Part shown: one piece after another, positions 1-64,000 of the stretch | Layout: every line of letters begins with the position of its first letter | Position numbering within the stretch: the first letter of the stretch is position 1 | Origin: a virus | Taxonomy: Duplodnaviria > Caudoviricetes | Reading direction: 5' to 3' (one strand) | Virus record (IMG/VR): IMGVR_UViG_3300049182_000044 | Location: 64,001 to 128,000 of that record | DNA length: 64,000 nucleotides | Translations under genes and position numbers: made by a program | The notes under the pieces: generated by a model | Databases searched by the model: none | What the model saw: the letters and a program-made list of their open reading frames with translations, nothing else | Told to the model about the DNA's origin: nothing

Positions 1-345
1 GCACTCATTAAGGCCAACCTTCAGGAGATGTCTACTCGCGGTCGTGCGAGTGAGATCATGATGGAGTGTGTGCGCGTAGTGAGTAAGCTCGGGCGTGCTG
101 TCAAGTCATTGCAGGAGCACTTCCTGATCACCTATCAAAGCGATCTCCGTTCGTTCCGCACAAAGGAAGAACGTTTGCAGATCGTCGGTATGGTGTTGAG
201 ACCGTTCGAGAAGTACATTAGTGACGCAGAGGCGTTGAAGGAAGTGGCTCAGTTGATCGTCACAGACATCGACAAGGACAACTTCACGATGGACAAGATT
301 CTGCGCGCCCTTGAAATGCACGTTGCAAAGGAGAGGAAGATATGA
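1..345 (+). CDS. Hypothetical protein, probably 5'-truncated by the window edge
   Basis: Frame is open from base 1 to TGA 345; ATGA overlap with next gene. Confidence 0.6.
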   Translation, partial: ALIKANLQEMSTRGRASEIMMECVRVVSKLGRAVKSLQEHFLITYQSDLRSFRTKEERLQIVGMVLRPFEKYISDAEALKEVAQLIVTDIDKDNFTMDKILRALEMHVAKERKI

Positions 346-1019
346 ACAATGAAGACAAGGCAGGCATACTCGGTAGTGCATACGGCACTGCACGGCACGG
401 TGATGTACCTGGCCCGAAAGGTGAGAGAACATCTTGTTGCGATGCAGGACACCTTAAAGGTCCTGGGGTACCTGTGCGTGAAGGAAGCATGAATCCTGAC
501 ACGCTGTCCATTCCTCCGTTGGCCGACCTGAACTTGGTGCGTTACACCGCCAACCCTCAGACGGACTTTGAGCGTTTGGTGAATACCGTTCTGGAAGCGG
601 GCTTCGCTCGCGGGGTGATTGGCCCGTACACCGAAGGCCAGACGATCCCGATGGCCTCCGTGCTGTTCCTCGTCAGGATCTTGACACACGTTCCCAAGCA
701 GCAGCGTGACCCTGCTATCCCGGTCGAGATTCCGAACTATCGCTTCGTGTTCAATGACTGGCGTCCTGATCGCTGCAGCCTGTACGGCCCGCACGGCCCG
801 ATCACCAGCGGCTTGACCATGCACCAGGCTCGTGACTTGCGCTGCCATTTCATGCAAGAAGCGGATCGTATGCGTAACAGCGCCTATTCACTGACCCGTT
901 ATTCGTGCTTCGAGCATGAGGACGGCGTGTACGAAAGGCGTGATGGCAGCTACGTCCTGTTCAAGGATGTTCTCGCCATGTTCGACTCCCCAACAGTTAC
1001 TGAAGAGAAATCGCAATGA
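342..1019 (+). CDS. Hypothetical protein
   Basis: 225-aa ORF with ATGA overlaps at both ends (translational coupling). Confidence 0.7.
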   Translation: MNNEDKAGILGSAYGTARHGDVPGPKGERTSCCDAGHLKGPGVPVREGSMNPDTLSIPPLADLNLVRYTANPQTDFERLVNTVLEAGFARGVIGPYTEGQTIPMASVLFLVRILTHVPKQQRDPAIPVEIPNYRFVFNDWRPDRCSLYGPHGPITSGLTMHQARDLRCHFMQEADRMRNSAYSLTRYSCFEHEDGVYERRDGSYVLFKDVLAMFDSPTVTEEKSQ

Positions 1020-1333
1020 AGCTCAACATTCCCCTGAACTCACCGATGCAGTCCAATTCTGGACATTCCGGCGAAGGTCAAATGTCCTATGCTCAATGGC
1101 AGGATAAGATGGAGAAGACTCAGTCGTTCGCCAAGTTCGAGCGAGTTGACTCCAACACGGTAGCTGCATACGACAAGGATGGGAACGTCCTCGACACGTA
1201 CACTAACCACGTTGCGAATCGTGGTGCGACGATGCAGCCGGTCGATACCCTGGACAGCAAACAAGCGAGCTTCCCGTCCGACAAGACGGAGAACGACATT
1301 GATGCTCCAACTGATCTCGAAGAGGGTGCATGA
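1016..1333 (+). CDS. Hypothetical protein
   Basis: Coupled ORF, ATGA overlaps. Confidence 0.65.
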   Translation: MKLNIPLNSPMQSNSGHSGEGQMSYAQWQDKMEKTQSFAKFERVDSNTVAAYDKDGNVLDTYTNHVANRGATMQPVDTLDSKQASFPSDKTENDIDAPTDLEEGA

Positions 1334-1758
1334 TGCTTACCCTGATTGCCTATAAGCCAGATGGTTCCTGCATAAGCATGGGACACGTAGTTGAGAACTA
1401 CAGCTCTGAGTTCGAGCTTCATCATTGCGAAACCGTCGAGAAGCTCGCCCAGCACTACGTGCGGATCGAAGCTCACAAGCCGGACGTTCAAGAGCCTCCG
1501 TACGAGATTCACGTTCTCGTTTCCGGCGTACCGCTCGAACGTCAAAGTGATACGATGCGTATCAGCATTAACCGAGCAATAGAGTCTGCCCGCGAAGTGT
1601 TTTTGGCAGAGCAGAAACGCAAGGATGAAGAGGCCACTGCTCAAGCTGAAGCAGCCGCGAAAGCGCTCGCCGAAACACAGCGTCAACGCGAACTCGATCA
1701 GTTCTTCGCACAGGGTAAGAAGCTCGGCTACAACGTTGTGCCCTCTCAGGACTGCTGA
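1330..1758 (+). CDS. Hypothetical protein
   Basis: Coupled ORF with GAGGG RBS. Confidence 0.65.
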   Translation: MMLTLIAYKPDGSCISMGHVVENYSSEFELHHCETVEKLAQHYVRIEAHKPDVQEPPYEIHVLVSGVPLERQSDTMRISINRAIESAREVFLAEQKRKDEEATAQAEAAAKALAETQRQRELDQFFAQGKKLGYNVVPSQDC

Positions 1759-1759
1759 C

Positions 1760-1990
1760 ATGTCCCATTACCTATACGATGTGAAGCTCGGTAAAGAGAA
1801 GTTGCCCCGTGTGCAAAGCTCTTCACCGATTCAGGTAGGACACCGTCTGAAGATTAACTTCCGGGGTAAAAGGCTTCACACGTATGAGGTCATTTCTATT
1901 GAACATATCTTTGAACGTGAACCCGCACTGAACAGCGAGCATGTGTTCAATCGACCCTGCGGCGTCGTCCTGAAAGTTAAGGAAGTCTAA
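1760..1990 (+). CDS. Hypothetical protein (MSHYLYDV...)
   Basis: ATG 1 nt after the previous stop; the longer ORF-track start overlaps the upstream gene. Confidence 0.55.
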   Translation: MSHYLYDVKLGKEKLPRVQSSSPIQVGHRLKINFRGKRLHTYEVISIEHIFEREPALNSEHVFNRPCGVVLKVKEV

Positions 1991-1991
1991 C

Positions 1992-2516
1992 ATGGCACAA
2001 TTTCTCGGTAATTGCGAGTTCAGGAAAATCGACCTTTCGGAACGCCTCGCAATACCTCCTTTCCCAAACAAGTTTCCCACGCATCATCGCCTGTCGAAGG
2101 CCGTGCGTCGCATTAAGCTCGGTGCGCGCAAGAACCCGAGTGCAATCTACCGCACCACGTTCATGGTATTTGTCGCCGACGATAAGTTTGGAATATGTAA
2201 ATTGACGATTGTGCATGGCCGTCATGCGCGTCGCAATTCTCGTAACGGCAAGATGCACCTGGACTTCCATACCGACTATCCAAAACATCAAGTGATCGTG
2301 TTCGCCATGACTGACACTGGTTCGTACAGCACGGAAAAGCTGAATGAACTGTTCGACGAAACACATGCTCATCTGTGCCAAGGTCTCGACAACATCTCGT
2401 TTGGCTGGGTGCCGCCCTCTGGAACGAATCGAGGCAATGTACGCCAGACGTTCAACGTGTTTCCCCAGGAGCCGGGCATGACACCGATCAATACCGTAGA
2501 AGAAAGCAAAACATGA
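1992..2516 (+). CDS. Hypothetical protein
   Basis: 174-aa ORF, ATGA overlap with ugd. Confidence 0.65.
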   Translation: MAQFLGNCEFRKIDLSERLAIPPFPNKFPTHHRLSKAVRRIKLGARKNPSAIYRTTFMVFVADDKFGICKLTIVHGRHARRNSRNGKMHLDFHTDYPKHQVIVFAMTDTGSYSTEKLNELFDETHAHLCQGLDNISFGWVPPSGTNRGNVRQTFNVFPQEPGMTPINTVEESKT

Positions 2517-3904
2517 ATGTAACAGTTATTGGGACAGGCTATGTCGGACTTGTGACCGGCACCTGTCTGGCTGAATTGGGGAACAATGTCGTATGTCTCG
2601 ACGTTGACGCAGACAAGATCGCCATGCTCAAGAACGGTGAATGCCCGATCTACGAGCCGGGTCTGAAAGAAATGATCCAGCGTAACGTCGCGGCTCGCCG
2701 TTTGCAGTTCACTACAGATGTGGCCTTCTCCGTAGATCATGGACTGTTCCAGTTCATTGCAGTAGGTACGCCTCCTGCCACTGACGGTTCGGCTGATTTG
2801 CAGTACGTCTATGCAGCGGCTCGTAACATCGCCGTTCATGCGCGTGGCATGAAGATCATCGTCAATAAGTCTACGGTGCCTGTCGGCACGGGTGACGAGG
2901 TCGAGCGAATCATTATAAGTGCTCAACGCGAAGAGCGTATGGGTACTAACTGGATCGTCGTTTCCAATCCAGAGTTCCTGAAAGAGGGAGCTGCGATTGA
3001 AGACTTCATGCGGCCTGATCGTATCGTGATCGGCATGAATCAGATGGCGGATGCCTACATCAACACCGCAACTCGTGAGGCGTTGACTCGTCTCTATGCT
3101 CCGTTGAATCGCAACCACCAACGTACCATCTGGATGGGTCGTCGTGCAGCAGAACTCACCAAGTATGCTGCGAACGCTATGCTTGCGACACGCATTTCGT
3201 TTATGAACGAACTGGCTTGCCTTGCGGAGAAAGTGCATGTTGATATTGACGATGTACGGCGTGGCATCGGCAGTGACACTCGCATCGGTTACGACTTCCT
3301 GTATGCGGGTCTCGGCTACGGTGGCTCGTGCTTTCCCAAGGACGTTCGTGCCCTGAGCGAAACCGGAATGCAGAACGACTGCCAGATGCACATCCTCGAT
3401 TCCGTCCACTACGTCAATCAGAACCAGCGCATCAACATGCTGAAGAAGATCGACGAGCGCTTTAATCACGACCTTGGCGGCAAGACGATTGCAGTATGGG
3501 GCTTGTCATTCAAGCCAAATACCGACGATATGCGCGAGGCACCTTCGCTCGACATTATCAAGCGTCTGATCCATACCGGAGTTACCGTCAACATCTATGA
3601 CCCGGTTGCTCAACACGTTGCGTACAAAGAGCTTGAAGCGCTTTGTGAAGAAGGTGGTATGGACATCGGCATGGTGAACCGCTGTGTCAGCATGCTCGAC
3701 GCCGTTGCGGGTGCAGACGCCCTTCTCATTTGCACTGAATGGAAGGAGTTTAAGACACCTTCTTTCCACGAAATGGCTCGTCTGATGAAACACAAGATCA
3801 TTTTCGACGGTCGCAATCTCTACAATCTCGAACAGATGGAAGAGCATGGATTCGAGTACTACGGTGTAGGTCGTTCAGCTGGAGCTTATCGTGCTAAGAA
3901 CTGA
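2513..3904 (+). CDS. ugd: UDP-glucose 6-dehydrogenase
   Basis: VIGTGYVG Rossmann motif, FIAVGTP, NKSTVPVG, SNPEFLKEG, catalytic GYGGSCFPKD, FKPNTDDMRE, DGRN; true start MNVTVIG at the ATGA overlap. Confidence 0.97.
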   Translation: MNVTVIGTGYVGLVTGTCLAELGNNVVCLDVDADKIAMLKNGECPIYEPGLKEMIQRNVAARRLQFTTDVAFSVDHGLFQFIAVGTPPATDGSADLQYVYAAARNIAVHARGMKIIVNKSTVPVGTGDEVERIIISAQREERMGTNWIVVSNPEFLKEGAAIEDFMRPDRIVIGMNQMADAYINTATREALTRLYAPLNRNHQRTIWMGRRAAELTKYAANAMLATRISFMNELACLAEKVHVDIDDVRRGIGSDTRIGYDFLYAGLGYGGSCFPKDVRALSETGMQNDCQMHILDSVHYVNQNQRINMLKKIDERFNHDLGGKTIAVWGLSFKPNTDDMREAPSLDIIKRLIHTGVTVNIYDPVAQHVAYKELEALCEEGGMDIGMVNRCVSMLDAVAGADALLICTEWKEFKTPSFHEMARLMKHKIIFDGRNLYNLEQMEEHGFEYYGVGRSAGAYRAKN

Positions 3905-4097
3905 TCCGAGCGAAGAGCATAGCAATCCTCATCTTGCAGCACGCGCAAAAGCTATCCGTGAGCAACTGGAAGGAATGGTCAAACCGTGCTGTGAGACACC
4001 GTTGCCCAGCGTATGCGACAGACTGGCTTCTGGCGACGCGAAGATCGTTCCCGGCCCTTTCGGCGGTATGAGCATTGTGCCTAACGACGAGAGGTGA
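3891..4097 (+). CDS. Small hypothetical protein
   Basis: Overlaps ugd stop, GGAG upstream. Confidence 0.5.
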   Translation: MLRTDPSEEHSNPHLAARAKAIREQLEGMVKPCCETPLPSVCDRLASGDAKIVPGPFGGMSIVPNDER

Positions 4098-4100
4098 CCT

Positions 4101-4421
4101 ATGAACAAGATAACGCATAAGGCTTTGCAATTCGGCAACTGCGACATTACGACCATAGTTCAGGAGAAGGAAACTCCTCTGTGCTATGTTCGTGCACCGT
4201 TGCGAGTAGTGCACGGTGACCCTAAGGCTTTGACTTCCGAGTTTCGAGGCCTCGAAGCTGGTGAAGCTGCGATCCTCGTAAAGGTGTGGCTGAATTTTCA
4301 TGGCTGGTGGTGCCGTGTGCGACGTACTAATGGACAGTTCGTCGATGTACGCGACACTGATTTGAACTGGATTCCAAAAGAAGAGTACGAAAATGAACAG
4401 AAGAAAACTAGCGGCGTATAG
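4101..4421 (+). CDS. Hypothetical protein
   Basis: GAGG RBS, collinear with neighbours. Confidence 0.6.
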   Translation: MNKITHKALQFGNCDITTIVQEKETPLCYVRAPLRVVHGDPKALTSEFRGLEAGEAAILVKVWLNFHGWWCRVRRTNGQFVDVRDTDLNWIPKEEYENEQKKTSGV

Positions 4422-4692
4422 CATGCTTGTACTTATTGCGCTTGTTATGGCGTCGTGTGTTGCCTCATTCGCCTATGCGAAAGGCGGTGGTGCGCGAGGT
4501 GGAAGTTTCCGTGGGAGCTTCCGCAATTCTCCGAAACCTCCTGCAGCCCCATCGAACGCTCGTCAAGCCTCAGACTCTAGCTCTACTACGTCCTCAAGTA
4601 ACAGCTCGTGGTGGCCAAACTTTTTCTTTTTCGGTAACAGCCGGCGTACCGAGTGTACCGAGGACATTAAACGTGAAGGAGGTTGTCGATGA
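4393..4692 (+). CDS. Small secreted or membrane protein with Gly/Arg-rich and Ser-rich segments
   Basis: N-terminal basic plus hydrophobic signal (MNRRKLAAYSMLVLIALVMASCVASFAYA) followed by KGGGARGGSFRGSFR. Confidence 0.6.
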   Translation: MNRRKLAAYSMLVLIALVMASCVASFAYAKGGGARGGSFRGSFRNSPKPPAAPSNARQASDSSSTTSSSNSSWWPNFFFFGNSRRTECTEDIKREGGCR

Positions 4693-4841
4693 AACGGAAC
4701 AAGGGTTTTACGCTGGTCGAGTTGATGATTGTGATCGCAATTATCTTCATTCTCGCGACAGCTGTTAAGAACATGTTCTTTGCAGAGGGCGGATCAGTGC
4801 AGGACCTCCTGCGCGGTGAAACGTGTATCAATTGCAATTGA
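4689..4841 (+). CDS. 50-aa prepilin-like peptide (type IV pilin N-terminal cleavage/methylation motif)
   Basis: Absent from the ORF track. Translated by hand: MKRNKG|FTLVELMIVIAIIFILATAVKNMFFAEGGSVQDLLRGETCINCN*. ATGA overlap and GAAGGAGG upstream. Confidence 0.85.
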   Translation: MKRNKGFTLVELMIVIAIIFILATAVKNMFFAEGGSVQDLLRGETCINCN

Positions 4842-4894
4842 TAATTCAGAAGGGTCATGTGCTTTCGAGTGCATGACCCTTTTGTCGTCTAATA

Positions 4895-4901
4895 CTGTAA
4901 A
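4895..4901 (+). promoter_or_regulatory. CTGTAAA motif, candidate phage promoter element (representative copy)
   Basis: Same heptamer at or near gene junctions at 11307, 14597, 15711, 24387, 25879, 27513, 28002, 32751, 37662, 40259, 47613. Confidence 0.55.
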
Positions 4902-4926
4902 AAGACGGATATAGATTGAGGTCATC

Positions 4927-6585
4927 ATGTCCAAAAGCAACACCGTAATCATCCGGGATCGAGTGTATATTCCCCTCAGACTGGTCAATCCGTCCGAAGT
5001 AAAGGAGAACTACACAAAGCTCATGTACGACGATAAAGCGTGCATGAAATGCCCTAATTTTCAGGACCGCCACAGCTATCTGTGCGATACATGCGAGGCC
5101 TACAAAGGTAAGGTCAAGCTGTATAACGTCAAGGAAAAGAACGGCATCAACTACATCGGCATACCAGTCGGCGACAAGAAGAATTTCGAGCGTAAGACCG
5201 GCCTGCTCAAGGAAGAGGTCAAGTTCAAAGACCTTCGCAGACGCCAGCCGTTCACCGTTAAGTTCAAGATGATTATCGACCCACGGGATTATCAACAGCC
5301 CGTGATTGACGACTTCCTGAAAAAGAAGTACGGCCTTATCAAAGCGCCTCCGCGCACTGGTAAGACCTTCATGATGCTCTACATTGCCTACAAGTTGGGT
5401 CATCGCGCAGTGCTTTTGGCTAACCAGCACGAGTTCCTTACTCAGTTCTTGGATCACATCCATGGTAACGAGAAGGAAGGCATTCCGAAGTGTACCAATC
5501 TCCCCGAAGTCGAAAAGAAGCTGAAGAGGAAGCTGTACGGATTCCCTAAGACTGACGAAGACTTCAAGAACTTTCAGTTCTTCGTGATGACGTATCAGCA
5601 GTTCATTAGTGAGAAGAACGGCAAGAACCGTTTCAAGAAGATCGCTAAGAACGTGGGTACGTTGATGATCGACGAAGTGCACAAAGCCAACTCAGATGAG
5701 TTTGCAAAGGTCATTGCTAAGTTCCCAACGCTGTATAAGTTTGGTGTTACGGGTACCGTTGAGCGTAAGGACAAGCGCCACTTCATCATCAAGAACTTGA
5801 TCGGCCCGGTCGTTGCACAGACTGATCGTGAGGCGTTGACACCCACTGTCATACTGCACAAGACAGAGTTTAGCACGACACGTAAGTACACGGGCAAGCG
5901 TGCTTGGGTGTTTGCGATGCAGGCACTCGCTAAGGACAAGAAGCGCAATCGAATGATCGTTGACTGGGTGATGAAGGACTTGGCTAATGGCCACAACATC
6001 GTCATTCCGGTAACGTTCAAGAAACATGCGCTTGATCTTCAAGCTGCGATCAACAAAGAGTGGCAAGAACGTAAGAACACTAACAAGAAGATTTGCGCGG
6101 TGTTCACAGGTGGTGGCGGCAAGAAGAACAAGGAAGCGCGTAAGGACATTCTCTCCGAAGTCAAGGCCAACAAGATTCGAGTGACAGTGGGTATTCGTTC
6201 GATGCTGCAATTGGGCTTGAACGTGCCTGCATGGTCTGCGATCTATACTGCTATGCCGATCTCGAACGAGCCGAATTATAGGCAAGAGACGAAGCGTATT
6301 TGCACACCGATGGAGAACAAGCGTGAGCCAATCGTGCGCCTGTTCGTTGATATGGATCTCGGCCAGTCCATCGGCTGTGCGCGTAACTGCATCCGTCACA
6401 TGCAGGGTTTCGGTTACAGCTTCAAAAAGAATGAGAAGCAGTCGGCCTTGATGTACGAAGTCCTGGGCAATCAGCACCGTGACGAAGGTGAATACGGTGC
6501 CAATCCAGATGATGCTATGTTCAAGCCAACTAAATCGTTGTTTGATAAAGAGCAGCCGAAGCGCATTCCAGTAAAACGACTATGA
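4927..6585 (+). CDS. Superfamily 2 DNA/RNA helicase (UvsW/XPB-like)
   Basis: Q motif PRDYQ, Walker A APPRTGKT, DEVH motif II, GVTGT motif III, C-terminal helicase domain. Confidence 0.85.
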   Translation: MSKSNTVIIRDRVYIPLRLVNPSEVKENYTKLMYDDKACMKCPNFQDRHSYLCDTCEAYKGKVKLYNVKEKNGINYIGIPVGDKKNFERKTGLLKEEVKFKDLRRRQPFTVKFKMIIDPRDYQQPVIDDFLKKKYGLIKAPPRTGKTFMMLYIAYKLGHRAVLLANQHEFLTQFLDHIHGNEKEGIPKCTNLPEVEKKLKRKLYGFPKTDEDFKNFQFFVMTYQQFISEKNGKNRFKKIAKNVGTLMIDEVHKANSDEFAKVIAKFPTLYKFGVTGTVERKDKRHFIIKNLIGPVVAQTDREALTPTVILHKTEFSTTRKYTGKRAWVFAMQALAKDKKRNRMIVDWVMKDLANGHNIVIPVTFKKHALDLQAAINKEWQERKNTNKKICAVFTGGGGKKNKEARKDILSEVKANKIRVTVGIRSMLQLGLNVPAWSAIYTAMPISNEPNYRQETKRICTPMENKREPIVRLFVDMDLGQSIGCARNCIRHMQGFGYSFKKNEKQSALMYEVLGNQHRDEGEYGANPDDAMFKPTKSLFDKEQPKRIPVKRL

Positions 6586-6601
6586 GTACAGGGAGTAGGA
6601 A

Positions 6602-6988
6602 GTGAGCAATATTGACAAAGTAGACGAAGACGCAATGCCAGACATGTTCCCGCAAGATGGTTTTACCTTGCTGGGTATGAGCCTCGATCACCGTTGCATC
6701 ATGAGCGCGTCGTTGATCCGCAATCGCAAAGAAGGAACGTTGCTCGACGTTAACTACGCGATCACGAAAGACAACGTGGACATGCTGACCGCTGACCTCG
6801 ACAACTTCACTACTGACGAGGCTTACCTCACGCTGTACGATGACGACGAACGCCCTCGAAGCGTTATCACTCTGACGGATCTTCAACTTGATCACCTGGA
6901 ACTCGTCACCGACGAGGACAGCGATGAAGAGCCGATGTATGCGATCCTCTCCTATCGTGTCGGATCGATTTCTCAACAAAAGAAATAA
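6602..6988 (+). CDS. Acidic hypothetical protein
   Basis: GTG start after GGAGTAGGA. Confidence 0.65.
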   Translation: MSNIDKVDEDAMPDMFPQDGFTLLGMSLDHRCIMSASLIRNRKEGTLLDVNYAITKDNVDMLTADLDNFTTDEAYLTLYDDDERPRSVITLTDLQLDHLELVTDEDSDEEPMYAILSYRVGSISQQKK

Positions 6989-6989
6989 C

Positions 6990-7160
6990 ATGGACGCAGA
7001 AGACTTCAGCTATCACAGCCTCGCACTTCCGACAGAGGACTCGAACGAGACTCACTGTGAGAAATGTGACCAGACATTCAATCTGGTGCATACCCCTCTT
7101 AGTGAGATCAAGAATCTCTACTGCGTTCCGAGGCGGCTCGGATCGAAGCCCTCGAGATAA
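6990..7160 (+). CDS. Small hypothetical protein with CxxC
   Basis: ATG 1 nt after previous stop; HCEKC motif. Confidence 0.45.
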   Translation: MDAEDFSYHSLALPTEDSNETHCEKCDQTFNLVHTPLSEIKNLYCVPRRLGSKPSR

Positions 7161-7193
7161 TGTAAAGATCATGCATACAAGAACACAATAGGG

Positions 7194-7826
7194 TTGAACA
7201 TGAGTGACGAGGGCGAAATCCTAATCAAGGGCTTCTCCAAGGAACGTGCAAAGTTGATGTTGGCGCGTGGCGTTCCAGGACAAGACATGATTCCAAAGAA
7301 GGCAAAGATCGACGTTACAGAAGCGTTGGTCAAGATGGACCCAAACATCCCAAGAGTCTTGCCGAAAGGTATTTCGACAGGCAAGCAACTTCGTGCATTG
7401 ACGCACATTCTGGAAAATCCACTACGCGGTTCATACACCGTGGGTATCGGCAGCTTCCCAAGTGATCTCCGTGCGAAGTACATGGCACAGACAATCATGG
7501 ACGCAGCAATAGACGCCTACAACACGCATCGACGCCCTGGACGTTCATTGCCTTTATGGCATCGAGTGTACGGTGGACTCACTGATAACTTGCGAGACAA
7601 GCCGATTCAGGAGATGCCCTGTATGCTTATCCTGAGCAATGTCAACGAGGGTTCCTCCAATTTCAAGCTCGAAAAGGTGCGTGATCTCCTTGAGAAATTT
7701 TCGGAGATTCCTCGAATCGTTATCACGGGTGGTGAACCTCCTTGTGATTTGTTCGCAAACAAGCTGTACTATCCAATGCGCTACGGTATCTATTTAGGGC
7801 CGTCGAACGCAATTCGGGAGGTATGA
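7194..7826 (+). CDS. Hypothetical protein, possibly a degenerate P-loop (DnaC/IstB-like) fold
   Basis: beta-loop-helix VGIGSFPSDLRAKYMAQ and hhhhSN strand pattern, but no canonical GKT; fold call is weak. Confidence 0.5.
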   Translation: MNMSDEGEILIKGFSKERAKLMLARGVPGQDMIPKKAKIDVTEALVKMDPNIPRVLPKGISTGKQLRALTHILENPLRGSYTVGIGSFPSDLRAKYMAQTIMDAAIDAYNTHRRPGRSLPLWHRVYGGLTDNLRDKPIQEMPCMLILSNVNEGSSNFKLEKVRDLLEKFSEIPRIVITGGEPPCDLFANKLYYPMRYGIYLGPSNAIREV

Positions 7827-8185
7827 TGAAGCTCATTCATGCGGCAAAGAATCTCGTCGAGCCAAAGTTCTTGGAAATTGAAGGCTACCAGCCAGGATGG
7901 TTTGGCAAGCTGTTAAAATTCCCGAAGCGCCGACACATAGTAGTGCCAAATCCTGTGTATGAGCTTTCACAGCGTGAGCGGTACGTGACTGCCACTATCG
8001 ACTTTGAGCTTTCTCCTGCAGCTATCGGACAAGTGCACTATCAGCCGGTTGCTTTCGGCTCCCACTTGTATGAAGGTGTCATGCCTGTCTCGCACGTATG
8101 CGATAATATCTGGGAATGTTCAGTCAATAAGGTGACGCATATTCAGCTCGCCCCTAAGTACAAACCAATCCCGGAGATGCGATGA
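7823..8185 (+). CDS. Hypothetical protein
   Basis: Coupled ORF, GGAGG RBS. Confidence 0.65.
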   Translation: MMKLIHAAKNLVEPKFLEIEGYQPGWFGKLLKFPKRRHIVVPNPVYELSQRERYVTATIDFELSPAAIGQVHYQPVAFGSHLYEGVMPVSHVCDNIWECSVNKVTHIQLAPKYKPIPEMR

Positions 8186-8469
8186 TTCGTTACATTCGAC
8201 GCCTTATCAAACGGCACAAGCGTTGGAAGGCCAGACGGCACGAACAGGCTAAGGCAGAGCAGCACCGCAAAGGGTATGACTATGCTGCTGGAGCACTGTT
8301 ACGTGGTGATCGGACTCCTATTCAACTGCAATACGAGTATGATACGAGCACTACGTTCAATGAGTCTGAAACGGCAAAAGCCTTCGACAACGGGATGCTG
8401 CAAGCTGTAGACAAGCTCTGCGCATTGGGCTTCGTAGAAGATGACCGCGTTCCTTACTTCTTAGGGTGA
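8182..8469 (+). CDS. Hypothetical protein
   Basis: Coupled ORF. Confidence 0.6.
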   Translation: MIRYIRRLIKRHKRWKARRHEQAKAEQHRKGYDYAAGALLRGDRTPIQLQYEYDTSTTFNESETAKAFDNGMLQAVDKLCALGFVEDDRVPYFLG

Positions 8470-8472
8470 CAG

Positions 8473-8745
8473 ATGAAGAACACACTCAAATTTTGGCTCG
8501 GATGCACACTCGAGGCATGGTGGTGGCTGTTTCAATGTTTCGTGTTCACACTCGCTCTACTACTGTACTTCGTTGTGGCGCGTTCGTTCCACGTAAAGTT
8601 GATAAGCAACGGCATCGGTTGGCCCCTATACGCGGCTCCAATGCTGTGTTTGAATGTCGTACTACTTTACTTGCTGGTTCCCTGGGATATGCTGTTCCCC
8701 GTAGAGCTATCTGAAGAAGATCAAGCCAAATTCGATAGGCTATAA
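8473..8745 (+). CDS. Small membrane protein (about 2 TM)
   Basis: Two long hydrophobic stretches. Confidence 0.6.
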   Translation: MKNTLKFWLGCTLEAWWWLFQCFVFTLALLLYFVVARSFHVKLISNGIGWPLYAAPMLCLNVVLLYLLVPWDMLFPVELSEEDQAKFDRL

Positions 8746-8747
8746 CC

Positions 8748-9104
8748 ATGACTACAATGCATCGGAGAAAAGAAATGCACCAGCACGAACATGCAAAGAA
8801 GCAAGCACATCCCATCAGGCCTGTTGGCCTGATTCGTCGCCTTCGCCTCGGTGACACGCCTCAAACGGTCGAACAGATTGAGGCCGAAGCGATGGACAAC
8901 GAATGCCCGTCGATGCCGCACTATCACAAGAACGAAGACGGTGTGATCGTACAGTGCTATCACAAGTGCGCTAAGGGCGTTCGCACTACGCTCGGCAGTC
9001 CAGCATTCTGGATCGGCGTCACGCTCACATATCCGATTGAACATCTGTTATGGGAGAAAGTGTGGGGCTTCCGGCACATCGCCGAGTGGTTGGGCATGCA
9101 TTGA
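8748..9104 (+). CDS. Hypothetical His/Cys-rich protein
   Basis: CPSMPHYH...CYHKC; collinear. Confidence 0.6.
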   Translation: MTTMHRRKEMHQHEHAKKQAHPIRPVGLIRRLRLGDTPQTVEQIEAEAMDNECPSMPHYHKNEDGVIVQCYHKCAKGVRTTLGSPAFWIGVTLTYPIEHLLWEKVWGFRHIAEWLGMH

Positions 9105-9105
9105 T

Positions 9106-9393
9106 ATGGCACTCAAACGTTATGAAGAGAAGGGCAACAAGTTCATCGTTCGTTACTCCGCCACGAAGGCCGGTATCATCGAACTCACTGGATGGCTTGA
9201 CCCTAAAGTGACTCCGCCTACACGCAACGGCTGGTACAACACCAAGACGCCCGAGGGACTCGAACACGGCGATCGACATTATTGGGAAGACGGCGAGTTT
9301 TGGGAGTTCGGTCAAGTGGCTGGAGGTATTTTGAAAGTGCGTCGCTCTGTTGCAGTAAACGCTTATCAAGGATTGCAAGAAAAATGTCAGTAA
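9106..9393 (+). CDS. Hypothetical protein
   Basis: ATG 1 nt after previous stop. Confidence 0.55.
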   Translation: MALKRYEEKGNKFIVRYSATKAGIIELTGWLDPKVTPPTRNGWYNTKTPEGLEHGDRHYWEDGEFWEFGQVAGGILKVRRSVAVNAYQGLQEKCQ

Positions 9394-9776
9394 CCATAAA
9401 AGAAATTGATCTGTCGGAGCGTGTCGTAGGCTCTTCTACAGTAGCTGCCATCCTTCCTCCAATGTCGAACGACTGGGGCGAGCGTGAGCCGACCCGTGTT
9501 AAGCGCATCGCCAAGCTGTACACTCTCGCTGAGTATGCTGAGAACTTCACGCTCGAAGAGATTCCACGCAAGTTCAAGCATCGTACCCGGCGCAAAGCCA
9601 AGTGGTTCTTCGGCAAACGTATTCACCTAGTCGGCAGCGCAAAGCAAATGCGGTGCGTGTTCGGCAAACCCAGCCCGAGTTCGTTTGGTGCCACAGCGGA
9701 TGCCCTGTGTCAAGCGCCGGGCAACACAGTCATGGTCGTGCGTGTTCCTGCTGAGGAGAATGGGAATGCAGATTGA
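9384..9776 (+). CDS. Hypothetical protein
   Basis: Start MSVTIKE overlapping previous stop. Confidence 0.55.
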   Translation: MSVTIKEIDLSERVVGSSTVAAILPPMSNDWGEREPTRVKRIAKLYTLAEYAENFTLEEIPRKFKHRTRRKAKWFFGKRIHLVGSAKQMRCVFGKPSPSSFGATADALCQAPGNTVMVVRVPAEENGNAD

Positions 9777-10032
9777 TTTCGAGAAGCTGAAAAGCATCGC
9801 AATCGTTCACCGCGGTCTACGTCTCGATGATGGTAATCAGTGGGTCGAAATCGCAGCCTCCAATAAGCAACTGGGTAAGCTCGCTGCTGCACACGGGCGT
9901 ATGACTGCAAAAGGCGCACCGCCTGAAGCTAAGACTGAATTTCAGCAGCTGCTGACCAATATCGTCGTGAAATTTAACGGCACAGTGCCAGATTGGTTAC
10001 AACAAAATGTTCAACGTCCCCAAGCTGCGTGA
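9766..10032 (+). CDS. Hypothetical protein
   Basis: Start MQIDFEK after GAGGAG. Confidence 0.55.
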   Translation: MQIDFEKLKSIAIVHRGLRLDDGNQWVEIAASNKQLGKLAAAHGRMTAKGAPPEAKTEFQQLLTNIVVKFNGTVPDWLQQNVQRPQAA

Positions 10033-10573
10033 GCGCAGTGGCCGTTATCACATAACGGAATCGAAGTTCGAGAACACGGACTACTGCCTTCACTTCCTGA
10101 AGAATCATGGTCCTGACATTCAGTGCGTGAATGTTTCAGATGTCCCGGATTGCTACGAGTACAAGCTGCCTTTCAGGGATACGCTTCATGTTAGCCCACA
10201 AGCTTACGTAGATCATTTAGAGAAGTTCTTCACGTACCTGTGCCTCGAGACTTACGCTATGGCGGTCGTCAACTGCGCAGGCAATCCTCTAGATGGTGTG
10301 ACTCGCCTAGTGTTCAAGGACATGATGGAGAAACGCCTGCAAGCGCATGTGCGTCTGCAGGACAATAGCCGTGCGTTCCTCCTCAATCGCTTTGAAGTCG
10401 TGTGCGACGAACGTAACAATCCGGTCAACGTGATCGACAACAATGACATAGTGATATCCATAATGTACTTCCCATTCCTTGGTGTGGGTGGATATATTCT
10501 GACAATCGCTAAACATCGAGAATCTCTGATTGGAGAGAAACATGACGCAGCTGAACTTCATTCGGTCGTATAA
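10007..10573 (+). CDS. Protein containing a tail-sheath C-terminal-like domain
   Basis: GNPLDGVTR...FEVVCDERNNP...ID.NDIVISI..P aligns by eye with FNPNDFVLR...FQVVCDESNNP of the sheath at 43587. Confidence 0.55.
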   Translation: MFNVPKLRERSGRYHITESKFENTDYCLHFLKNHGPDIQCVNVSDVPDCYEYKLPFRDTLHVSPQAYVDHLEKFFTYLCLETYAMAVVNCAGNPLDGVTRLVFKDMMEKRLQAHVRLQDNSRAFLLNRFEVVCDERNNPVNVIDNNDIVISIMYFPFLGVGGYILTIAKHRESLIGEKHDAAELHSVV

Positions 10574-11312
10574 CGGCCTCGATATTCCCAAAGAGGGTCC
10601 GTACAGCGACGAAACGCTCTATCAGATCGATATGCAGATGCGTTGCAAGATGGTCGATGACGCAATGGGCTACTACAGGACGCCTGGACGTTTCTATCAT
10701 GCTCAGCCGCATCCAATCCGCATGTTGAACAACCATGTTGACTACTGGCACTCTCATCCGACCGATGCACTCTTCCTTTCTATCTTGATGCACGACGCGG
10801 TGTACGTACCCGGTCAATCGCCTGCCTCGGAAGAGATGAGTATGCATCTCGTACCTGTCATGTACCACCGTGTTGTGGGTACCCGCATTCCAATCGAACT
10901 GTGCGACAATGTGTTCTTGTACATTCGCTGGACAATGCCGAAGTACCATGTGCGTCACAACACCATGCTCGACCCAGAAGGCCCAATCGCTCGACTACTT
11001 GATCTCGACCTAGCTGGAATGAGCGACGATTGGAATGACTTCATCGAAACGCAGCAGAAGATCGAGCGAGAGTTTGCACATCTAGGTGCATCGGATAAAC
11101 TGAAGATCGACGCTGCGAACTTCTTACACAGCTTCGTGCGTAAGGGCTATGTGTACTATACCCAGGCATTTCGCCCCGACAACGAGAAAGCCCTGCGCAA
11201 TTTGAAAGCGTTAGTTCAGGCTGTACTCGTTCACCGTGAATTTTCATGGGGCTGGCTGGCCGCTAAGAATCCAGACGTACTCGAACAGGAATACGGAAAC
11301 TCGAATCTGTAA
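10542..11312 (+). CDS. HD-superfamily metal-dependent phosphohydrolase (COG4339-like)
   Basis: RFYHAQPH, LMHDAVYVPG...SEEMS, LLDLDLAGM..DW...QQKIEREF motifs. Confidence 0.75.
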   Translation: MTQLNFIRSYNGLDIPKEGPYSDETLYQIDMQMRCKMVDDAMGYYRTPGRFYHAQPHPIRMLNNHVDYWHSHPTDALFLSILMHDAVYVPGQSPASEEMSMHLVPVMYHRVVGTRIPIELCDNVFLYIRWTMPKYHVRHNTMLDPEGPIARLLDLDLAGMSDDWNDFIETQQKIEREFAHLGASDKLKIDAANFLHSFVRKGYVYYTQAFRPDNEKALRNLKALVQAVLVHREFSWGWLAAKNPDVLEQEYGNSNL

Positions 11313-11343
11313 AGAACAGGCATTATTGAACAGGGAGAACATA

Positions 11344-11514
11344 ATGTTTTCTAAGCAGCGACTCCAATATCATCAGACGGTGCTGAACGAAATCGAACAG
11401 ATGCGTGTGGATGCAGTATCTCGCGCAAACGCAATGAAGTCGCAGAAGTCCAACAAGGACAACAACTGGGCGCGCAACAAAGTTGCCTCACTTATCACTG
11501 CTGTGAAGTCATAG
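11344..11514 (+). CDS. Small hypothetical protein (MFSKQRLQY...)
   Basis: GGGAG RBS, follows CTGTAAA motif. Confidence 0.5.
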   Translation: MFSKQRLQYHQTVLNEIEQMRVDAVSRANAMKSQKSNKDNNWARNKVASLITAVKS

Positions 11515-11516
11515 TC

Positions 11517-11747
11517 ATGGCAGAAGTCGAACGTGAAGTCCGGACCTTCCATGTTGAACGCCAGTGCGATGTAGGTGCCTGTTCAGGAGTCATGCGCAAG
11601 GATCGCGATCAAACTACCCAGCTTAAGAAGTGGAGCGAAGGCGGATATGTCGGTGAACCTCTGCGAGTACATACGTGCAATGCATGTGGTGCGAAAGCTG
11701 AGTACGACGTTGATTATCCGAAATTGGTCTATAGATTTACCACGTAA
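11517..11747 (+). CDS. Small Zn-ribbon-like protein
   Basis: CDVGAC and HTCNAC pairs. Confidence 0.55.
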   Translation: MAEVEREVRTFHVERQCDVGACSGVMRKDRDQTTQLKKWSEGGYVGEPLRVHTCNACGAKAEYDVDYPKLVYRFTT

Positions 11748-11947
11748 CGGTTACGTTGATGCAGCCCGCGAGGGTTGATCGCCTGAGTAATAGTTCTTCA
11801 AGCGTAGAAAAAGAACTTGCTTCCTTTATCTTGTGGTGCCACGAACCCCTCAGATAGAGTGTATGTCATTGACGGCCGGCCTTACATTCTAGACGCCGGT
11901 ACACTTACGCAGACGGGTTGTATCAGCGTATTCATTAAGGAAAGAAC

Positions 11948-12154
11948 ATGGTCACAAAAGCAATCGCCTACATCGACAAGATCGCGCCTGAACATGAAAG
12001 AATTAGCTGCTCGGAACTGAATGGCGATAAAAGCGCACCGAACGCACGCTACAAGGCGGATGACTTCGGCGGTTGTTATCGCTGCACGTTGATGCAGGTG
12101 CACAATCTTGCAATGTCCGGAGAAGAGGCGGAAGATGACGACGATGACACTTGA
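11948..12154 (+). CDS. Small Cys-containing protein
   Basis: AAGGA RBS; SC...GGCYRC. Confidence 0.55.
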   Translation: MVTKAIAYIDKIAPEHERISCSELNGDKSAPNARYKADDFGGCYRCTLMQVHNLAMSGEEAEDDDDDT

Positions 12155-12326
12155 AGCAGCACTGGTGGTTCTTGACCAGGACAACACCTCAGCCTACATT
12201 TGCCGCGAACAGGACAACACTCCCACGGTGTTCGGCACTGGTGAAACGGCCTGCGTTGCTATTGACGGCAACTTCAACATCGCACAACTGAAAGCGTTAA
12301 TCACCGTGATCGAAAGCACTCAATGA
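12135..12326 (+). CDS. Small hypothetical protein (start uncertain)
   Basis: Coupled to neighbours. Confidence 0.45.
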   Translation: MTTMTLEAALVVLDQDNTSAYICREQDNTPTVFGTGETACVAIDGNFNIAQLKALITVIESTQ

Positions 12327-12562
12327 GCAGCGAGGACCTGGAGAAGGCAATGCAGGAGCTAGGTGACGCGCAGAAGGAAGGCGTCAACCTTATACTGGAT
12401 AGTATTCGACGCCGTGCGTTGTATCCTACATTGGCCTCTATGGAACCGCGCACTCGCGAGATAATGCTGAAGTACGCAAGCATCCCGATAAATGAGACGA
12501 ATCAGGAGATCGAACACCTACTTCGTCACATTGACATGCTGAAGAAAGAAATTCGCAAATGA
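12323..12562 (+). CDS. Hypothetical protein
   Basis: ATGA overlaps. Confidence 0.6.
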   Translation: MSSEDLEKAMQELGDAQKEGVNLILDSIRRRALYPTLASMEPRTREIMLKYASIPINETNQEIEHLLRHIDMLKKEIRK

Positions 12563-13248
12563 AAGAATTTTCAAACACCGGAGTGTATTTGTCGTCTGGT
12601 TCCGCGTGTGCGAAGGCACTAGCAGAAGGCAACGTGAAACTTGCAAGCCAAATCTTCAGTCAGACTAGCGTAGACTTCAAAAAGCTGATTCCTAGCCGTT
12701 ATGATCGCGCATGGCTCATGGCGAAATCGAAGGGTGAAGATCCTCCTGCATCTCCACCGCCATTGGTGCTAGGCAGTTTGCGTGCTGACGTTGAACAGCT
12801 TCGCCTTCTCGCGTATATGCTGTACTGCAATCGAGTACCGTATGACTGCTGGCTGCCGTTACCTCCTCCGCCGCAGACCGACGCATTCATCGAGCCTGGA
12901 TCAGACGCAGAGAAAGCTGAAATCGCTCAGCTCTTGTATCAGATTCGCGAGCACTATTGCCTCATGGCTTTCAAACTCGCCGACGATCAATCTACCAACG
13001 CTGAACGCGAGCGTGTACGTCAACACACGGTCTTCAAACAGCTTCACTGGTATATGCCGGAACATACCTGGAAGGACGTTGTGAAGATGAAGGTGCCTGA
13101 GGGCATGGATCATCAAGACTACATCTTCTTGATTAAGAATTGTGAGGGGCACACTTCGCAAGATCGAAAACACCTCATGTTCGTAGGCCACGAGAACATG
13201 AAACGCTTTGAGCAGTACTTCACCAACAAACAAAGGGGAAACGCATGA
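12559..13248 (+). CDS. Hypothetical protein
   Basis: 229-aa coupled ORF. Confidence 0.7.
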
Positions 13249-13529
13249 ACACCGCAACTCAAGAAGCACAAGATAGCACCAACGGCACTATCACCCATCG
13301 CGTCAAGCGCGTGATCGCGCAACAGCTGGGTGTATCTGAACTGGATGTGAAGCCAGACAGCAACTTCGTCAATGACCTCGGCGCTGACAGCCTCGACGGC
13401 GTTGAACTGCTGATGGCCATCGAAGACGAGTTCGAGTTCGAGATCAGCGACGAAGACGGCGAACAGTTGACTACGCCGCAAGCCTACATCGACTTCATCG
13501 CCAAGAACAAGCCAGAACTCGCTAAATAA
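13245..13529 (+). CDS. acpP: Acyl carrier protein
   Basis: [12 protein letters not shown]...[31 protein letters not shown]; phosphopantetheine Ser in DSL motif. Confidence 0.92.
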
Positions 13530-13555
13530 ACAGCAACCACAACAACAAGGGGAAT

Positions 13556-13864
13556 ATGATGGAAACGACGAACAACACGGAAGTGTTTGACATAAATTCA
13601 CCGCAGTACGATCCGAATATGCTGCTCGACGGCATTCTCGAACAGTTGAATCTGAAGAACGATGCTGTGCTGTCCCGCGCCCTTGAGGTAGCCCCTCCGG
13701 TGTTGAGCAAGATTCGTCACCGTCGTATCCCCGTCGGCCCGATGATGCTGATCCGTATGCACGAACTCACCGGGTCGTCGATTCAGGAATTGCGTTCGCG
13801 CATGGGTGATCGCCGTGAGAAGTTCTCGCTGCTTGGCCTGGCAACTGACAAACGAGCCAAGTAA
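13556..13864 (+). CDS. Small HTH-like DNA-binding protein of a family typical of Oxalobacteraceae
   Basis: YDPNMLLD...LNLKNDAVLSRALEVAPPVLSKIRHRRIPVG..MLIRMHELT..SI.ELR..MGDRR.KF; family recognised from memory. Confidence 0.65.
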   Translation: MMETTNNTEVFDINSPQYDPNMLLDGILEQLNLKNDAVLSRALEVAPPVLSKIRHRRIPVGPMMLIRMHELTGSSIQELRSRMGDRREKFSLLGLATDKRAK

Positions 13865-13865
13865 C

Positions 13866-14144
13866 ATGCTTTCGGTGCACCTGAAACGATTTTATCGGTT
13901 CATCCTTAAAGAGACCGAGGACACAACTTCTCATGTCAATTCGGCTTGCACGGCCATCTGTGAGCCGAAGTGGCTGGCGGTCGATAAGAATGGCAAGTGC
14001 TATGCCTTCTCAGTCAAGCCTATTCTCGAAGGTAATTTCTGGATGAACCAGGACAAGAACAAAGTTTTCGTGATGACGATGCCTCAGGGTACCGATTACG
14101 ATTACTCCCAATCACTTCACGAAATAGGAAGAAGAATAGCGTGA
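13866..14144 (+). CDS. Hypothetical protein
   Basis: ATG 1 nt after previous stop. Confidence 0.6.
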   Translation: MLSVHLKRFYRFILKETEDTTSHVNSACTAICEPKWLAVDKNGKCYAFSVKPILEGNFWMNQDKNKVFVMTMPQGTDYDYSQSLHEIGRRIA

Positions 14145-14596
14145 CGCTCCTCGAACAAATCAAAGCAGATCAACTGCAGGCGCGCAAAGACCGGCTGACG
14201 TTGAAAGCAACCCTGCTCACCACGTTGATCGGTGAAGCGGTAATGAAAGGCAAAAACGACGGCAACCGTGAATCGACGGATGACGAAGTGGTCGAGGTCG
14301 TCAAGAAGTTCATCAAGAACATCAACGATACGATCAAGTTTCTGACTGAAGGCGGCGCCACAGAAACTGACGAACGGCTCATTACTGTAAAGAACGAGCG
14401 TCAGATACTCGAAGCGTACCTGCCACAGCAGTTGACAGAAGACCAAATCGTCGGCTTCCTGAAAGCTTCGGGTCTGCAAACGGCTGGTATCAACAAAGGC
14501 ATTTGCATGAAGTACCTGAAAGAGAACTTCGCCGGTCGTTATGACGGCAAGGTCGCCTCTGCAGCCGTTGACCGTTTCATCAGTACCGGTCAGTAA
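14141..14596 (+). CDS. GatB/YqeY domain protein
   Basis: MTLLEQIKADQLQARK...LTTLIGE..MKGKNDGNRE.TDDEVVEVVKKFIKN...E.QILEAYLPQQLTEDQI. Confidence 0.85.
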   Translation: MTLLEQIKADQLQARKDRLTLKATLLTTLIGEAVMKGKNDGNRESTDDEVVEVVKKFIKNINDTIKFLTEGGATETDERLITVKNERQILEAYLPQQLTEDQIVGFLKASGLQTAGINKGICMKYLKENFAGRYDGKVASAAVDRFISTGQ

Positions 14597-14645
14597 CTGT
14601 AAAGCAGTATTCGTAGCAAACGTTCCAACTAACAAGAACAAGGAG

Positions 14646-14816
14646 ATGCTCGGATTACTTTCATATCTGGGTGATTTCTTTAGGAGCGGATGGTTTTGTC
14701 GTATTGAGTTGTCCGAACCGCTTCAGCGGCCTAGGAACGAGAGCGCGCCTAGCAGCGCAATTAGACCCAAACGCCTAAATCGTGAAGCCACGTCCACGTG
14801 TTACAGGGATACGTAA
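14646..14816 (+). CDS. 56-aa peptide with hydrophobic N terminus
   Basis: AAGGAG RBS, downstream of CTGTAAA at 14597. Confidence 0.4.
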   Translation: MLGLLSYLGDFFRSGWFCRIELSEPLQRPRNESAPSSAIRPKRLNREATSTCYRDT

Positions 14817-14819
14817 GGA

Positions 14820-15090
14820 CACCTAAAACGGGAATTACCCATCCCATTACAATTTGCCGAAACACCCAAGACACAATGTCTTATTAGAGTGAAGCAGTCA
14901 ACATGCACGACGCCATAAGCAAAGCTTTCACCTAGCTTTTGGGCTTGCAGGACGAGTGAGGTACTCCTTTGAAATAGCTATTGATTATAGCCGTAAGCCG
15001 GGGCCACACATACGCCAGTCAACGATGCCGTCTTCGCGGGATGGGTCGGGGGAGTCGATTCCTGAGTGGGCGGTTTATGGATGTAATCAA
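14820..15090 (+). ncRNA. Candidate structured ncRNA
   Basis: ACCCATCCC (14837-45) pairs GGGATGGGT (15038-46), flanked by GGGAATT/GATTCCT; several internal hairpins; no credible ORF. Confidence 0.35.
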
Positions 15091-15105
15091 CAAGAAAAGA
15101 CAATC

Positions 15106-15708
15106 ATGCTTAAATGGCTAGATAAGATCCTTGGACGGAATAACGAGGAAGGTTCACTGAAAAGTATCACGTTCGATCCAGTTGAATTGATTCAGTTCCG
15201 CGTTGATCGTCGTGTGTTGACAGGCGATCCTGAAGTGACAGTCTACGTCCCGCAATATCGTACTAGGGTCTTTTACGAGTCTAACACACGCCTCAAGGTA
15301 GCCGAAGGTGGATACTTCAGGCGTGCGGTGTTGACCTCTCAACCACCTGAAAACAAGTGGACACCTTGGCAGGACTTCCAAGCGACAGATGATTGCGGTT
15401 GCCCGCTGCATTTCTCGCTCACTGCATACAGTGCAACGCGCACGGTGAAGACCGAAAACTGTAAAAACGTGGTACAGGCGTTGCGGCCAATTCGCATCAT
15501 CGAAACAGAAGGTTCGATGGGTATGGATAAGAACACCTGGGTCGGGAACATCTTGCGCAACGAAACACGTAAGGTGTACTGCGGCAGCGGTGACGGCGTG
15601 GAAGAAGAGTTCTATGTCGTGCGTACCCTTGGTGGCATGAAAGAGATGTGGGTGGCTGTCTCCGCTACTACTCGCGCCGAAGACGGTGTGATCGAGTATC
15701 GGTATTAG
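15106..15708 (+). CDS. Hypothetical protein (start MLKWLDK)
   Basis: A-rich leader before ATG 15106; the upstream extension lies in the structured region. Confidence 0.65.
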   Translation: MLKWLDKILGRNNEEGSLKSITFDPVELIQFRVDRRVLTGDPEVTVYVPQYRTRVFYESNTRLKVAEGGYFRRAVLTSQPPENKWTPWQDFQATDDCGCPLHFSLTAYSATRTVKTENCKNVVQALRPIRIIETEGSMGMDKNTWVGNILRNETRKVYCGSGDGVEEEFYVVRTLGGMKEMWVAVSATTRAEDGVIEYRY

Positions 15709-15747
15709 TTCTGTAAATCGTAATTAGGTAGTTCATTTTAGTACCGT

Positions 15748-15823
15748 GGGGCGTTAACTCAGTTGGTAGAGTAGCGGACTCTTAATCCGTTTGTCGTAAG
15801 TTCGATCCTTACACGCCCTACCA
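15748..15823 (+). tRNA. tRNA-Lys(CTT)
   Basis: 76-nt cloverleaf, GCGGA-CT-CTT-AA-TCCGT anticodon arm, TTCGATC T loop, encoded CCA. Confidence 0.95.
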
Positions 15824-15881
15824 AAGTTTCCATAGTAGTGCAGATGCGCGAAAGCGAGTTCTTACTTCTGCATTACTCACC

Positions 15882-15957
15882 GGGTCGTTAGCTCAGTCGG
15901 TAGAGCAGCGGACTTTTAATCCGTTGGTCGCGTGTTCGAGTCACGCACGGCCTACCA
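15882..15957 (+). tRNA. tRNA-Lys(TTT)
   Basis: 76-nt cloverleaf, GCGGA-CT-TTT-AA-TCCGT, encoded CCA. Confidence 0.95.
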
Positions 15958-16111
15958 AGTTTGTCGTAGTAAAGAGTTGTAACTGCCATGTGGGTGGGTA
16001 CCTGCATGTTGTCGTAAGAATGGCCAAAAAGCCGGACCTCAATTTGTGCGAGTCGAAAGGCTCTCACCAGTGTAGACAGTCCTTACAGGGGATCGCAGTT
16101 AGCTGTTACGT

Positions 16112-16187
16112 GGGGCGTTAGCTCAGTTGGGAGAGCAGCGAACTTTTAATCCGTTGGTCGCTGGTTCAAACCCAGCACGCCCTACCA
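16112..16187 (+). tRNA. tRNA-Lys(TTT), variant with A30:C40 mismatch
   Basis: 76-nt cloverleaf, GCGAA-CT-TTT-AA-TCCGT, TTCAAAC T loop, encoded CCA. Confidence 0.85.
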
Positions 16188-16205
16188 AATTTTAGAAAGT
16201 GCGTT

Positions 16206-16409
16206 ATGTCCAATGAGTACAAGATTGCAACCTACAGCTTCGCTGTAGCAGAAGCAGTACGCGTGGTCTTCAATCACGAAAAGATTCCGTTTGAAAGCGC
16301 AGTCGGTGCGGGTTCGGTGATCGTCATCCTTGTACCCATGGAGCATAAGGCTACCGCACAGAACGTGCTACGTCAATGGAAGTCCGCCATAGCGCAGATT
16401 CAGATTTAA
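16206..16409 (+). CDS. Small hypothetical protein between RNA genes
   Basis: 67-aa ORF filling the gap between tRNA and tRNA-like RNA. Confidence 0.55.
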   Translation: MSNEYKIATYSFAVAEAVRVVFNHEKIPFESAVGAGSVIVILVPMEHKATAQNVLRQWKSAIAQIQI

Positions 16410-16410
16410 C

Positions 16411-16539
16411 GCGGGTATCGTCGAAGGTATGGCTATCGTAGTAAAGGCGTACAGTCATGTGCGTCTACATGGGGCAACTTAACAGTTGCAGCTACGACGT
16501 TCCCATGTTTCGTGAGTTCAAGTCTCACTACCCGCACCA
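16411..16539 (+). ncRNA. tRNA-shaped RNA A (129 nt), anticodon arm replaced by a structured insert
   Basis: Acceptor GCGGGTA/TACCCGC plus A-CCA, D arm GTCG-AAGGTA-TGGC, T arm GTGAG-TTCAAGT-CTCAC. Confidence 0.7.
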
Positions 16540-16654
16540 CTCCCTTATAAGAGAAAAAGAAATGGGAATCAAAGGCTACGTGATTGCCTGTGCAATCGCT
16601 TCATTGCTCGTCGCCGTGATCGCCACATCTAATTTGTTGACGATGCAGTAACAA

Positions 16655-17325
16655 CAGTGTGTTTAACACCCCGTCTAAGTGGAAAACGTTGCATTAAGCG
16701 TAGAAACGAACTTAGGCATTGAGCAAGCCAAGTGTTCTTGGACAAGACAAGGGATACTCTTTTGGTTCGCAGGTACCTGTGGACATACAAGTCTGAAGAG
16801 AAACGAAGTCCTGGGTAGGCCGCCCAGGCTAAGTCTAACTTGAACCGAGTGATTGCCTGATGTGGCAGCAATCTGTCACGGGGTGCTAAACACATTTCAA
16901 AGAATACGTTCTGCGAGAGATCAATACACAGTGAGTTCGGAGGTGCGGCGGGAACCATGCCTCGGAGCGGACAACAGTCTGTGCAGCAGAACGTTATATG
17001 CGTATGTATTGACGTAGGCAGTTAGACGCTGGCGCGCGATGATGGTAACTGGCAACGGTTACTTGGGCCATGCGAGACAAAACGATCACAGACCGTTACT
17101 GCTTACTTCAATATGTATTCAGTGTGTTTATGACGCACCACATTTGCGCGCACTTGCTAGAGACAGGTGTGTTCGCCCAGGTCGAAAGGCCCTCCTGCTT
17201 AACTAGCGGGCGGTTGTATAGGCTGCGAGGGCGTTTAGCAAGCAGTACGGCGTTCTGTTAGCCTGTAAGGGTGTGGGCCGGGTAGTGAAATAGCTACGAA
17301 CGTGGGGCGCCATAAATACATTGAG
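16655..17325 (+). ncRNA. Candidate large structured ncRNA, copy 1 (boundaries approximate)
   Basis: No ORF with RBS; long nested helices (GTGTTTA..CACCCCGT/ACGGGGTG..TAAACAC; ACGTTCTGC/GCAGAACGT; GTAGGCAGT/ACTGCTTAC; GNRA loops); core shared with 19590-20035. Confidence 0.6.
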
Positions 17326-17333
17326 TTTATTCT

Positions 17334-17506
17334 GGCGGGGTATGCATATTGGAGTAGCTGCGATTGACCGAACCGTGGAGTCCTAGGGTCGGTGAGGTCG
17401 TCGTGGTCGAGTTGGGAACAAGCACTTTGGGAGGTCGGGTAACGTGCTCGATTGAACATTGTGACTCCGACTCGGCGTGAAAGTTCGATCCTTTCCCCTG
17501 CTGCCA
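17334..17506 (+). ncRNA. tRNA-shaped RNA B (173 nt) with greatly extended anticodon-position and variable arms
   Basis: Acceptor GGCGGGG/CCCTGCT (two G:U) plus G-CCA, T arm GAAAG-TTCGATC-CTTTC, two long internal helices. Confidence 0.6.
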
Positions 17507-17587
17507 ACGATTTCGGGACTCGTAGTTTATTCTTCGTCGAGCCGCGTTCAGCATGGGTGACCAGGTCACGTAAGTGCTGATGTTAGT

Positions 17588-17675
17588 CGGGGCGAGGGAG
17601 TAAGAACGTGTTGACTGTGATGCGCTATGCTAAATGGTCAATAAGGTGCAGGTTGAAACCCTGTCGGCCCGACCA
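17588..17675 (+). ncRNA. Degenerate tRNA-like element C (Pro-like acceptor); 5' end uncertain, could be 17514
   Basis: 3' end GCAGG-TTGAAAC-CCTGT-CGGCCCG-A-CCA; 5' CGGGGCG pairs with one G:G mismatch; no canonical anticodon arm. Confidence 0.35.
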
Positions 17676-17690
17676 ATTTCAAGGAATACC

Positions 17691-18083
17691 ATGAGTAACG
17701 CCACACCCCGATATGCAACGGTAGACGCGAACAAGATGATTATCACAGATGGTAATCATGGCGGTTATCGCACTGGCTTCTGCGCGGTCTGCGAAGCGAG
17801 CGGTTGGTTGGATGTACCGAAAGGTGCGTCGAACGGGATAGTTCATAAACCAGACTGCGTAGTTGGCATTGCACTGAGCGCACTTCAAGAGATGAAAGTG
17901 CTCGACCTGGTGAAGATGTCAAATTTGACCTACTCACTGCCATCCAACAATTTCGCCAATCAGCCGTTTATAATGGCTGATGCATTGAAACGCAGCGATC
18001 TGGAAATGGTCATGAGCTGCCGTGACTTTGACCGCATTGAAGCAGACCAAGAACATACTGTGCTTATCTGGTACAAGCAGTAA
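17691..18083 (+). CDS. Hypothetical protein (CxxC...HxxxC)
   Basis: AAGGA RBS before ATG 17691; FCAVCE...HKPDC. Confidence 0.6.
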   Translation: MSNATPRYATVDANKMIITDGNHGGYRTGFCAVCEASGWLDVPKGASNGIVHKPDCVVGIALSALQEMKVLDLVKMSNLTYSLPSNNFANQPFIMADALKRSDLEMVMSCRDFDRIEADQEHTVLIWYKQ

Positions 18084-18088
18084 GCACG

Positions 18089-18185
18089 AATCGAACAAGC
18101 GCATCGCGTATCTGGATGCCTCAAAAGTCACGGCTGAATGTGTAAGCTTAGTTAATCCGTGCCAGCCGGTGCGCTTGTTTCGATT
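18089..18185 (+). ncRNA. Candidate structured RNA (long closing helix)
   Basis: AATCGAACAAGCGCATCG (18089-106) pairs CGGTGCGCTTGTTTCGATT (18167-85). Confidence 0.4.
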
Positions 18186-18191
18186 AAATTA

Positions 18192-18332
18192 GTCTGTGCT
18201 CCAGCGAAGATTAACTGGAACGAGAACGTTGGAACAACTCAGCTTTCCTAGGATCGGTGAGCCGACGTCCAGACCGGTAGTCCTTAATCCCCATACTCTC
18301 GTAGGGCGAGCCGGATGTTGGAGTACAGACCA
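18192..18332 (+). ncRNA. Candidate multi-junction RNA with 14-bp closing helix ending ACCA
   Basis: GTCTGTGCTCCAGC/GTTGGAGTACAGAC; internal GATTAA/TTAATC, CTGGA/TCCAG, TCGG-TGAG-CCGA. Confidence 0.45.
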
Positions 18333-18349
18333 ATTTAGAGGAGCTTCAA

Positions 18350-18508
18350 ATGAAACTGAAAGAAATGTTTTCAGTCGCCTGGTGGAAGAAGTACGTGGGC
18401 TTCCAATTCACGCGCTATGATTACAGCGGCAGCGATGGTCGCCGTGTCACAGACTGGATGTTGCATCTGGGCTTTTTCGCAATCACGAAGCATCGTATTG
18501 CGCGGTAA
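18350..18508 (+). CDS. 52-aa hypothetical peptide
   Basis: Not in ORF track; GAGGAG RBS; MKLKEMFSVAWWKKYVGFQFTRYDYSGSDGRRVTDWMLHLGFFAITKHRIAR*. Confidence 0.5.
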   Translation: MKLKEMFSVAWWKKYVGFQFTRYDYSGSDGRRVTDWMLHLGFFAITKHRIAR

Positions 18509-18689
18509 GGATTCCACAACGGCCCTAGTCGGGGCGGATCGTAGTTCAGGGGAAGAACAACCGCCGTAAGGTGGGAAGTCGCCGAATCATCTAAGGTCGA
18601 TCCTTTGCGTTGTGGTGCAGTCTTCAGTGCTAAGTCGCCAAGTCGTTGAAGAAGCTTAATAACCTTTTTCGACAACTTAGGAGGCGAGC

Positions 18690-19181
18690 ATGGGAGCAGC
18701 AGTAATTCAGCTGAAGTGCGCACGTTGCAAAGCGAAGTTTGAAAAGAAACTAGCTGAGTACACGTATCAATTGCGCAAGGCAGGCGTTTTAGACAAGCCA
18801 TTCTTTTGCAGCAGGGCATGCGGTCAAGCGTATTCAGGCGAGACGTTTCAAGCGTTCACCGATATTCGCGCAATCGCTAAAAGCCTCCGCAATCGAGAGT
18901 GGCCTTGATATGAGAAGTTAGACCGTTATCTAAAATCAACGGGGCTTACGTACCGATTCGAGTTCTTCTTCAAGAAGCACCGATTCGTGTACGACTTGGC
19001 GATAAAGGAACTGCGGTTGATATTCGAGTTCGATGAAGCGTATCACTACGATGAAACCGTCAGGCTTGTAGACAGAGCGAAGGACAAGCTCGCGAAGTCG
19101 AAAGGCTACACTGTGATTCGTGTGCCTTGTTCCAACGGTGCGGTTCTGTCACCGAAACTGATAAAGAAGCATTTGAAGTAG
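18690..19181 (+). pseudogene. Zn-finger plus Vsr/DUF559-like endonuclease with one in-frame TGA (18906-08)
   Basis: CARC...FFCSRAC N terminus; the same frame continues past TGA into YEKLD...FEFFF...YDLAIKELRLIFEFDEAYHY...RAKDKLAKSKGYTVIRV. Confidence 0.7.
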
Positions 19182-19189
19182 TACAGAAT

Positions 19190-19580
19190 TTATGGTTGTG
19201 TGCGTAGCGTAATCTACGCGAGACGTTTGCGTGAAGGCATGGCGGACGGGAGTTCGATTCTCCCCACCTCCACCACCAGCACTTTGAACACCCGGTGATG
19301 GCCGGGAGTTTGACCATGTAGGGTAACGGCCCCATAGCAGCCGCTACAGGACCAGTTGCGATACAACTGCAAAGCGCTGTTGATGGGGGTGACCTGGTTT
19401 CGACGGCGTGAGATAGCAAGAACTACAACTCAGCAGGCGATCGCTGACTCTTCGGAGTGAATCGAAGCAAAAATAGTAAATGCAAACGACTCGCATTTCC
19501 TGCAAGCTGCAAACGCCTAATTAAGCGTTTCACTTCAGGCTAAGTGACTACGGGGTCTGTTGACATAGCGCTACGGCGCG
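19190..19580 (+). ncRNA. ssrA: Circularly permuted (two-piece) tmRNA
   Basis: Acceptor piece ends GGAC-GGGAG-TTCGATT-CTCCC-CACCTCC-A-CCA (19275); coding piece starts GGGGGTG (19385), G3:U70 present; tag GCA AAC GAC...TAA at 19482-19520 = ANDSHFLQAANA; outer boundaries approximate. Confidence 0.9.
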
Positions 19581-19589
19581 CCGTCTTCG

Positions 19590-20035
19590 TGTACGTAGTT
19601 AGTCCGGCCACTCCACCTTTCGCCGATAATGACGCGACTGCGCGTGGGTGTCTTAGTCAGCGCGTAAGCGCACCGAAGCCGGACTACCCAGTTTCAAACC
19701 TCCAAGGTCAGAGAGCACTACACAGTGAGTTCGGTCTAAACTTTAACCATTTAGTCACCGAGAGACGATTTCCGTTATAGCAATCTGGATCGGACAACAG
19801 CCTGTGCAGCCAAAGGAGGGCCCAACGTAAAACGTTCTTCATCGAGCGTTTTACGTTGGTGACGGCAAAGCCGTTAAGGTGCGGACATAGAGCTATTGCA
19901 GCTTCAGCGTGGGTACGAACACTAATCGCATGGAGGAACCCCACCGGCGATGAAGTCGTAGGATGTGAAAGCCCGCTACGCTGTCACCAACATTCTCAAA
20001 TCGCGACCTAAGGTGGTCCCGATCATTCAACTTTA
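19590..20035 (+). ncRNA. Candidate large structured ncRNA, copy 2 (boundaries approximate)
   Basis: TAGTCCGGC/GCCGGACTA helix, 16-bp hairpin CCAACGTAAAACGTTC/GAGCGTTTTACGTTGG, core shared with copy 1. Confidence 0.6.
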
Positions 20036-20055
20036 ATCCATTGAAAGGATTTATC

Positions 20056-20607
20056 ATGAACTCTGCAACACAATTCCCCACCTCGTCTTCTCTTCTCGAA
20101 AAAGCAGCACACTACGCGACAACATTGTTCGATGCGGATAATCTTAAGTTCGATGCGCCGATCTTCACCGATCAGTACGTATCCTTTCCCATGACACACA
20201 GCCTCAACATCGACGGCGACTTCTTTATCAGGGCGCAAAGCGTTGGTGTAACATTCAAAGGTGAGGACGTACGGCTGTTCTATCTACTGCAGGATATGGT
20301 CAAGCGCCATCACCTGCATTTCAGGGTTCAGCACGAAGGTAAATGGGAATACTTTAACCCGCACTTGGCTGGTGAAGGTCAGTTCTCGATGAAGAACCCT
20401 TGCACGTTCTATCTTGCGGGTATTGCAAGCGGAAATCTCAAGGGCTGGTCGGACATTCCTATCAGCCGTGACCCTGCAACATTCGATGACCGCGCAAAGT
20501 TCCTCGCGGTCTTGCTGTATCGTGAATGGGTGCGTCAGATGATGCCCATCATTAAGATGTATCAGTGGTTCCGTGCAAACGACTTACTTGCACCTATCGT
20601 CAAATAA
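20056..20607 (+). CDS. Hypothetical protein
   Basis: GAAAGGA RBS before ATG 20056. Confidence 0.7.
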   Translation: MNSATQFPTSSSLLEKAAHYATTLFDADNLKFDAPIFTDQYVSFPMTHSLNIDGDFFIRAQSVGVTFKGEDVRLFYLLQDMVKRHHLHFRVQHEGKWEYFNPHLAGEGQFSMKNPCTFYLAGIASGNLKGWSDIPISRDPATFDDRAKFLAVLLYREWVRQMMPIIKMYQWFRANDLLAPIVK

Positions 20608-20661
20608 TGTAAATGACGGGTGATCGAAAGGTCACCCATTTTCAACTTAGAAGGGAGAAAA

Positions 20662-21048
20662 ATGAAAACATGGCAAATCGTGGCGTTGGGTGTCCTGGCA
20701 CCCACAATCGCTGCGGGTATTTGGCTGGTGAATGCACCGGCTACCAAGGCAGTAGCACTCGTTGACAAGGCGACTGATACGACGAAGATGCTGGCGAACT
20801 ATGAATGGTTCCACGAAGCATCTACGAACTTCAACGCCCGTGTCAATCAGATCAAGTCGCACAAGACTTTGATCGCAAACGAGACTGACAAGGCTGAACT
20901 GTCTCGCCTCCGCATGGAAGCAGCAGCCGTACAACAAACATGCCGTGACCTCGTTGCGAAGTACGCGGCCAAAACCAACCAAGTCCACGTAGGCTACCTC
21001 AAAGGTAAGAGCCTGCCTGAAGCACTCGATGCAGGGAGCTGCGAATGA
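20662..21048 (+). CDS. N-terminally membrane-anchored helical protein
   Basis: GGGAG RBS; TM WQIVALGVLAPTIAAGIWLV; ATGA-coupled to the lipoprotein. Confidence 0.7.
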   Translation: MKTWQIVALGVLAPTIAAGIWLVNAPATKAVALVDKATDTTKMLANYEWFHEASTNFNARVNQIKSHKTLIANETDKAELSRLRMEAAAVQQTCRDLVAKYAAKTNQVHVGYLKGKSLPEALDAGSCE

Positions 21049-21539
21049 AACGCCTTCTGATTGCCCTTTTCCTCCTTCCTCTGACCTTCGTTCTCACCGC
21101 ATGTGAAGAAGACAAGCCGACGCCGGTGAAGGCAGAACAAGCAGCCAAAGCACGCGCGGCTGCGAACAGCATCAACTTCACTGAGAACGCTGAAATCGAC
21201 AACATCAAGAAGCGCCTGGAGTTGACCTCCAAGAACGATCTTGTCGGCTTCATCATCCTGTTGAACGAGAGCGGCCAGCCGGTGATGTACACTTCGATCA
21301 AAGGCAAGCCCACTTCGGGTGGCAAACGCCTGACGGAACCGGATCGTTACTGGGGCAACTCGACACATGCGGGGATGCGTGCCGCGCCGAGTGACGAGGG
21401 CACTTACGGCTCCTCTGGTGAGTATGTCTTCTTCTGGACGGTGGATGGCCAGTACATGCAATGGAACGGCAAGTACCTGTACTCGGACAAGCCTTTCCGC
21501 CTGAGCGTACAACCGCTGGTTGTCAACGTCAAGGAGTAA
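21045..21539 (+). CDS. Predicted lipoprotein (conserved phage hypothetical)
   Basis: Signal with lipobox LTA-C; KGKPTSGGKRLT and PSDEGTYGSS motifs. Confidence 0.75.
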   Translation: MKRLLIALFLLPLTFVLTACEEDKPTPVKAEQAAKARAAANSINFTENAEIDNIKKRLELTSKNDLVGFIILLNESGQPVMYTSIKGKPTSGGKRLTEPDRYWGNSTHAGMRAAPSDEGTYGSSGEYVFFWTVDGQYMQWNGKYLYSDKPFRLSVQPLVVNVKE

Positions 21540-22908
21540 CGCTATGGGTGTGGCTTCGGTCACACCCAATTGCCTTGATAGGTGCGTCTTCAATGAGGAT
21601 TCACCTATCAGATCAATGTCAGCGGAGTTTTACGTGTCAGCCCTCACCCTTAACGTGCAACAAAAAGAGGCGTATGACGGGATACTGAACTTCTTATCGT
21701 ATAACCAAAACGAGCATAAGTTTTATGTGCTCTCAGGATGGGCAGGCACCGGCAAGACGTACTTGCTCGGGGCGTTGCACGAAGCGTTAGACCGATACGG
21801 CTCAGTGTTCACAGCGCCAACGAACAAAGCAACTAAGGTAACATCTAGAACAATTGGTGCGGGAGCCCAATGCAAAACCATCTACTCGCTCCTGGGCATT
21901 CGCATGGTGGCGAACGAAGACCGCATGGTCTTAGAGTTTCCTAAGAAGCCCGTAGACCTCAGCGGCTATAGTCGAATCTATGTCGATGAAGCCTCAATGG
22001 TCAATGAGTCACTTCTGGCTTACATCCGTGATCGTAGTCGATACTCGGCCACCAAATGGATCTTCATCGGCGACCGTGGTCAGTTACCTCCTGTCGGTGA
22101 GAAAGAATCGAAGGTGTGGACACTAAAATGTCCTAAATCACACCTGGAGAAGGTAGAGCGCTACGACAACGAGATCCTTGAGTTTGCTACACACGTTCGC
22201 AAATGCATTCAGAGGTATCCAGATGGCTCTCTGCGTATGCGTAGCAATCACAGCGCAAGCGAAGGCGTGTGGAAGTACAATCGCGGCGGCTTCATGCGTA
22301 ACATTGAGCGTGCTGCCAAGAGAGGCCTGTTCACCGAAATAGATAACACAAAGGCCATCGCGTGGCGTAACAAGACGGTCAATGAGCTGAATCAATTCAT
22401 CCGCTACAACATCTTTGGTAAGGTCGCAGACAAACAACCGTGGCTGCCCGGTGATCGCGTGATGATGGGAGAGCCTGTTCAGATCGGCAGCGCAATCATT
22501 GCCCACGTTGATGATGAAGGTACCGTAGTCGAGGAAGGTGTCGCCTACCACAGCGAGTACAAAGACTTCAATGCGTATCATGTGACTGTTCAGATCGACG
22601 ATGGCCCGGCTGTCCAGTTGAACATCATTCACGAAGACTCGCAAGCCAAATTCGTCCGACGCCTAGGTGAATTAGCCTTAATGGCTAAGAAAGAAAAGCA
22701 CTACTGGCGGGAGTTTTGGGCGTTGAAGAACGCTTTTCAAAGCATTCGGCATAGCTATGCCTTAACTGCTCACCGGGCGCAGGGCAGTACGTTCACGAAT
22801 ACGTTCTTGGATACTGCTGATATTCTGGCTAATTCCAACTCGTATGAAGCACTTCGATGCTTGTACGTAGGTGCAACACGCGCTCAATCCAATCTTATTC
22901 TTGTCTAA
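21520..22908 (+). CDS. Superfamily 1B helicase (Dda/RecD-like); start uncertain
   Basis: GWAGTGKT, APTNKA, VDEASM, IGDRGQLPPV, YALTAHRAQGSTF, LYVGATRA. Confidence 0.9.
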   Translation: MSTSRSNAMGVASVTPNCLDRCVFNEDSPIRSMSAEFYVSALTLNVQQKEAYDGILNFLSYNQNEHKFYVLSGWAGTGKTYLLGALHEALDRYGSVFTAPTNKATKVTSRTIGAGAQCKTIYSLLGIRMVANEDRMVLEFPKKPVDLSGYSRIYVDEASMVNESLLAYIRDRSRYSATKWIFIGDRGQLPPVGEKESKVWTLKCPKSHLEKVERYDNEILEFATHVRKCIQRYPDGSLRMRSNHSASEGVWKYNRGGFMRNIERAAKRGLFTEIDNTKAIAWRNKTVNELNQFIRYNIFGKVADKQPWLPGDRVMMGEPVQIGSAIIAHVDDEGTVVEEGVAYHSEYKDFNAYHVTVQIDDGPAVQLNIIHEDSQAKFVRRLGELALMAKKEKHYWREFWALKNAFQSIRHSYALTAHRAQGSTFTNTFLDTADILANSNSYEALRCLYVGATRAQSNLILV

Positions 22909-22919
22909 AGGGGAACAAC

Positions 22920-23330
22920 ATGGTATCAAAAGCAAAAACCACTACACGCAAGCGCACAGCAGGAAGCCCAGGCACTCACGTACCGCAATTGAAGGCGGTC
23001 ACCTGTGGTGAAGGTTGCACTTGTAGCTCAGCACCGAAGGTCTTGCTACCCGTCGCTCAACCTATTGAGGCAACGCGAGCTTTGTCACCGCTCGAAGAAT
23101 TGCTCGACAGGGTTGCGGCAGCTATTGACTCGCAGGAAAACATCGTTAGCCTTCTGCGCCAAGACCTGAAACTCGTACTGAACGAAAGGCCGACGCTCGA
23201 GCAAGCCGTTGCAGGCGAAGACGATCTGCCCAACCCATCGCCCGTGTACAGCAAATTGCTTCACCTGCTCTATAGGCTGCGGTGCAACACCGATGCGGTC
23301 ACCACTATCCGAAATCAACTTGACTGTTAG
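22920..23330 (+). CDS. Hypothetical protein
   Basis: AAGGGG RBS. Confidence 0.65.
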   Translation: MVSKAKTTTRKRTAGSPGTHVPQLKAVTCGEGCTCSSAPKVLLPVAQPIEATRALSPLEELLDRVAAAIDSQENIVSLLRQDLKLVLNERPTLEQAVAGEDDLPNPSPVYSKLLHLLYRLRCNTDAVTTIRNQLDC

Positions 23331-23341
23331 TAAGGAATCGC

Positions 23342-24385
23342 ATGAAGATCGAAATCAAAAAGCATGCTAGCGGTGAATACTTTGAGGTGTTTGAACGCAT
23401 GGCGTGTGCCAACGGTAATGCAGCACTGCACGGTACTAAGCCTACGATGGCGGAAGCTGTGGCGTATGCGGTGCAGCTTTTGGAAAGCATGGGATACAAG
23501 CAAGAGCACATCATCGTTACCTACGTGGACGAAGAAGCTGTTGTAGAAGCCGACCTTGTCAACATGCTGCGTGGCCGGTTGGAAGATGCTTTGTCCAACC
23601 CTGATTTGTTTTCGGCGAATCCCGTAAGCCGTGAAGCAATGGCTGAGCAAGTTCGATCTTCAATTGAGCAATTCCTGTCAGGCATTCCACACGGCCCGAT
23701 CAAGCACGATTTTGGTGTGCGGGTCGCTGAAATCCTCGACGATCAGACAATGAACATCGAGTTCACTTTGCCTGCTCACATGGTGCAGGATATGCAACTG
23801 CGTGAGGCCCAGCTTCGCCACATGCGCGAGGATACGTTCATGGGGTATTTCGATGACCACATTGAATACCCGCACGGCGTCGCATTCAATCCTCTGCCGA
23901 TCAACACCTGCTGGGACTACGTCAGCCACACGCTCCTGAATGGCTTCCTCAACTACGTGACTGTGATTGACGCTCACTTGCTTGATCGTTATCGACCGAT
24001 GACTGAAGAGCTGTCAAAGAGCGACCTCAGCAGCGTTTCGTACCAGGAACCTCCAGGGTCATTCAAGTGGAAGAACTTCGAGAAGGCGGTAACCAAGCAG
24101 GAACTGTTCGACCTGTTGACGCAAGAAGGCCGTACCTGTCATACGAAGCTCAGTGTATTTCGGGACGATGTACTGATCCTAGCCACTTGCGATAATGATG
24201 ACGGCCAGACGATGTACATGTACTTCTGGTTCGATCAAGACGTCAGCGACTGCTGCGTTGGCCGCTTCGTCACCAAGGACTCTCAAGACGTTGTGGTCGA
24301 GAAGTTCCGCAAGTGGATCGACGGTCTCGAGTACGGTCGCCACCAGCTTCCGCAGCATTTCTTCCAAGGGTGGCTCAGCTTTTAA
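23342..24385 (+). CDS. Hypothetical protein
   Basis: 347-aa ORF, AAGGA RBS. Confidence 0.75.
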   Translation: MKIEIKKHASGEYFEVFERMACANGNAALHGTKPTMAEAVAYAVQLLESMGYKQEHIIVTYVDEEAVVEADLVNMLRGRLEDALSNPDLFSANPVSREAMAEQVRSSIEQFLSGIPHGPIKHDFGVRVAEILDDQTMNIEFTLPAHMVQDMQLREAQLRHMREDTFMGYFDDHIEYPHGVAFNPLPINTCWDYVSHTLLNGFLNYVTVIDAHLLDRYRPMTEELSKSDLSSVSYQEPPGSFKWKNFEKAVTKQELFDLLTQEGRTCHTKLSVFRDDVLILATCDNDDGQTMYMYFWFDQDVSDCCVGRFVTKDSQDVVVEKFRKWIDGLEYGRHQLPQHFFQGWLSF

Positions 24386-24424
24386 ACTGTAAAGCGTAGT
24401 CAACAATAACAAACAATAAGACCA

Positions 24425-24580
24425 ATGCTATTCGAGATCAAAAGATTGATCGCCATAGGACTGGCGTTGCGGCACGAAACTCCTAGCAGAGCAGTGCTTG
24501 AGCGATACACGCCACCAGCGATCGCCGAAGAGGGCGTCCCCTCATACCCAGAGTATGGCAGTAGTGGCGATTCGGGTTGA
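24425..24580 (+). CDS. Possible 51-aa peptide
   Basis: Follows CTGTAAA at 24387; weak RBS. Confidence 0.25.
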   Translation: MLFEIKRLIAIGLALRHETPSRAVLERYTPPAIAEEGVPSYPEYGSSGDSG

Positions 24581-24734
24581 GAGTGGCTGCTAGGAGCCCG
24601 CCTATCCCCGCCAAGAAACGCGATCATCGTCTAACACGCATGACAGATGACGCACCAGTAAGTCGTCCAGTCCTATCACTCCGCACCCCGCTACGAACTG
24701 GACGCAGGTATGGCCGCAATAGAGAAGTAACCCT

Positions 24735-24767
24735 CGGGACCTGCCGCGATAGTGCAGGTCCGTTTTT
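24735..24767 (+). terminator. Intrinsic terminator-like hairpin
   Basis: GGACCTGC/GCAGGTCC followed by GTTTTT. Confidence 0.6.
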
Positions 24768-24782
24768 AATAATTCACACATC

Positions 24783-25286
24783 ATGCTACGTTTTTACGAG
24801 CCACTGGAAATAGAATACGAACGCGATCACAAGTCGAAGGATCCTATCCTCGGATTCAGCAACGAGCGATACAAATTTCTTTCTAATTTCTATCCGTGTA
24901 CGGTGCGGATGTACGACATTGATTTTCCTTCTAGCGAATATGCCTATATGTGGCATAAGAGCGACGATCTGGATTACAAGAAGTCGATCCTGAACGCTTA
25001 TTCGTCTGGTCAGGCCAAGAAGCTGGGTAACAACAAGCGCCTTGAAGATCTAGGCATACTGCGCAAGGACTGGCCGGATGATCTGGTCCGCATCAAGGTG
25101 ATGTATGAAATACTAAAAGCGAAGTTCAGTGACATCAACCTTTGGGTGATGTTGCAAGCCACAGAGAACCGATACATAGAAGAAACGAATTGGTGGTCTG
25201 ACGTTTTCTGGGGAAGATGTAGAGGTAAAGGTGAAAACCATCTTGGCAGGCTTCAGATGGTGATAAGGCATGAAACACGACGTTAA
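24783..25286 (+). CDS. NADAR (YbiA-like) family protein
   Basis: FLSNFYPC, FPSSEYAY, AKKLG, VMYEILKAKFS, L.AT..RYIEE.NWW.DVFWG, G.N.LGR.QM.IR. Confidence 0.88.
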   Translation: MLRFYEPLEIEYERDHKSKDPILGFSNERYKFLSNFYPCTVRMYDIDFPSSEYAYMWHKSDDLDYKKSILNAYSSGQAKKLGNNKRLEDLGILRKDWPDDLVRIKVMYEILKAKFSDINLWVMLQATENRYIEETNWWSDVFWGRCRGKGENHLGRLQMVIRHETRR

Positions 25287-25303
25287 ATTTTAGGACCATA
25301 ACC

Positions 25304-25759
25304 ATGAAACTCAATGTTGATCTCAAACCGAAAGATGAAAAGATGAATACGACTGCTTCCTCCTGTGACCAAGCCGCTGTTCCTGCAGAAGCTCCGGTCA
25401 CTGAGAACACTCCGACTACTGCACCGGCACCTGTAGCTGAGACTGCCGTCAACGTCACCACCGGTGTCGCATGTCTCGATCCAGGCCATGTGTACGAACT
25501 GGGCGGCGGCAACGTAGTCAAGTTCCTCAAGAAGGTCGATGGCACGCTGATTCATCACGGCACCACGAACGAGGAATGCCTGCAGATGTTGATTCATCGC
25601 ACCAAAGAACTCAACGCCAAATTCCCATGCAAGGAAAACGACCAGGCCATCATTCGCATGGAAGAGGCACTGATGTGGTTCAACGAGCGTACTGCGAAAC
25701 GCACTGCGCAAGGTGTTGAAACCCGCTATCAGAACCATGAGGACGTTCAGCACGGATGA
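25304..25759 (+). CDS. Tad1-like nucleotide-signal sponge (anti-defence), with low-complexity N-terminal extension
   Basis: HGTTNEECLQMLIHR...FPCKENDQAIIRMEEALMWFNER..KR matches Tad1 pattern HG...LLEIVRDR...F..RENA.AL.HVEEALMWMN.R. Confidence 0.7.
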   Translation: MKLNVDLKPKDEKMNTTASSCDQAAVPAEAPVTENTPTTAPAPVAETAVNVTTGVACLDPGHVYELGGGNVVKFLKKVDGTLIHHGTTNEECLQMLIHRTKELNAKFPCKENDQAIIRMEEALMWFNERTAKRTAQGVETRYQNHEDVQHG

Positions 25760-25889
25760 TCAAGCCAAGGACGACGAAGACCCATTATGCCCTACTTGTA
25801 GATGGGTGCTGTTCATCTGCATAGGACTGCTGGTTCTTCTTAGCGTCTCTTGGCCGTTCATAGTGCCGTTCTTGAAAACTGTAAAGTAA
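25737..25889 (+). CDS. 50-aa single-TM peptide
   Basis: Not in ORF track; MRTFSTDDQAKDDEDPLCPTCRWVLFICIGLLVLLSVSWPFIVPFLKTVK*. Confidence 0.45.
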   Translation: MRTFSTDDQAKDDEDPLCPTCRWVLFICIGLLVLLSVSWPFIVPFLKTVK

Positions 25890-25908
25890 GGTCATCGAAT
25901 CGAATCAT

Positions 25909-26556
25909 TGAGTCGTGGTGACACGACATTGTGCATCTGCGTAAAATGCGTTGGTAGTCAATATGGACCGGATGAGGCCAAAAGCCGTTGATCCCGATTC
26001 AGGATGTTTGGCGTAACGACGCAACCGAAAGGCGTATAAAACATTAGCCCTAGCCAGTGCGGTACTTAAGTGGACGGCTGCTAGCGCATAATGGATGAAT
26101 GTTATCAAATTCGGCGAAAGCTAAGCTCTCCGGTAGTAACGTTTCCGGGTCACAGGTACCTCAAACGGTCCATACGCTTCGGGCTTGTCCCTTGCGCACA
26201 CCTACCTAAACAGCCACCGAGCAGTGACTGCTGAGTATGCCAACGCCGAGCCAAGCCTAGAACGATAGTCACAGGTAATCCTTCATAGCGACGACGCCTA
26301 AGGCAGTCAAGCGTAGAAGCGACACCACGGTGAATGTCCGATTAGGAAGGTGTAGAGACTGGTAGGTAACCACCGTAACAGCTGCTTTAACTTATGGGCG
26401 TGTCCCAACTCCGAACGCGACGGAGGTGAAGCAGCAGGTGAAGGCACAGTCCGGGCCATCAACGGTATGCGACACTAATCGAGGCCGGCCTTGTAAATGG
26501 GTCGGTGTACTCGAAATAGCTATTACCGCGTATAGGCGGCGAAAGCCGTGGTGGTG
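25909..26556 (+). mobile_element. Group I intron, Azoarcus/IC3-like
   Basis: Core matches Azoarcus intron: TCAAATTCGGCGAAA.CTAAGC, AACGCCGAGCCAAGC, GAAGGTGTAGAGACT, GGTGAAGGCA.AGTCC; P3 GTTATC/GGTAAC; P9.0 GCCATC/GGTGGT; P9 GCGGC-GAAA-GCCGT; omega-G 26556. The 5' splice site (P1 ATCAT/GTGGT) is less certain. Confidence 0.85.
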
Positions 26557-27054
26557 AGAATACGATTCGACTCTTATTTTATAGACATGAAACGCTCAGA
26601 ACTACAAGCCTTACTACGTGAAGAGTGTAATCCCAACATAGTGCTAGCTACGGTTGGCTCTTGCTGGGAGTGCTCTTCACATAGTCGAAACGGTGGATAC
26701 TACTTCATTTATGAATTTTCTTCTAAGAAGAAAGTTCTGTTGCATCGACTAGCCTACAAGTTAGTCAAAGGAAAGATTCCAAAAGGCCACGTGATTCGGC
26801 ATCGTTGCGATAATCGTGGGTGTTTGAAGCCTAGCCATTTGATTAGCGGAACCGTCGGTGACAACAACCGAGACATGGTAGAACGAGGTAGGCAAGCTCG
26901 TGGCGAACGCAACCGCCACGCTAGGCTGACTGAAGCTCAAGCTCGAGAAATAAAGTATTCCAAGGAATCGAACAAGGTACTGCGTGAACGCTTCAACGTG
27001 CACCGCAATCTTGTGACAGGTATCCGTAACGGTACCTACTGGAAACATATTTAA
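26548..27054 (+). CDS. HNH (His-Me finger) homing-type endonuclease with C-terminal HTH; alternative start 26587
   Basis: CWEC, LHRLAYKL..G.IPKG.VIRHRCDNRGCLKPSHL..GT..DNNRDM..RGR, ARLTEAQAREI. Confidence 0.9.
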   Translation: MVVRIRFDSYFIDMKRSELQALLREECNPNIVLATVGSCWECSSHSRNGGYYFIYEFSSKKKVLLHRLAYKLVKGKIPKGHVIRHRCDNRGCLKPSHLISGTVGDNNRDMVERGRQARGERNRHARLTEAQAREIKYSKESNKVLRERFNVHRNLVTGIRNGTYWKHI

Positions 27055-27077
27055 CAACTACAACTGAAGGAACTCTA

Positions 27078-27467
27078 ATGAGTGCTATCGCTCTCCTGAA
27101 GCAGCTGCGCGGACTTGTTCCCACAGCAGAACTGCAGGGAAAGATTGACCAAGTTATCGCTGACGAAAACGTGGTCGAAAACGTAGGCCGCCATGAAGTT
27201 GGCAAGATCGTACGCTTTGCTCCTGACACCAGAGCACCTTTGTTCGGAACTGAAGCAAAGGTCATGCGCAATCGCGCAACGAGTAACGGGAAGGTGTTGT
27301 ACGATCTGGCTCTCACCGACGGTGACAGCGAAGAAGGATACTACGAGCGCTATCCGATCATCGGAGTTGATGCATGTTTCGTTCGTTCCCTCGACCCGCG
27401 TGAAGAGCAACTCGGTCAAAACGCAGAAACCGAAGCACGAATTGCAGACATTCGTACTGCAGGATAA
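27078..27467 (+). CDS. Hypothetical protein
   Basis: GAAGGA RBS. Confidence 0.65.
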   Translation: MSAIALLKQLRGLVPTAELQGKIDQVIADENVVENVGRHEVGKIVRFAPDTRAPLFGTEAKVMRNRATSNGKVLYDLALTDGDSEEGYYERYPIIGVDACFVRSLDPREEQLGQNAETEARIADIRTAG

Positions 27468-27551
27468 GTTGTAAAGAACAGGCCGTTAATTCGGCCTGTC
27501 CTCACCTTCAAACTGTAAATGGGTCGTGTAGACCAACCACATAGGTGACCC

Positions 27552-27935
27552 ATGTTTGAAAATACTGAAGCCCTCCTGATCGACTTCGAGGCGAAAAAGC
27601 GCCCCATCAATGTCGATCTTATCCGTGAAGCCCTCAATCGTGACCGCGAAGCCGTTATGCGCAATGGCGATGAAGATATCGCCGAGCGTTTCGACAGCCT
27701 CGCCAAGTGCGTCGAAATTCAATGCTCCGAGGGCCACTGGAATCACAACGAGTACATGTACGGAATGGCGAATGGCTTGATCCTCGCCCTCCACATTATG
27801 ACTGGCTCCGTCAACGTCGAGCCTCCCTACCTCGATCGTCCTGAGAAGTGGCATTCTGAATCAGGTGCCGAAGAGCCTACTCCGCCTAACCCTAAGCGCC
27901 GGCTCGGTGACGGTACGGCTCCCCATGTGAAATGA
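27552..27935 (+). CDS. Hypothetical protein
   Basis: AGGTG RBS, follows CTGTAAA. Confidence 0.65.
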   Translation: MFENTEALLIDFEAKKRPINVDLIREALNRDREAVMRNGDEDIAERFDSLAKCVEIQCSEGHWNHNEYMYGMANGLILALHIMTGSVNVEPPYLDRPEKWHSESGAEEPTPPNPKRRLGDGTAPHVK

Positions 27936-28051
27936 GCACCATACATTGGCCGGATCTTACGTTCCCGCCCATCAATCTCTACAACGCCCCTCGTGTACAT
28001 ACTGTAAATAGAGGGAGTAGCATTCATCAACACTCTACTAGAAAGAGCACT

Positions 28052-28786
28052 ATGTCCCGCAAACCCTTCGTTCCGAAAATTCCCACCCAGTTCAAGCATC
28101 TGCGTTTCCTCGATACGGATTCCAGTGACATCATGAACAACGGCGGCTATTCGCTGGCCTACCGTCTGATCCTGGACGACGCAAACGATGCGGTCAAAGT
28201 TCAGTACGCATTCTCCGAAGTCAATCTGACAGACAATTTCAATCGTTCCGAAGGTCGCCGTCGTACCTACAATCGACTGAACTGCCTTTCTCCTGACCAC
28301 ACCGGCGAGTTCGTTCTCGGCCTGAATGAACTCGGCGTCGATTTCAAGACCCGTATCATCGACTTAGGTTCGGGCTTCATCGACGTTCGCAACAGCGAGT
28401 TCGATATTGCCAAGGCAGTCATCATGAACTTCCTGCAGGATTGGGAAGACTGCCTTACACTGGGCATCGAGGGCGTCGACCTCTCCGGCAACTTGGTCGA
28501 GAATGCACTTGGCATCTTCATCGACTCAGTGGCGCTGGACGCTCTGGACGAAGAAGACGAAGACATCGGCGACTACGAAGCTCTGTCTGAGACTTTGACG
28601 GCAGCCGAAGAAGGTTTGCTCCTGATCGAAAACTTCACCGACCCGGACAACGTGTTCCAGGTCAATTCGCTCCTCAAGGATCTGGCTGAGAAGTTCAACG
28701 CGATCAAGAGCGCGGCGCACAATGCCGGTGTGAACCACGATCCGGATGACCTCGATGAAGAAGAAGGCGACGAAGCCCAAGGTTAA
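28052..28786 (+). CDS. Hypothetical protein with acidic C terminus (start MSRKPF)
   Basis: CTGTAAA at 28002 suggests the start is downstream of the ORF-track start. Confidence 0.7.
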   Translation: MSRKPFVPKIPTQFKHLRFLDTDSSDIMNNGGYSLAYRLILDDANDAVKVQYAFSEVNLTDNFNRSEGRRRTYNRLNCLSPDHTGEFVLGLNELGVDFKTRIIDLGSGFIDVRNSEFDIAKAVIMNFLQDWEDCLTLGIEGVDLSGNLVENALGIFIDSVALDALDEEDEDIGDYEALSETLTAAEEGLLLIENFTDPDNVFQVNSLLKDLAEKFNAIKSAAHNAGVNHDPDDLDEEEGDEAQG

Positions 28787-29138
28787 GGTCGCAATTTGCG
28801 GCACTGAGACCTTGACGAAGAAGCAAGCTATTGACTCAGCTCGTTACTTGATTCAGGAGTTGATACAGCGCTATGATGTACGCTTAATCGCCACTGTGAA
28901 AGAGGACTTGCTGGGTAAGGCTGTACGATTCGTCGCCAAGAAGCACGATCTGAAGTTGAAGACACAGCGCGCTTCAGATCGTGCTGACCAATCGAATCCT
29001 CTCGAACTAGCTACGGCTGGTTTGATGTGGGATGCGAAACGTCTTATCGTGGTTGACGATGGCGGTAAAGGATGTGCGGTCTACGCTATGCAGATGGCTC
29101 TACGCATGAAGCGCAAGGTGCAGGTGTTCGACATTTGA
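28746..29138 (+). CDS. Hypothetical protein, possibly degenerate SLOG/DUF2493-like
   Basis: VAICG start strand and LIVVDDGGKG..YAMQMA...V.V end; weak similarity. Confidence 0.5.
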   Translation: MTSMKKKATKPKVKVAICGTETLTKKQAIDSARYLIQELIQRYDVRLIATVKEDLLGKAVRFVAKKHDLKLKTQRASDRADQSNPLELATAGLMWDAKRLIVVDDGGKGCAVYAMQMALRMKRKVQVFDI

Positions 29139-29149
29139 GGGAGTAACAA

Positions 29150-29584
29150 GTGAAAGAGTGGGTACGTAAGCTAATGGGCAGAGCAATAGCTTGGTCGTTG
29201 AACACAACGCCTGAGCAACTGCGTCATGCTGAACAAATGACGGCGCAGCTCGTTGCTGAAATGGCTGCTGGTTCCAGGACACCTAATACAGGAAATCCTT
29301 GGACTGTGGCAAAGCGGGCTCTGCGTTTGGTTTGCACGAACAACGCGATTGTCCGAAACAGTCACGACAACGAGGTAACGCTCTTCCACGGACAGTTCAT
29401 CTGGTGTTTGGATGGTGCTTACTACGCAGCGGAGGACGTTACGTTCCAGGGTGTGTATCGAGTGCGTCGCGGCCCAGTCTCACTTAACTCTCTCGATATT
29501 CTTCTCGCTGTTCGGGAAGGCAAGATCATGCCACTGCATCCCGATACCGAAGTATATGACCTTCCAGTTGAGGTAATCCCATGA
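29150..29584 (+). CDS. Hypothetical protein
   Basis: GAGGGAG RBS, GTG start. Confidence 0.65.
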   Translation: MKEWVRKLMGRAIAWSLNTTPEQLRHAEQMTAQLVAEMAAGSRTPNTGNPWTVAKRALRLVCTNNAIVRNSHDNEVTLFHGQFIWCLDGAYYAAEDVTFQGVYRVRRGPVSLNSLDILLAVREGKIMPLHPDTEVYDLPVEVIP

Positions 29585-29859
29585 CCGTGTTTGATAATTT
29601 GTTGGGAGTGCTGTATCGTTTGTGGTTGTACGACATTGAGGTATTGAGCCAGCCGTGGATGTACTGGTGCGCACTTATTCCGGCAATCTTGTACGCCATG
29701 TTCGTTCTCCTGAAATGGGCGATCCTAACTGCGCCAATCTGGCTGCCGGTAATGATCGTGTTCTCCGTCCTCGGAGACTTCCTCAAGGAACTCCTGAATC
29801 CAACCAAGATTCATGTTTGCAAATGTATGAAAAAGGAGATGCACGTTGAAAAGAACTAA
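29581..29859 (+). CDS. Small membrane protein
   Basis: Long hydrophobic core; coupled. Confidence 0.6.
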   Translation: MTVFDNLLGVLYRLWLYDIEVLSQPWMYWCALIPAILYAMFVLLKWAILTAPIWLPVMIVFSVLGDFLKELLNPTKIHVCKCMKKEMHVEKN

Positions 29860-30286
29860 TGGCGTTGGTGGTGAATATCCACCGTATGGTATCTTCGTGA
29901 ACTTTCGTCTGCCTAGCGGCGACGAGGTGCTTTCCGGTTACACGGGCACGTTGACCAATACTCCCTCGGGCAAGATCGAGTTGGTGTTCATTGAGAGCAA
30001 TACGCGCAAGGTCTTCTTCGCACCGCAAGTGCTGGAATGGGAAGAGCGTTTGCCGACTCGTGCAGAGTTCGATATGTTCCAGCTGGCTTACATGCCTGGG
30101 TGTGCCAATCGTGAACAGCTGGGCAATCTCGACCCCTCAGTTGAAAGCGCAGTCGTCGTCGATATGTCGTTGTTCAAAAGCGACGTTGAAGATGAGGTGG
30201 TAAAGCGCGTCTACATTTACTTGTGGGAGTGGGCAAACGGCAAGTGGTCGGACAACCCGATTGAGGTCGTGCGGGAATTCAGCTAA
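29846..30286 (+). CDS. Hypothetical protein
   Basis: AAGGAG RBS. Confidence 0.6.
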   Translation: MKRTNGVGGEYPPYGIFVNFRLPSGDEVLSGYTGTLTNTPSGKIELVFIESNTRKVFFAPQVLEWEERLPTRAEFDMFQLAYMPGCANREQLGNLDPSVESAVVVDMSLFKSDVEDEVVKRVYIYLWEWANGKWSDNPIEVVREFS

Positions 30287-30305
30287 CAACCGAAGAGCAC
30301 CAAAC

Positions 30306-31187
30306 ATGGTCAAGAAGAAAAAGCACGGCACCTGGGAAGACCAGCCTGAACGTGGTAAGAAGTCGAAGAAAGACAAGGCTAATTACCGCAAAGGCAAAAC
30401 TGATACCAAGATCGAAGCGGAGGTAGATCGCTACGTACCTAAAGTAGCGAAGCTCGTCAACACACCGATCACAGCGAAGACCGCTGCTCAAAGATACTAC
30501 ATGGGCAGCATTGAGCGCAACATCCTCACGTTGGCCACTGGCCCTGCTGGTACGGGCAAGACGTTCGTGGGTTGTGCTATGGCGTGCGACATGCTTCGCG
30601 CTGACAAGATCGACCACATAATCATCTCTCGTCCTGCCGTGACTGACGAGGAAGATTGGGGTGCATTGCCTGGTGAACTGGACGAGAAGTACGCTCCGTT
30701 CCTGGAACCCTACTGGGAATCGTTTCACAAGCGTTTGGGCGTCAAGCTCACGGAATACTACATAAAGCAGGGACGGATCATAGCTGTTCCTCTCGGCTTT
30801 ATGCGCGGTCGAACATTCGAGAACTGCTGGGTATTCTTGGACGAAGCTCAAAACACCACCAAGAAGCAGATGGAGACTTTCCTGACTCGGGCAGGAGAGA
30901 ACTGTCGCATGGTTGTTAGTGGCGACCTTCATCAAATCGACCTTCCTATTTGGAAGGTCAGTGGGTTGCGGGACGCGATCAAGCGATTCCGCCATAGCAA
31001 AACAACAGGCATCATCAATTTTACTACCGAGGACATTGTGCGTTCTGGCTTTGCTCGTGAAGTGGTGGAAGCGTATGCCGTCAACATTGATAAAGAGGAC
31101 AAACAAACATGGACAATCTCAAATTGCATGAAGACGTTGCGGAATCTATTCGGAAGAACCTTCCGGAAGTCGCCGCAGCGGAGCTGA
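30306..31187 (+). CDS. phoH: PhoH-family ATPase
   Basis: TGPAGTGKT, ISRPAV, GALPG...EKYAPF, PLGFMRGRTF, LDEAQN, SGDLHQIDL. Confidence 0.93.
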   Translation: MVKKKKHGTWEDQPERGKKSKKDKANYRKGKTDTKIEAEVDRYVPKVAKLVNTPITAKTAAQRYYMGSIERNILTLATGPAGTGKTFVGCAMACDMLRADKIDHIIISRPAVTDEEDWGALPGELDEKYAPFLEPYWESFHKRLGVKLTEYYIKQGRIIAVPLGFMRGRTFENCWVFLDEAQNTTKKQMETFLTRAGENCRMVVSGDLHQIDLPIWKVSGLRDAIKRFRHSKTTGIINFTTEDIVRSGFAREVVEAYAVNIDKEDKQTWTISNCMKTLRNLFGRTFRKSPQRS

Positions 31188-31600
31188 AGAAGTTTATCGA
31201 CGAAGCGCAGAAGACTGCTCAAAGGCTCGCGATCAAGGAAAACGAGCTGAAAGTCGCTTCGGCTAAAGTCGGCGAGCTTACTAATCAGTTGAGCGAGCAT
31301 CGCACGCTTGACGAGAAGCTGAAAGAAATCGAGACCAAGAACAAGGACCTCGAAGCTCGCGAACTGGCACTGCGACTGTCTACTGCTGATAACAAGGCAC
31401 TGGTCGCAGAAGGCAGGCTCGCGTCTGCTATGGAAGTCATGGGATTGGTCTTCCGCAATCAAACGATCAGTCAGTCGATTCTCGGCACAGTTCCGGTTGC
31501 CGTTGAAGGCCAGAAGGCAAATCAGTACAACCCTTGCAGCAGCCCGGGGTATGTCGCACCGGGTGAGGTACGGCAGACGGTTGAAACAACTACGAAGTAA
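31109..31600 (+). CDS. Coiled-coil hypothetical protein
   Basis: GAGG RBS; heptad-like central region. Confidence 0.65.
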   Translation: MDNLKLHEDVAESIRKNLPEVAAAELKKFIDEAQKTAQRLAIKENELKVASAKVGELTNQLSEHRTLDEKLKEIETKNKDLEARELALRLSTADNKALVAEGRLASAMEVMGLVFRNQTISQSILGTVPVAVEGQKANQYNPCSSPGYVAPGEVRQTVETTTK

Positions 31601-31660
31601 CGCGATAGGGCGGGAGCATTCATTTGTTCTCGCCCTATAGTCATATAAAACAGGTAAGCC

Positions 31661-32029
31661 ATGAGCAAAGATATAACATATCTCAACAAGCTGGTTCGTG
31701 ACAGAATACCCGACAACCTTGCTAACGAAGGCAAGCGCGCAGTTCTGACCATTGTCACCGGAGAGGAACTTCTCCAGGCGATGCGTCGCAAGATCATCGA
31801 GGAGGCTAACGAGCTGGCTACCGCTGAAGGCAAGGACAAGATAACAGAAGAAATAGGTGACTTGCTTGAAATCATCGCCGCATATCGAAACGCCTGTGAC
31901 GTTACGGCACACGATGTGCAAGCAGTAATGATGCGTAAAACCAGTAAGAGTGGTAATTTCACGCAAGGCAGATTCCTTATTTCCATTTCAGAAGAGACGA
32001 TCCCCGAAATGGTCAGACGTCACCCATAA
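31661..32029 (+). CDS. MazG-like NTP pyrophosphohydrolase (COG4997-like)
   Basis: NKLVRDRIP...KIIEEANEL...EEIGDLLEII. Confidence 0.8.
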   Translation: MSKDITYLNKLVRDRIPDNLANEGKRAVLTIVTGEELLQAMRRKIIEEANELATAEGKDKITEEIGDLLEIIAAYRNACDVTAHDVQAVMMRKTSKSGNFTQGRFLISISEETIPEMVRRHP

Positions 32030-32039
32030 CAGGCAAACC

Positions 32040-32756
32040 ATGATAATCAAATACTGCACACTCAATGGTGTCGATGATGCTGTGAACATCCACGACATTG
32101 TACGCCTCTCGAAAGAATACCCATTCGCTGAATGGGGCGTGCTTGTAGACGGCGTAGATGAAGGTAGCAAGCGCTTCCCCTCCAAAGCGTGGATCGAAGA
32201 TTTCGCTGCTACAACTCCCGGCGTGTACAAGTCGTTGCAGATCACTTGCTCCCGTATGCCGGACGTAGTTGAGGGCGTGACAAACGTCCTGTCCTCCTAC
32301 AATCTGAATGGCTTCCAGCGAGTCCTGTTCTCATTTGACCTTCTCGCAATGCCGTACACACTGATCTCCCGTATCCTCAAATGGGCGCGTGAGGCACCGC
32401 ACTTGCAGTTTATTACCCAACATAACGGGAAGAATCAAAACGTGTGGAAGTTGTTCGCTGAAGCTGGCTTGAACAATCATGCAGTGCTGTTTGATTCGTC
32501 CAACGGCACCGGCAGAACACCTGCACGTTGGCCTGAACCGATTTCTGGCATCCCGTGTGGCTACTGCGGCGGCCTAAGTCCGATGAATATCGAAGACAAT
32601 TTGGCTGCAATCGCGGGTATCATTGGTGACGGCGTAACCTGGGTTGATATGGCTTCAGGTCTTCGTGATGACAATGACGAGTTCGACATTATGAAGGCTG
32701 AGCAGGTACTGCTCTTTACTTCTCGGTACACTCTCCCCTCAACGAAAAATCTGTAA
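32040..32756 (+). CDS. Phosphoribosylanthranilate isomerase (TrpF)-like TIM barrel
   Basis: [45 protein letters not shown]. Confidence 0.6.
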
Positions 32757-32796
32757 ATATGCTAATGTAACGTACCACATTAGCCAAGGAAAAACA

Positions 32797-33495
32797 ATGT
32801 CTCTGCAAACGAATAAAACTGATTCTGATCTGGGCCGCAAAGTACAGGCACATCTGGAGGGCCTCGGCATTCACACGCCAATCCAGTTGCATACGCCCAT
32901 TCGCGGCGTCAGTGACTACAATGCGCGTAAGCACGCGATTGCAACCAAGTTCGCTGAAATCATGGAGATTCTCAACCTCGACCTGAAAGACGATAGCTTG
33001 GTTGAAACGCCTCAGCGTATCGCCAAAATGTTTCTCGGTGAAACGTTCTGGGGTCTTGACCCGGCTAACTTCCCGAAAGTGACGGTTGTTGAGAACAAGA
33101 TGAAGTACGACGAGATGATCGTCGAGCGTAACATTCAGGTCAACTCTACGTGTGAGCATCACTTCCTTCCGATCATGGGGTTTGCGCATGTGGCGTACAT
33201 TCCTGAAGCGAAGGTACCGGGTCTCAGCAAGATCAATCGCATCGTCGAGTACTTCTCGCGTCGTCCACAAATTCAGGAGCGCCTGACCGAGCAAATTTAT
33301 CACACACTGCAGCTGATCCTCGGCACTGACAACATCGCAGTGTGCATCGACGCAGAGCATCTGTGCGTCAAGACGCGTGGTGTGGAAGATGCTTGCAGCG
33401 ATACCGTCACAAGCAAACTCGGCGGCGTGTTCAAAAACCCAAGCGTTCGTGCAGAGTTTTACTCGATTGTCGCAATGAAGAAGCAACTCATCTGA
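32797..33495 (+). CDS. folE: GTP cyclohydrolase I
   Basis: [46 protein letters not shown]. Confidence 0.96.
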
Positions 33496-33506
33496 AAGGA
33501 GACTCG

Positions 33507-33767
33507 ATGATCTACCTACTTGCTGGTACGATCAGTTTCGTTTCAGTGTTCTTGAGGGTGTTTCAGCAGAAGAACATCATGGGCAATCATTACAAGCTCG
33601 CGTTCTTCACGAGCTATGCAATGGCGTTCGCTGAAGCAGCCTCAATCGGTTTCGTAGTAACCAACGGCCTTTGGATGGCACTTCCGGTAGGAACAGGTGC
33701 CGCCTTCGGTGTAGTATGCTCGATGTATTTGCATCGACGTTTCTTTAACAAAACCCAAACTAAGTAG
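33507..33767 (+). CDS. Small multi-TM membrane protein
   Basis: AAGGAG RBS; three hydrophobic helices, FLRVFQQKN motif. Confidence 0.65.
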   Translation: MIYLLAGTISFVSVFLRVFQQKNIMGNHYKLAFFTSYAMAFAEAASIGFVVTNGLWMALPVGTGAAFGVVCSMYLHRRFFNKTQTK

Positions 33768-33774
33768 GAGAGCC

Positions 33775-33993
33775 ATGGCAAATCACCCGAATCTGGATCG
33801 TCTGAACGAACTCCTGAAGCAGACGAATCTCGGTCTTCCGGCACACCGTACCTCGGTCAATGCTTCCGGTCACAATCTGAAGTTCCTGCGTAAGGCACTC
33901 CCATCGAACGACAAGTGCCCGCAAGAGATCAAAGACCTTCTCGCGATGGCTGACAAAGACCTGATGGCGGTTCCCAAGAAGGTGACAGCATGA
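33775..33993 (+). CDS. Hypothetical protein
   Basis: AGGAG RBS, coupled. Confidence 0.6.
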   Translation: MANHPNLDRLNELLKQTNLGLPAHRTSVNASGHNLKFLRKALPSNDKCPQEIKDLLAMADKDLMAVPKKVTA

Positions 33994-34535
33994 TCGAAGC
34001 GCAGAACGAAACCGCTAAGAAGTTCGCACTGCGCGATGTTATTTGGGTGACGAATAAGCTGCCGAGTGGCAGTGAAACGATCTTCCATATGGGTGCCCCC
34101 GGCTTCGGCCCGTGCATTCCGTACTATATCAACTGCAAGGACGATCTGGTAGCTCCGTTGAAAGAAGCGATCGCCATGCACTTCGTCGAGGCATTGGAAG
34201 ATCATCGGTTCCTCGAAAGCAGTTCGATTGCAGGCATGCAGCGCGGACAGTTGAACGTGATGAACGTGCGCAATCTTTGCGGACTCGAGCCAGAGTTCTA
34301 CATGTCCACTATCAGCTCTCCTATTAGTGAGCGTGACCACGTTACGATGATGGGCATCAATCCGGTTCACATCACCAGGGACAAGGCCGGTCAACAGCGT
34401 ATCACCTTGTGGGGCAAAGACCTCTACTTGAACGGCTTGCTGCTGCGCCCTTTGAGATTCAACGATCCAGATATTGAAGGAGAACGAAGTGTTACCATTG
34501 CCGCGCTTCTGAAGTACGATGTGAATATCGAATAA
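33990..34535 (+). CDS. Hypothetical protein
   Basis: Coupled ORF. Confidence 0.65.
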   Translation: MIEAQNETAKKFALRDVIWVTNKLPSGSETIFHMGAPGFGPCIPYYINCKDDLVAPLKEAIAMHFVEALEDHRFLESSSIAGMQRGQLNVMNVRNLCGLEPEFYMSTISSPISERDHVTMMGINPVHITRDKAGQQRITLWGKDLYLNGLLLRPLRFNDPDIEGERSVTIAALLKYDVNIE

Positions 34536-34541
34536 GGAGAA

Positions 34542-34976
34542 ATGATGAACGTAGCCCGCTTTAATGCGCACTCGCACGTTACGGAGTTCATGAATCAATT
34601 GCCTCACATCTTGGGGCAGCTGCATCCTGATAATACTCTGCATGTCGCAGTCCTTCTCCTTAAGGCCGACCGCTTCGATACGGTTCTGAAACAGGTAGGA
34701 CTCGAACGTGAAAAGTTCTACCTCAAATACAACGGACAAGTGAACGAACGTGTTATCGTTCAGCCGTATGTGCTCCCTCTGGAAAACTGGAAAGCACAAT
34801 TTCGTGGCCGCACCCGTCTGTTCACTCTTGTGGATCAAGACGTCTACGAAGGGCTGGTTCATGATCCTCTGAATGAACAAATGCTTGCACTTGAACGTGG
34901 CCAGCATACGGTCGCGCATATTGTCGGCACCAGTGCAATGCAGCTGTTCATCCCTGTAGATGTGAGTGCGGTATGA
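34542..34976 (+). CDS. Hypothetical protein
   Basis: AAGGAG RBS. Confidence 0.65.
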   Translation: MMNVARFNAHSHVTEFMNQLPHILGQLHPDNTLHVAVLLLKADRFDTVLKQVGLEREKFYLKYNGQVNERVIVQPYVLPLENWKAQFRGRTRLFTLVDQDVYEGLVHDPLNEQMLALERGQHTVAHIVGTSAMQLFIPVDVSAV

Positions 34977-35422
34977 GCACGCTCCAACAACTGGTCGATG
35001 CAAACATCGAGCTGATCGAAGAAGTAAGGCACCTGTATTTGGATAGCGTTGCCTTCTTCATCGTTGCCCTTTGCAAAGACGAGAAACGCTGTGAAGAAGT
35101 GAACCACTTGGTGGACCTCGGCCCGAGTACGAGCCGCCTGAAGTTCCACCAGTACAGCATGAAGCGGAAGATCAGCTTCGGCACTCATAGCTTCCCGTTT
35201 CCTCGCAATGTCAGTTCGCATGTGTTTCGTGGAAGGGTCGGTTCGTTAGTTCTGGCCGAAGGTGAGATTTACGACGAGGTGATGAAAATCGTGAACAAGC
35301 CATCCTTCGATCTGGATCACGATGCACCGAACGTTCAGCACATCGTGAATCTTCAACGCACTTTGCTTACGATGGCTTACAACAAGAAAGTGCCGATCAA
35401 CTCATTGATAGTCAAGTTTTAA
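34973..35422 (+). CDS. Hypothetical protein
   Basis: ATGA overlap. Confidence 0.65.
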   Translation: MSTLQQLVDANIELIEEVRHLYLDSVAFFIVALCKDEKRCEEVNHLVDLGPSTSRLKFHQYSMKRKISFGTHSFPFPRNVSSHVFRGRVGSLVLAEGEIYDEVMKIVNKPSFDLDHDAPNVQHIVNLQRTLLTMAYNKKVPINSLIVKF

Positions 35423-35432
35423 GGGGAAGTAA

Positions 35433-36251
35433 ATGGGACTAAAGTCCGACAAGTGGATCAGGCAGCAATCGACGTTGCCAGCCTTCATGGTAACAGAGCG
35501 CAGGCCGTACACACCTCCGAGTAACGGCGGTGCAACCATGGACGTTTTCATGGTCAACGAGTTCGAGTATCCTTCGTTTGAGAGCGAAGAGACGCTGCGT
35601 AAGAAGATCGTTCAGCGCGATTTTGAAATGGGTGTCATTGGCTTCCGTCCGCTGACAAGGCAAGAGATCGACAATTTCAAGCCGATGATTGCCCCATTCG
35701 AGCCGAATCAGGTGCGTCAGCACGCCCGCTTTGATCTGCAGTCGCCCATTGATCGCGCATGTGGTGATTTGCCTCCGATGCAGAAGATCGTCAGCTACGG
35801 CACTTCGTCGTATGGCTACGATGTACGCTGTGCAGACGAGTTCAAGATTTTCACGAACGTCAATTCGACAATCATCGACCCGAAGAACTTCGACGAGAAG
35901 GCTTTCGTGGACTTCAAGGGTGATGTCTGCATCATCCCGCCGAATAGCTTTGCATTGGCGCGCACGGTCGAATACTTCCGCATCCCCAAGGACGTGATTA
36001 CCATCTGCCTGGGCAAGTCGACATACGCTCGTTGCGGTATCATCGTCAACGTTACCCCGTTCGAGCCAGGCTGGGAAGGGTACGTGACGTTGGAGTTCTC
36101 GAATACTACTCCGCTTCCGGCGAAGATTTACGCCAACGAAGGCTGCGCTCAAGTGCTGTTCTTCCAAGGCGATGAACCGTGTGAAACTACCTACGCTGAC
36201 AGAAACGGAAAGTATCAGGGCCAGGTCGGCGTGGTCCCACCAAGGATCTAA
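35433..36251 (+). CDS. dcd: dCTP deaminase with N-terminal insertion
   Basis: [67 protein letters not shown]. Confidence 0.96.
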
Positions 36252-36252
36252 A

Positions 36253-37107
36253 ATGGACAACTTTATCATCACCAATGCGGGGCGTCAGGCCATCGAGCAC
36301 GCACTCGAAGTCGGCTGCCATATCCTCAATGAAGACTACAATCCTGACAAGCCGTATAACGAAGGCGAAGTAGTAGGCAGTGGCCGTAATGACAGCTACA
36401 ACTACATCGCGCTCAAGGACGTGCCGGCGAATCTGGAGAATGGAATCGCCAACGCTGAGTATTGGGCGCTGTTCAGTTCTGGTGCAAGTACGGCAGCTAT
36501 CACTTCTGCCGCAATCGCGCAAGTCGATATCGCTACTCACGCTACTTCTGTGTTCGATGGATCGTATGACCAGTATGCAGTGACCGGTGCGACAATTGAT
36601 CCGAGCCGTATCACCGCAAGCACAGTCTATGCACATCCTGTATCCTCTGGGCCGGTCTGCAATTACATGGTCGGCGCAGCCGTGGTCATCATCAACGAGG
36701 ACACGGATGAAGTTCTGCTGATGCAGCGTGCAGATGCTGATGGAGCTCTCGTTCATTCCCTGGTCGGTGGTAAAGCTGTCTACGACGAAACGATGGTCGA
36801 GACAGTGGCACGTGAAACCGCTGAAGAGACAGGACTCATTATCGACCTGAATCGCTTTCAAGACCTCTGGATCAAAGAGGATGTGAACGGTGATCGCAAG
36901 TTCCTCACGGCTTACAAGTGGGTAACTGTCACGAGTGAGGAGGCAAAAGCCATCGTCAATCGCGAGCCGGATAAATGCATCAGCATGAACTGGTTCACTC
37001 GTGATACGTTGCCTGAAAACGTTTGGTTGCATGGACGTGAGGCGATCGCCACAGCTGTGACTAGCTACATCATCCGCAGCGGCTTCACCTTGAGCAAGGC
37101 GGAATAA
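36253..37107 (+). CDS. Nudix hydrolase fused to an N-terminal CBM5/12-like beta domain
   Basis: Nudix box GGKAVYDETMVETVARETAEETGL; N-terminal YNPDKPYNEGEVV...YIALKDV...YW. Confidence 0.75.
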   Translation: MDNFIITNAGRQAIEHALEVGCHILNEDYNPDKPYNEGEVVGSGRNDSYNYIALKDVPANLENGIANAEYWALFSSGASTAAITSAAIAQVDIATHATSVFDGSYDQYAVTGATIDPSRITASTVYAHPVSSGPVCNYMVGAAVVIINEDTDEVLLMQRADADGALVHSLVGGKAVYDETMVETVARETAEETGLIIDLNRFQDLWIKEDVNGDRKFLTAYKWVTVTSEEAKAIVNREPDKCISMNWFTRDTLPENVWLHGREAIATAVTSYIIRSGFTLSKAE

Positions 37108-37325
37108 TGTTTACCCGCATCGTCCAGAACATTGACGGCAGAGTGCAACAACAGTTTTCCACGGCTTACGCCTTCAATGGGGACGGGCGGATCACAGCTA
37201 CTTTGTGGGAAAATCAACTGCCGCATCAAAAGCGTGCGGCAGTTCAACCTAGGCCAGATCGTCCAAAGCCGCCTCGTATCAGCATAGAAAAGAAAAAGTC
37301 CCATCTATCACTCGTGAAGGAATAG
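37107..37325 (+). CDS. Small basic protein
   Basis: TAATG overlap. Confidence 0.5.
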   Translation: MFTRIVQNIDGRVQQQFSTAYAFNGDGRITATLWENQLPHQKRAAVQPRPDRPKPPRISIEKKKSHLSLVKE

Positions 37326-37328
37326 GCT

Positions 37329-37667
37329 ATGCGCAAATGGTTAAAGAAGTTGTTCTGCAAACACAAGTTTCGTTTCATGCGTAACATCCATGGAGACGAG
37401 ATTATTGAGCGTGGTGGCAAGCGCAGCATTTGGGCTTGTGAGTGCTGCAGGACCACCATCGCTCGTGACAAGTATGTGAAGCCCGGAGTGTTGAAGACAT
37501 GTGAAGACTATGTCGGACTTTCGGTTGCTGAAGCCTTTAAGCGAAAGCCTCAGCGCATACGTCTGTTCATAGAAGGACAGTCACATCCACTGGCGAGTAT
37601 CGCTCCTAGCACAGTTCGCGTAGAAGTCGATAAACTCGATTTCATTACAAAAGCTACAAAACTGTAA
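37329..37667 (+). CDS. Hypothetical protein (CKH...CECC)
   Basis: Collinear ORF. Confidence 0.6.
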   Translation: MRKWLKKLFCKHKFRFMRNIHGDEIIERGGKRSIWACECCRTTIARDKYVKPGVLKTCEDYVGLSVAEAFKRKPQRIRLFIEGQSHPLASIAPSTVRVEVDKLDFITKATKL

Positions 37668-37772
37668 AGAATACGTGCAACAAACGATTTATCATCCCCG
37701 GTAAGTCGGCCTTTCGGCAACTCTTCATCTGCATCTTCATCCTCACTCACCACAATCAATAAGGAGAACCTG

Positions 37773-39815
37773 GTGAACTTTCTCACGTTCAAAGCTGCAA
37801 TCTCTGCTCAATTCGAGCGTATGCAAGCCTATCAGCTGTACCGCGTCGGTATCTCTACTGCAGAACAGTCTACCAAAGACGTTTTGTGGGACAAGTATCT
37901 GAGCAGCTTCCCGGAAGGCTCGAATCCGATTTTCCGTGAGCGTACCCAGCATGACTGCAACTGCTGCAAGAACTTCATTCGCGCAGTCGGCCCCGTGGTC
38001 GCAATCATTGACAGCAAGCTAGTTAGCGTGTGGGATGTTGTTCTCCCGGATGAGCCCGCATACCAGGCCGTGGCAGATGCAATGTCGAAGCTGGTGAAGG
38101 CCGGCAAGATCGAAGACTACTTCCTCCATTTCGAGCGCAAAGCTGGATCGGAACCGACGTTCGAGGAAATCGAAGGCAAGTCCAAGAAGTGGGATCACTT
38201 CTTCGTCAACATCAAGTCCAAGTTCGTGAAAGACGGAGCCGAGATTCCTTCGGCGCTGGCCGGTCCTCGTGAGACGAAGCAAGTGTTCCTGCGCGGCTTG
38301 ACGGAAATCACTGACGATGCACTTGAGACCGTGATGGAGCTGATCGACACGAACTCCTTGTTGCGCGGTGAAGAGAAGAAATTCGCGGTAGAGCAGTTCA
38401 TCAAGACAAAGAAGTTCTTCAACAAGCTGAAGACCGCTAAAGCGCGTGAACTGTTTGCATGGCAGGAAAGCAAGCTGTTGCCGATTCAAGTAGCACGCCT
38501 GCGCAATGACGTTATCGGTACGCTCCTGCAAGACCTGTCTGAAGGTATGGACCTCGAAGTAGCGGTCGCCAAATTCGAGGACAAGGTCAACGGCAGCAAG
38601 TATCAGCGTACGACTGCGTTGGTTACTCCAGCGATGGTCAAGAAGGCACAGGCGAAGATCAAAGAACTCGGTCTGCTGTCGGCACTGGAACGTCGTTACG
38701 CCAAGCTGTCGGATATCACGATCAACAACATCCTGTTCGCGGATCGCGCAGCACGCAAGTCCATCACTGGTGACGTATTCGATGAACTGGCTGCGGACTC
38801 CGCTACTATCAAGACCAAGACGTTGAGCAAGGTCGAGGACATCCCGATTGACCGCTTCATCGAGCAGTGGCTGCCGAAGGCCGAGTCGATTGAAATCTTG
38901 TTCGAGAACAAGCATCGCGGTAACTTGGTAAGCCTCACGGCTCCGGTTGATCCGACCGCTGGTCAGTTGTTCAAGTGGCCGAACAACTTTGCCTGGTCGT
39001 ATGCAGGTGAAGTGGCAGACTCGATCAAAGAGCGTGTGAAGGCAGCTGGCGGTAATGTTACTGGTGACTTGTGCTGCCGTCTGGCATGGGACTACGCAGA
39101 CGACCTGGACTTTCACATGCACGAGCCTAGCGGTGACCACATCTACTTCGGCACTCGCCGTCGCTTGTCGCGAGGTGGCGGTACGCTGGACGTTGATGCA
39201 AACGGTGCTGATGGACCGGTTCCGAATCCGGTCGAAAACATCTACTACGGCGACCGTCGCACGATGAAGGAAGGCGAGTACATTCTTCAAGTGAACAACT
39301 ACAATCGTCGTAGCAGCGGTACGGGGTTTGAAGTTGAAATCGACTTCCTGGGCACAGTGTATACCTTTTCGTATGCCAAGGCTTTGCGTTCTGACGAAAC
39401 GGTGTTGATCGCACGTTTCAAGTACACCCACGCTAAGGGTATCGAGATCATCGAGTCGTTGCCGAGCAATCAGCGTTCGCAGGATGCGTGGGGCATCAAG
39501 ACTCAGACATTCCGCAAAGTCAATGTTATGATGCTTTCGCCCAATCATTGGGACGAGAAAGCGGTGGGTAACAAGCACTACTTCTTCATGCTGGACGGCT
39601 GCATGAACTCGGATTCGACTCGCGGCTTCTACAACGAATACCTGAAGGACGACCTGCGGGAGCATCGTAAGGTGTTTGAAATCCTCGGCGGCAAGATGAA
39701 GGTGCTGCCGGCTCAAGAACAGCTGAGCGGCCTGGGCTTCTCGTCCACGCAACGCAACAGCGTCACCGCTCGTGTTTCGGGCAAGGTAAATCGCACGATC
39801 AATATCGTGTTTTAA
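37773..39815 (+). CDS. Large conserved phage protein with C-terminal YfaP/DUF2135-like domain
   Basis: AAGGAG RBS; HDCNCCKNF; LAWDYADDLDFHMHEP...GGTLDVDANG...PVENIYY. Confidence 0.7.
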   Translation: MNFLTFKAAISAQFERMQAYQLYRVGISTAEQSTKDVLWDKYLSSFPEGSNPIFRERTQHDCNCCKNFIRAVGPVVAIIDSKLVSVWDVVLPDEPAYQAVADAMSKLVKAGKIEDYFLHFERKAGSEPTFEEIEGKSKKWDHFFVNIKSKFVKDGAEIPSALAGPRETKQVFLRGLTEITDDALETVMELIDTNSLLRGEEKKFAVEQFIKTKKFFNKLKTAKARELFAWQESKLLPIQVARLRNDVIGTLLQDLSEGMDLEVAVAKFEDKVNGSKYQRTTALVTPAMVKKAQAKIKELGLLSALERRYAKLSDITINNILFADRAARKSITGDVFDELAADSATIKTKTLSKVEDIPIDRFIEQWLPKAESIEILFENKHRGNLVSLTAPVDPTAGQLFKWPNNFAWSYAGEVADSIKERVKAAGGNVTGDLCCRLAWDYADDLDFHMHEPSGDHIYFGTRRRLSRGGGTLDVDANGADGPVPNPVENIYYGDRRTMKEGEYILQVNNYNRRSSGTGFEVEIDFLGTVYTFSYAKALRSDETVLIARFKYTHAKGIEIIESLPSNQRSQDAWGIKTQTFRKVNVMMLSPNHWDEKAVGNKHYFFMLDGCMNSDSTRGFYNEYLKDDLREHRKVFEILGGKMKVLPAQEQLSGLGFSSTQRNSVTARVSGKVNRTINIVF

Positions 39816-39850
39816 TCAAAATAATCTGACAAAGAAAAGGACAAAGCAAA

Positions 39851-40264
39851 ATGAATACCTCTTTCAACAATCTGTTTGAACAAGCAACCCGCAAGAACCT
39901 GACTTTCGATTCGCCGAAAGGCCAGCTGACTGTGCAAGATCTGTGGCAGCTTCCGTTGACCAGCCGTATGGGCAAAGCAAATCTGGAAGACATCGCCAAA
40001 GACCTGCATCGCCAGGTGAAGGCGCAAGACGACCAGCCATCCTTCTTCACGGAAGCGAAGCCGGTTGACAACGATGTGGCGCTCAAGCTGAACGTCGTTA
40101 TCTACATCGGCGAAACCCTGAAGAAGGAAAAGGCAGAAGCCGATACCGCTGCGGAACGCAAGGCTCAGAAGCAGAAGATCCTCGAACTGATCGACCGCAA
40201 GCAAGGCGAAGCACTCGAAATGAAGTCCATCGAAGAACTGCAGGCAGAACTCGCCAAACTGTAA
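39851..40264 (+). CDS. Helical conserved phage protein, partner of the upstream gene
   Basis: LFEQATRKNLTFDSPKGQLTVQDLWQLPL...KQKILELI.RKQ..AL...SIEEL. Confidence 0.7.
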   Translation: MNTSFNNLFEQATRKNLTFDSPKGQLTVQDLWQLPLTSRMGKANLEDIAKDLHRQVKAQDDQPSFFTEAKPVDNDVALKLNVVIYIGETLKKEKAEADTAAERKAQKQKILELIDRKQGEALEMKSIEELQAELAKL

Positions 40265-40422
40265 AAGGTTTAGGCTCAGCAAAGCTGAGGGCTTCGGCCA
40301 ACAGGCGGTATCGAAAGAGCCGCCTGCGTAATGAACTGGCACCATCCGGTGCTTTCGCTTCTTGGCGAGCGTCCACGCCAAGCGTTGTTCGGATAACGAA
40401 ACCGATCTATTAGGAGAAAATC

Positions 40423-40977
40423 ATGCAAGCAACCACAACCAACACCGTCATCGGTCACGAGTTCCTGAATCAAATCCAAAACGACGAGGCGATTCTTCGT
40501 ATCGTCAAAGGTCAGATTCCGATCTTCGTGTGCGAGCGCAATGGCAAAGGAGGTTTGTCCTTCAAATGCCCTCATTGCAATCGTAAGCATCACCACAAGG
40601 CTGGTAACGGTTTCCGGAGCGCTCACTGCTTCCGTAAGCCGCCTCTGTTCACGCAAGGATACTACCTTCTGGAAAAGGATGCAGCGGATCAAGTTGTGCC
40701 AGCGGAGAAGCTTCACCGTATGAATCTCAAGTCCTTCCTGGAAGGCTTGAATGGTAAGATGGTGGGGATCGACTTCATTAAGCAAGACGGTAGTGCTCGT
40801 GCACTTACCGGACGGCTCGGAGTCACGGCTCCGCTGAAAGGTGGACAAAATAAGGTCGAAGCTCCTGATCGTCCTTATTTGACAGTCTACGAGGTAGGTA
40901 CTGGCTACCGCACGGTCAACCTGGAGACCACCAGCCGGGTCCGTGCGAATGGCAAGGTCTACGACATTGTAGGCTGA
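40423..40977 (+). CDS. Zn-knuckle plus WYL_2/SH3-like domain protein
   Basis: FKCPHC...H..H..C; C-terminal IDFIKQDGSARALTGRLGV...GYRTVNLET. Confidence 0.55.
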   Translation: MQATTTNTVIGHEFLNQIQNDEAILRIVKGQIPIFVCERNGKGGLSFKCPHCNRKHHHKAGNGFRSAHCFRKPPLFTQGYYLLEKDAADQVVPAEKLHRMNLKSFLEGLNGKMVGIDFIKQDGSARALTGRLGVTAPLKGGQNKVEAPDRPYLTVYEVGTGYRTVNLETTSRVRANGKVYDIVG

Positions 40978-41006
40978 ACTAGCAGTAACAGGGCTTAATG
41001 CTCTGC

Positions 41007-41130
41007 GTGGAACGTGCCTGAGAGGCCGAAGGGTGACCACACAAGACGCCGACCGAGACCGTGATGGGGTCAGTTCATGTTTAGTGCATGGGCAGCGGAG
41101 GCGTCGCGGGTTCAAATCCCGCCGTTCCAC
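41007..41130 (+). ncRNA. tRNA-shaped RNA D (124 nt) upstream of queD
   Basis: Acceptor GTGGAACG/CGTTCCAC, class II-type D arm CCT-GAGAGGCCGAA-GGG, T arm GCGGG-TTCAAAT-CCCGC; no anticodon arm, no encoded CCA. Confidence 0.65.
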
Positions 41131-41170
41131 TTCTTCAATTCCCCTTCCAAAATTCTTCACAAAAGCCAGC

Positions 41171-41671
41171 ATGAACGATATTACCAAACAGATGATGGAC
41201 GATCAAAACCCGAATCGTCCGTATTTCCTTTCGACCAAGACCTACGGCAACGAGCGCGGCTACTCCGTGGCGTATCGCCAGTGGAGGGCAGACACTCATT
41301 GCAACCTGATCCACGGCTATGCCTTGGGCTTCCATTTCGAGTTCAAGTGCTATGATCTCGATGCTCGTAACTGGTGTGTTGACTTCGGTGGCCTTCGTAC
41401 TCTGAAGGAATGCATGGACGATTGGTTCGATCACACCTGTCTCGTTGCACAAGATGATCCTGAGTTCAAGACATTCGAGGACCTCCACAATCGCAAGATG
41501 ATCAAGATGACAGTGGTCGAACGTACTGGCTGCGAAGGTCTAGCCAAATGGCTTTCCGACTACATCAATGAAATCTGGATTCCGGAGAACGGCTACAAAG
41601 GACGCGTAACGCTTCATAAAGTCGAAGTGCGAGAGACTGGAGCTAACTCTGCTATGTATGTCATGCCCTAA
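41171..41671 (+). CDS. queD: 6-carboxy-tetrahydropterin synthase (QueD/PTPS family)
   Basis: STKTYG, AYRQWRA.THCNLIHGY, NWCVDFGGL, FDHT.LVAQDDP, VEVRET..NSA.Y. Confidence 0.88.
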   Translation: MNDITKQMMDDQNPNRPYFLSTKTYGNERGYSVAYRQWRADTHCNLIHGYALGFHFEFKCYDLDARNWCVDFGGLRTLKECMDDWFDHTCLVAQDDPEFKTFEDLHNRKMIKMTVVERTGCEGLAKWLSDYINEIWIPENGYKGRVTLHKVEVRETGANSAMYVMP

Positions 41672-41683
41672 TGGAGAATAATA

Positions 41684-42289
41684 ATGAATGCTACAGAAGC
41701 TCACCGAAAGCCCGTCAATCGTAGCTTTCCACCCAGTTCGGCCTACGATAACTTCGATCCCTCCCTTTTGTTCCCGAAACAGAAGGAAGTGGTCGCAGCT
41801 GTGCTGAGAGAGCTGACTGAGGATCAGCAAGGCTTTTCAATTCTCAAAATGGGGCAGCGTTCGGGTAAGAACATTATAGCAGCCATGGTCGCAAAGCATG
41901 GGCCGTTCAATAAAGCATTTATCTTCGATCTGCATCACGGAGGAATGGCCTCGGACTTCTCTATCCCGACGTACTGGTGCAGCAAGGTCTTCCCGCGCAC
42001 CTTGGTCGAAGGTGATGAAGAGCGCCCGCTGATTATCCTTAACGAAGCGTTTTGGCTAGATGATAGCTATGATATCTTCAATGAAGCACGTAACTATGCT
42101 CCAACACTGGTTGTAGGCAGCAATGGCCCGCAGTTCCGGGAGGACAAACGCTGGCAGCTGTTGAAAGGACATTCTTACGCGACCTGGGAGATCAACCCGA
42201 ACTACCCGACCCGCGAAGCACTCATTGCATCAATGGGTGACAGTGAACAGGACATGCAGAAGTTCGAGCGCGACTACGGAGCATTCTAA
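41684..42289 (+). CDS. Short terminase-ATPase-like protein (degenerate)
   Basis: LFPKQ, ILKMGQRSGK, LIILNE, ATWEINP, FERDYGA.F. Confidence 0.45.
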   Translation: MNATEAHRKPVNRSFPPSSAYDNFDPSLLFPKQKEVVAAVLRELTEDQQGFSILKMGQRSGKNIIAAMVAKHGPFNKAFIFDLHHGGMASDFSIPTYWCSKVFPRTLVEGDEERPLIILNEAFWLDDSYDIFNEARNYAPTLVVGSNGPQFREDKRWQLLKGHSYATWEINPNYPTREALIASMGDSEQDMQKFERDYGAF

Positions 42290-42612
42290 TGGACGGCATT
42301 CTCATACCAACTTCCAATAACGCGGCACCTTCGCTGTTCACACCCGAAACGCAAAGGGCAGCTGCAAAGGAACTCAACACCATGTTGAGCGAGGCATTGC
42401 AGCCCTACATCGGTAAAGACTGCGACGAGCGGAATCTTCACAATATGCGGCTGGCGATCCAGACGACCTTGAAGACTTGGTTCAAAAAGCATCCGACGCT
42501 GACGAAGCTGAAGATCGACTTCGATCTGGACGTAGACAAGCAACAAGGCAAGATCACTATTAAACCATCCTTCGATTTCCAGAGGCTGATTGCAGGGATG
42601 ATACCGTATTAG
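42289..42612 (+). CDS. Hypothetical protein
   Basis: TAATG overlap. Confidence 0.6.
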   Translation: MDGILIPTSNNAAPSLFTPETQRAAAKELNTMLSEALQPYIGKDCDERNLHNMRLAIQTTLKTWFKKHPTLTKLKIDFDLDVDKQQGKITIKPSFDFQRLIAGMIPY

Positions 42613-42621
42613 GAGGCAGAT

Positions 42622-43032
42622 ATGGCAGCACCCGAAATCTTTCCGGGTATTCCGATTGATGAAAGCCACGAAAAATCTGAGGACGGCGAGTACTGGATCA
42701 TGCGTCCAGAGTTTCGTGAGAAATATCAGGCTTCGGTAAGGGCTCAACTCGATAGCTGGATAGCAGGAACTCCGGAGCACAATCATTTCGCAGGTGAATG
42801 CTGTCCTGACTTTTCGTGCTGTAGTCCTCAGAATATCTGGCCGTTGGAGCGGCGTCAGAAATTCGCAGATGGCGATGCGCAGACGAGAGAACGCATGTGC
42901 TTCGAGTCCATTGCTGAGTCCGTGGCTTCATTCACCGGAATCCCTGTTCTCATTATCGGTGAGTCTCCAGTTCCGGAACATCCTCCGCTGCTGACTGACG
43001 AACCTCCTCCACCTGGAACAATCCTTCACTAA
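42622..43032 (+). CDS. Hypothetical protein (H...GECCPDFSCC motif)
   Basis: AGGAGG RBS. Confidence 0.65.
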   Translation: MAAPEIFPGIPIDESHEKSEDGEYWIMRPEFREKYQASVRAQLDSWIAGTPEHNHFAGECCPDFSCCSPQNIWPLERRQKFADGDAQTRERMCFESIAESVASFTGIPVLIIGESPVPEHPPLLTDEPPPPGTILH

Positions 43033-43033
43033 C

Positions 43034-43384
43034 ATGGCTACCAAGAAAAAGAAAGACGAAGACGTCCAGCTCTACGCCTATCAGGTTTCTACGATTCTGC
43101 AATATCAGGTTTTGGTCACTCGTTTTCAGATGGTTCGCTACACTGAAAAATCGGTTACTGTGCTGACTGCAACCGGCATCGAAAAGCGGTATGCTCGAAA
43201 ATCAGATCGGGACGAATGGTTCTTATCCTTCAATGCAGCTCAGAAACGAGCATTGGCGATCATCGACGATTACCGAGTAGAGCTAGCTAAGGTAATCAGT
43301 ACCCTGGACAACAACGAGAAGGAAATCCGTGCCCGGCGTATCAGGGAAACCAAGCCACTGAAAATCGGAAAGATTGTTCTGTGA
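43034..43384 (+). CDS. Hypothetical protein
   Basis: Collinear ORF. Confidence 0.6.
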   Translation: MATKKKKDEDVQLYAYQVSTILQYQVLVTRFQMVRYTEKSVTVLTATGIEKRYARKSDRDEWFLSFNAAQKRALAIIDDYRVELAKVISTLDNNEKEIRARRIRETKPLKIGKIVL

Positions 43385-43586
43385 ATACGTACTAAACCGC
43401 AAGAAATAGCACGTCCAAAGGGCTGAAATATGCCCTTTCCTCACCTTCGCGCTTCCCAATTCCGCGCAATCCCTGTGTTCAAGAACGCGTTAAAATCATA
43501 ATTTTAACACAATACGCGAACGGCATTACTGCTCTCGCGTTATCTGAACTTCTAACATTTTTCATGGATAGCGGGAGATAGTCCTA

Positions 43587-45242
43587 ATGGGAACCAATGC
43601 ACATTCTTCAGCCGGCGTATATGTTCGCGAGCTTGACCTTTCGCAACGCGTCGCTGCTGCTTCAACTTCCATTGGCGCCATCGTCGGTGCTTCCGACAAA
43701 GGCCCAGTAATGGAACGTACGCTGATTACTAGCGTACGCCAATTTATCGAAACTTTCGGAAAGCCGAATCCGCGTACTTCCTACATGCATTACTGCGCCC
43801 TGGCGTTCCTCGAAGAATCCAGCCGCTTGTACGTTACCCGTGTTTTGAGCAACGCAAACGATGCTCTCACCGCAGGTGCGTTTTTGACCGTTGACGATCT
43901 GGCAGCTGAAACGCCTCTGCTTTCGCTGAACAACTTTGACAACGGCACGAATACTCCGCTGGGTCGTTTTGACCCGTTCAACACTACGGAGTTCGACCCG
44001 ACTACTCCAGGTATTGAAAACACGCTGTTCATGGTTTGCGCAATCAACCCAGGAACATGGAACAACGACTTGCACGTTCGCATTCGTCCTTCCAACAAGC
44101 GCGGCGTGGACACTCCTGATGACCCGTATGTGTTCTGGATCGAAGTGTTTGTCGATTACAAGAGCAATCGCCAAGCTCCGGTTGAAGCATTCCTCGTTAG
44201 CCGTGATTACAAGATCGACGGCTTCGGCAATCAGATGTTCATCGAGGAAGTTATCAACAACAAGTCGAAGTACATCCGTGTTCGCAACAACCCGTATGCA
44301 CCGGCAGTTAAGGTGTTGCGTATCGCAAGTGAATTCCTGGACGGCGGCACGAACGGTGGTCGTCCGAGCGATGCTCAGATCAACCAAGGCTGGGAACTGT
44401 ATCGCGATCCGGAACAGCTTGATGTGAACATCCTGATTAACGGCGGTTACGCTACGCCGGCGGTTCAGCTGAAGATGGATGACATCTGCCAAGACCGTAT
44501 GGATTGCATCGCCGTCCTGGACATGCCGTCCGGTGAGCAAGAGGTTAGCCGCGCTGTCAACTATCGCCGCAATACCTTAAACCTCGATTCCTCCCGTTCT
44601 GCGATTTACTCGTCGGACGTGAAGATTCTGGATACGTACAACGACCGCGAGATCTTCATCCCGCCTAGTGGCCATGCCGCAGCTGCATACGCCCGTACGG
44701 ACGAGGAAGCTGAAACGTGGTTCGCCCCGGCTGGTATGAATCGTGGACGTCTGGACATTCTCGAAGCTCGTGTGATCTACAATCAGGGTGATCGCGATGC
44801 TTTGACCGATGCTCAGATCAATTCGATTCGTTTGATCCCAGGCGCAGGCTATCGTATCTGGGGTGCAGACACATTGCAGTCGATGGCTTCGGCTCTGTCC
44901 AACGTCAACGTTCGCCGTCTGCTGAACTTCATCGAGAAGTCGGTTTCGATTGCGGCACTGTATTCTGTTTTCAATCCCAATGACTTTGTGCTTCGCGCAC
45001 AGTTGACGGAAATGACGAATCGTTTCCTCAACCCTATTAAGACCAGCCGTGGTTTGTATCACTTCCAGGTGGTCTGTGATGAAAGTAACAACCCGCCCGA
45101 ACTGGTTGGTAGCGGCGATACGATTCTTGATGTGTACCTCGATCCGGTCATTCCGGCGAAGCGTATTCACTTGAATGCAATCGTCACTAAGACCGGCGCA
45201 AACTTCAAGGAGGTAGCGCAGGCAAGATCGGGCGAACAATAA
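43587..45242 (+). CDS. Contractile tail sheath protein
   Basis: AGVYVRELDLS, GAIVGASDKGP, PPSGH, WFAPAG.NRG, IWGADT, VNVRRLLNFIEK, FQVVCDESNN. Confidence 0.93.
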   Translation: MGTNAHSSAGVYVRELDLSQRVAAASTSIGAIVGASDKGPVMERTLITSVRQFIETFGKPNPRTSYMHYCALAFLEESSRLYVTRVLSNANDALTAGAFLTVDDLAAETPLLSLNNFDNGTNTPLGRFDPFNTTEFDPTTPGIENTLFMVCAINPGTWNNDLHVRIRPSNKRGVDTPDDPYVFWIEVFVDYKSNRQAPVEAFLVSRDYKIDGFGNQMFIEEVINNKSKYIRVRNNPYAPAVKVLRIASEFLDGGTNGGRPSDAQINQGWELYRDPEQLDVNILINGGYATPAVQLKMDDICQDRMDCIAVLDMPSGEQEVSRAVNYRRNTLNLDSSRSAIYSSDVKILDTYNDREIFIPPSGHAAAAYARTDEEAETWFAPAGMNRGRLDILEARVIYNQGDRDALTDAQINSIRLIPGAGYRIWGADTLQSMASALSNVNVRRLLNFIEKSVSIAALYSVFNPNDFVLRAQLTEMTNRFLNPIKTSRGLYHFQVVCDESNNPPELVGSGDTILDVYLDPVIPAKRIHLNAIVTKTGANFKEVAQARSGEQ

Positions 45243-45288
45243 ACAATCTACTCCTTAGAAAGGATTAGGCTTTTATGAGAGTACGCCT

Positions 45289-45843
45289 ATGTCAGCCACT
45301 AACGAGTTGGGCGCATCAAAAGATGAAACCGTTGCGGTCCTCAAAGTCAAGGTCGACATTCTGACCGAGACTATCGGTGAAATCAAAAATGCGCTCAAAC
45401 GCATCGAAGAAATAGTGGGTGTGATTCGCATTATTGAAGTCCAGTCGAAGCAACAATCGAAGGACTTCGATAATCTTACCGCCACTGTTCAAGCCTTGAG
45501 TAAGAGTGTTGAAGAGGTTGAGGTCGCAATCAACAACTCTATTCAAGAGGGCGACTACAATACCGCTGAAGCAGCGAAGCTTGCTTTGCAAGAGGTATCA
45601 AAGAAGTTGAAAGACGTGTCCGAGAAGCTGGACAATCTTGAAAAGGATTGGAAGGAGAAGTACAACTTCGGACGCGGCGTGTGGTGGGTGATCTCGCTTA
45701 TCGCAGGCACTGTGATTGCGGCTTTGATGTACGTCGCTAACAGTAACTACACGAAAATCGAAGAAGTACACAATTGGATGACGCGAGAACGGATTGTCAA
45801 AGAAGTTCAGCAAGAAAGCAAAGTCGCAGAGTCCAAGCGTTAA
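45289..45843 (+). CDS. Coiled-coil protein with C-terminal TM (possible lysis-associated membrane protein)
   Basis: Long heptad region then GVWWVISLIAGTVIAALMYVA. Confidence 0.65.
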   Translation: MSATNELGASKDETVAVLKVKVDILTETIGEIKNALKRIEEIVGVIRIIEVQSKQQSKDFDNLTATVQALSKSVEEVEVAINNSIQEGDYNTAEAAKLALQEVSKKLKDVSEKLDNLEKDWKEKYNFGRGVWWVISLIAGTVIAALMYVANSNYTKIEEVHNWMTRERIVKEVQQESKVAESKR

Positions 45844-45913
45844 TCCTTTAACTCCGTCTACGGCATAGGTCAGGTGCTTAATTGCACCTGATCTCTTTAT
45901 AAGATGAAGAGTC

Positions 45914-47080
45914 ATGTCAACCCCGTTCAACGAACACGATTTACGGTCGAAAGAGGCGAAGAGTCTCCTTGATGATCTTGAAGAGATCAGGCGTTCTGCC
46001 TCGTCCATCGTATCAACCCTTGAAAGAGAAGTAGTACACAATCAATCACTTTTGAAGACAGTTGCTCACTTGGTCGGCGATAGCGTGCTGGTCGTTAAAG
46101 ACAATGCTGTGCACCTTGCCAATAAACAAGCAAGCAAACTGCTGGGACTTTCGGAATCATGCCTTGAGGGCATTAAGATCAACGAACTGTTCCCAAACAT
46201 CCTTGACGCTTTGAAGTCAGGCGAACATGAGAAGGCCATGCAGTTCCAAGCTAGCACGCCTGAACGTCAGAAAGTTAATTTGACTCTGACGAAGATTTCT
46301 GCACCGACACACCACAGCTTCGTGATCGTAGCTCGTGAGGGCAACGTAGTACAAGAATGCGTGAACAAGGGTACCTGCCAGTTCCAGTCGAACATCATCG
46401 ACGCCGTGCCGACGCCGTTGTTTTACACGGACATTAACGGACACGCCATTCATGGTAGCTCCTCGTTCTACGAAATGTTTGGGCTGTCCAAGCAACAGAT
46501 GGAAAAGCATACAGTCACTTCTCTCTTTTCCGAAGTTGTTGGCAAGCTGTTCTCTCCGCGTGAGCAGTTCCACGCGACTCCCGAACGTCTTGAACTTCGA
46601 GTGCATTTGCCCTGGCGCAATCGCGATCTGCATATCGTATTGCTCAAGACTGTTTTCAGAAATTGTGAAGGTAAGCCGATTGGACACGTCGCTACTATCT
46701 TGGATGCTGCTACAGCTCCTCCCGCGCTACCGAAGACTTCGACTAACATAGTTAAGATCCTGAATGGTTCGGATCAGCCGATCGCTGTAACGGGATGGCC
46801 TAACACGCGCATCGTTATGGCGAACAAAGCATTCTTCGACTACTACGGATACAACGAGAAAGAAGTTCTCGGAAGACATGTTTGTGACTTCTGCCTCGAT
46901 GAAACTCCTAAAGTCGGAGTCATGGAAGAAGCTTTCCTACACGGCGAGGACTGGGTACAGCAAGTACAGAGCAAACGTAAAGATGGTTCTGTCTCGCTTG
47001 ATCTAATCAAAGTAGTTCCAATCATGAAGGATAACGTCGAAGGCCCAGCCTACTGTATGTTTATCAAGCAGGGTAGTTAA
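45914..47080 (+). CDS. Multi-PAS-domain protein without output domain
   Basis: Three PAS-like repeats: DSVLVV...ANKQASKLLG; IIDAVPTPLFYTD.NG...FYEMFG; ILNGSDQPI.V...ANKAFFDYYGY..KEVLGR...RKDGS. Confidence 0.8.
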   Translation: MSTPFNEHDLRSKEAKSLLDDLEEIRRSASSIVSTLEREVVHNQSLLKTVAHLVGDSVLVVKDNAVHLANKQASKLLGLSESCLEGIKINELFPNILDALKSGEHEKAMQFQASTPERQKVNLTLTKISAPTHHSFVIVAREGNVVQECVNKGTCQFQSNIIDAVPTPLFYTDINGHAIHGSSSFYEMFGLSKQQMEKHTVTSLFSEVVGKLFSPREQFHATPERLELRVHLPWRNRDLHIVLLKTVFRNCEGKPIGHVATILDAATAPPALPKTSTNIVKILNGSDQPIAVTGWPNTRIVMANKAFFDYYGYNEKEVLGRHVCDFCLDETPKVGVMEEAFLHGEDWVQQVQSKRKDGSVSLDLIKVVPIMKDNVEGPAYCMFIKQGS

Positions 47081-47623
47081 ATGAACATCGTAACCTATGA
47101 ACAGGCACGCAACCTTATTCAGGACGGCGATTTGGTCTTTGTAAAGAAGGGCAAGTCGATCTGGAGTAAGCTGACGCAACTGGTAACTAAATCGGATGTG
47201 TACCATTGTGGTATCGCATTTTGGGTGCGCGACCCAGTGTATAAGTCAAGGCTGTTTATTGTGGAAGCTTTTCGAGGTGGGAGACGGATTGTCTCCCTTT
47301 CTTCTTACGCTAAGCATCCGATAGACATTATTGGTTCGCCTATTTCATGGGAAAAGAATTGCGACGAAGTGTTAGATAATACTGGACTCGTCCCATACAG
47401 TATTCCTGAGTATGTCTGGATCGGACTTCGAGAGCTGTTGCGCATTAAGCGTGATGATGCCGATGATGACTACGGTGAAGTATGCTCCAAGATGGTCGCC
47501 AAGTATCTTGTGCGCGGTGGAGTCATGCTTGAAACAGACATTAGTCCAGGTAAGCTCGAAGAGAAGCTGCTGCAAATGCAATTTGACTTCCGTTTCCGGA
47601 TCACGAATGATACTGTAAAGTGA
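47081..47623 (+). CDS. Permuted papain-like NlpC/P60 (YaeF/YiiX) enzyme
   Basis: QDGDLVF, SDVYHCGI (His first), IVEA, YS, later CSKMVA (Cys last). Confidence 0.8.
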   Translation: MNIVTYEQARNLIQDGDLVFVKKGKSIWSKLTQLVTKSDVYHCGIAFWVRDPVYKSRLFIVEAFRGGRRIVSLSSYAKHPIDIIGSPISWEKNCDEVLDNTGLVPYSIPEYVWIGLRELLRIKRDDADDDYGEVCSKMVAKYLVRGGVMLETDISPGKLEEKLLQMQFDFRFRITNDTVK

Positions 47624-47658
47624 AAACATCAAACTATATAGCTTAGAAAGGGTTTAAC

Positions 47659-48141
47659 ATGACTAACGCAGCTACCTCAACACAAGAACAGATTGCTCTT
47701 GCCGAGGCAGTGCATGACGTTAAAATCACCTCGATGGTGAAAACGTTGACTGCACAGAGAGAGAATGCGCAGAATGCACTTGTCAATGCACTGGGTGACA
47801 AAGCAGTAGCAGAGTACAAGCTGCAAGAAGCTCTCAAGAATATCTCGGCACTGAGTAACGCACTGGCGCAGAAGAATCAAGAGAATGCTGAGTTACGCAT
47901 CCTTGTTCTCAATCTGCAGCAACAAGTTTCGGAGTTGAAGAACCCTCGACCCGCGGAACTCACTGCGCCCGCAGAAACTCCTGTTGCACCAGAGGTCGCT
48001 GAAGTAGAAGCTCCTTACGAGGAGGCTTCGGTTAGTTCTGAAGGCCATCCCTTTCGTGAAGAACAAGCCGAAACGCAAGAAAAAGAAAAAGGCATGTTCA
48101 CGAAGGTAGGAGAGGTAATCAAGAGCGCCATCCATCGTTAA
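47659..48141 (+). CDS. Coiled-coil hypothetical protein
   Basis: GAAAGGG RBS, follows CTGTAAA. Confidence 0.65.
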   Translation: MTNAATSTQEQIALAEAVHDVKITSMVKTLTAQRENAQNALVNALGDKAVAEYKLQEALKNISALSNALAQKNQENAELRILVLNLQQQVSELKNPRPAELTAPAETPVAPEVAEVEAPYEEASVSSEGHPFREEQAETQEKEKGMFTKVGEVIKSAIHR

Positions 48142-48191
48142 CCTTGAATGTATAGCAGAAAGGGTACATTCATCTTAACAAAGGACTGGTC

Positions 48192-48653
48192 ATGCCTATT
48201 CAAGTAGCTTCGTTTTTGATACCACGGAATAACAATACGTGGTACATACTTGAGGACAAGTACCTAAAAGGCGGTTTGCGTGTTTGCACCGACGTTGCAG
48301 AACGCACCGCCATTCACGCAGCATCGCTGAAGCTAGGTATGTTGGTGCTGCTTCTCTCAGACAATAAGATTTATCAGTTGAAGAATGTTTCAACTAAGCT
48401 GTGGGAACCCTACGTATCTTCTACTCCTCAAGTAAACCCGTTTCATACACATAAACAGGTCGCGCCATCTGATGTGTGGACAATTCAGCACAATAAAGCG
48501 AATAGGTATTTCCAACATACCCTTTTCGACGACTCTGGCAAATCGATCTTACCCGATGAAATCACCATCATCGACAATAACACGGTTCAGATCAAATTCA
48601 TCATGCCGATCATGGGACACTGTGTCCTGGCATTCGACTCGGCAGCGGTTTAA
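48192..48653 (+). CDS. Putative virion protein (LED.YLKGG module plus W.I.HN module)
   Basis: N terminus paralogous to 53273 and 55887; C terminus paralogous to 50647 and 51259. Confidence 0.7.
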   Translation: MPIQVASFLIPRNNNTWYILEDKYLKGGLRVCTDVAERTAIHAASLKLGMLVLLLSDNKIYQLKNVSTKLWEPYVSSTPQVNPFHTHKQVAPSDVWTIQHNKANRYFQHTLFDDSGKSILPDEITIIDNNTVQIKFIMPIMGHCVLAFDSAAV

Positions 48654-48905
48654 CTACCTCCAAATTTAGTGGGCAAGCGATTGAAGAACTCAGTCGTTTG
48701 CCCATTTCCTTTTGTACCTTCACCATAGATTACACAACATTCAGGCGCTTGATTGCGCCTGATCTGCCCTTCAGATTGCTCTGGAAATCGTAATTTATGT
48801 GCAATCATTAGGGCTAATACCTTTTTGATAAAGAGCATTTGCGCTCTAGGTTGTGCAATCTAGACTGCTATTTGCAACTGAAGTTAACTTTGGAGAACTC
48901 CTAAA

Positions 48906-50573
48906 ATGCGTATTCTTGGTAATCTCGTATTCGCAGGCCTCGGCCAAGTTCAAAACCTCCGCGTTGAGAACGTCGCCACTGATCCTGTAACCCCGATGGT
49001 CGGCCAAGTCTGGTACAACACTGCTGAAGGCTTCTATAAAGGCTATGACGGCACCACCGTCATCACCTTCGCTTCCGGCGGTAACACCGACCTGATCCTC
49101 GAAGAAGTAGATCGCATCGAAACTGCTGCAGGCCTGTCCGAGACCGGCACGTATGCTCAGCACACCGACACGAACTACATTAACGGCGCCACCAACCTGA
49201 AAGCAGCTGACAAGTTGCTGGATGCACAGCTGAAGACGGCAACCGATGCAGCTGCTACGGCTCAAGGCGCAGCCGATGACGCTCAAGCAGAACTCGACCT
49301 GGTCGAAGCTGCTGCTGGTCTGAACACCGATGGTACGTACTCGGCTCACACCGACACGAACTACATCAACGGCGCTGGCAACCTGAAAGCTGCTGACAAG
49401 CTGCTCGACACGGCTGTTAAGAATGCTGCTGACGCTGCTTCCGGCGCACAGAGCACTGCTGATCTGAAGGTTTCCAAGTCCGGCGACAGCATGACTGGCA
49501 ACCTGGCGATGCAGAACAACAAGGTCATCGGCGTTGCTACTCCGACTGACGCTGGCGACGCTGTCAACAAAGCATACGTTGACGCAATCGCTTCGGGTCT
49601 GACCTGGGAAGCTCCGGTGGACGGCGTTGTTGCTGACCACACTGCAATCGGTACAGCTCTGGTTGCTGGCCAGCGCTTCGCAAACACCACTGACGACAAG
49701 ATCTACACGGTCACCGCAGATGGTGCTGATGGCGCTACCGCAGTCTGGAATGCTGGCGAACTGCTGGTTGACGGCGCTGCCTTCTTCGACAAGTCCGTCG
49801 AAGCTGGTTACGTGTTCAACGGTGCTGAAATCGTTCAGTTCTCCGGCCTCGGTCAAGTGACTGCTGGTATCGGTCTGGTTAAGACCGGTAACGTCATGGA
49901 CATCAACCTGGGTGCTGGTATCGGCCAACTCCCGAGCGATGAAGTCGGTATCGACATCCTCGCAGCTGGTGGTCTGTTCCTGACGGTTGACGGCACTGCT
50001 GCTTCGACTGACTCGGCAGCTCAACTGTCGGTCAAGATCGACGGCTCGACCCTGTCCCGTTCGGGCTCGGGTGTCAAGGTTGCCGATGCCGGTGTTACCG
50101 AAACCCAACTGGCAGCTTCGGTTGCTGGCGCAGGTTTGACTGGTGGCGCTGGTGCAGCTCTGGCTGTTGGCGCTGGCACGGGTATCGTTGTTGACGCTGA
50201 CACGGTTGCGCTCGACCTGACTTACGCTGATGGCCGTTACATCAACGTTGATGGCGACACGATGACCGGCTCGCTGACTCTGGCTGCCGATCCTACGACC
50301 GCTCTGATGGCTGCTACCAAGCAGTACGTTGATTCGGTTACCACCGCACTCGAAGGTTCGACCGTCGTGTACGATGGTTCGGTTGCTTCTGCTTCCCACG
50401 TTGTTACCCACAACATCGGCTCGCAGTTCTGCAACGTCACCGTGGTTGACTCTGCTAACAAGCAGATCATCCCGGACAGCGTCACGTTCGACAGCGCTAA
50501 CCAGCTGACCGTGGCATTCAGCTCCGCCATCACCTGCAAGATCGTGGTGACCGGCAAATACGTCGCTGCTTAA
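48906..50573 (+). CDS. Ala/Gly/Thr-rich fibre-like virion protein
   Basis: Internal duplication of about 60 aa, DAVNKAYVD and AATKQYVD fibre motifs, GIGLVKTG repeats; strongly biased codon use. Confidence 0.75.
   Translation: MRILGNLVFAGLGQVQNLRVENVATDPVTPMVGQVWYNTAEGFYKGYDGTTVITFASGGNTDLILEEVDRIETAAGLSETGTYAQHTDTNYINGATNLKAADKLLDAQLKTATDAAATAQGAADDAQAELDLVEAAAGLNTDGTYSAHTDTNYINGAGNLKAADKLLDTAVKNAADAASGAQSTADLKVSKSGDSMTGNLAMQNNKVIGVATPTDAGDAVNKAYVDAIASGLTWEAPVDGVVADHTAIGTALVAGQRFANTTDDKIYTVTADGADGATAVWNAGELLVDGAAFFDKSVEAGYVFNGAEIVQFSGLGQVTAGIGLVKTGNVMDINLGAGIGQLPSDEVGIDILAAGGLFLTVDGTAASTDSAAQLSVKIDGSTLSRSGSGVKVADAGVTETQLAASVAGAGLTGGAGAALAVGAGTGIVVDADTVALDLTYADGRYINVDGDTMTGSLTLAADPTTALMAATKQYVDSVTTALEGSTVVYDGSVASASHVVTHNIGSQFCNVTVVDSANKQIIPDSVTFDSANQLTVAFSSAITCKIVVTGKYVAA
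49125..49415 (+). repeat. Tandem intragenic duplication (AGL..GTY..HTDTNYINGA.NLKAADKLLD x2)
   Basis: CACACCGACACGAACTACAT and AACCTGAAAGC.GCTGACAAG repeated 180 nt apart. Confidence 0.85.
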
Positions 50574-50593
50574 TCGTAGCGTCTAGCTGACTT

Positions 50594-50630
50594 GGGGACA
50601 CCTGAATTGTCGGGTGTCCCCTTCTCTTAT
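50594..50630 (+). terminator. Intrinsic terminator-like hairpin
   Basis: GGGGACACCTGA-ATTG-TCGGGTGTCCCC followed by TTCTCTTATT. Confidence 0.6.
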
Positions 50631-50646
50631 TAGCGGAGATACCAGA

Positions 50647-51246
50647 ATGGAATTTCATGGCAACATCAACCTGTTGGAGAATGACCTGATTGGTGCTGTG
50701 TTTGGCATCGAAACAAACTTTCCTCCAAATCCCCGTCCTGGCCGCTTCTGTTTCAAAGACAAGGTCCTTTACTTGTGCACTGAACTCGCAGGCGGTTTGC
50801 CGGTTTGGGTCCCCTTGACGCAGCAATTGACCATGCGTAAGCACACGCAGACGGTTGCGCAGATGGAGTGGACGATCAACCATGGCCTCAATACCTCTGA
50901 TGTGCTGGTTCAGGTTTACGATTCAGAAGGCAAGTGGGTCATCCCGGACACGATCAACACCTCGGTGTTCAATCAAGTTACAGTTTCTTTCAGCCTCCCG
51001 ATGACTGGCATCGTCATCATGCAGCGTGGCATCACCGAAGGCTCAGCGCCTCCGCTGCTGGCACATGAAGAAGAGTTCACTAATTCGGATACATGGGTTG
51101 TCAACCATGGTCTGGGTTACAATCCGATCATTCGCGTTATCGTGGGTGGTCAGGAAGTTCAGCCGTATAGCATCGTCCATAATTCGACAATGCAGACCAC
51201 GATCACATTTACTTCGCCGCAGACTGGTTCTGTTCGTTGCGTTTAA
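50647..51246 (+). CDS. Putative virion protein with two W.[IV].H.LG modules
   Basis: EWTINHGLNT and TWVVNHGLGY repeats. Confidence 0.7.
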   Translation: MEFHGNINLLENDLIGAVFGIETNFPPNPRPGRFCFKDKVLYLCTELAGGLPVWVPLTQQLTMRKHTQTVAQMEWTINHGLNTSDVLVQVYDSEGKWVIPDTINTSVFNQVTVSFSLPMTGIVIMQRGITEGSAPPLLAHEEEFTNSDTWVVNHGLGYNPIIRVIVGGQEVQPYSIVHNSTMQTTITFTSPQTGSVRCV

Positions 51247-51258
51247 TCGGAGGTAGTA

Positions 51259-51471
51259 ATGGCTATCTTTGGGCACAATCATACGCAGAGTGAAGCAACG
51301 GACACTTGGGTCATCAACCACGCTTTGGGTGTTATGCCGGTTGTTGACGTTCAAGTCGTGCACGAAGGCGTATTGCAGAAAATGATTCCTCTGGCAGTTG
51401 AGTACCCCTCGAACAGCCAGGTCATCGTGCGTTTTACTAGTCCGCGTACAGGTACAGCTCGTCTCGCGTAA
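51259..51471 (+). CDS. Single-module W.INH.LG protein
   Basis: GGAGG RBS; paralog of modules in 50647. Confidence 0.7.
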   Translation: MAIFGHNHTQSEATDTWVINHALGVMPVVDVQVVHEGVLQKMIPLAVEYPSNSQVIVRFTSPRTGTARLA

Positions 51472-51532
51472 TCGTCGAATCAACACGCAACACGTCCGAA
51501 GGCGTTTGTTGTTAAACTAAAAGGTGAAATAG

Positions 51533-53254
51533 ATGGAGCTCCGGCTACAAAAATTCATTGACAGTATGGGAACGCTTTCGGACATCCGAAACCTTGATCC
51601 ATACAATCCGGTCATCCTGCAGATGGAACATCCGGTAACGGCGATGCAGTATGTGATCGTCGTGGCCATAACGGAACCCAGCTACATGGGTATCCCGATC
51701 AATGCTATCTGGGTTGTGCAGAATCCCCAGAGCAACTACTACAAGAAGGCACTCAAGCTGAAAGCAGTTGCACCGAATGCTATTCCGGATGCGTTGCCTG
51801 GGCTGACTCAGACGTGGATTGAAATCTTCACGTATGACGAAATCTTCTCCGATCCCCAATGGTACGACAACGGCTCGGGCGGCGGTGTTCCCGGCCCGAT
51901 TGGTCCTCAAGGTCCGGTTGGACCTCAAGGTCCGATGGGTCCGACTGGTTTGCAAGGTCCAGTTGGTCCTCAAGGTCCTGCAGCAGTCGTTGATTACGAC
52001 TTCATTATCGCTGAAGTAGTGAAGCAGGTAGGCGACGGCGGTACTCCTCAGACAGCCACGCTGGCAATCATGGGTGCTAACACGGTCATGGAAGGTGGTA
52101 CTGCTCAATATGCGGTCGAACTCACCATTGGCACGAACGCTCCGATGGCTATTACTGCTCCGATTACTCTCACCGGTACTGGTGCGACGATCAATGCTAC
52201 CAATCTGGTGACCGCGGCCGGCAACCTGACTGGCGATCAAACGATTACTCTGTCTGCTAGCTATACCTACAACGGTACGGCGCTCACGGCGACTAAGAAC
52301 GTGGTGATCACCAATGCTGCGTTGGCCTCTATCGCAGTCACTGGCTTGGGTACTAACGTATTCGAGTCGAAAACTGCTCAACTGGTGGCGACCGCAACCT
52401 ACGGTAACGGCGCAACTTCGACTGTGACCACTCAGGCAACGTACACGGTGAATCCGGCTAGCGCGGGTACTGTGAGCGCTGCAGGTCTGTTCACTGCGGC
52501 TGCTGTAGCGAGCGACACACCGTTCTCGATCACGGCATCCTACACTGAGGCAGGCGTAACACGTACCACCACCGTCAACAGCACGAATAAGAATCTGATT
52601 GCTCAGTCTCTGGCTATCTCTAGCGGCGCAACTACGGTGAACGAAGGCGGCACGTTGCAGATGACGGCTACCGTGACCCGCAATGACACCACTACTGCCA
52701 ACGTATCCTCCCAAGCGACCTGGACGGTTAGCGATCCGGCTGCTGGTACGATTGATGCTAACGGTATGTTCACCGCATCCTTGGTTGCGGCCAACACACC
52801 GGTTACGATCAGCGCATCCTACCTTCAGGAAGGCATCACGGTTACTGCGACGCGTAACATCACCGTCAACAATGTGGCTGCGGTTATTTATCCGTACTAC
52901 GGTGCGGCGGCTAGCCCAGGTGTTGCAGGCAAGACTGGTGAGTGGATCAAGTCTACTCTGACGCAGCGCGGCCCTAACGGTGATCGTACTGCAACCAACA
53001 TCTCCATTGATGGCGGCAATGCTCCGGGCAACAAGTTCCTGTTCTACGCATACCCGAAATCCTACGGCCTCGCTCAGTTCTTCGATCTCGATTCGCAGAT
53101 GTTCGGCGGCTGGGATGGAGCTGATGACCAATTCGGTCAAGGCACTAACGGCCCGATGGAGGTCAATGTTACTATCGACGGTCAAGTGGTTGTGTTCTAC
53201 CTCTACCAGTCGGATATGTACAACCTCGGTCTGACTCGCTGGAACGTCAGCTAA
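51533..53254 (+). CDS. Virion protein with short collagen segment and three or four Ig-like (Big_2) domains
   Basis: (GPx)n; repeated L.I.G...V.EG...Q..A..T...G....V...ATW.V. Confidence 0.8.
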   Translation: MELRLQKFIDSMGTLSDIRNLDPYNPVILQMEHPVTAMQYVIVVAITEPSYMGIPINAIWVVQNPQSNYYKKALKLKAVAPNAIPDALPGLTQTWIEIFTYDEIFSDPQWYDNGSGGGVPGPIGPQGPVGPQGPMGPTGLQGPVGPQGPAAVVDYDFIIAEVVKQVGDGGTPQTATLAIMGANTVMEGGTAQYAVELTIGTNAPMAITAPITLTGTGATINATNLVTAAGNLTGDQTITLSASYTYNGTALTATKNVVITNAALASIAVTGLGTNVFESKTAQLVATATYGNGATSTVTTQATYTVNPASAGTVSAAGLFTAAAVASDTPFSITASYTEAGVTRTTTVNSTNKNLIAQSLAISSGATTVNEGGTLQMTATVTRNDTTTANVSSQATWTVSDPAAGTIDANGMFTASLVAANTPVTISASYLQEGITVTATRNITVNNVAAVIYPYYGAAASPGVAGKTGEWIKSTLTQRGPNGDRTATNISIDGGNAPGNKFLFYAYPKSYGLAQFFDLDSQMFGGWDGADDQFGQGTNGPMEVNVTIDGQVVVFYLYQSDMYNLGLTRWNVS

Positions 53255-53272
53255 TAAACAAAGGAAATCGAA

Positions 53273-55390
53273 ATGGCTATTGATCTCGTATCATTCCTAC
53301 GGCCAAAGAACGGTAACACGTTCGCCCTTCTCGAAGATGTTTACTTGAAGGGCGGTTATCGTTCGGTCGCTAACGCAACAGAGCGCGATGCGATTGATCC
53401 GCTGTGCCGCAAGTCCGGTATGCTGGTGCTCACCCGAGACAACACCACGATCTGGAAACTGTCTGATGACCTTACTAGCTGGACTACGTTCGGCTTTGAA
53501 GGTCCTCAGGGTCCCCAAGGTGTTGCAGGTGTTGATGGCAAATCGGCTTATCAAGTATGGCTCGATGCTGGTAACGTAGGCACTGAAGTTGAGTTCCTCG
53601 CTTCGTTGCAGGGTCCCCAAGGTCCCCAAGGCATCCAGGGTGACCAAGGTCTTCAGGGTCCCGAAGGCCCTGCTGGCATCCAGGGCATCCAGGGCGATCA
53701 AGGTCCCCAAGGCATTCAAGGCCCTCAAGGCGAACAAGGTCCGGTTGGCCCTCAAGGCCCAGCAGGTGCGGATGGCGCTAACGGAGCAGATGGTCAATCG
53801 TTGGCTATCAGTGCTACTGGTACAACGCAAGACCGTGCCCTGTACGACACTGAGCTGAAAGGCTTCCTGTTCCTCGACACTGACACGTCACTCGTGTATG
53901 TCAAGAAGTCCGATGCATTCGCAGATTGGACTGCGGGTCAGCCGTTCGGCGTCGGTCCTCAAGGCGTGCAGGGTATCCAAGGTGAACAAGGTCTTCAAGG
54001 TCCTCAAGGCGTGCCTGGAGAACCCGGCCCCGCAGGTCCTCAGGGCCCCCAAGGTGAGGTTGGTATTTCGGTCATCACCAGTGAAGGCCCTCCGCTTGAT
54101 GAAGTAGGTCGTGAAGGCGAGTACTGCATCGACAAGACAAACTTCTACGTCTATGGGCCTAAGACGGCTGGCGTGTGGGGCATCGGCACAAGCATCATCG
54201 GGCCTGAAGGTCCTCAAGGTCCTGCTGGTGTCACAGGTCCGACCGCATACCAAGCATGGCTCGACGCAGGCAATGTCGGTACTGAAGCAGAGTTCATTAC
54301 TGCCATCACAGGTCCTCAGGGTCCCCAAGGTATTCAGGGTGAAGTTGGTCCTCAAGGTCCAGCAGGCCCCGCAGGTCCTTCTGCGTATCAAGCATGGCTA
54401 GACGCGGGTAACGTAGGCACTGAAGCAGAGTTCATTACTGCGATCACAGGCCCCGCAGGTCCTCAAGGTGAAGTTGGTCCTGCAGGTCCAGCTGGTCCTC
54501 AAGGCCCTTCTGCATACCAAGTGTGGCTCTCTGCTGGCAACGTAGGCACTGAATCAGACTTTATCCTTTCGATTACCGGCCCGATGGGTCCCCAAGGTAT
54601 TCAAGGTGAAGTTGGTCCTCAGGGCTTACAGGGTCCTTCCGGTCCTTCTGCTTACCAAGCGTGGCTTAATGCAGGTAACGTTGGTGACGAAGCTGCATTC
54701 ATCGCCGCGATCACAGGTCCCCAAGGTCCCCAAGGTATTCAGGGCCCCCAAGGTGAGCAAGGCTTGCAAGGCCCTCAGGGTATTCAAGGTCCCCAAGGTG
54801 AAGTTGGTCCTCAAGGTCCGGCAGGCACTGTTACGGGCGGTGCAATCGAAGGTAACGTCACTGTAAATGGTACGGTGCTTGCGAAGAACGTGTATGCTAC
54901 GTTGTCGGGCTTCCCCGATGCTAACACCTGCGAAGGTACGATTGTTATCGCTGAAGATAGCAACAAGCCGTATATCGCAAGTGATGGCACTTGGGTGGAA
55001 CTGCAGGTCGCACGTACTCTGGTTGCTCCTTATGATCTGGGCTTCTTCATTTCCGGCAACATGCCTACTACCAGCCAGGTGGTCGGCGTCAATCTCGTTG
55101 CTCGTAATGTGGCGATCACAGCCGGTTTCCCAGGTGCAGTCGCAAGGGCTAAGGTCGCTCCTACCACTCAAATCGTATTCAAGGTCGCAGTGAGCGGTGT
55201 CGATAAAGGCACGGTAACATTCAACATCGGTCAGACGAATGGCGTGTTTGCAATGGCTTCCAACTTGACGCTCCTTCCGGGTGACATGCTGGAGATCATC
55301 GCACCAGCTGGTGCCGACGCGACGATCAAGGATGTTGCAATCACCATCGTTGGACGTGCTGAAGCGCCTCACGGTAGTATGACGTTCTAA
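53273..55390 (+). CDS. Collagen-like fibre protein
   Basis: Extensive GPQ triplets punctuated by SAYQ.WL.AGNVG.E..F modules. Confidence 0.88.
54240..54730 (+). repeat. Four tandem SAYQxWLxAGNVGTExEFI modules separated by collagen triplets (fifth copy near 53545)
   Basis: Visible in translation and as near-identical nucleotide repeats. Confidence 0.85.
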
Positions 55391-55400
55391 GGAGTTTAGC

Positions 55401-55832
55401 ATGGGCTTAATGTCAATGATCTCGGTCTCGGTCTTCCGGACGAGTGAAGGTGTTACGTCTCCTGAGCCAACAAACATTCTACCGTACTACGGTGTATCAG
55501 CAGTAGTTGACCAAAGTGCTAAGACGGGTGATTTCATTCTAGCGTTACCACATCGTGGCCCGACGCCGGATCGTTTGAACCCGTCATTCATTTTGAATGC
55601 GCCCACTCCAGACCTTACCATGTACTACGCATATCCAGTTGCGTATGGTGAGGCAACGTTCTTGGATGTTCAAGCGAACTTCCAAGGTGGTTGGGATGGT
55701 GCGCATGGCGACTACGGCTCTACACTAGGTCCGCTGATTGTTCCGGTCACCATCGACGGTCATGTAGTTAACTTCTACTTGTACCAGACTGACTGGGAAG
55801 GCCTCGGTGAGATTGAATGGAGCGTAAGCTAA
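55401..55832 (+). CDS. Putative virion protein, paralog of the C-terminal domain of 51533
   Basis: PYYG...GP..DR...YYAYP..YG.A.F.D...GGWDGA...GP..V.VTIDG.VV.FYLYQ.D in both. Confidence 0.75.
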   Translation: MGLMSMISVSVFRTSEGVTSPEPTNILPYYGVSAVVDQSAKTGDFILALPHRGPTPDRLNPSFILNAPTPDLTMYYAYPVAYGEATFLDVQANFQGGWDGAHGDYGSTLGPLIVPVTIDGHVVNFYLYQTDWEGLGEIEWSVS

Positions 55833-55886
55833 TCGTCGCGGGTGCTGCTTAACGGCGGCACCCACTTAACAAGAAGGTAGGTAGAC

Positions 55887-56498
55887 ATGGCTATTCAAGT
55901 CGCCTCGTTTATAGTCCCCAAGAACAACAACACTTGGTATGTACTCGAGGACAAATACTTAAAAGGTGGCCTTCGCGTCGTGGCAAATGTCACGGAGAGA
56001 AACAACATTGACTCGCTTTCCCGTAAGGCCGCAATGTTGGTCATCACCCAGGACGATAAGAAAGTTTGGCAGCTCAATGCTGATCTGTCAACCTGGACAG
56101 AGTTCAAAGTGGGTGGTGGCTCTGCTGTAAGGCAAACCGTTCAGCATTCGACAATTGAGCTTCAACCGGGTGCGTCGGATGTATTCGCCTTGAACTTAGG
56201 GCGATCTGTTCTGGTGTATCACTTTGAAGTAGATACGCCTTGTACCGTAGAAGCTCACGGTAGTGTGCTGAGGGATGACTCGAATCCGTATAAGTTCGTG
56301 GCTACTTCAGACCATCTTGTTGATGACGGCTCGTCATTGATGACGGATGGAACAATCCTGCGAGGCCGGCGATATGCTATTCTCGCAAATACCGAGCCTG
56401 GGAATTCTGGCGACATCTATTTTCAGTTGACAAACAACGATGTTGTTGCCAAGAATGTTAATTTAACATTGACGTTCCTTCCGTTGGAAACCGTATAA
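55887..56498 (+). CDS. Putative virion protein (LEDKYLKGG module)
   Basis: N-terminal about 70 aa nearly identical to 48192. Confidence 0.75.
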   Translation: MAIQVASFIVPKNNNTWYVLEDKYLKGGLRVVANVTERNNIDSLSRKAAMLVITQDDKKVWQLNADLSTWTEFKVGGGSAVRQTVQHSTIELQPGASDVFALNLGRSVLVYHFEVDTPCTVEAHGSVLRDDSNPYKFVATSDHLVDDGSSLMTDGTILRGRRYAILANTEPGNSGDIYFQLTNNDVVAKNVNLTLTFLPLETV

Positions 56499-56522
56499 AC
56501 CTTTAACTAAGGAGAAACAAAC

Positions 56523-57533
56523 ATGCCTGGATTTACCGTTCAACGTGCTGGCTTCACCCGCACACCTGAAATGCTGTACGCCATTGTGCAAGACCTGCTT
56601 GCAAACGGCTTCGTGCAAAAGTTCCCATCCGCTCCGCTGACAGCTCCGGTGGCTAACACCGACTATGCCAAGTTCAAGATCACCCTCGAAGCAGGCCCGA
56701 CCATTGATCCGCTGGCTGCAAGTCAACCGTGGCGTATGCATTTGAGCTGCGACCAGCACGAGCAAGTTCTCGACATCTACATGGGCTCGCCGCTGCAGTT
56801 GCAAAACGACGGCACAGTCGCGTTGATGGATAAGTCGGACGGTACAACCGACCTCTCGAAGCTGCCCGCAGGTATGCTGAACACCACTGGCATCATCCCG
56901 CAAGATCTGACCGCGGACAAGCCGGACACCTACTTCATCCATCGTAAGGCTCGCGTTGCCGACAAAGCAACCGCCGCCAACTACCCGCTGACGTATCGCC
57001 TGTCGATCACCGCCCACGGTGTCGCCCTAGCAGTATGGGAAGATGCTACTGATCACCAGGACATTCCGCGCTTCTCGTGGTTCGTTGCACAGCGTCCGGT
57101 TGACCACATCACTGGTTCTCCTCTGGTTACTGGCCACTGCCCGATGGTTTGCCTGTTCGGTATGGCGTCTAAGTGCTTCAAGTTCATTGTTCGTGAGAGC
57201 GACGTTCTGAAGCCTACCAAGCCGGTTGATGCAGCAGCAGACGTTGACGATAGCCACGCTATCATCAATGTAAAGCCGCAAGTGGCAATCACCGAGAACA
57301 ACCGTTACGTGATTACCTTCCCGAACGGCCTGAACACGCCTCGCTATATGTACACCGAAGAGCTGGACATGGTTGCATACACTTCTGCAGACGTGGTCGG
57401 TCAGTACAGTGACGTACCTATCACTGTGTACGGTGAAGCCACTGCTCGTACTTACAAAGCATTGCTGGCGAACGCGAAGAACAACACCGGTATGCGTATC
57501 CTGTTCCTCATTAAGGGCGCCGGTATTGCCTAA
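56523..57533 (+). CDS. Putative structural protein
   Basis: AAGGAG RBS, 336 aa, biased codons, within virion cluster. Confidence 0.65.
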   Translation: MPGFTVQRAGFTRTPEMLYAIVQDLLANGFVQKFPSAPLTAPVANTDYAKFKITLEAGPTIDPLAASQPWRMHLSCDQHEQVLDIYMGSPLQLQNDGTVALMDKSDGTTDLSKLPAGMLNTTGIIPQDLTADKPDTYFIHRKARVADKATAANYPLTYRLSITAHGVALAVWEDATDHQDIPRFSWFVAQRPVDHITGSPLVTGHCPMVCLFGMASKCFKFIVRESDVLKPTKPVDAAADVDDSHAIINVKPQVAITENNRYVITFPNGLNTPRYMYTEELDMVAYTSADVVGQYSDVPITVYGEATARTYKALLANAKNNTGMRILFLIKGAGIA

Positions 57534-57549
57534 TTGAACAGGAAGTAAT

Positions 57550-57584
57550 AATGGGGATGCTTAGTCATCCCCATTTTTGTTTTT
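57550..57584 (+). terminator. Intrinsic terminator
   Basis: AATGGGGATG-CTTAGT-CATCCCCATT followed by TTTGTTTTT. Confidence 0.8.
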
Positions 57585-57599
57585 GCCTTGGGGATAACC

Positions 57600-60500
57600 A
57601 TGCGGAGTTTGTTTAATAAAGTTCAAAATGCTCAGCTAGGTGTAGGAGTTACTTCAGAGGAAGTTACACTCTCCGGACTGAGTGGAGCAGTTAGCCTCAC
57701 TATCAACCAGCCTGGCGTTATTCTATACCGCAACGGTGGTGAGACTAGCACTCCTACTACGGTTAGTAATGGCGACCGCATTCGCCTAGCTGTGACTGCA
57801 CCGGCGACGTATGCGACTACAAAGTTCGTCACAGTCAACATCGGTGGTGAACCAGCCTTATTCAGTGTTACGACAATCCAAGACCCTGCGAAATACAACT
57901 TCGCGGGGTTCTCTGACCTCACGCCACTGGAGCTAACCAAGTACCAATCGGGTCAGGATTATATCCCCAATCCTGTCGATAACGTTTTCTCCATCTATGG
58001 TACAGATGGGAACTTTATTAAATCAGTTCCAGCCAAAGCACCTGCAACAAATGGCACTACCGCGAACGACTTCGTAATCATCGCCGACTACTACAGCGAC
58101 AAGCTGTTGAAGATCGACGCGGTGACACATGAGGTTGTCCGTGCGATCACAGTCGGCGCACGTCCATACGGCCTGGCTCATACTCCGACCTCTGATACTA
58201 ACGCAGAGAGCTTGACCTGGGTCTCTGTTTCGGAAGAAGACAAAGTCCTCGTCTTAGACAAGAATCACAACGTCGTAGCCACCCATCGCACCGGTGAGAA
58301 GCCTTTGGGCATCGCCGTGACGATTGATGGACGCGATCTGTTTGTGGCGAACAATGCAGCGGGCACCGTCACTCATTTCACTTTGAATGGTGATGTGTGG
58401 TCGTCAGTGACCGTCAACGTTGGTGCGAAGCCGTTTGAAGTAGCAACGGACTTGCGTGGTAACGCTTGGGTGACTTGTACAGGCACCGATAAAGTGTACC
58501 GCATCACCCGTAATAACGTGGTCACTCCATTCATCGTCGGCGGTGGCCCACGTGGTGTATTGATCGACGGCGCAGGTATGGTGTGGGTGGCCTGTTCTCA
58601 GGATAACACCTTAGTCAAGCTCAACCCTGGTACTGGGGTAAAGACGTCGATCACTACTCGACAAGTGCCTGTCTCCCTCACAATGGGTAAGGACGGCACA
58701 ATCTACGTTGCGAACTTTGGTGATAGCACTGTTCAGAAAGTAGTGAACGGAGCAATTACTGCGACAACTGAAGTTGGCAAGTACCCGTATGGTCTAACTG
58801 TTGATGGCACGGGTAAGCTGTGGGTCGCAAGCCTGTATTCAAACACTCCGGCATACCTGTACGACTTCGATCAGACTCCTCTTGGATTCGCTATTCAAGA
58901 CCAGCTGTCTGTTCGTCCGAATACGCTTGTCACCACGAACACGATCACTGTTACTGAAATCAATACGCCTACTCCGGTTGCTGTACCGGACTTGTACGGT
59001 GCAACGATCATCAAGAACGGTGCTGATGCAGGATCAACTACCACGGTTGTTAGTGGAGATACACTCGCGTTCAAATTCACTACGCCGAATGTGTACGACA
59101 CTCAAATCGACATGCCGATCTTTGTCGGTACTCGATATGAAAGCTTCACTGCGAGCATTCCAGTTGAAGACCGTGTGCCGAATCCGTTCCTGCTGATTGA
59201 AAAGAACAACGCTGAGCCGGACACCTGGTACACATCGAACGAAATCACTGTAACAGGCATCGACTCGACTGCGACTATTCCGGTTGTCACTTCCTTCGGT
59301 ACGCTTGTGATCGACCGTATCGACACTGGTGCTACATCCGCTTCTGCTCGTTTGGGTACGAAGGTTGCGATCCGTGCAAAGTCTTCGATCACTGACAAAC
59401 AGACGTTGTTCATCGACCTCGATATAGGTACAGTGCGTGGAACATGGCGACTGACCACGAACATTATCGACACCAGCCGTTACATAAAGCCTGAGTTTAA
59501 GAACAATCGCCAGTACCATCCTGGGCTTGGTCATAATACGCCTCAAGTCGGCCCTGTTCGTCGCCTGACTCGCATCAAGCCGGATGATTTCACTTCGCAG
59601 ACTGCAGAGCTGATAAACAATGTCAACTTCGTTCCAGGCGCATACGACATCTATGTTGCGAACCCTTCCTCGGGCGAAGTATTTCAGTTCAATAAGGTAA
59701 CAGGTCTCACTAAGACTGCCCTGAAGCCGGATCCGAGCATCGCACAAAACAATGTGATGCCGTTCAAGACTATTGGTAATCGTTTCGTCTTGTGCGGGGC
59801 TAACAAATCAGTCTACGACATTCTTACTGGGAAGTTCACTCCCTTCGTCGGCCCAGGCGTCATAAAGATGCCGGAAGACGGAACGATGATTGGTCAAGCG
59901 CTGTATGTGACCACGTCTAACGGTGAAGTTCATACGGTTGTTGCAGGTGTAGGTGGTGAGTATTTCGTTCTGTCCTCGATCTCGGTAGGCGGTCCCGGTA
60001 CTGCTCACGCGATCTGTGCCGATCAGACTGGGGCACTGTGGGTAAGCGATATCGTCAATGATCGTATCTACAAGATCTTTCAGGACGAAGTTGTCGCGAC
60101 GATTGAGAATGCTGGAGCAGACATTTGGAGCATGAAGGCGAGTGCCACTCACTTGTGGACGGCCAACAGCTACGATAACACGGTCTCGAAGATCAACTTG
60201 TCTACGCTCGAAGTCGAAAAGAAGATTCGGGTTGCCTCTGTACCGAATAACATCGAGATCGACCAGTACGGCAAGATTTGGGTCAGCCATTACTACTCAA
60301 AGAACATCATCGTCCTCGATCCGAACACGGATCAGAAGGTGCAAGACATCGCTTTGAATTATGCCGCAGCGATGGAGATGCATCTTCTCGAAGGTGAGGT
60401 TTGGGTATCTGAGCTGTACTCGACCATTGATGACTTCTACAAGAAGACAAGTGGTCTGAACGGTGTTGGTCAGCTAGGCTTTGCCCAGTTGAACAACGTT

Positions 60501-62591
60501 AAGCTCGGTACGGTTGTTAGCACGGATACGAAGACGATTGCAGGGCTGGTTCGTCCTACAGTTTTATCTTTGCAGCCAAACTCCTTACACAAGTTGTACG
60601 TCAATGGTGTGCAGACAAACTCTGCCACTGTCGATAACGGCGATACAGTTCAGTTAGAATTTACGGCTCCTACAACTTACGATACAGCTTCGGTCGCAGT
60701 TCTTTCCGATCCTTATGGTAGTCAGTCCGTTTCATTAAGGACAGAGCCTGACATTTATCCTGAGCAAGTATTCTTCATCGCACAGTTTGATGCTATGTTG
60801 CGTCAGACTTTGTTGTCTAATACGGTTTCAATCTCGGGTGTCACACCAGGTGCAACGATCACGTTGAAGCCAAGTGATGCACGCTGGTCATTGGTAGTCA
60901 ACGGTGTTCTTAGAACTGCAGGTCAATCTGCATCGGTACTAAACGGTGACACAATTGCTTTGACTGGCCCTGCATTCGGTCAGTATGGGACGACGCAAGA
61001 GTACAAGCTGCTGCAAGCGTTTCCTGCGGCTGTTCCTGCAGAGCCTGATGCAGTACTCGGCACATTCGTCGTTACCAATAAAGAGCTTGATGGGCCTGTG
61101 CCGGCAGCTAGTAAGTTCTCTCGTTCCTTCGCTCCTGTATGGATCGAGAATCCTAGGACATTCGGTACTCAGGTTGATTTGCCTGAGGCAGTGCTTGGTG
61201 GGAACACCTGGTACGTTGCCGATAACGAGATCGCCACCAGCCTAGCAGCGTCTGTGTACCATCATGAGGTTGTGTCTGAGCCAGCTGTATTCGAGCGCAA
61301 TTCAAACTCCATTACCGTTGCAGACGTTGATAGGGTATTCGAGTCTATCGGTGCAGGGAATCTGCATGAAGTTGAGATCGAGTACATAAGCCAGCACAGG
61401 AAGTCAGTAAAGACAGTAGAGGCGGAGTACGCGCACCTGCCTGCAAACACGCTACGTACTGTCGAGTCGTCCTATACTAACATCCCTGCAAACACGCTAC
61501 GCACAGTCGAGACCGACTATGTGAAGCGTAGTGTTCGGACGTACCATTTGGGCGATGCGGTTCATGAAGAGCTAGAACTTGAGCCGATGCAGTTCAATCA
61601 TGCACCGTGGCACGCTTCACCAGAGTCTGAGTACGAGCAGCGTAAAGTGCCTCGAGGTAGGGTCGTTGAAGCAGAGTACGAGCTTCGAGCTCGTCGTCTA
61701 CAATCGGAAGTCGAGGCAGAGTACGAAGTTCGGACTAACGAGTCACGGCGTTTCGTAGAAGCTGACTACGTAAAGCATGCTTCCGATGGCTTGAAGATCA
61801 GCCCTCTGACTGAGCATGTCAAGAGCGTTAAAGCTCTCTACGAGGTAGAAGTCGAGTACATCAAGGTAGAGCGTAAGTCCTTGAAGTTGGCAGATCCTAT
61901 CCCGGTAGTGCGTAGGCTGTATAGCTTGAATCTTGGCCCTGAGATAGAATGGCAGAAAGATACTCGACTGTTCATTCACCCAGGTGACGTTGTCCGCATC
62001 CCACCAGCGGCGGTTATCACTCGTGAGCCTCGTGTTACCGAGCCGATGCCGTTTGCTATTCGAGTACGTCACCTCGGTGCTTCGGCAGGTGTGGAGTACG
62101 TTCGTCAAGTTCGCCATGTATCACCGACAGCTGAAGTAGAGTATGTCCGACAAGTGCGTCATGTGTCACCTGGTGCAGAAACGTTCTTTGACAAGCAAGT
62201 GAACCATGTATCACCGACGTTCGAGCCAATCTTGGGCGTTAAGCTGGTGCGTAGGCGTTCTGTTGAAGCACGTCCTGAACTGATCCTGCATAGTGCCATT
62301 CGTAAGAAACTGGTCACCATCGGTCGAGAGGAACTTCTCATAAGTCCTTACAAGGTGTATCCGTATAGCTTGGAAGACACTGCTACGATGCAGGGAGCTT
62401 ATGCAACGGCGAACGAGGCGATTGCAGCTGGGATCGAAGCGGGATGGCCATTTGCGTACGCGGTTCCGGTACAAGGTGGGGTGTATATCTGGGCAACGCA
62501 ACCGCCTAAGCCGACAGCTAGCTGCGGTGTTGATCCAAATGGGCCTGGGTTGTATCCGCGTCCTGAGAAATGGTATGTTCATGGAGGTTGA
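57600..62591 (+). CDS. Very large virion-associated protein: two YVTN/Vgb-like beta-propellers, repeated beta-sandwiches and a C-terminal VExEY repeat region
   Basis: I.VGARPYGL, VGAKPFEV, VGGGPRGV, VGKYPYGL, LWTANSYDNTVSKI repeats; start may be 57588. Confidence 0.8.
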   Translation: MRSLFNKVQNAQLGVGVTSEEVTLSGLSGAVSLTINQPGVILYRNGGETSTPTTVSNGDRIRLAVTAPATYATTKFVTVNIGGEPALFSVTTIQDPAKYNFAGFSDLTPLELTKYQSGQDYIPNPVDNVFSIYGTDGNFIKSVPAKAPATNGTTANDFVIIADYYSDKLLKIDAVTHEVVRAITVGARPYGLAHTPTSDTNAESLTWVSVSEEDKVLVLDKNHNVVATHRTGEKPLGIAVTIDGRDLFVANNAAGTVTHFTLNGDVWSSVTVNVGAKPFEVATDLRGNAWVTCTGTDKVYRITRNNVVTPFIVGGGPRGVLIDGAGMVWVACSQDNTLVKLNPGTGVKTSITTRQVPVSLTMGKDGTIYVANFGDSTVQKVVNGAITATTEVGKYPYGLTVDGTGKLWVASLYSNTPAYLYDFDQTPLGFAIQDQLSVRPNTLVTTNTITVTEINTPTPVAVPDLYGATIIKNGADAGSTTTVVSGDTLAFKFTTPNVYDTQIDMPIFVGTRYESFTASIPVEDRVPNPFLLIEKNNAEPDTWYTSNEITVTGIDSTATIPVVTSFGTLVIDRIDTGATSASARLGTKVAIRAKSSITDKQTLFIDLDIGTVRGTWRLTTNIIDTSRYIKPEFKNNRQYHPGLGHNTPQVGPVRRLTRIKPDDFTSQTAELINNVNFVPGAYDIYVANPSSGEVFQFNKVTGLTKTALKPDPSIAQNNVMPFKTIGNRFVLCGANKSVYDILTGKFTPFVGPGVIKMPEDGTMIGQALYVTTSNGEVHTVVAGVGGEYFVLSSISVGGPGTAHAICADQTGALWVSDIVNDRIYKIFQDEVVATIENAGADIWSMKASATHLWTANSYDNTVSKINLSTLEVEKKIRVASVPNNIEIDQYGKIWVSHYYSKNIIVLDPNTDQKVQDIALNYAAAMEMHLLEGEVWVSELYSTIDDFYKKTSGLNGVGQLGFAQLNNVKLGTVVSTDTKTIAGLVRPTVLSLQPNSLHKLYVNGVQTNSATVDNGDTVQLEFTAPTTYDTASVAVLSDPYGSQSVSLRTEPDIYPEQVFFIAQFDAMLRQTLLSNTVSISGVTPGATITLKPSDARWSLVVNGVLRTAGQSASVLNGDTIALTGPAFGQYGTTQEYKLLQAFPAAVPAEPDAVLGTFVVTNKELDGPVPAASKFSRSFAPVWIENPRTFGTQVDLPEAVLGGNTWYVADNEIATSLAASVYHHEVVSEPAVFERNSNSITVADVDRVFESIGAGNLHEVEIEYISQHRKSVKTVEAEYAHLPANTLRTVESSYTNIPANTLRTVETDYVKRSVRTYHLGDAVHEELELEPMQFNHAPWHASPESEYEQRKVPRGRVVEAEYELRARRLQSEVEAEYEVRTNESRRFVEADYVKHASDGLKISPLTEHVKSVKALYEVEVEYIKVERKSLKLADPIPVVRRLYSLNLGPEIEWQKDTRLFIHPGDVVRIPPAAVITREPRVTEPMPFAIRVRHLGASAGVEYVRQVRHVSPTAEVEYVRQVRHVSPGAETFFDKQVNHVSPTFEPILGVKLVRRRSVEARPELILHSAIRKKLVTIGREELLISPYKVYPYSLEDTATMQGAYATANEAIAAGIEAGWPFAYAVPVQGGVYIWATQPPKPTASCGVDPNGPGLYPRPEKWYVHGG

Positions 62592-62593
62592 TT

Positions 62594-63352
62594 ATGTCAG
62601 TTCACTCTAGGAAGATTGTCGCCCCTCGGTGGCGGCATTTCTTCCCGTACGCTCCGGAGATCGAAAGGGCGATCCCGTTCTATCGTGCGACCAGTGGCCC
62701 AGGCGGAACCACTGTGACAGAGAACTTTCGGCACGAGTATGTGTCTGACGGCTCTGATACAGTTCAACTACCTGCGCCTATCTATGCTGCTGATATTCAG
62801 TCGATCCTTATCTCGTACAATGGGAATCCTCAGAACAATCCCTGGGATACGGTTCGATACGAGTGGCAAGGCTCAGGATCGTTCCGGGAATTGGTTCCTG
62901 TATCTGGGTGGGTGCGTTTCGAGTATAACAGTACTGAGCGGTCTATTTGGTTCCGTTCGCTGATGAACGCCACCTACAATGTGGCTCCACCACCCGTGGG
63001 AACAAACGTCTTGATCGAGATCGAAAATGATCTGTCTGAGAATGCGTATGTTCCAATCTCAATGAAGCCGTATCTGATTCAAGGTGCGAATCCATTGGAA
63101 CCCTCGATCATTACTAATCCAGCGGCGAACTCTGTTGTCCCGCAGTTCCAGGGTGGGTATCGCTGTCACATCCGGTTGTTGACTCGTGCTCGTCATGGGC
63201 ATGTACGTATTGCAGACAACAAGTTAGGCTTTGAGTACCGTCCAGACATGGGCTACTACGGTGACGATTCGTTCTCGTACTGCCTAGTAAACTCGCTAGG
63301 GCAGCGTTCTGATGCGGCTTGTGTTCGACTCCGAGTCGGCACTGGTGTATGA
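62594..63352 (+). CDS. Putative virion protein with C-terminal Big_9/cadherin-like domain
   Basis: GGAGG RBS; HGHVRI...FEY.PD.GY.GDDSFSY.L. Confidence 0.65.
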   Translation: MSVHSRKIVAPRWRHFFPYAPEIERAIPFYRATSGPGGTTVTENFRHEYVSDGSDTVQLPAPIYAADIQSILISYNGNPQNNPWDTVRYEWQGSGSFRELVPVSGWVRFEYNSTERSIWFRSLMNATYNVAPPPVGTNVLIEIENDLSENAYVPISMKPYLIQGANPLEPSIITNPAANSVVPQFQGGYRCHIRLLTRARHGHVRIADNKLGFEYRPDMGYYGDDSFSYCLVNSLGQRSDAACVRLRVGTGV

Positions 63353-63416
63353 TCGTTGTCCCTATTTATCGTAATTTAACAGAGCAACATAGACCGCATA
63401 GCTTGAGGAAATCATT

Positions 63417-64000
63417 ATGCTTATTGATGGAATTCAACTACCCCGTACCTCCGTTGTTAGCGGTATGGCGCTGGAACGTCTTACGACCTTTCCAGATAAT
63501 CCTGTTAAAGGTCAGTCATTCTTTCTGACCGAAACAGTCGGCGACTTCGACCCGGGCCAGTACACCTTCGGTGGTGTGGAATGGTCTGCAGGCTCTGGAG
63601 GCAATCCTTATTCCGACGCGAAAGAATCAGTACGCGTCGCAACAACTGAAAACATCACCCTTAATGGTCTCAAAACCATTGACGGTATCACCGTTGCCGA
63701 TAAAGATCGTGTACTGGTCAAGAACCAAACCGATCCTAAGCAGAACGGCATTTGGCAGGTAGTAGCATCTGGCAACTGGGTACGTGCGAAAGACGCATCC
63801 AATGCCAAAGGCTTGAACAGTGGTATGTACACCTTCGTAACTGAAGGTCAAGCAAACCAAGGTACAGGCTGGGTGTTGAATACTCCTGATCCGATCGTCC
63901 TCGATACCACTGGCCTGGCATTTCAGCAGTTTTCGGGTACAGGTAACATTTCGGCAGGTGCAGGTCTCCAGCGTGTAGGTAACTCCTTCTCGCTGTTGAG
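63417..64000 (+). CDS. Tail or head fibre-like protein, 3'-truncated by the window
   Basis: Not in ORF track (no stop); GAGGA RBS; AKESVRVATTENITLNGLKTIDG...DRVLVKNQT...NGIW...WVRAKDA. Confidence 0.8.
   Translation, partial: MLIDGIQLPRTSVVSGMALERLTTFPDNPVKGQSFFLTETVGDFDPGQYTFGGVEWSAGSGGNPYSDAKESVRVATTENITLNGLKTIDGITVADKDRVLVKNQTDPKQNGIWQVVASGNWVRAKDASNAKGLNSGMYTFVTEGQANQGTGWVLNTPDPIVLDTTGLAFQQFSGTGNISAGAGLQRVGNSFSLL

Follow-up and report, generated by a model that had tools for sequence, protein, structure and literature searches.

A candidate gene for an oversized tRNA-framed RNA in the tRNA island of a soil jumbo myophage

Introduction

Phage tRNA clusters that make stable, oversized RNAs with tRNA ends have been known since the 1970s. 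The closest known kind to the element analysed here is the species 1 RNA of phage T4 (RNAC, 139 nt), which belongs together with species 2 RNA (RNAD) to the stable RNAs of the T4 tRNA cluster, and the function of both is listed as unknown in reviews (PMC3014915, PMC9697503). The species 1 gene lies in the tRNA cluster on the strand of the tRNAs, its product is larger than a tRNA, and a canonical T arm is followed by a stem that closes with the 5′-end, with two extra hairpins located between. Other described RNAs share single aspects of this design. Class II tRNAs (Ser, Leu, Tyr) have a length of 85-95 nt and carry a helical variable arm between the anticodon and T arms. The eukaryotic mascRNA is the 61-nt tRNA-like end of MALAT1, to which CCA is added post-transcriptionally; it is positioned directly 3′ of a long structured non-coding RNA, and RNase P makes both ends. 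Among huge phages, Lak megaphages contain tRNA-like genes that are too long and could be parsed only via introns, which have been called "enigmatic" (PMC6784885), and intron-less alleles define the insert in these cases.

The DNA analysed here (the window) has a length of 64,000 nt and corresponds to bases 64001-128000 of a 281,566-bp virus record originating from a soil metagenome. A preliminary description of the window had proposed two of its RNAs, here named RNA A and RNA B, as members of a class of non-decoding tRNA mimics. RNA B agrees with the T4 species 1 RNA, as far as the genes alone can be compared, in its position within a tRNA cluster on the tRNA strand, in its size above that of a tRNA and in its closure by a T arm and a terminal stem. 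The closing stem of the T4 RNA contains mismatches and no CCA is encoded there, whereas the 7-bp acceptor of RNA B is clean and is accompanied by U8-A9, a D-like loop with GG and an encoded CCA. The arms of RNA B, unlike those of the T4 RNA, take the places of the anticodon and variable arms in a class II cloverleaf. With class II tRNAs it shares the location of a helical variable arm and, with tRNA-Ser, the G73; however, it comprises 173 nt, its variable arm consists of 10-11 bp plus 49 nt, and its anticodon-position arm of 15 bp ends in a 12-nt loop without the U33/R37 arrangement. The comparison with mascRNA is an analogy based on the location next to a long structured RNA and on possible shared processing by RNase P; RNA B differs by its excessive size, its encoded CCA and a cleavage that is a prediction. 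In contrast to the Lak cases, the intron parse of RNA B is at chance level and no intron-less allele accompanies it. RNA B is counted here among the little-understood stable RNAs that phage tRNA clusters make, as a variant of them and a cleaner case than most, with a perfect tRNA top half, an encoded CCA and two large arms at defined positions, although it is a candidate from a single orphan sequence rather than a demonstration.

Materials and methods

RNA genes were called in the complete record with ARAGORN and Rfam. Additionally, both strands of the 281,566-bp genome (563 kb) were scanned for tRNA-like shells, which were defined as a 7-bp acceptor and a 5-bp T stem with T-loop consensus and 60-400 nt in between. 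As control for the intron-containing calls of ARAGORN, the shell of the element was retained and its interior was shuffled (n = 500). A covariance model, termed R1, was built from RNA B alone and was applied to the window and to related phages, among them 23 IMG/VR relatives that were found by tail-sheath alignment.

Results

Genomic context

The phage is placed as a jumbo myophage of the PaBG (Baikalvirus) group on the basis of its tail sheath, which shares 49% identity with the sheath of Pseudomonas phage PaBG, 47% with that of NCTB and 44% with that of Lu11. Only four RNA genes were called genome-wide by ARAGORN and Rfam, namely three tRNA-Lys genes and one tmRNA (Table 1). RNA B follows the three tRNA-Lys genes at a distance of 1.1 kb, in the same orientation, within an ORF-poor island, and every gene in its neighbourhood is encoded on the plus strand. 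The gene caller of an independent assembly reported no gene in 16652-17690, and the DNA assembly that is the probable source of the record gave a single identical contig with zero variants over the RNA B region. For the ORF 3′ of RNA B, the start is most likely ATG 17691 and not 17634; the resulting ORF 17691-18083 encodes 130 aa, is preceded by AAGGAA ahead of the ATG and agrees in its start with the call of the independent assembly. With the start at 17691, a third tRNA-like element (17588-17675) would fall outside the coding sequence.

Table 1. Coordinates of RNA B, its parts and the neighbouring features in the window
Feature	Position	Strand	Description and source
YqeY gene	14141-14596		upstream of the ORF-poor RNA stretch
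tRNA-Lys genes (three)	15748, 15882, 16112	+	ARAGORN/Rfam and shell scan
RNA A	16411-16539	+	ends with ACCA; shell scan
Direct repeat, copy 1 (AGTTTATTCT)	17324-17333	+	ends at position -1 of RNA B
RNA B, whole element	17334-17506	+	173 nt; sequence reading, fold and shell scan
Acceptor stem, 5′ strand (positions 1-7)	17334-17340	+	7/7 pairs with 17496-17502
U8-A9 and D-like arm	17341-17342 (U8-A9); arm through 17356	+	3-bp stem, 8-nt loop
Arm 1, anticodon-arm position	17357-17404	+	15 bp in four helices, 12-nt terminal loop
Arm 2, variable-arm position	17406-17476	+	10-11 bp stem carrying a folded 49-nt subdomain
T arm	17479-17495	+	5-bp stem, G53-C61, loop TTCGATC
Acceptor stem, 3′ strand, with G73 and encoded CCA	17496-17506	+	G73 at 17503, CCA at 17504-17506
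Direct repeat, copy 2 (AGTTTATTCT)	17524-17533	+	starts 18 nt past the CCA end
tmRNA, two-piece, circularly permuted	19183-19611 (also given as 19159-19611)		ARAGORN/Rfam

The genuine tmRNA is located 1.7 kb downstream of RNA B. It scored 98.5 bits with RF04321 and 71 bits with the betaproteobacterial tmRNA model, which is under the 84-bit cut-off of that family; the alignment to the latter model hints at a betaproteobacterial host or donor. A gene for SmpB was not found in the phage genome. The pentamer AGTTT directly follows the CCA of two tRNA-Lys genes and was observed 7 times in the island versus about 3 expected occurrences, an enrichment too weak for a motif.

The tRNA-like frame of RNA B

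Sequence reading and the shell scan confirmed the acceptor, the canonical T arm and the G-CCA end that had been claimed for RNA B. Two of the acceptor pairs are G-U pairs (G1-U72 and G4-U69), and the ensemble pairing probability amounts to 0.86 for the acceptor and 0.66 for the T stem. In the D-like loop, raw positions 18-19 are occupied by GG; the loop is held by three weak pairs (ensemble probability 0.34), for which ARAGORN gives an alternative stem of 2-3 bp with an 11-nt loop. Measured against the canonical tRNA family (RF00005), RNA B possesses the 7-bp acceptor, the discriminator, the CCA and the T arm consensus.

The shell scan yielded 15 matches, of which five carry CCA, namely the three tRNA-Lys genes, RNA A and RNA B. 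All five are located on the plus strand within one 1.8-kb stretch (15748-17506), while the 10 matches without CCA are scattered elsewhere in the genome. Since a random shell match has a 1/64 chance of carrying CCA, about 0.16 CCA-bearing matches are expected genome-wide in comparison to the five observed.

The loop of the T arm is identical to that of the neighbouring tRNA-Lys(CTT), and the stem differs by one pair that is changed on both sides with compensation. Moreover, the single-sequence model R1 scored tRNA-Lys(CTT) with 21.6 bits (E = 4e-4). Because of this near-identity of the T arm and the score for that tRNA, the comparison points to an origin of RNA B from a local tRNA gene with retention of the pairing.

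Interior arms

The minimum-free-energy fold of RNA B is the cloverleaf described earlier, and this fold was retained in the presence of 60-nt flanks. Arm 1 is composed of helices of 2, 6, 5 and 2 bp with ensemble probabilities of 0.76-0.92. The length of about 15 bp given for this arm in the preliminary description stands, but the terminal loop has 12 nt in the fold in place of the 14 nt given there, or 4 nt with three extra pairs. The G/GA internal loop of arm 1 can be drawn as tandem G-A in the modelled structure. In arm 2, the stem (ensemble probability 0.99) has 10 bp in the fold and reaches the 11 bp reported before only if G83-U133 is counted, whereas the subdomain, announced with about 50 nt, is correct at 49 nt.

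Arm 2 is the most strongly structured part of the interior. It folds (17406-17477) with -31.5 kcal/mol versus -19.5 ± 2.9 kcal/mol for dinucleotide shuffles, which corresponds to z = -4.2 (0/500 shuffles) and, in a second run, to z = -4.4 (0/200). For arm 1 the folding z is -2.3 (reached by 16 of 500 shuffles), and for both arms together it is -3.0 (2/500). The whole element has a folding z of just -1.3 to -1.5, because the helices of the shell are ordinary.

A contact between the two arms had been proposed on the basis of GGAGTC (17377-17382) and GACTCC (17463-17468). The complementarity is present, but as evidence the contact was rejected: a 6-nt complement occurs in 7% of shuffles, and the pairing would use three bases of the 11-bp variable stem, so that it clashes with this stem. 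A second internal "5′ acceptor" at 17433-17439, suggested by the Rfam alignment with 6/7 pairs, was within chance. Complementarity of RNA B to other parts of the island amounted to a single 9-mer, with 2.4 expected.

RNA A

In its fold, RNA A consists of an acceptor, a D-like region, a 9-bp hairpin at the anticodon position, a branched 7-bp arm at the variable position, a T arm and NCCA. This nested cloverleaf has a folding z of -3.8 to -4.2, and a pseudoknot is unnecessary. RNA A has the same overall plan as RNA B, and the island therefore contains two look-alikes 800 nt apart. The earlier assignment of both RNAs to one class of mimics holds with respect to shape but not to sequence, as only generic tRNA positions match between the two. 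By default settings of ARAGORN, RNA A is called as a tRNA-Cys with a 45-nt intron; the same call was obtained with 185 of 500 shuffled interiors (37%), and RNA A carries A73. CysRS requires U73.

Flanking repeats and the upstream large RNA

The 10-mer AGTTTATTCT is present in exactly two copies in the 281-kb genome, and these bracket RNA B plus 17 nt. By a rough estimate, the probability that the exact 10-mer recurs within a few hundred bases by chance is about 1e-3. The repeats may represent a processing motif, a promoter motif or the scar of the insertion of a 190-bp cassette.

Upstream of RNA B, an ORF-free structured block ("large RNA copy 1") ends 9 nt before G17334, in agreement with the earlier statement that RNA B starts just after this RNA. 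On account of this short distance, cleavage by RNase P between 17333 and 17334 would define the 3′-end of the upstream RNA. Furthermore, a 23-nt inverted repeat (20/23) connects the 3′-end of RNA A (16525-16547) with 17266-17288, which is located 46 nt upstream of RNA B. The RNA A side of this repeat comprises the 3′ strand of the T stem, the 3′ strand of the acceptor, ACCA and the trailer. Pairing of the two segments could close the large RNA of about 720 nt, or it could compete with the tRNA fold of RNA A.

Relatives of RNA B

On its own window, R1 detected RNA B itself (226 bits), tRNA-Lys(CTT) and the tRNA-like part of the tmRNA and nothing else. The covariance search suggested in the preliminary description revealed no homologue among the cultured relatives PaBG, NCTB, Lu11 and HRDY3 or among the 23 IMG/VR relatives, one of which has 70% sheath identity. 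R1 likewise gave no match with the YqeY-linked contigs L033-L035 and, in a search run one way with the RNA B model against T4, none with the T4 locus (L032). Searches at the nucleotide level were performed with blastn of 16200-19700 and of RNA B against 50,697 GenBank phage records, which returned only T-arm-level or chance matches, with an exact 30-mer in IMG/VR and with a 21-mer in 185,579 bacterial genomes, and neither of the latter two was found. A 15-mer of the core of the neighbouring large RNA had 14 matches in IMG/VR, all of which were attributed to chance because a second motif was absent from all 14. RNA B is, by these comparisons, a sequence orphan among the collections searched.

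For neither of the ORFs on the two sides (149 aa downstream, 250 aa upstream) did the route via synteny give relatives. A search for the Dda helicase in metagenomes resulted only in a match of 24% identity, and the record MW202489 (Dda with 41% identity) belongs to a podophage of 40 kb without relationship to the phage studied here. In the five nearest relatives (G001-G005), the flanking Dda helicase and YqeY are both absent; because of this absence the RNA B island is placed in an accessory region, and it could be young or decaying.

Other oversized tRNA-like elements were found in phages of the lineage. The annotated "tRNA-Ala(tgc)" of PaBG (NC_022096 122295-122388; L030:7296-7389) has 94 nt, and its 11-bp anticodon arm is interrupted by two small internal loops of purines. 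The loop of this arm is without U33, the discriminator is U and CCA is absent; the gene gives the impression of a further non-standard tRNA-like gene rather than of an alanine decoder. A 133-nt element in the IMG/VR record G014 (L097:6869-7004), located 630 nt upstream of a phage tRNA-Met, combines a canonical T arm with a closing stem of 7 bp and has three hairpins in its interior, and no CCA is encoded. The oversized tRNA-like kind recurs in the PaBG lineage, while the sequence does not.

As a separate observation, the 1.5-kb ORF-free gap before the tRNAs of PaBG contains, at about 6560-6640 of L030, CTGATGAG ... GAAAC with complementary flanking ends, which by eye resembles a hammerhead core; Rfam reported no ribozyme there at the gathering threshold.

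Discussion

RNA B as a non-decoding RNA

RNA B is very probably non-decoding, as had been claimed from the outset, because it has no 5-bp stem carrying a 7-nt anticodon loop. A canonical anticodon arm with U33 and purine 37 in a molecule of 70-95 nt overall is not present in this 173-nt element with its 15-bp arm. ARAGORN made no call on RNA B with default settings, and the Rfam tRNA model RF00005 reached 15.8 bits, with an internal sub-alignment, versus a cut-off of 29 bits. Two other identities were ruled out. A tmRNA identity is contradicted by C-G at position 3-70 in place of G-U (the G-U pair is at 4-69), and no tmRNA model matched the element; for a YrlA-type Y RNA, there was neither a YrlA match on the element nor a TROVE gene in the genome. 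Searches of the phage genome likewise revealed no CCA-adding enzyme, Rnl, RtcB, class IIa synthetase core or reverse transcriptase.

With modest confidence, RNA B is regarded here as a genuine, unannotated gene whose structured product is tRNA-framed and non-decoding. According to the proposed mechanism, the island would be transcribed as long precursors, in which RNase P would recognise the stack of acceptor and T arm together with the RCCA and cut between U17333 and G17334. With this single cut, RNA B would gain its 5′-end and the structured RNA of about 670 nt before it would gain its 3′-end. At the other end, an endonuclease would cut in the A/U-rich trailer, and exonuclease trimming would then halt at the encoded CCA. 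For bacterial RNase P, a stack of acceptor and T arm that carries RCCA and has U at -1 makes a good substrate, and encoded CCA ends arise by endonuclease cuts and exonuclease trimming; since these features and this route are established, 17334 and 17506 are the expected mature ends. The same punctuation logic of RNase P is found in spacer tRNAs in operons, in the T4 tRNA cluster and in the MALAT1-mascRNA pair. The tRNA frame would confer stability and access to tRNA-binding proteins, and the two expanded arms would be the working part.

Alternative explanations

Instead of a functional RNA, the locus might represent a decaying tRNA gene, i.e. a former tRNA in a fast-changing accessory region that was broken by insertions and perhaps is still transcribed and trimmed, with no function. 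This would suit an orphan that is missing from 27 related genomes and records, whose entire flank is absent in the nearest relatives, and which is accompanied by perfect 10-bp direct repeats resembling a recombination or insertion scar and by a homing-endonuclease-like fragment inside the island. However, all diagnostic positions of the shell are intact, the encoded CCA included, and the degree of structure in the inserted parts far exceeds chance, which is unexpected under decay. The T stem, compared with that of the likely parent, contains a compensated change, and RNA A with the same plan lies alongside. Decay is considered unlikely.

The possibility of an interrupted decoder arises from ARAGORN itself, which assigns a tRNA-Ser(tga) to precisely 17334-17506 once introns are allowed and the threshold is set to 90%. 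According to this parse, a class II tRNA-Ser(UGA) is interrupted in its anticodon loop by an 86-nt insert (17366-17451), and splicing would lead to an 87-nt tRNA with G73. The spliced form is coherent for serine, as U33, A37 and G73 are all present, the 3-bp D stem closes a loop of 11 nt and the variable hairpin is short, and introns of unknown type do occur in megaphage tRNA genes (PMC6784885). Against it, a full-length intron-tRNA call was also obtained for 160 of 500 shuffled interiors (32%), 18 of them for Ser, so that the parse itself was rejected, and the spliced sequence is not called by ARAGORN at the default threshold. Two of the five pairs of the anticodon stem are G-U pairs and its probability in the unspliced ensemble is 0.00, the insertion point 32/33 is non-canonical, and the strong stem of arm 2 pairs bases of the "intron" with bases of the "exon". 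With 86 nt the insert is below the size of group I and group II introns and belongs to no known intron class, bulge-helix-bulge included, no match was found by Rfam at E values up to 10, ribozymes included, and the ligases Rnl and RtcB are missing from the phage. An interrupted decoder is, on balance, quite improbable.

A further alternative concerns the ends of the molecule. The region 16655-17506 might be one uncleaved RNA, in which the tRNA-like end serves as a 3′ cap by means of its CCA, protection against exonucleases and possible charging, in the manner of plant-virus tRNA-like structures. Only 9 nt separate the structured block from G17334, and the 23-nt inverted repeat suggests a large closed domain that ends beside RNA B. 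Cleavage would be expected in any bacterium, though, because RNA B with its 7-bp acceptor including the 5′ strand, U at -1 and RCCA corresponds to a standard RNase P substrate, whereas the acceptors of plant-virus tRNA-like structures form by a pseudoknot without a free 5′ strand. We regard an uncleaved 3′ domain as doubtful, on a par with the interrupted tRNA-Ser. Finally, chance resemblance or a protein-coding sequence on the reverse strand, where ORFs of 80 and 90 aa overlap RNA B, is highly improbable in view of the five clustered CCA-bearing shell matches versus about 0.16 expected, the lack of a PHROG family match for either ORF and the location of all neighbouring genes on the plus strand.

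Possible function

If RNA B is a real gene for a tRNA-framed RNA, its use can only be guessed at; no partner enzymes pointing to such a use were found in the phage genome. Our guess is that RNA B mimics a tRNA and thereby occupies a host factor that binds tRNAs, or diverts it; a defence enzyme that cleaves tRNAs or a synthetase would be an example of such a factor. This reading is favoured because the only decoders of the island are three tRNA-Lys genes. tRNA-Lys is the classic target of anticodon nucleases. SerRS reads the variable arm and the acceptor and not the anticodon, and G73 together with the long variable arm of RNA B fits recognition by SerRS, with charging being conjectural here.

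In a more far-reaching version, which we rate as rather unlikely, RNA B and RNA A would act as counter-defence or translation-hijack RNAs. They would be chargeable, perhaps seryl-accepting, or protein-trapping mimics, the arms of which neutralise a host factor directed against tRNA (an anticodon nuclease or a synthetase-linked sensor), and they would form one "translation protection" cassette together with the three tRNA-Lys genes and the tmRNA. If true, they would constitute a functionally new class of viral tRNA mimic, and the 10-bp repeats would mark a mobile cassette. More generally, RNAs like RNA B would add an RNA-based layer to the conflict between phage and host over tRNA if they are decoys or charged non-ribosomal substrates. 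If they are merely processing handles, they would account for the cutting of long non-coding precursors by the phage.

With respect to the setting of such islands, a different phage (JGI contig Ga0590113_0000068, L034) was observed to carry YqeY directly before a 10-kb tRNA island (9500-19100). This island contains 14 tRNAs, a TROVE (Ro60-like) gene and an 85-nt long-armed tRNA-Asn(GUU) with G73. The location of YqeY beside phage RNA islands may be a recurring arrangement.

What the first reader, a model, noticed from the sequence alone, without database searches (positions are those of the whole stretch)
19190..19580. Phage-encoded circularly permuted (two-piece) tmRNA
Seen: the 3' acceptor half (T arm, CACCTCC-A-CCA at 19275) lies upstream of the 5' half (GGGGGTG at 19385), giving a perfect acceptor with G3:U70. 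The 109-nt intervening segment is closed by CAGCACTTTG/CAAAGCGCTG and has its own hairpins. Helix 2 pairings link the pieces (GCAAG/TTTGC, TACAAC/GTTGTG). No second CCA end occurs downstream. Known: permuted tmRNA is characteristic of alphaproteobacteria, some cyanobacteria and a betaproteobacterial lineage, and permuted genes are missed by default one-piece searches. Inference: an unusual phage acquisition or an independent permutation.
Basis: partly seen in the sequence, partly recalled or inferred. Interest (0 to 1): 0.78.

Follow-up and report, generated by a model that had tools for sequence, protein, structure and literature searches.

The report
Jumbo-phage two-piece tmRNA gene
A 281-kb soil phage carries a genuine rearranged ("two-piece") gene for tmRNA, the RNA that frees stalled ribosomes. 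Such phage genes are already known, but this one belongs to a subtype I otherwise found only as a spare copy in soil Oxalobacteraceae bacteria, and its tag lacks the usual Ala-Ala degradation ending.

Summary
ARAGORN calls a permuted tmRNA at 19183-19611 (tag ANDSHFLQAANA), and Rfam tmRNA_permuted scores 98.5 bits against a cut-off of 47. The acceptor stem with G3:U70, the T arm, the encoded CCA, the 109-nt stem-closed spacer and the helix 2 pairings are all present. No conventional 3' end lies downstream.

Phage two-piece tmRNAs are already published (PMC9004378), this scan has met many on other DNA, and I found more than 100 in IMG/VR. It is not an independent permutation: it nests in the beta-type clade and shares that family's spacer stem and conserved TGAT before G1.

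Two things are new:
- The gene misses all three clade-specific Rfam cut-offs (beta 71 against 84).
- It is the only viral gene in my set with a covarying hairpin insertion that I otherwise saw only in accessory chromosomal two-piece tmRNAs of Noviherbaspirillum and Herminiimonas-type bacteria. That hints at the host.

The tag ends Asn-Ala rather than Ala-Ala. Thirteen unrelated AT-rich viral tmRNAs and one bacterial accessory copy also end in -ANA.

The phage has no SmpB and no integrase. The gene most likely acts in host-dependent ribosome rescue with weakened ClpXP targeting. Expression and processing could not be tested.

The parts
19194..19275 (+). Acceptor piece (minimum extent). It runs from the helix 2d strand to the encoded CCA. 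The true 5' end is unknown.
   Evidence: ARAGORN; Rfam; anatomy.
19194..19200 (+). Helix 2d, acceptor-piece strand GGTTGTG. It pairs with 19424-19430.
   Evidence: compensatory variants occur in relatives (TGTTGT/GCAACA, TGCTGT/GCAGCA, AATCGT/ACGATT, GGTTGT/ACAACT).
19202..19219 (+). Local hairpin GCGTAG-CGTAAT-CTACGC inserted in the acceptor piece.
   Evidence: the hairpin covaries with those in L138, L136, L201, L125, L221 and L222. It is absent at this position from 65 other permuted genes.
19226..19230 (+). Helix 2b strand TTTGC (tentative). It would pair with GCAAG at 19416-19420.
   Evidence: Seen in the sequence. It matches the helix 2b position of the RF04321 alignment. Covariation did not confirm it.
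19238..19244 (+). Helix 2a, acceptor-piece strand CATGGCG. It pairs with 19404-19410, with one G.G mismatch.
   Evidence: 25-28 of 28 sequences are canonical at every position, with many compensatory changes.
19248..19264 (+). T arm (GGGAG / TTCGATT / CTCCC).
   Evidence: 28 of 28 sequences are canonical at all five pairs.
19265..19275 (+). Acceptor 3' strand CACCTCC, discriminator A, and encoded CCA. This is the mature 3' end of the acceptor piece.
19276..19384 (+). Intervening segment (109 nt), stem-closed and structured, with no gene inside. TGAT occupies -4..-1 before G1.
   Evidence: z = -2.86; no plausible ORF; closing stem of at least 6 bp in 83 of 85 family spacers; TGAT in 104 of 131 genes.
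19385..19404 (+). Acceptor 5' strand GGGGGTG followed by the D-loop analogue ACCTGGTTTCGAC. This is the start of the coding piece.
   Evidence: The 20-mer is identical in the Oxalobacteraceae accessory genes.
19404..19430 (+). Coding-piece strands of helix 2a (19404-19410), helix 2b (19416-19420, tentative) and helix 2d (19424-19430).
19430..19464 (+). Pseudoknot 1 region. Stem 1 is 19430-19434 / 19443-19447. An inserted CTC-TTCG-GAG hairpin lies at 19448-19457. Candidate stem 2 is CGAT 19438-19441 / ATCG 19461-19464.
   Evidence: Stem 1 is supported by covariation. Stem 2 and the inserted hairpin are read from the sequence only.
19482..19520 (+). Tag reading frame: resume codon GCA, peptide ANDSHFLQAANA, stop TAA.
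   Evidence: ARAGORN; Rfam alignment; U(-5)A(-4) precede the resume codon.
19511..19530 (+). Helix 5 (AAACGC / GCGTTT), with the stop codon in its 8-nt loop.
   Evidence: Read from the sequence. This is the usual tmRNA arrangement by established knowledge.
19531..19559 (+). Candidate pseudoknot 2 (CACTT/AAGTG and CAGGC/GTCTG). The 3' end of the coding piece is undetermined; ARAGORN ends at 19611 and the beta model at 19565.
   Evidence: Read from the sequence only. No intrinsic terminator lies on the + strand.
15748..16187 (+). Context: three tRNA-Lys genes (CTT, TTT, TTT). These are the only tRNAs in the whole phage.
15458..15465 (+). Context: nearest upstream ACTGTAAA element, a candidate phage promoter for the RNA island.
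   Evidence: 12 copies in the window, all on the + strand, against 1.55 expected.

Best explanation
This is an intact, circularly permuted ssrA gene of the betaproteobacterial (beta) type, carried by a virulent-looking jumbo myovirus from soil.

Most likely mechanism:
1. It is transcribed as one precursor, possibly as part of the tRNA-Lys RNA island.
2. Host tRNA-processing enzymes cut 5' of G19385 and trim to the encoded CCA at 19275. The structured 109-nt spacer is discarded.
3. The acceptor piece and the coding piece stay together through the acceptor stem and helices 2a, 2b and 2d.
4. Host AlaRS charges the RNA through G3:U70 and A73.
5. Host SmpB and EF-Tu deliver it to ribosomes stalled on broken mRNAs. 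The phage has no SmpB of its own.
6. Translation resumes at GCA 19482 and adds ANDSHFLQAANA.

The tag ends Asn-Ala instead of Ala-Ala. I infer that the phage copy favours ribosome recycling and gives weak or altered ClpXP targeting of the tagged products.

The gene shares a derived hairpin insertion with accessory chromosomal two-piece tmRNAs of Oxalobacteraceae-type bacteria. This points to gene exchange with that group, which is also the likely host clade.

Shown here: the gene's identity, anatomy and family relations, and the absence of SmpB and of an integrase. Inferred: transcription, processing, charging, the effect of the tag, and the host.
For: - Identity: ARAGORN calls a permuted tmRNA. 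RF04321 scores 98.5 bits against a cut-off of 47.
- Conserved structure: acceptor stem, T arm, helix 2a and PK1 stem 1 are canonical in 25-28 of 28 relatives, with compensatory changes. Helix 2d covaries.
- Spacer: the closing stem and the TGAT before G1 are family-wide.
- No alternative 3' end lies downstream.
- Placement: the beta model is the best of the three clade models (71.2 against 34.9 and 32.8 bits). The gene nests with primary beta ssrA and viral beta-type genes (support 0.87-0.90).
- Hairpin-insertion class: only the window's gene plus L125, L136, L138, L201, L221 and L222 belong to it.
- Those bacteria also have a normal one-piece ssrA.
- Phage genome: no SmpB, no tyrosine integrase, only 3 tRNA-Lys genes plus this tmRNA. 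The source is a soil metagenome.
- Tag: the Ala-Ala-COO- end is the main ClpXP determinant, and changing the penultimate Ala raises KM (PMC7652416). The -ANA end recurs in 13 unique viral genes, with synonymous codon changes in the Leu and Ala codons, and in L201.
- Mechanism by analogy: two-piece maturation by tRNA-processing enzymes is the established model (PMC11915505).
Against: - There are no transcript data, so the two pieces, their ends and even expression are unverified.
- No promoter or terminator was found next to the gene, and its 3' end is undefined.
- No close orthologue exists. The best relatives are about 70% identical and the phage has no relatives in IMG/VR. Purifying selection on this particular copy therefore cannot be shown.
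- Helix 2a has a G.G mismatch, and helix 2b is unconfirmed.
- The beta model falls below its cut-off (71.2 against 84).
- The tree rests on about 170 aligned columns. It pairs the window's gene with one viral sequence (L097) rather than with the Oxalobacteraceae copies, so the hairpin-based affinity and the tree do not fully agree.
- The ClpX inference comes from E. coli enzymology, not from the unknown host.
Confidence: 0.75

Rival explanations
1. A captured but functionally decaying copy. The phage picked up a permuted ssrA from a host or from another phage, and it is drifting. The odd tag ending, the helix 2a mismatch and the sub-threshold beta score would be signs of decay.
For: - Beta model 71.2 bits against a cut-off of 84.
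- G.G mismatch in helix 2a.
- Non-canonical tag end.
- No orthologues with which to show selection.
- No adjacent promoter or terminator.
Against: - Every functionally critical element is intact: a 7-bp acceptor stem with G3:U70, A73, encoded CCA, T loop, D-loop analogue, U-5/A-4, an open tag frame, and the stop codon in the helix 5 loop.
- The general model scores 98.5 bits, within the range of bona fide genes (81-135 bits).
- The -ANA ending recurs in independent lineages with synonymous codon variation. That argues for selection, not decay.
Confidence: 0.12
2. A decoy or inhibitor. The RNA mainly titrates host SmpB, AlaRS or SspB to shut down host trans-translation, as proposed for the TLD-only RNA of mycobacteriophage DS6A. 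Tagging would not be its purpose.
For: - The phage lacks SmpB, so its RNA must compete for the host protein.
- A TLD-like molecule inhibits tmRNA in E. coli (PMC4131195; PMC11915505).
- The tag keeps the N-terminal AND motif but lacks the Ala-Ala end.
Against: - The complete mRNA-like domain is kept: resume context, a 12-codon frame and helix 5.
- The tag peptide is conserved at the amino-acid level across diverged viral genes.
- A pure decoy needs none of these features.
Confidence: 0.08
3. An independent, phage-specific permutation event, or an attachment-site remnant (a fragment of ssrA kept as attP).
For: - tmRNA genes are frequent integration sites (PMC4383910 abstract).
- L135 shows a one-piece tmRNA joined to a phage-type coding piece.
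- All three clade-specific models are below their cut-offs.
Against: - The phage has no tyrosine integrase.
- Both halves are complete.
- The gene nests in the beta-type clade.
- It shares that family's spacer stem, TGAT and helix 2 arrangement.
- It shares a specific hairpin insertion with cellular copies.
Confidence: 0.03
4. An assembly artefact: host DNA misjoined into a viral contig.
For: - The record is a metagenome assembly.
- The only run holding the stretch in full is probably its own source.
Against: - The gene lies 83 kb into a 281-kb contig.
- Phage genes lie on both sides: helicases, tail sheath and tail fibres.
- The G+C content is uniform.
- It sits inside an island of phage tRNA genes.
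- No bacterial genome searched holds a near-identical copy.
Confidence: 0.02

Closest known systems
Phage-encoded two-piece tmRNAs of aquatic myophages (OM43 phage Melnitz, pelagimyophages, cyanophages; Buchholz et al. 2022, PMC9004378)
   Same: A permuted ssrA gene carried by a large virulent myovirus without SmpB or an integrase. The presumed role is to maintain translation during infection.
   Different: - Melnitz-type genes are alpha-type and some carry a glutamine riboswitch. This gene is beta-like and no riboswitch was detected.
- It comes from soil, not from water.
- Its tag ends Asn-Ala.
Betaproteobacterial two-piece tmRNA (Rfam RF01850; Sharkady and Williams 2004, cited from PMC9004378; the paper itself is not held)
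   Same: - Gene order, stem-closed spacer, helices 2a and 2d, PK1 stem 1 and an AND-type tag start are shared.
- The beta model is the best-scoring clade model, and the gene nests with primary beta ssrA in the tree.
   Different: - It scores 71.2 bits, against 169-296 bits for primary beta ssrA, and is below the cut-off of 84.
- It has an extra hairpin in the acceptor piece and an extra hairpin inside PK1.
- The spacer is 109 nt, against 24-42 nt in the three primary genes.
- The tag is not -(L/I)AA.
Accessory chromosomal permuted tmRNAs of Noviherbaspirillum and Herminiimonas-type Burkholderiales (found here: L125, L136, L138, L162, L201, L221, L222)
   Same: - The first 20 nt of the coding piece are identical.
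- The acceptor-piece architecture is the same, with the covarying hairpin insertion.
- The PK1 stem is similar.
- Beta-model scores are low in both (84-91 bits).
- Tag ends are non-canonical. L201's last 12 residues, ANDDCFLSVANA, match the window's tag at 8 of 12 positions.
   Different: - Those copies are chromosomal, sit among ordinary genes and accompany a primary one-piece ssrA.
- Their tags are mostly longer (21-30 residues as called by ARAGORN).
- Overall identity to the window's gene is only about 65%.
Caulobacter two-piece tmRNA (Keiler, Shapiro and Williams 2000, cited from PMC9004378 and PMC11915505)
   Same: It is the experimentally shown model for how a permuted ssrA precursor is cut into an acceptor piece and a coding piece that act together.
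   Different: It belongs to the alpha type. The alpha model gives only 32.8 bits here, against a cut-off of 50.
One-piece tmRNAs of mycobacteriophages (Bxz1 group) and Bacillus phage G, and the TLD-only RNA of DS6A (PMC4131195)
   Same: These are ssrA-derived RNAs carried by phages.
   Different: They have standard, non-permuted gene order. DS6A lacks a tag frame.

Membership tests
tmRNA (SsrA) in general | tRNA-Ala-like domain: 7-bp acceptor stem with G3:U70, discriminator A, CCA end, T arm with a TPsiC-type loop, and a D-loop analogue | tested here: met
   All pairs are canonical. G3:U70 is invariant in 28 of 28 relatives. The T loop is TTCGATT.
tmRNA (SsrA) in general | mRNA-like domain: a resume codon (usually GCN) after a U/A-rich leader, a short open tag frame, and a stop codon in the helix 5 loop | tested here: met
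   GCA lies at 19482 after TAAAT, followed by 12 codons and TAA at 19518 in the loop of AAACGC/GCGTTT.
tmRNA (SsrA) in general | Tag ends in a hydrophobic-Ala-Ala ClpXP degron | tested here: not met
   The tag ends Ala-Asn-Ala. All permuted genes recovered by the 24-mer scan of viral contigs end in (L/I/V/M)AA. This is a typical feature, not a strictly defining one.
tmRNA (SsrA) in general | Works with SmpB; alanylated by AlaRS; active in trans-translation | not testable with these tools
   No SmpB gene is present in the phage, so it would depend on the host. No biochemical data exist.
Permuted (two-piece) tmRNA, Rfam RF04321 | Score at or above the gathering threshold | tested here: met
   98.5 bits against 47, covering the full model 1-213.
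Permuted (two-piece) tmRNA, Rfam RF04321 | Gene order is acceptor piece, then intervening segment, then coding piece, with no conventional 3' end downstream | tested here: met
Permuted (two-piece) tmRNA, Rfam RF04321 | The precursor is cleaved into two mature RNAs held together by base pairing | not testable with these tools
   No RNA run is listed for this DNA. The inter-piece helices are supported by covariation.
Beta-type two-piece tmRNA, Rfam RF01850 | Score at or above the gathering threshold (84 bits) | tested here: not met
   71.2 bits over the full-length model. Primary beta genes score 169-296 bits.
Beta-type two-piece tmRNA, Rfam RF01850 | Groups phylogenetically with betaproteobacterial permuted ssrA | tested here: met
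   It falls in a clade with L204-L206 and viral beta-type genes, with support 0.87-0.90. The alignment is short, so resolution is modest.
Alpha-type (RF01849) and cyanobacterial-type (RF01851) two-piece tmRNA | Score at or above the gathering threshold (50 and 70 bits) | tested here: not met
   32.8 and 34.9 bits, with partial model coverage.

The most novel reading that the evidence does not exclude
Phage-borne and accessory bacterial two-piece tmRNAs whose tags look like a canonical AND..(F/Y)..AA tag plus a two-residue extension may form a functional class. Examples are -NA here, in 13 unrelated AT-rich viral genes and in L201, and -YA in L220. On this reading the class rescues ribosomes while deliberately masking the Ala-Ala-COO- ClpXP degron. 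The phage, or the cell under some condition, would then recycle ribosomes without committing the tagged proteins to ClpXP, or would route them to another fate.
Probability: 0.25. Interest if true: 0.6.

Novelty: new member of a known kind. Interest (0 to 1): 0.38.

Why it matters
The headline, a phage with a two-piece tmRNA, is not new. The gene should simply be annotated as ssrA (permuted form).

Two by-products are worth a specialist's attention.

1. The window's gene links a soil jumbo phage to a little-noticed set of accessory two-piece tmRNAs. These sit beside a normal one-piece ssrA in Oxalobacteraceae-type genomes. The link gives a host lead for an orphan phage. It also raises the question of what a second tmRNA with a different tag does in a cell.
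2. Tags ending in -ANA recur in unrelated phage tmRNAs. This suggests that phages tune what happens to rescued polypeptides as well as the supply of rescue capacity. The idea can be tested with simple reporter degradation assays.

The position of the gene, in an island with three tRNA-Lys genes that are the phage's only tRNAs, fits the idea of a translation-maintenance module. I did not test that idea.

Tried and rejected
- Expression and processing: no RNA holder is listed for window 19100-19700. Only two DNA runs were listed, one of them probably the source.
- Promoter and terminator scan of 18800-20100: nothing on the + strand near the gene.
- Close relatives of the phage: megablast against isolated phages found none. 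The Dda-helicase scan of IMG/VR found none.
- Nearest isolated phages by tail sheath (PaBG, NCTB, Lu11, HRDY3): none has a permuted tmRNA.
- blastn of the gene against isolated phages: only 36-nt T-arm matches. AANA-type and ALAA-type viral genes are likewise absent from isolates.
- Exact tag-region 23-mer in IMG/VR: no hit.
- MFE co-folding of the two pieces gave unstable, end-dependent structures and cannot represent pseudoknots, so I did not use it as evidence.
- MAFFT misaligned the 5' part of the acceptor piece. The column counts for helices 2b and 2d and for the hairpin are therefore uninformative. I replaced them with the motif-anchored analysis. Helix 2b remains unconfirmed.
- A small gene in the spacer, as earlier scan reports found in other phage tmRNAs: rejected here. 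The only ATG frame inside the spacer is 7 codons (read), and the longer GTG/TTG frames that cross it run into the mature pieces.
- L135 as a prophage junction: no integrase in the 4.6 kb held. Left unresolved.
- Sharkady and Williams 2004 (PMC516066) is not held. A literature search for the LLAANA tag found nothing.

Full report
**What is there.** The window is bases 64001-128000 of a 281,566-bp IMG/VR virus record that CheckV rates as complete. PHROG and tblastn results show a contractile-tailed jumbo phage. It has helicases, a tail sheath and tail fibres. Its sheath is 44-49% identical to those of Pseudomonas phages PaBG, Lu11 and HRDY3 and of phage NCTB. ARAGORN reports a permuted tmRNA at 19183-19611 on the + strand with tag ANDSHFLQAANA. 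Rfam's general permuted model RF04321 scores 98.5 bits against a gathering score of 47. The whole phage genome holds only this tmRNA and three tRNA-Lys genes. It has no SmpB and no tyrosine integrase. The only run that holds the stretch in full is a soil metagenome, probably the source.

**Anatomy.**
- T arm: 19248-19264.
- Acceptor 3' strand CACCTCC 19265-19271, A73 at 19272, encoded CCA at 19273-19275.
- A 109-nt intervening segment, 19276-19384.
- Acceptor 5' strand GGGGGTG 19385-19391, giving 7 of 7 pairs with G3:U70.
- D-loop analogue to 19404.
- Helix 2a: 19404-19410 with 19238-19244, with one G.G mismatch.
- Helix 2b: 19416-19420 with 19226-19230.
- Helix 2d: 19424-19430 with 19194-19200.
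- PK1 stem 1: 19430-19434 with 19443-19447.
- Resume codon GCA at 19482, after U(-5)A(-4).
- Twelve codons, then stop TAA at 19518-19520 in the 8-nt loop of helix 5 (19511-19516 with 19525-19530).

The spacer is closed by a 9-pair stem with one A.C mismatch. It folds better than all 200 shuffles (z = -2.86). It holds no plausible gene: the only ATG frame inside it is 7 codons, and the longer GTG/TTG frames that cross it run into the mature pieces. Within 3.1 kb downstream there is no T-loop and no sequence able to serve as a conventional acceptor 3' end.

**Comparative support.** ARAGORN calls a permuted tmRNA in nearly all of them, with ANDxxFALAA-type tags and spacers of 28-208 nt. On a 28-sequence alignment of beta-type genes (A1), four elements are canonical in 25-28 of 28 sequences at essentially every pair, with many compensatory changes. 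These are the acceptor stem, the T arm, helix 2a and PK1 stem 1.

MAFFT misaligned the 5' part of the acceptor piece, so I tested helix 2d by motif anchoring. It covaries as TGTTGT/GCAACA, TGCTGT/GCAGCA, AATCGT/ACGATT, and GGTTGT/ACAACT in the window. The spacer closing stem is at least 6 bp in 83 of 85 distinct spacers. TGAT occupies -4..-1 before G1 in 104 of 131 genes, the window's included. Helix 2b can form in the window, but I could not confirm it.

**Which kind of permuted tmRNA.** The clade-specific models give beta 71.2 bits (cut-off 84, full-length match), cyano 34.9 (cut-off 70) and alpha 32.8 (cut-off 50). Primary beta-type ssrA genes sampled from the order around Noviherbaspirillum score 169-296 bits. 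In a FastTree tree of acceptor piece plus coding piece up to the first tag codons, the window's gene falls in a clade with three primary beta genes and 14 viral genes (support 0.87). That clade lies inside a larger beta-type clade (support 0.90). The alignment is short, so I use the tree only to reject an origin outside the beta lineage. The best pairwise identity to any collected gene is about 71%.

**A derived character and a host lead.** The window's acceptor piece carries an extra hairpin (19202-19219) directly 3' of the helix 2d strand. The same architecture appears in permuted tmRNAs of Noviherbaspirillum (L136, L201), Herminiimonas (L125), a proteobacterial MAG (L138) and two further genomes of that family (L221, L222). 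It reads GAATT-TGTTGTGTGCG-hairpin-...GTGAAGGC...GGAC, and the hairpin covaries.

Across about 100 distinct genes, the 2d strand lies 61-64 nt from the CCA end in 65 genes. It lies 82-89 nt away, followed by a stable hairpin, only in the window and these cellular copies. They also share an identical first 20 nt of the coding piece.

Those bacteria all have a normal one-piece ssrA as well, scoring 210-217 bits with tags ANDxxYALAA. The permuted copies lie among ordinary chromosomal genes. They are therefore accessory tmRNAs. Together with the soil origin, this suggests gene exchange with Oxalobacteraceae-type Burkholderiales, and possibly that the host belongs to this group. That is an inference. 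The nearest isolated phage relatives lack the gene, and the phage has no relatives in IMG/VR.

**The tag.** The Ala-Ala-COO- dipeptide is the most important ClpXP determinant, and changing the penultimate or last alanine raises KM (PMC7652416). The window's tag ends Ala-Asn-Ala. A pattern scan found 16 more viral contigs (13 unique genes) with tags ANDSQFLLAANA, ANDDTFLLAANA or ANDDTYLLAANA. These genes are:
- all permuted;
- AT-rich;
- built on different acceptor stems that keep G3:U70;
- variously closer to the alpha or the beta model;
- far from the window's gene in the tree.

Their Leu and Ala codons vary synonymously. L201 ends ...ANDDCFLSVANA and L220 ends ...KVAAYA. The ending therefore recurs in separate lineages, which fits selection on the peptide. 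I read these tags as a canonical-looking tag plus a two-residue extension that would weaken ClpX recognition. This is a hypothesis. The pattern search fixed the last four codons, so their constancy is not evidence. I found no description of such tags in the searchable literature.

**Mechanism and rivals.** The best explanation is a functional, host-dependent trans-translation RNA matured into two pieces, as established for permuted ssrA (PMC11915505). It would supply extra ribosome-rescue capacity during infection, with altered proteolytic targeting. The rivals are a decaying capture, a decoy for SmpB, an att-site remnant or independent permutation, and an assembly artefact. Each is weighed under rival explanations. 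The intact mRNA-like domain, the absence of an integrase, the family-wide shared features and the phage genes on both sides argue against them.

**Novelty.** Phage two-piece tmRNAs are published: 53 of 133 unique phage tmRNAs in Buchholz et al. 2022. This scan has reported many on other DNA. The finding is a new, divergent member of a known kind. The accessory-copy link and the recurrent -ANA tags are the parts that go beyond what I found described.

**Limits.** There are no transcript data. The 3' end of the coding piece is undefined, and no promoter or terminator lies beside the gene. The nearest ACTGTAAA element, a + strand-only motif with 12 copies against 1.6 expected, is at 15458 before the tRNA-Lys cluster. 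This is compatible with co-transcription of the RNA island but does not show it.

Noticed in passing
L135:1803-2456: In a UBP17 MAG contig, a complete one-piece tmRNA (tag ADEDYALAA; RF00023 136.8 bits) ends in the viral-type T arm and acceptor. It is followed directly by an 88-nt stem-closed spacer and an AANA-type coding piece (tag ANDDTYLLAANA). The DNA downstream resembles that of viral contigs L175, L177 and L187. It could be a prophage junction whose attP lies inside the phage's own permuted tmRNA, or a phage carrying one and a half tmRNAs.
   Followed up: partly
L125, L136, L138, L162, L201, L220-L222 (loci in bacterial genomes): Noviherbaspirillum and Herminiimonas-type genomes carry one or two accessory permuted tmRNAs beside a normal one-piece ssrA. 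These copies lie in ordinary chromosomal context and have long or non-canonical tags (for example ...FLSVANA, ...LVQVYG, ...KVAAYA). 12 of 151 sampled genomes of the family have a match to the permuted model. Some of those matches are primary beta-type genes, and three weak ones lie on one-piece genes.
   Followed up: partly
L173-L188 (IMG/VR contigs): There is a family of 13 unique AT-rich viral permuted tmRNAs with tags ANDxx(F/Y)LLAANA. The coding piece ends about 60 nt after the stop codon at a clear intrinsic terminator. ARAGORN misses most of them, none is in isolated phages, and several lie beside large tRNA arrays.
   Followed up: partly
window 15748-16187: The only tRNA genes in the whole 281-kb phage are three tRNA-Lys genes (one CTT, two TTT), 3 kb upstream of the tmRNA. 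A single-specificity tRNA set suggests a response to Lys-anticodon nucleases. I did not test this.
   Followed up: no
window, 12 sites (4894, 14384, 14596, 15458, 24386, 25878, 27512, 28001, 37661, 40258, 47612, 54860): ACTGTAAA occurs 12 times, always on the + strand, against 1.55 expected by chance. It is probably a phage-specific promoter element. None lies between 15465 and 24386.
   Followed up: partly
window 18690-19181: A small DUF559 (Vsr-like endonuclease fold) ORF ends 2 nt before ARAGORN's tmRNA start. A single in-frame stop separates it from an upstream Zn-ribbon-like 72-codon ORF. It may be a split or degenerate homing-type endonuclease beside the RNA gene.
   Followed up: partly
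window 19596-19700: Directly after the tmRNA lies another G+C-rich structured stretch, closed by TAGTCCGGC / GCCGGACTA. Another first-stage note describes it as one of two paralogous large RNAs. It obscures where the coding piece ends.
   Followed up: no
L006-L124 (IMG/VR contigs): More than 100 viral contigs, including ones of 110-170 kb, carry beta-type permuted tmRNAs with an identical 24-nt T arm and acceptor end and canonical ANDxxFALAA tags. blastn finds essentially none of this family in isolated phages.
   Followed up: partly

Follow-up and report, generated by a model that had tools for sequence, protein, structure and literature searches.

An IC3 group I intron of 650 nt occupies positions 25909-26558 (+ strand) of the window, the 64,000-nt stretch of phage DNA analysed here, where it is situated in a spacer between genes of a soil jumbo phage (281 kb), interrupts no recognisable gene and has exons that form a hairpin only. 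Introns of the Azoarcus type usually follow the CAU anticodon in tRNA(CAU) genes of phages and bacteria. The reading that we favour, with moderate confidence, is that the intron and the HNH endonuclease gene that follows it constitute a selfish cassette, located at an ectopic mimic of an anticodon arm and away from its usual tRNA home.

The group I core of IC3 type that a first-pass annotation of the sequence had placed here was confirmed by two custom covariance half-models built from 15 phage tRNA-borne IC3 introns. The model of the P7-P9 half (R1) matched positions 26346-26497 with 42.1 bits (E 6e-9), the next-best matches elsewhere in the window having E values of 0.39 and 0.6, and the model of the P3-P6 half (R2) matched positions 26062-26269 with 40.2 bits (E 5e-8), a second match being absent from the same 64 kb. 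Together, the models recover the catalytic core P3-P9 in canonical order, along with the guanosine site of P7. Of the covariance scans with group I models proposed in that annotation, the one with Rfam Intron_gpI (RF00028) remained below threshold (19 bits against a gathering score of 50), whereas both half-models were positive. The Rfam score is only 19 bits because of inserts of about 110, 80, 57 and 60 nt in P5, P6, P8 and P9, in addition to a P2 domain of 160 nt; P2, P5, P6, P8 and P9 are all enlarged, in line with the large peripheral inserts noted earlier. The core strings are identical to those of the 15 tRNA-borne introns, and compensatory changes relative to these relatives are found in P3, a P2 sub-helix, the P5 receptor and P9.0. 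The longest open reading frame (ORF) within the intron on its own strand does not exceed 47 aa. Judged by its sequence, the intron is structurally complete, probably self-splicing and a member of the subfamily found inserted in phage tRNA genes.

All parts of a group I intron are present (Table 1). The 5′ splice site after U25908 stands as originally read, with a CAT|intron junction like that of the tRNA(CAU) introns L090, L019, L109 and L054. In the P1 helix first suggested, the 5′-exon side (CAT, with a U:G pair at 25908) is retained, while its partner GTGGT (25915-19) is replaced by the guide sequence ATTGTG; the former string is located within the L1 hairpin, whereas ATTGTG abuts P2 as in L090, L019 and L109. 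Since the tRNA-borne relatives all splice 3 nt past the 3′ strand of P9.0, the omega-G previously assigned to 26556 moves by two bases, which changes the intron length from about 648 to 650 nt. From this omega-G and the new guide sequence it follows that the predicted junction is AATCAT|AATACG and not AATCAT|AGAATA. Guide sequence, P10 and omega-G spacing agree with those of L090, a tRNA(CAU) intron. A rival CAU at 25893-95, together with a 7-bp alternative pairing of 25891-97 with 25917-23, could compete as the 5′ splice site. The P2 motif is common to L077, L069, L090, L128, L121 and L097 and contains a compensatory change (GAGUU/GACUC to GCGUU/GACGC), and about 70 nt of the P2 domain are without a counterpart in relatives.

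Table 1. Features of the intron locus, in window coordinates.
Feature	Position	Strand	Details
Outer 5′ arm of exon helix, CTGTAAAGTAAGG	25879-25891	+	Pairs with 26572-84 (13 bp, of which 3 are G-U)
Inner 5′ arm, TCGAATCG, equivalent of the anticodon stem	25895-25902	+	8 perfect pairs with 26563-70
End of 5′ mini-exon, AAUCAU	25903-25908	+	CAU 25906-08 pairs with the guide sequence
Hairpin inserted in L1, GUCGUG-GUGA-CACGAC	25912-25927	+	Present in minimum-free-energy and centroid folds
Internal guide sequence, ATTGTG	25928-25933	+	Identical string, abutting P2, in L090 (AAAATTGTGCGC); similar in L019 and L109 (GTTGTGCC)
P1	25906-08 with 25931-33	+	5′ exon CAU with guide GUG, 3 bp; U-G at the splice site; P2 starts at 25934; from sequence and homology
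P10	25928-30 with 26559-61	+	Guide AUU with 3′ exon AAU, 3 bp
Enlarged P2 domain	25934-26097	+	Subfamily motif AAAATGCGTTGGTAGTC 25943-59, GGCGTAACGACGC 26010-22, GAAA loop 26025-32
P3 to P7 5′ strand region	26101-26370	+	R2 alignment, folds
P3, GUUAUC with GGUAAC	26101-06 with 26365-70	+	Covaries; relatives have GGUGUC/GGCACC
P4	26110-16 with 26244-50	+	Enclosed by P3
P5	Inside P3	+	GCUAAG/UAUGC, resembling an 11-nt receptor; long extension
P6	26256-26346	+	
P7 5′ strand, GAGACU	26355-60	+	
P8, J8/7 and P7 3′ strand	26371-26452	+	57-nt insert in P8; J8/7 GGUGAAGGCAC; AGUCC 26448-52; R1 alignment with high posterior probability
P9.0 to intron end	26455-26558	+	Fold; spacing rule from relatives with unambiguous tRNA exons
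P9.0, GCCAUC with GGUGGU	26455-60 with 26550-55	+	
P9 insert, then P9 GAAA hairpin	Hairpin 26535-48	+	
GAG after P9.0	omega-G 26558	+	
3′ mini-exon = HNH leader	26559-26586	+	AAUA; inner 3′ arm CGATTCGA 26563-70; outer 3′ arm TCTTATTTTATAG 26572-84
Free-standing HNH_3 homing-endonuclease gene	26587-27054	+	155 aa; Pfam HNH_3 E 2.4e-12; PHROG HNH families

The two mini-exons pair with each other over 21 bp. The inner 8 bp correspond to the anticodon-stem-like pairing that had been described from the sequence, and a further 13 bp extend it outwards, the outer 5′ arm containing both the CTGTAAA motif (25879-85), already noted just upstream, and the stop codon of the upstream ORF. The exon complementarity score of 15.5 compares with 7.5 ± 1.8 for the same geometry over the window and is reached at 7 of 2744 positions (0.26%) and in none of 2000 shuffles; by duplex energy alone, the helix does not stand out against the rest of the genome, which is richer in GC (487 of 9015 positions), whereas the score that counts base pairs does separate it. 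The helix is retained in both the minimum-free-energy and the centroid fold of the precursor. Its loop, AUCAU|AA, has 5 nt on the 5′ side of the splice junction and 2 nt on its 3′ side, which is the geometry of an anticodon loop, and is close to CUCAUAA of tRNA-Met/Ile2, in keeping with the earlier remark that the 5′ exon ends in CAT as does the Azoarcus tRNA-Ile exon. No similar exon-exon helix was found in the non-tRNA relatives L097, L130 and L131. The tRNA introns of Anabaena and Azoarcus depend on the pairing of their exons into an anticodon stem (Zaug et al. 1993, as cited in PMC3984707; PMC3895272). Because P1 (CAU/GUG) and P10 (AAU/AUU) comprise merely 3 bp each, the helix at this locus may substitute for that required stem.

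That the flanks are neither a tRNA nor a coding sequence, as the first-pass annotation held, is borne out by ARAGORN, by Rfam and by the positions of the flanking ORFs. ARAGORN at default stringency and Rfam detected no tRNA or tmRNA at the locus, in the precursor or in four spliced variants, and ARAGORN at 80% stringency gave only implausible calls on the same sequences. The whole phage carries three tRNA-Lys genes and one tmRNA but no other tRNA; a 'tRNA-Met with intron' called at window positions 49863-50173 by the intron mode of ARAGORN, run on the whole genome, was rejected as lying inside a 555-aa ORF. Upstream, a 58-aa ORF ends at a stop codon (25887-89) 19 nt before the 5′ splice site, the distance given earlier, and downstream the HNH start lies 28 nt 3′ of the intron.

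The HNH gene provides the link to tRNA(CAU). Its closest homologue, P0003, shares 53% identity and aligns end to end from M1; a GTG at 26548 was rejected as the start, since homologues align from ATG 26587. The gene for P0003 follows closely on a tRNA(CAU) gene. In L134 this tRNA gene is interrupted by an IC3 intron; in L136 an intron-less tRNA(CAU) takes its place. The association was seen in one phage lineage (L134-L136). When aligned with the ligated exon (TCGA-A-TCATAAT-A-CGA), the anticodon arm of L136 (TCGA-T-TCATAAT-CGA) agrees in 14 of 15 aligned positions and has one 1-nt gap besides, a likeness noticed post hoc. Another HNH homologue (43% identity) is flanked by the genes for Gam and RecT and accompanied by no intron, and among approximately 117 viral loci with IC3 cores, none encodes a homologue of this HNH protein.

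Searches for relatives of the locus as a whole yielded little. Neither blastn of positions 25000-27600 against the phage collection nor an exact 20-mer of P4-P5 searched in viral contigs gave a match, and a metagenome scan with the P2 17-mer of this intron returned 42 matches, all of them attributable to chance because none has group I features. Intron-less alleles, which the first-pass annotation had recommended looking for, were not found by blastn, synteny, protein or k-mer searches: the upstream 151-aa protein led only to a 42-kb phage that is unrelated apart from one shared domain, and the downstream 129-aa protein has no homologue in viral contigs or in a set of 5.8 billion proteins. Of the sequencing runs listed, one soil DNA run, probably that of the source sample, contains the stretch, and no RNA run does.

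We favour a mobile intron with an HNH partner because the gene of the nearest HNH homologue adjoins a tRNA(CAU) gene in both its IC3-interrupted and its intron-less form, and because the anticodon arm of one such tRNA is very similar to the ligated exon. The free-standing endonuclease gene adjoins an ORF-less intron, as it does in trans homing pairs. The HNH enzyme would act as the homing partner of the intron in the style of collaborative (trans) homing, and the cassette would have come to, or stayed behind at, a site outside genes whose sequence is like that of the DNA for a tRNA(CAU) anticodon arm. There, the exon hairpin would supply the stem that this intron class needs, and splicing would remove the 650 nt and restore a plain hairpin before the HNH gene.

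Alternatively, the exons might belong to a larger, unrecognised gene, either an unusual RNA of tRNA-like kind or a coding frame joined by splicing; with the junction 25908|26559, one frame is open from 25844 into the HNH ORF and contains a TTG at 25850. However, about 30 stop-free codons arise by chance roughly one time in four, this frame has no Shine-Dalgarno sequence, HNH homologues begin at the equivalent of ATG 26587, and no convincing extended ORF was found among the reading frames over the junction. As ARAGORN and Rfam found no tRNA-like fold and the gaps to the flanking ORFs are merely 19 and 28 nt, this reading is largely excluded, and we give it next to no weight. The intron could instead be a decaying relic that came with the HNH gene, lost splicing and is carried passively in the spacer; as no gene is interrupted, there is no obvious selection for splicing. 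In line with such decay, an A just after the 3′ strand of P7 that is invariant in 15 of 15 relatives is a G here, the P8 tetraloop-receptor motif of relatives is missing, P1 is just 3 bp, and the intron is a singleton for which relatives were not found. Nevertheless, its core helices are all intact, several through compensatory changes, its guide sequence, P10 and omega-G still fit the flanking exons, and a 21-bp exon helix in tRNA-like register is unlikely to persist by chance, which together make decay improbable.

A domesticated regulatory ribozyme is possible but unlikely. In this arrangement, a promoter-like CTGTAAA motif, the mini-exon, the intron and the HNH gene would form one unit in which splicing and the helix set HNH translation, comparable to the delayed translation of T4 I-TevI. 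With its 3′ arm, the helix reaches to within 3 nt of ATG 26587, a start that lacks a Shine-Dalgarno sequence, in the ligated sequence as well, whereas neighbouring genes have one (e.g., GAAGGA before 27078). CTGTAAA occurs 43 times in the genome, with 18 copies in the non-coding 8%, 35 co-oriented with the next ORF and 15 situated 6-66 nt upstream of a start, and one copy makes up the 5′ arm of the helix. In read-through transcripts, the outer arm (25879-91) might sequester the region before the HNH start, while transcripts starting after the motif would be free of that arm. On the other hand, the promoter role of CTGTAAA is putative, splicing creates no ribosome-binding site, and the Rfam scan found no sensor domain (no riboswitch family in 25600-26900 at E up to 10); moreover, the helix is present in spliced and unspliced RNA, so splicing alone would leave access to the start codon unchanged. 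A further proposal has an RNA product acting in trans, either the ligated hairpin or the excised intron, for instance as a decoy that diverts a nuclease or modification enzyme directed at anticodons. The near identity of the loop to that of tRNA-Met/Ile2, the position of the locus after a NADAR gene and the gene of a phrog_2428 protein, and the RNA island of the phage, with its three tRNA-Lys genes and tmRNA, are compatible with such a role, but no second copy was found, the peripheral inserts match no known family, and the likeness to an anticodon arm is already accounted for by intron requirements and the proposed HNH target. This proposal is very improbable, and nothing was found in support of the earlier suggestion that the excised or circular intron is itself the product; the evidence favours a mobile intron with a free-standing HNH gene. 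A promoter-driven, free-standing RNA device in an anti-defence neighbourhood, which would either gate HNH expression or release an anticodon-arm mimic or intron RNA acting in trans, is distinctly unlikely.

The locus represents no new kind of catalysis or mobility. It would be a natural case in which an anticodon-arm-like helix, with no need of a tRNA, suffices as host for a tRNA-type group I intron, in agreement with Azoarcus engineering, and it suggests that hairpins outside genes can be colonised by such introns together with a homing endonuclease next to them. In such places they escape current finders, given the Rfam score here and the blindness of split-tRNA methods to this intron. As a small, naturally occurring scaffold, the locus also lends itself to work on the exon context that such introns require and on how the HNH endonuclease is connected with tRNA(CAU) loci.

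Among known systems, the intron of Azoarcus sp. BH72 pre-tRNA-Ile(CAU) and the '5Ug'-type tRNA(CAU) introns (Williams, bioRxiv 10.1101/2020.01.27.920355) share with the present intron an IC3 core with near identical P3-P4, P6, P7 and J8/7, a 3-bp P1 (CAU/GUG), splicing after CAU, a 3′ exon beginning with AA and dependence on an exon-exon stem, the last being predicted here. They are sited in tRNA and measure about 205 nt, whereas here 650 nt with large inserts in L1, P2, P5, P6, P8 and P9 are accompanied by an 8+13-bp non-coding stem and no tRNA. The 574-nt intron L090 (IMGVR_UViG_3300045993_000562) resembles ours in its ATTGTG guide, P2-domain motif, large ORF-less peripheral inserts and 3′ end (GAAA hairpin, GTGGT, 3 nt, then AAT), but it splits a normal tRNA, its fetched stretch encodes no HNH homologue, and its alignment with the present intron is limited to the core. 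Collaborative homing pairs are known from T4 mobE with the nrdB intron (PMC2790892) and cyanophage S-PM2 F-CphI with the psbA intron (PMC6083498; reviewed in PMC3984707), where the introns lie in essential protein genes; here nothing is interrupted. The c-di-GMP allosteric ribozyme of Clostridioides difficile (PMC3984707) is likewise a group I ribozyme in non-coding RNA 5′ of an ORF; it has an aptamer and an alternative splice creating a ribosome-binding site, neither of which was found here, and belongs to another intron subgroup. The GIR1 lariat-capping ribozyme, a group I-derived RNA directly 5′ of a homing-endonuclease ORF, lacks P1, forms a 3-nt lariat cap and is nested in a twin-ribozyme intron, whereas the present intron is un-nested, has P1, P10, a guide sequence and omega-G and matched no Rfam family besides Intron_gpI. 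An engineered parallel is the Azoarcus 'anticodon stem design', used for splicing in cis and in trans (PMC3895272), in which a bare exon-exon helix beside a 3-bp P1 takes the place of a whole tRNA; that design is man-made, and the present locus would be a natural instance of it.

The presence of a group I intron at the place proposed in the first-pass annotation is borne out by matches to two covariance half-models, by the core strings of its family, and by compensatory changes. The Rfam Intron_gpI model scores only 19 bits here (E 0.04 locally, 0.002 genome-wide; gathering score, 50) because of inserts in L1, P2, P5, P6, P8, and P9, all of which form folds of their own. The 15-mer CAACGCCGAGCCAAG (P4′/P6) recovers more than 117 viral contigs, and 43 of the 60 contigs having both this 15-mer and the P7 string carry the intron inside tRNA genes (ARAGORN intron mode). 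Half-models R1 (P7-P3′-P8-P7′-P9) and R2 (P3-P4-P5-P6), built from an alignment of 15 of these tRNA-borne introns, match the window at 42.1 bits (E 6e-9) and 40.2 bits (E 5e-8), respectively, with no second match of comparable score for either model within the window. The core strings UCAAAUUCGGCGAAA, CAACGCCGAGCCAAGCC, GAAGGUGUAGAGACU, and GGUGAAGGCA-AGUCC are the family's own. The differing helices vary by compensatory change, namely P3 (GUUAUC/GGUAAC vs GGUGUC/GGCACC in relatives), the P5 receptor (GCUAAG/UAUGC vs CCUAAG/UAUGG), a P2 sub-helix (GCGUU/GACGC vs GAGUU/GACUC), and P9.0 (GCCAUC/GGUGGU vs ACCAC/GUGGU). Two departures are seen: one base just past the P7 3′ strand, A in 15 of 15 relatives, is G in the window, and the relatives' P8 receptor motif is absent.

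In architecture, the closest relative is the 574-nt intron that splits a phage tRNA(CAU) on contig L090 (IMGVR_UViG_3300045993_000562), which shares with the window intron the P2-domain motif, ATTGTG directly before P2, and a 3′ end consisting of a GAAA hairpin, GTGGT, three bases, and an exon starting with AAT. In L090 and three other viral contigs (L019, L109, and L054), the tRNA fixes the junction as CAT|intron...G|AAT. When transferred from these relatives, P1 would pair CAU with GUG, with U25908-G25931 at the splice site, P10 would pair AAU with AUU, and omega-G would be the third base past P9.0, as in every relative, giving a predicted junction AATCAT|AATACG. The originally proposed 5′ splice site is retained on the basis of the relatives' CAT|intron junction. 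The proposed P1 partner, GTGGT 25915-19, instead lies inside the L1 hairpin GUCGUG-GUGA-CACGAC, 14 nt from P2, and the proposed omega-G is 2 nt too early by the P9.0 spacing of relatives. A second CAU allows a 7-bp alternative pairing (GUCAUCG/UGGUGAC, U-G at U25895) that cannot coexist with the L1 GUGA hairpin; this pairing marks a possible competing 5′ splice site, or could be a folding trap.

The intron interrupts nothing recognisable, as previously suggested: neither the precursor nor any of four spliced variants gives a tRNA call with Rfam or ARAGORN, the stop of the upstream ORF lies 19 nt 5′ of the intron, and the HNH gene starts 28 nt 3′ of it. The anticodon-stem-like exon hairpin is likewise real, with pairing far longer than first noticed, comprising eight perfect pairs in an inner helix and 13 more in an outer helix past a small internal loop. 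The exon pairing score is 15.5, against 7.5 ± 1.8 for arms of identical geometry taken throughout the window, and is reached at 7 of 2744 window positions and in 0 of 2000 shuffles; pairing energy alone does not discriminate the helix, since the flanks are AT-rich. When 25876-26590 is folded, both the minimum-free-energy and the centroid structure have the whole intron enclosed by this helix, which reaches about -22 kcal/mol in the ligated exons. If A25903 and U26561 are paired, a seven-base loop results, AUCAU|AA, in which five bases lie on the 5′ side of the intron and two on the 3′ side, the 5+2 division of the tRNA-Met/Ile2 loop CUCAU|AA. That the helix has been kept in the proper register speaks for an RNA that still splices or has done so until recently.

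The source record (281,566 bp, judged complete; window, bases 64001-128000) is that of a soil-metagenome jumbo phage, in which the element is single-copy. Its RNA genes are three tRNA-Lys and a two-piece tmRNA; the permuted form of the tmRNA and the style of its tag are a hint of a host of alphaproteobacterial type. Credible genes around the intron are all on the + strand, and the region directly upstream (24783-25759) may represent an anti-defence neighbourhood. No relative of the flanking genes was found among phage records, viral contigs, 5.8 billion proteins, and metagenome contigs, and no close relative of the intron among phage records, viral contigs, and metagenome contigs. A "tRNA-Met with 221-nt intron" reported by ARAGORN intron mode is a false positive inside a 555-aa Gly/Ala-rich ORF.

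Features of the window and of related loci on other viral contigs (prefixed by contig)
Feature	Location	Strand	Remarks
Three tRNA-Lys (CUU, UUU, UUU) and two-piece (permuted) tmRNA	15748-16187 and 19183-19611		tag ANDSHFLQAANA
NADAR-domain protein	24783-25286	+	Pfam E 6.8e-14
151-aa protein	25304-25759	+	phrog_2428; N-terminal part Pro/Ala/Thr-rich
58-aa ORF	25713-25889	+	hydrophobic stretch
About 700 nt without credible ORF	between 58-aa ORF and HNH_3 gene		
CTGTAAA copy	25879-25885	+	
Outer exon helix	25879-91 with 26572-84	+	
Inner exon helix	25895-902 with 26563-70	+	
Second CAU	25893-95	+	
Alternative pairing	25891-97 with 25917-23	+	
Predicted intron	25909-26558	+	
Predicted P1	25906-08 with 25931-33	+	
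Predicted P10	26559-61 with 25928-30	+	
Predicted omega-G	26558	+	
R2 match	26062-26269	+	
Rfam Intron_gpI match	26057-26434	+	
R1 match	26346-26497	+	
HNH_3 endonuclease	26587-27054	+	
129-aa orphan ORF	27078-27467	+	
ARAGORN false positive	49863-50173		
Non-tRNA intron	L097:~1030-1545		45-190 nt upstream of ORF
Non-tRNA intron	L130:~1250-1720		45-190 nt upstream of ORF
Non-tRNA intron	L131:~250-700	minus	45-190 nt upstream of ORF
Apparent permuted arrangement	L102:8150-8640		IMGVR_UViG_3300013426_000021, about 40258-40748

Homologues of the HNH protein align end to end from ATG 26587, so translation is placed there and not at GTG 26548, a start that is unsupported. The closest homologue, P0003 (53% full-length identity), comes from an AT-rich phage that has a tRNA(CAU) gene just upstream of the P0003 gene. 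On viral contigs L134 and L135, a small IC3 intron (R1, 73.8 bits) interrupts that tRNA(CAU) after U33, and on L136 the same flanking sequences enclose another tRNA(CAU), which has no intron. L134:3533-3852 and L136:~700-790 represent variants of one phage with different tRNA(CAU) genes upstream of the same HNH gene; the two tRNAs are unrelated in sequence, with identity resuming at the tRNA 3′ CCA, a pattern that resembles a cassette swap associated with a nuclease. A match noticed post hoc between the L136 anticodon arm (TCGA-T-TCATAAT-CGA) and the ligated exon of the window (TCGA-A-TCATAAT-A-CGA) suggests, as a testable guess, which sequence the HNH protein may recognise. Another homologue, more distantly related (43% identity), lies between Gam and RecT genes with no intron. 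The HNH/tRNA(CAU) link is suggestive and not general, because none of the other intron-bearing viral loci examined encodes a homologue of this HNH protein.

We consider it fairly probable that the element is an intron/HNH selfish cassette residing in an anticodon-arm mimic; the earlier proposal of the intron RNA as the actual product found no support. The main rival, which we regard as unlikely, is that the helix and splicing regulate HNH expression. It draws on CTGTAAA, a candidate phage-specific promoter or processing signal judging by its distribution: mostly preceded by A-rich sequence, it has 43 genome copies, 15 of them in the window and all on the + strand (6.3 expected on both strands). 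Eighteen of the 43 are non-coding, in the 8% of sequence outside a crude ORF set; 35 point in the same direction as the ORF that follows, and for 15 a start codon comes 6-66 nt further downstream. Several copies are embedded in hairpins or followed by them. The outer 5′ arm begins with one such copy, which makes up its first seven bases. Were this copy a promoter, RNAs initiated just past the motif would retain the inner stem but not the outer one, and the HNH start region would be accessible. In RNAs that read through from upstream, the bases immediately 5′ of the HNH start codon would be paired; no Shine-Dalgarno sequence precedes this codon.

Three introns belonging to this P2-motif subfamily lie outside tRNA genes, on viral contigs L097, L130, and L131; they share the 5′ string GAAGGTCGCTAG, and their 5′ flanks are unrelated. 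Conservation extends to the 3′ flank, G|CRTTACTTAAYGC, which folds into a small hairpin showing A-T to G-C covariation. With another guide region and this conserved flank, they do not have the window's arrangement, and an exon-exon helix like that of the window is absent from all three. Separately, L102 carries an apparent natural permuted intron-exon group I arrangement, ordered as a TATAAT-like box, P5′-P4′-P6-P7-P3′-P8-P7′-P9 ending in GGGAG (R1 36.4 bits, E 1.5e-7; unusual P7 string GTAACGACT), about 230 nt, the P2-P3-P4-P5 5′ strands (CCGTAAATTCGGCGAACGTCTGCGCG), and a terminator-like hairpin. The end of the CCGTAAATTCGGCGAACGTCTGCGCG segment pairs with the very start (CTGCGCAGAC), and R2 finds no contiguous 5′ half on this contig; were the whole locus transcribed as a single RNA, such an arrangement would turn its middle segment into a circle.

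The layout of L134-L136 is that of collaborative or trans homing and of nuclease-marked exchange boundaries (PMC3984707, PMC2790892). P1 and P10 are very short in this intron class, and an "anticodon stem design" of the Azoarcus intron outperformed other exon contexts both in cis and in trans (PMC3895272); the mini-exon helix of the window would be a natural equivalent of that design.

Follow-up and report, generated by a model that had tools for sequence, protein, structure and literature searches.

A tRNA-type group I intron without a tRNA adjoins an HNH endonuclease gene in a jumbo phage, and its splicing is probably no switch for the nuclease

Introduction

To our knowledge, there is one case of a group I ribozyme that lies in a leader and controls expression by splicing, the C. 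difficile system. There, a c-di-GMP-II aptamer and a group I ribozyme are found together in an mRNA leader and splicing turns translation on (PMC9481103). In collaborative homing the partners are a free-standing endonuclease and an intron that lacks an ORF, as in T7-like phages, a cyanophage and ICP1 (PMC3984707, PMC10448857). In T4, a hidden Shine–Dalgarno (SD) sequence serves the true AUG of an endonuclease and is freed by use of a late promoter (PMC2988022). The entry of endonucleases into introns is still argued from few cases (PMC3984707).

The DNA considered here, hereafter the window, is a stretch of 64,000 nt (positions 64,001 to 128,000 of IMG/VR record IMGVR_UViG_3300049182_000044); the source genome is that of a jumbo phage, represented by a 281.6-kb record from a soil metagenome. 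The window holds a group I intron of the IC3 (tRNA) type that adjoins an HNH endonuclease gene. We compare this locus with the systems above and ask whether splicing could govern expression of the nuclease.

Results

Anatomy and boundaries of the intron

The features of the locus are collected in Table 1. The intron scores 19 bits against Rfam RF00028, which is below the gathering threshold, and a search at that threshold misses it. All 16 intron helices nevertheless pair, and a P3–P9 core with the guanosine-binding helix P7 is present. Two core patterns, used as queries, led to this IC3 core at 15 phage loci, most of them in tRNA anticodon loops, and ligating the exons of relatives and running ARAGORN on the products gave 22 intact tRNA hosts.

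Table 1. Features of the intron–nuclease locus; positions are those of the window.
Feature	Position	Strand	Evidence or remark
Acb2/Tad1-like gene, upstream synteny marker	25304..25759	+	Weak match to Pfam PF24729; orthologs (55-64% identity) lie ahead of the same intron
Promoter-like ACTGTAAA just before the 5' exon	25878..25885	+	Sense:antisense 28:3 in the genome; putative function
Short 5' exon ending in CAU, 5' splice site after U25908	25886..25908	+	Same CAU/GUG pairing in P1 in all 5 orthologs
IC3 (tRNA-type) group I intron of 650 nt, lying within no tRNA or ORF	25909..26558	+	Rfam, pairing, covariation, tRNA-hosted relatives
Internal guide sequence, UU (P10) and GUG (P1)	25929..25933	+	Invariant in 5 orthologs; every 3' exon starts with AA
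Conserved branch inserted in P2, with L2 GAAA hairpin	25938..26036	+	Common to many phage and metagenome IC3 introns; covaries
P9.0, 5' strand	26455..26460	+	Pairs with 26550-26555; 4 of 6 pairs with two-sided changes among orthologs
P9.1 hairpin, TGTAAAT in loop	26484..26506	+	Weak promoter-like match, in this genome only
P9 hairpin, GAAA loop, holding SD-like AGGCGG	26534..26549	+	26536-26540 pair with 26545-26549; -8.6 kcal/mol; conserved
In-frame GTG GTG GTG over P9 base and P9.0 3' strand, followed by G26558, the terminal G	26548..26558	+	Probably not a start
3' exon start, pairing with 5' exon into a hairpin	26559..26577	+	Ligated exons fold better than shuffles
Free-standing gene for a 155-aa HNH endonuclease, ATG 26587 being the most likely start	26587..27054	+	Pfam, alignment, fold match
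129-aa gene, downstream synteny marker	27078..27467	+	Orthologs 41-56% identical in L076, L079, L082 and L085

The boundaries follow from comparison. Among tRNA-hosted relatives whose P9.0 is of the GUGGU type, 15 of 16 have their terminal G 3 nt past that motif, which places the 3' splice site after G26558. A terminal G at 26556 is the weaker choice, with which three of the five orthologs would lose P10; GTG 26548 is intronic in either case. The guide (UU then GUG, directly 5' of P2) matches that of the tRNA(CAU) introns in L031 and L036 and thus sets the 5' splice site after U25908, at the junction that these two introns also use. U25895 and U25951 were considered as alternatives, and only U25908 fits the guide position of the tRNA-hosted relatives. 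The U·G pair at the 5' splice site, P10 and the terminal G after P9.0 are all present, and self-splicing from U25908 to G26558 has most likely been retained.

The P2 branch consists of an A-rich linker, a 7-bp helix, an internal loop (GUAGUC/GGCGUAA) and the GAAA hairpin, and is strongly conserved and covarying also in L013, L014, L018, L021, L026-L038 and L048-L074. It corresponds to no Rfam family, no Rfam aptamer was found in the region, and its pattern had no match in GTDB genomes.

Exons without a host gene

Ligating the exons yields no tRNA, so the intron does not sit in the anticodon loop of a tRNA gene; nor is there an upstream host ORF, the nearest (50 aa) having already stopped at 25889. 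That ORF (25737-25889), which carries a hydrophobic stretch, lies between the Acb2-like gene and the intron, has its stop inside the outer exon stem, and is absent in L079, L082 and L085. The intron interrupts no gene, and its exons form a predicted, covarying hairpin around the CAU/AA junction. The hairpins vary in sequence among orthologs and fold better than shuffles: the fold of the ligated exons is beaten by 0-3 of 1,000 shuffles in four orthologs and by 40 of 1,000 in L076. The Anabaena IC3 intron reportedly requires its exons to pair in the anticodon stem (Zaug 1993, listed among the references of PMC3984707); by analogy, the exon hairpin may stand in for that stem.

Many other members of the family are also without a tRNA host (L014, L021, L029, L035, L038, L050 and L166), and several tRNA-less members have hardly any sequence ahead of the guide and close with a short 3' tail that they have in common. 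L048 (1-1628) holds orphan introns head to tail, with a terminal G about 12 nt before the next guide. L080 (560-1179) matches the orphan intron of L079 as far as the 5' strand of P7 and then continues as another intron that ends in a tRNA(CAU)-like exon; this switch reflects either misassembly or recombination between orphan and tRNA introns.

Genomic setting

Within this genome ACTGTAAA is intergenic as well as strongly strand-biased, and it is found in the same place in L079, L082 and L085, though it is absent in L076; we take it as a putative phage promoter. The genome has no HNH_3 gene other than the ORF at 26548-27054. The tRNA genes found number three, all for tRNA-Lys; they and a permuted tmRNA lie at 15748-16187 and 19183-19611. 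A blastn search of annotated phages gave no match for the studied region, and IMG/VR searched with the flanking proteins gave no syntenic locus. A DNA sequencing run, possibly of the source sample, showed no variants and no joints and has no bearing on expression. The z-score of the minimum free energy of the whole region is uninformative (-0.11).

A fixed intron and a variable nuclease

L076 shares the order of genes seen in the window (NADAR, Acb2/Tad1-like, intron, HNH). Following the Acb2-like gene led to L079, L082 and L085, the last two being near relatives of each other; all three carry the same intron and downstream gene, together with a 62-63-aa gene and no HNH. The intron is thus found at five of five orthologous loci with DNA (P0195, P0203 and P0206 have no DNA), the nuclease at two of the five, or two of six by gene calls; a further ortholog contig has a 720-nt gap and no HNH. 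An allele lacking both intron and nuclease was not seen among these five to six orthologs, a small sample.

Over the five orthologs, 98% of the cells in the 16 helices are paired, as opposed to 29-43% in slid control structures; because the structure was drawn from the window sequence, the comparison favors it over the slid versions. There are 19 pairs with two-sided changes, a number reached in none of 500 shuffles, and P1 and P10 never vary. The flanking proteins are 32-68% identical between lineages, and yet splice sites, guide, core and exon pairing have been kept. On this comparative evidence, the ribozyme is under selection for what would be a splicing-competent fold across distantly related jumbo phages, and the intron is the fixed and the nuclease the variable part of the locus. 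Trees of the flanking proteins and of the intron are too weak to separate two gains of the HNH gene from losses. Just past the HNH stop in L076, a stretch (4480-4500) resembles the original 3' exon strand, hinting that the HNH gene was inserted within the 3' exon.

The translation start and the splicing switch

The HNH ORF encodes 168 aa from GTG 26548 and 155 aa from ATG 26587. A preliminary description of this DNA held that the GTG start and its upstream AGGCGG lie inside P9/P9.0 and nearly all of the ORF in the 3' exon, that ATG 26587 lacks a clear SD, and that folding or splicing could consequently switch the nuclease off. The structural statements are borne out. AGGCGG (26534-26539) overlaps the 5' strand of P9, and the GTG (26548-26550) runs from the base of P9 into the P9.0 3' strand, whose first nucleotide it includes; of the longest ORF (507 nt), only 11 nt belong to the intron; and the duplex with the anti-SD is valued at +3.6 kcal/mol for ATG 26587 against -5.8 kcal/mol for the GTG. 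The switch built on them fares badly, for three reasons: the frame is closed in L076, relatives start at the ATG, and the GTG would be off in both RNA states.

In L076, the only HNH-bearing ortholog found, in-frame GTG GTG is followed immediately by TGA at the splice site, and a second TGA lies 21 nt before the ATG. Upstream closure of the frame is seen in L039, L043 and L078 as well, and there every start is preceded by an SD of its own. Among relatives whose sequence reaches the N-terminus, the closest five have their start where ATG 26587 lies and a sixth starts two residues further on, all as predicted by gene callers; the 13-aa extension from the GTG occurs in no relative, and relatives at 57% and 54% identity align with residues 1-155 of the ATG form. 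AlphaFold gives low confidence to residues 1-10, which are covered by no alignment rows and were for that reason not counted.

The start-like words themselves are no more than expected by chance, since GUG and GGCGG are conserved helix sequence in relatives that have no ORF: GTG occurs within the last 12 nt of the intron in 15 of 16 ORF-less tRNA-hosted relatives, and GGCGG in all five orthologs, with the full AGGCGG also in the HNH-less L082. In a crude simulation, about 16% of placements gave an open in-frame GTG. As for the ATG, 21-24% of 245 first ATGs in the genome have an equally weak SD, so that its absence is weak evidence against ATG 26587; an SD as weak precedes the conserved start of the NADAR gene (24783).

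Predicted opening energies, which ignore tertiary structure and co-transcriptional folding, are 14-21 kcal/mol at the GUG region and 4.5-5.5 kcal/mol at the AUG region (10-12 when the folding window reaches the exon stem), compared to 4-10 kcal/mol at the starts of nearby genes; for the AUG, splicing is predicted to make no difference. A start in P9/P9.0 would be off in either state, since the precursor would bury it and the spliced message would no longer contain it, which leaves nothing to switch. We conclude that GTG 26548 is probably not a translation start, that the HNH protein is most likely made from ATG 26587, beyond the splice site, and that splicing probably does not switch the gene off. 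Read in this way, neither the start nor the ORF of the endonuclease would lie inside the intron. A fusion turned on by splicing was also considered and rejected: splicing adds only a distant TTG here and no start in the orthologs.

A nuclease clade at the 3' ends of IC3 introns

The ORF encodes an HNH_3 protein with a Pfam match to the His-Cys zinc loop, comprising a His-Me finger with catalytic His/Asn and C-terminal DNA-binding helices; the catalytic and zinc residues are invariant in the alignment of its clade. A sequence search of the PDB gave no match. The best Foldseek matches are I-PpoI and I-HmuI (probability 0.82-0.96; E 0.02-0.05, which is weak; 15-19% identity). The closest relative, at 57% identity and likewise 155 aa, is that of L076.

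Seven HNH proteins form a clade (support 93/91), six of them at loci with DNA. Five of these six adjoin the 3' end of an IC3 intron (the window, L076, L039-L042, L078 and L166), compared to none of 86 distant HNH loci, where five isolated single-word matches to the core were found. The arrangements differ. In the window and L076 the gene lies in the 3' exon of the orphan intron; in L039-L042 the closest clade member is separated by about 180 nt from the intron ahead of it, which sits in an intact tRNA(CAU); and in L078 and L166 the gene follows the P7 end of other IC3 introns and has a P9-type module on either side (P9/P9.0-type, at L078 437-979 and L166 374-910). Depending on which of the alternative 3' splice sites is used, the gene could in the latter two either stay in the exon or be removed; the end of the L166 ORF overlaps the second P9. 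At the sixth locus, L043, an intronless tRNA(CAU) precedes the HNH gene that L039 also has. Nuclease and spacer are identical between L039 (5500-5870) and L043 (700-790), and the upstream tRNA(CAU) genes are different, split in one and intact in the other; the difference is a cassette swap.

Going by these loci, the association of the clade with IC3 intron 3' ends is specific, though not absolute (L043). To the extent that nuclease and intron had been thought to move as one unit, the clade's position at IC3 3' ends agrees, but at the syntenic locus the intron stays and the HNH gene comes and goes, the patchy presence of a free-standing gene. An intron that is fixed beside a nuclease that varies is not the pattern of collaborative homing into a shared intronless target. 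Because exons differ among the clade loci and the intron 3' end is what they share, nuclease-free alleles may carry the putative target at their intron 3' end or spanning it; this is a tentative view, though preferred to an intronless CAU junction.

Discussion

The reading we favor, with good though incomplete confidence, is that of an orphan self-splicing IC3 ribozyme beside which a free-standing HNH gene was inserted later, splicing being neither an on- nor an off-switch. A tRNA(CAU)-type ribozyme would have lost its tRNA and now occupy a small phage operon's leader, where a hairpin between its short exons replaces the anticodon stem. Splicing from U25908 to G26558 would release a 650-nt intron RNA and leave a message with a 5' hairpin. 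The homing-type HNH gene would have entered the 3' exon later, replacing the 62-aa gene, and would be translated from the SD-less, AU-rich ATG 26587 on spliced and unspliced RNA alike. Its clade appears to settle at IC3 intron 3' ends and would most likely spread into nuclease-free intron loci. The boundaries (by comparison), covariation, synteny, the presence and absence of the nuclease and the closed frame of L076 are observed, and from these we infer splicing, start codon, promoter, nuclease activity and target. The good SD 8 nt from the GTG, set against an ATG with none, speaks against this reading.

A possible but doubtful alternative is collaborative homing, in which the HNH enzyme cuts an intronless CAU anticodon junction (UCAUAA), intron and nuclease are copied together, and the locus is the relic of a tRNA(CAU) cassette. 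The ligated junctions of the window, L076 and L039 are UCAU/AA-like, the L039-L042 nuclease does lie behind an intron in an intact tRNA(CAU), and there are precedents in T7-like phages and a cyanophage (PMC10448857, PMC3984707). The locus, however, shows no intronless allele, three or four orthologs have the intron without the HNH, L043 keeps an identical nuclease beside an uninterrupted UCAUAA tRNA, and the introns of L166 and L078 have other exons. About as tentative is the proposal that the ribozyme has been reused in phage leaders, for guanosine-dependent RNA processing or for release of a 650-nt RNA with a ligand-binding P2 branch, with an HNH clade specialised on IC3 3' ends and L078 and L166 as intermediates on the way into the intron.

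Control of the T4 kind, by a late promoter (TGTAAAT 26492, in P9.1) that yields a short transcript unable to splice, is unlikely. The core hexamer is present, and T4 intron endonucleases use such promoters (PMC2988022). A stretch of 13 nt is common to the TGTAAA sites at 26492 and 27514, which lie 1 kb from each other; this ranks with the longest matches of 3,081 pairs, and the site at 27514 is a strong one. Against this, the site at 26492 ranks only 28 of 30 by position weight matrix, lacks the A-rich upstream part, is absent in L076 and is not conserved in the orthologs, and the short transcript would open neither start (8.9 and 18.9 kcal/mol). Still less probable is that the HNH gene is a barely expressed passenger and the whole unit a slowly decaying relic. 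An ATG without SD, the missing tRNA host and the patchy HNH presence would suit it, but the ribozyme helices covary, the splice signals are invariant across deep divergence, and the clade shows no variation in the His-Me catalytic and zinc residues. Most improbable of all is translation from GTG 26548 through the P9 SD, with folding hiding the start and splicing removing it: it has the best SD of the region at 8-nt spacing, an open frame and the precedent of hairpins that hide ribosome-binding sites of T4 endonucleases (PMC2988022), but it runs into the closed frame of L076, helix words shared with ORF-less relatives, a compensated P9.0 pair that explains G26550, relatives without the 13-aa extension, a start buried or absent in both RNA states and the roughly 16% chance of an open GTG.

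A splicing off-switch for a nuclease would have been new, and it does not hold up. What the locus offers in its place is a tRNA-type ribozyme that appears to be selected with no gene to repair, which points to an undescribed job for group I ribozymes, and a nuclease clade whose genes lie outside introns of a single kind, behind them and apparently within them, like snapshots of endonuclease entry into introns. Our search of the literature found no description of a selected tRNA-less ribozyme or of a nuclease clade at intron 3' ends.

Among known systems, the locus resembles tRNA-hosted IC3 introns in core sequence and helices, the 3-bp P1 on an exon end CAU, P10 on AA and paired exons; its phage relatives in L031 and L036 use the same junction inside an intact tRNA(CAU). 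Unlike them, it is 650 nt long with large inserts and the conserved P2 branch, has an exon hairpin in place of a tRNA body, and sits in a phage operon leader. As in collaborative homing pairs, a free-standing nuclease adjoins an ORF-less intron, but here no host gene and no intronless allele are seen, the intron is fixed and the nuclease variable, and the target is conjectural. With the T4 endonucleases I-TevI/II/III and SegB/MobE (PMC2988022) it shares an endonuclease gene beside or overlapping ribozyme structure, an SD-like word in a hairpin and a promoter-like word upstream, whereas relatives do not keep the hidden SD and GUG as a start and the ORF belongs to an exon. Like the C. difficile system (PMC9481103), it places a group I ribozyme in a leader and not in a gene; unlike it, the locus has no known aptamer and no predicted change in accessibility at the AUG. 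The protein matches the His-Me finger enzymes I-PpoI and I-HmuI in fold and in the Pfam His-Cys zinc loop, with the low identity given above. The locus is no tRNA intron, for it has no tRNA, and no intron-encoded nuclease, the start most likely lying in the exon; as far as its sequence can tell, it would work like a tRNA-type IC3 intron accompanied by a free-standing homing endonuclease.
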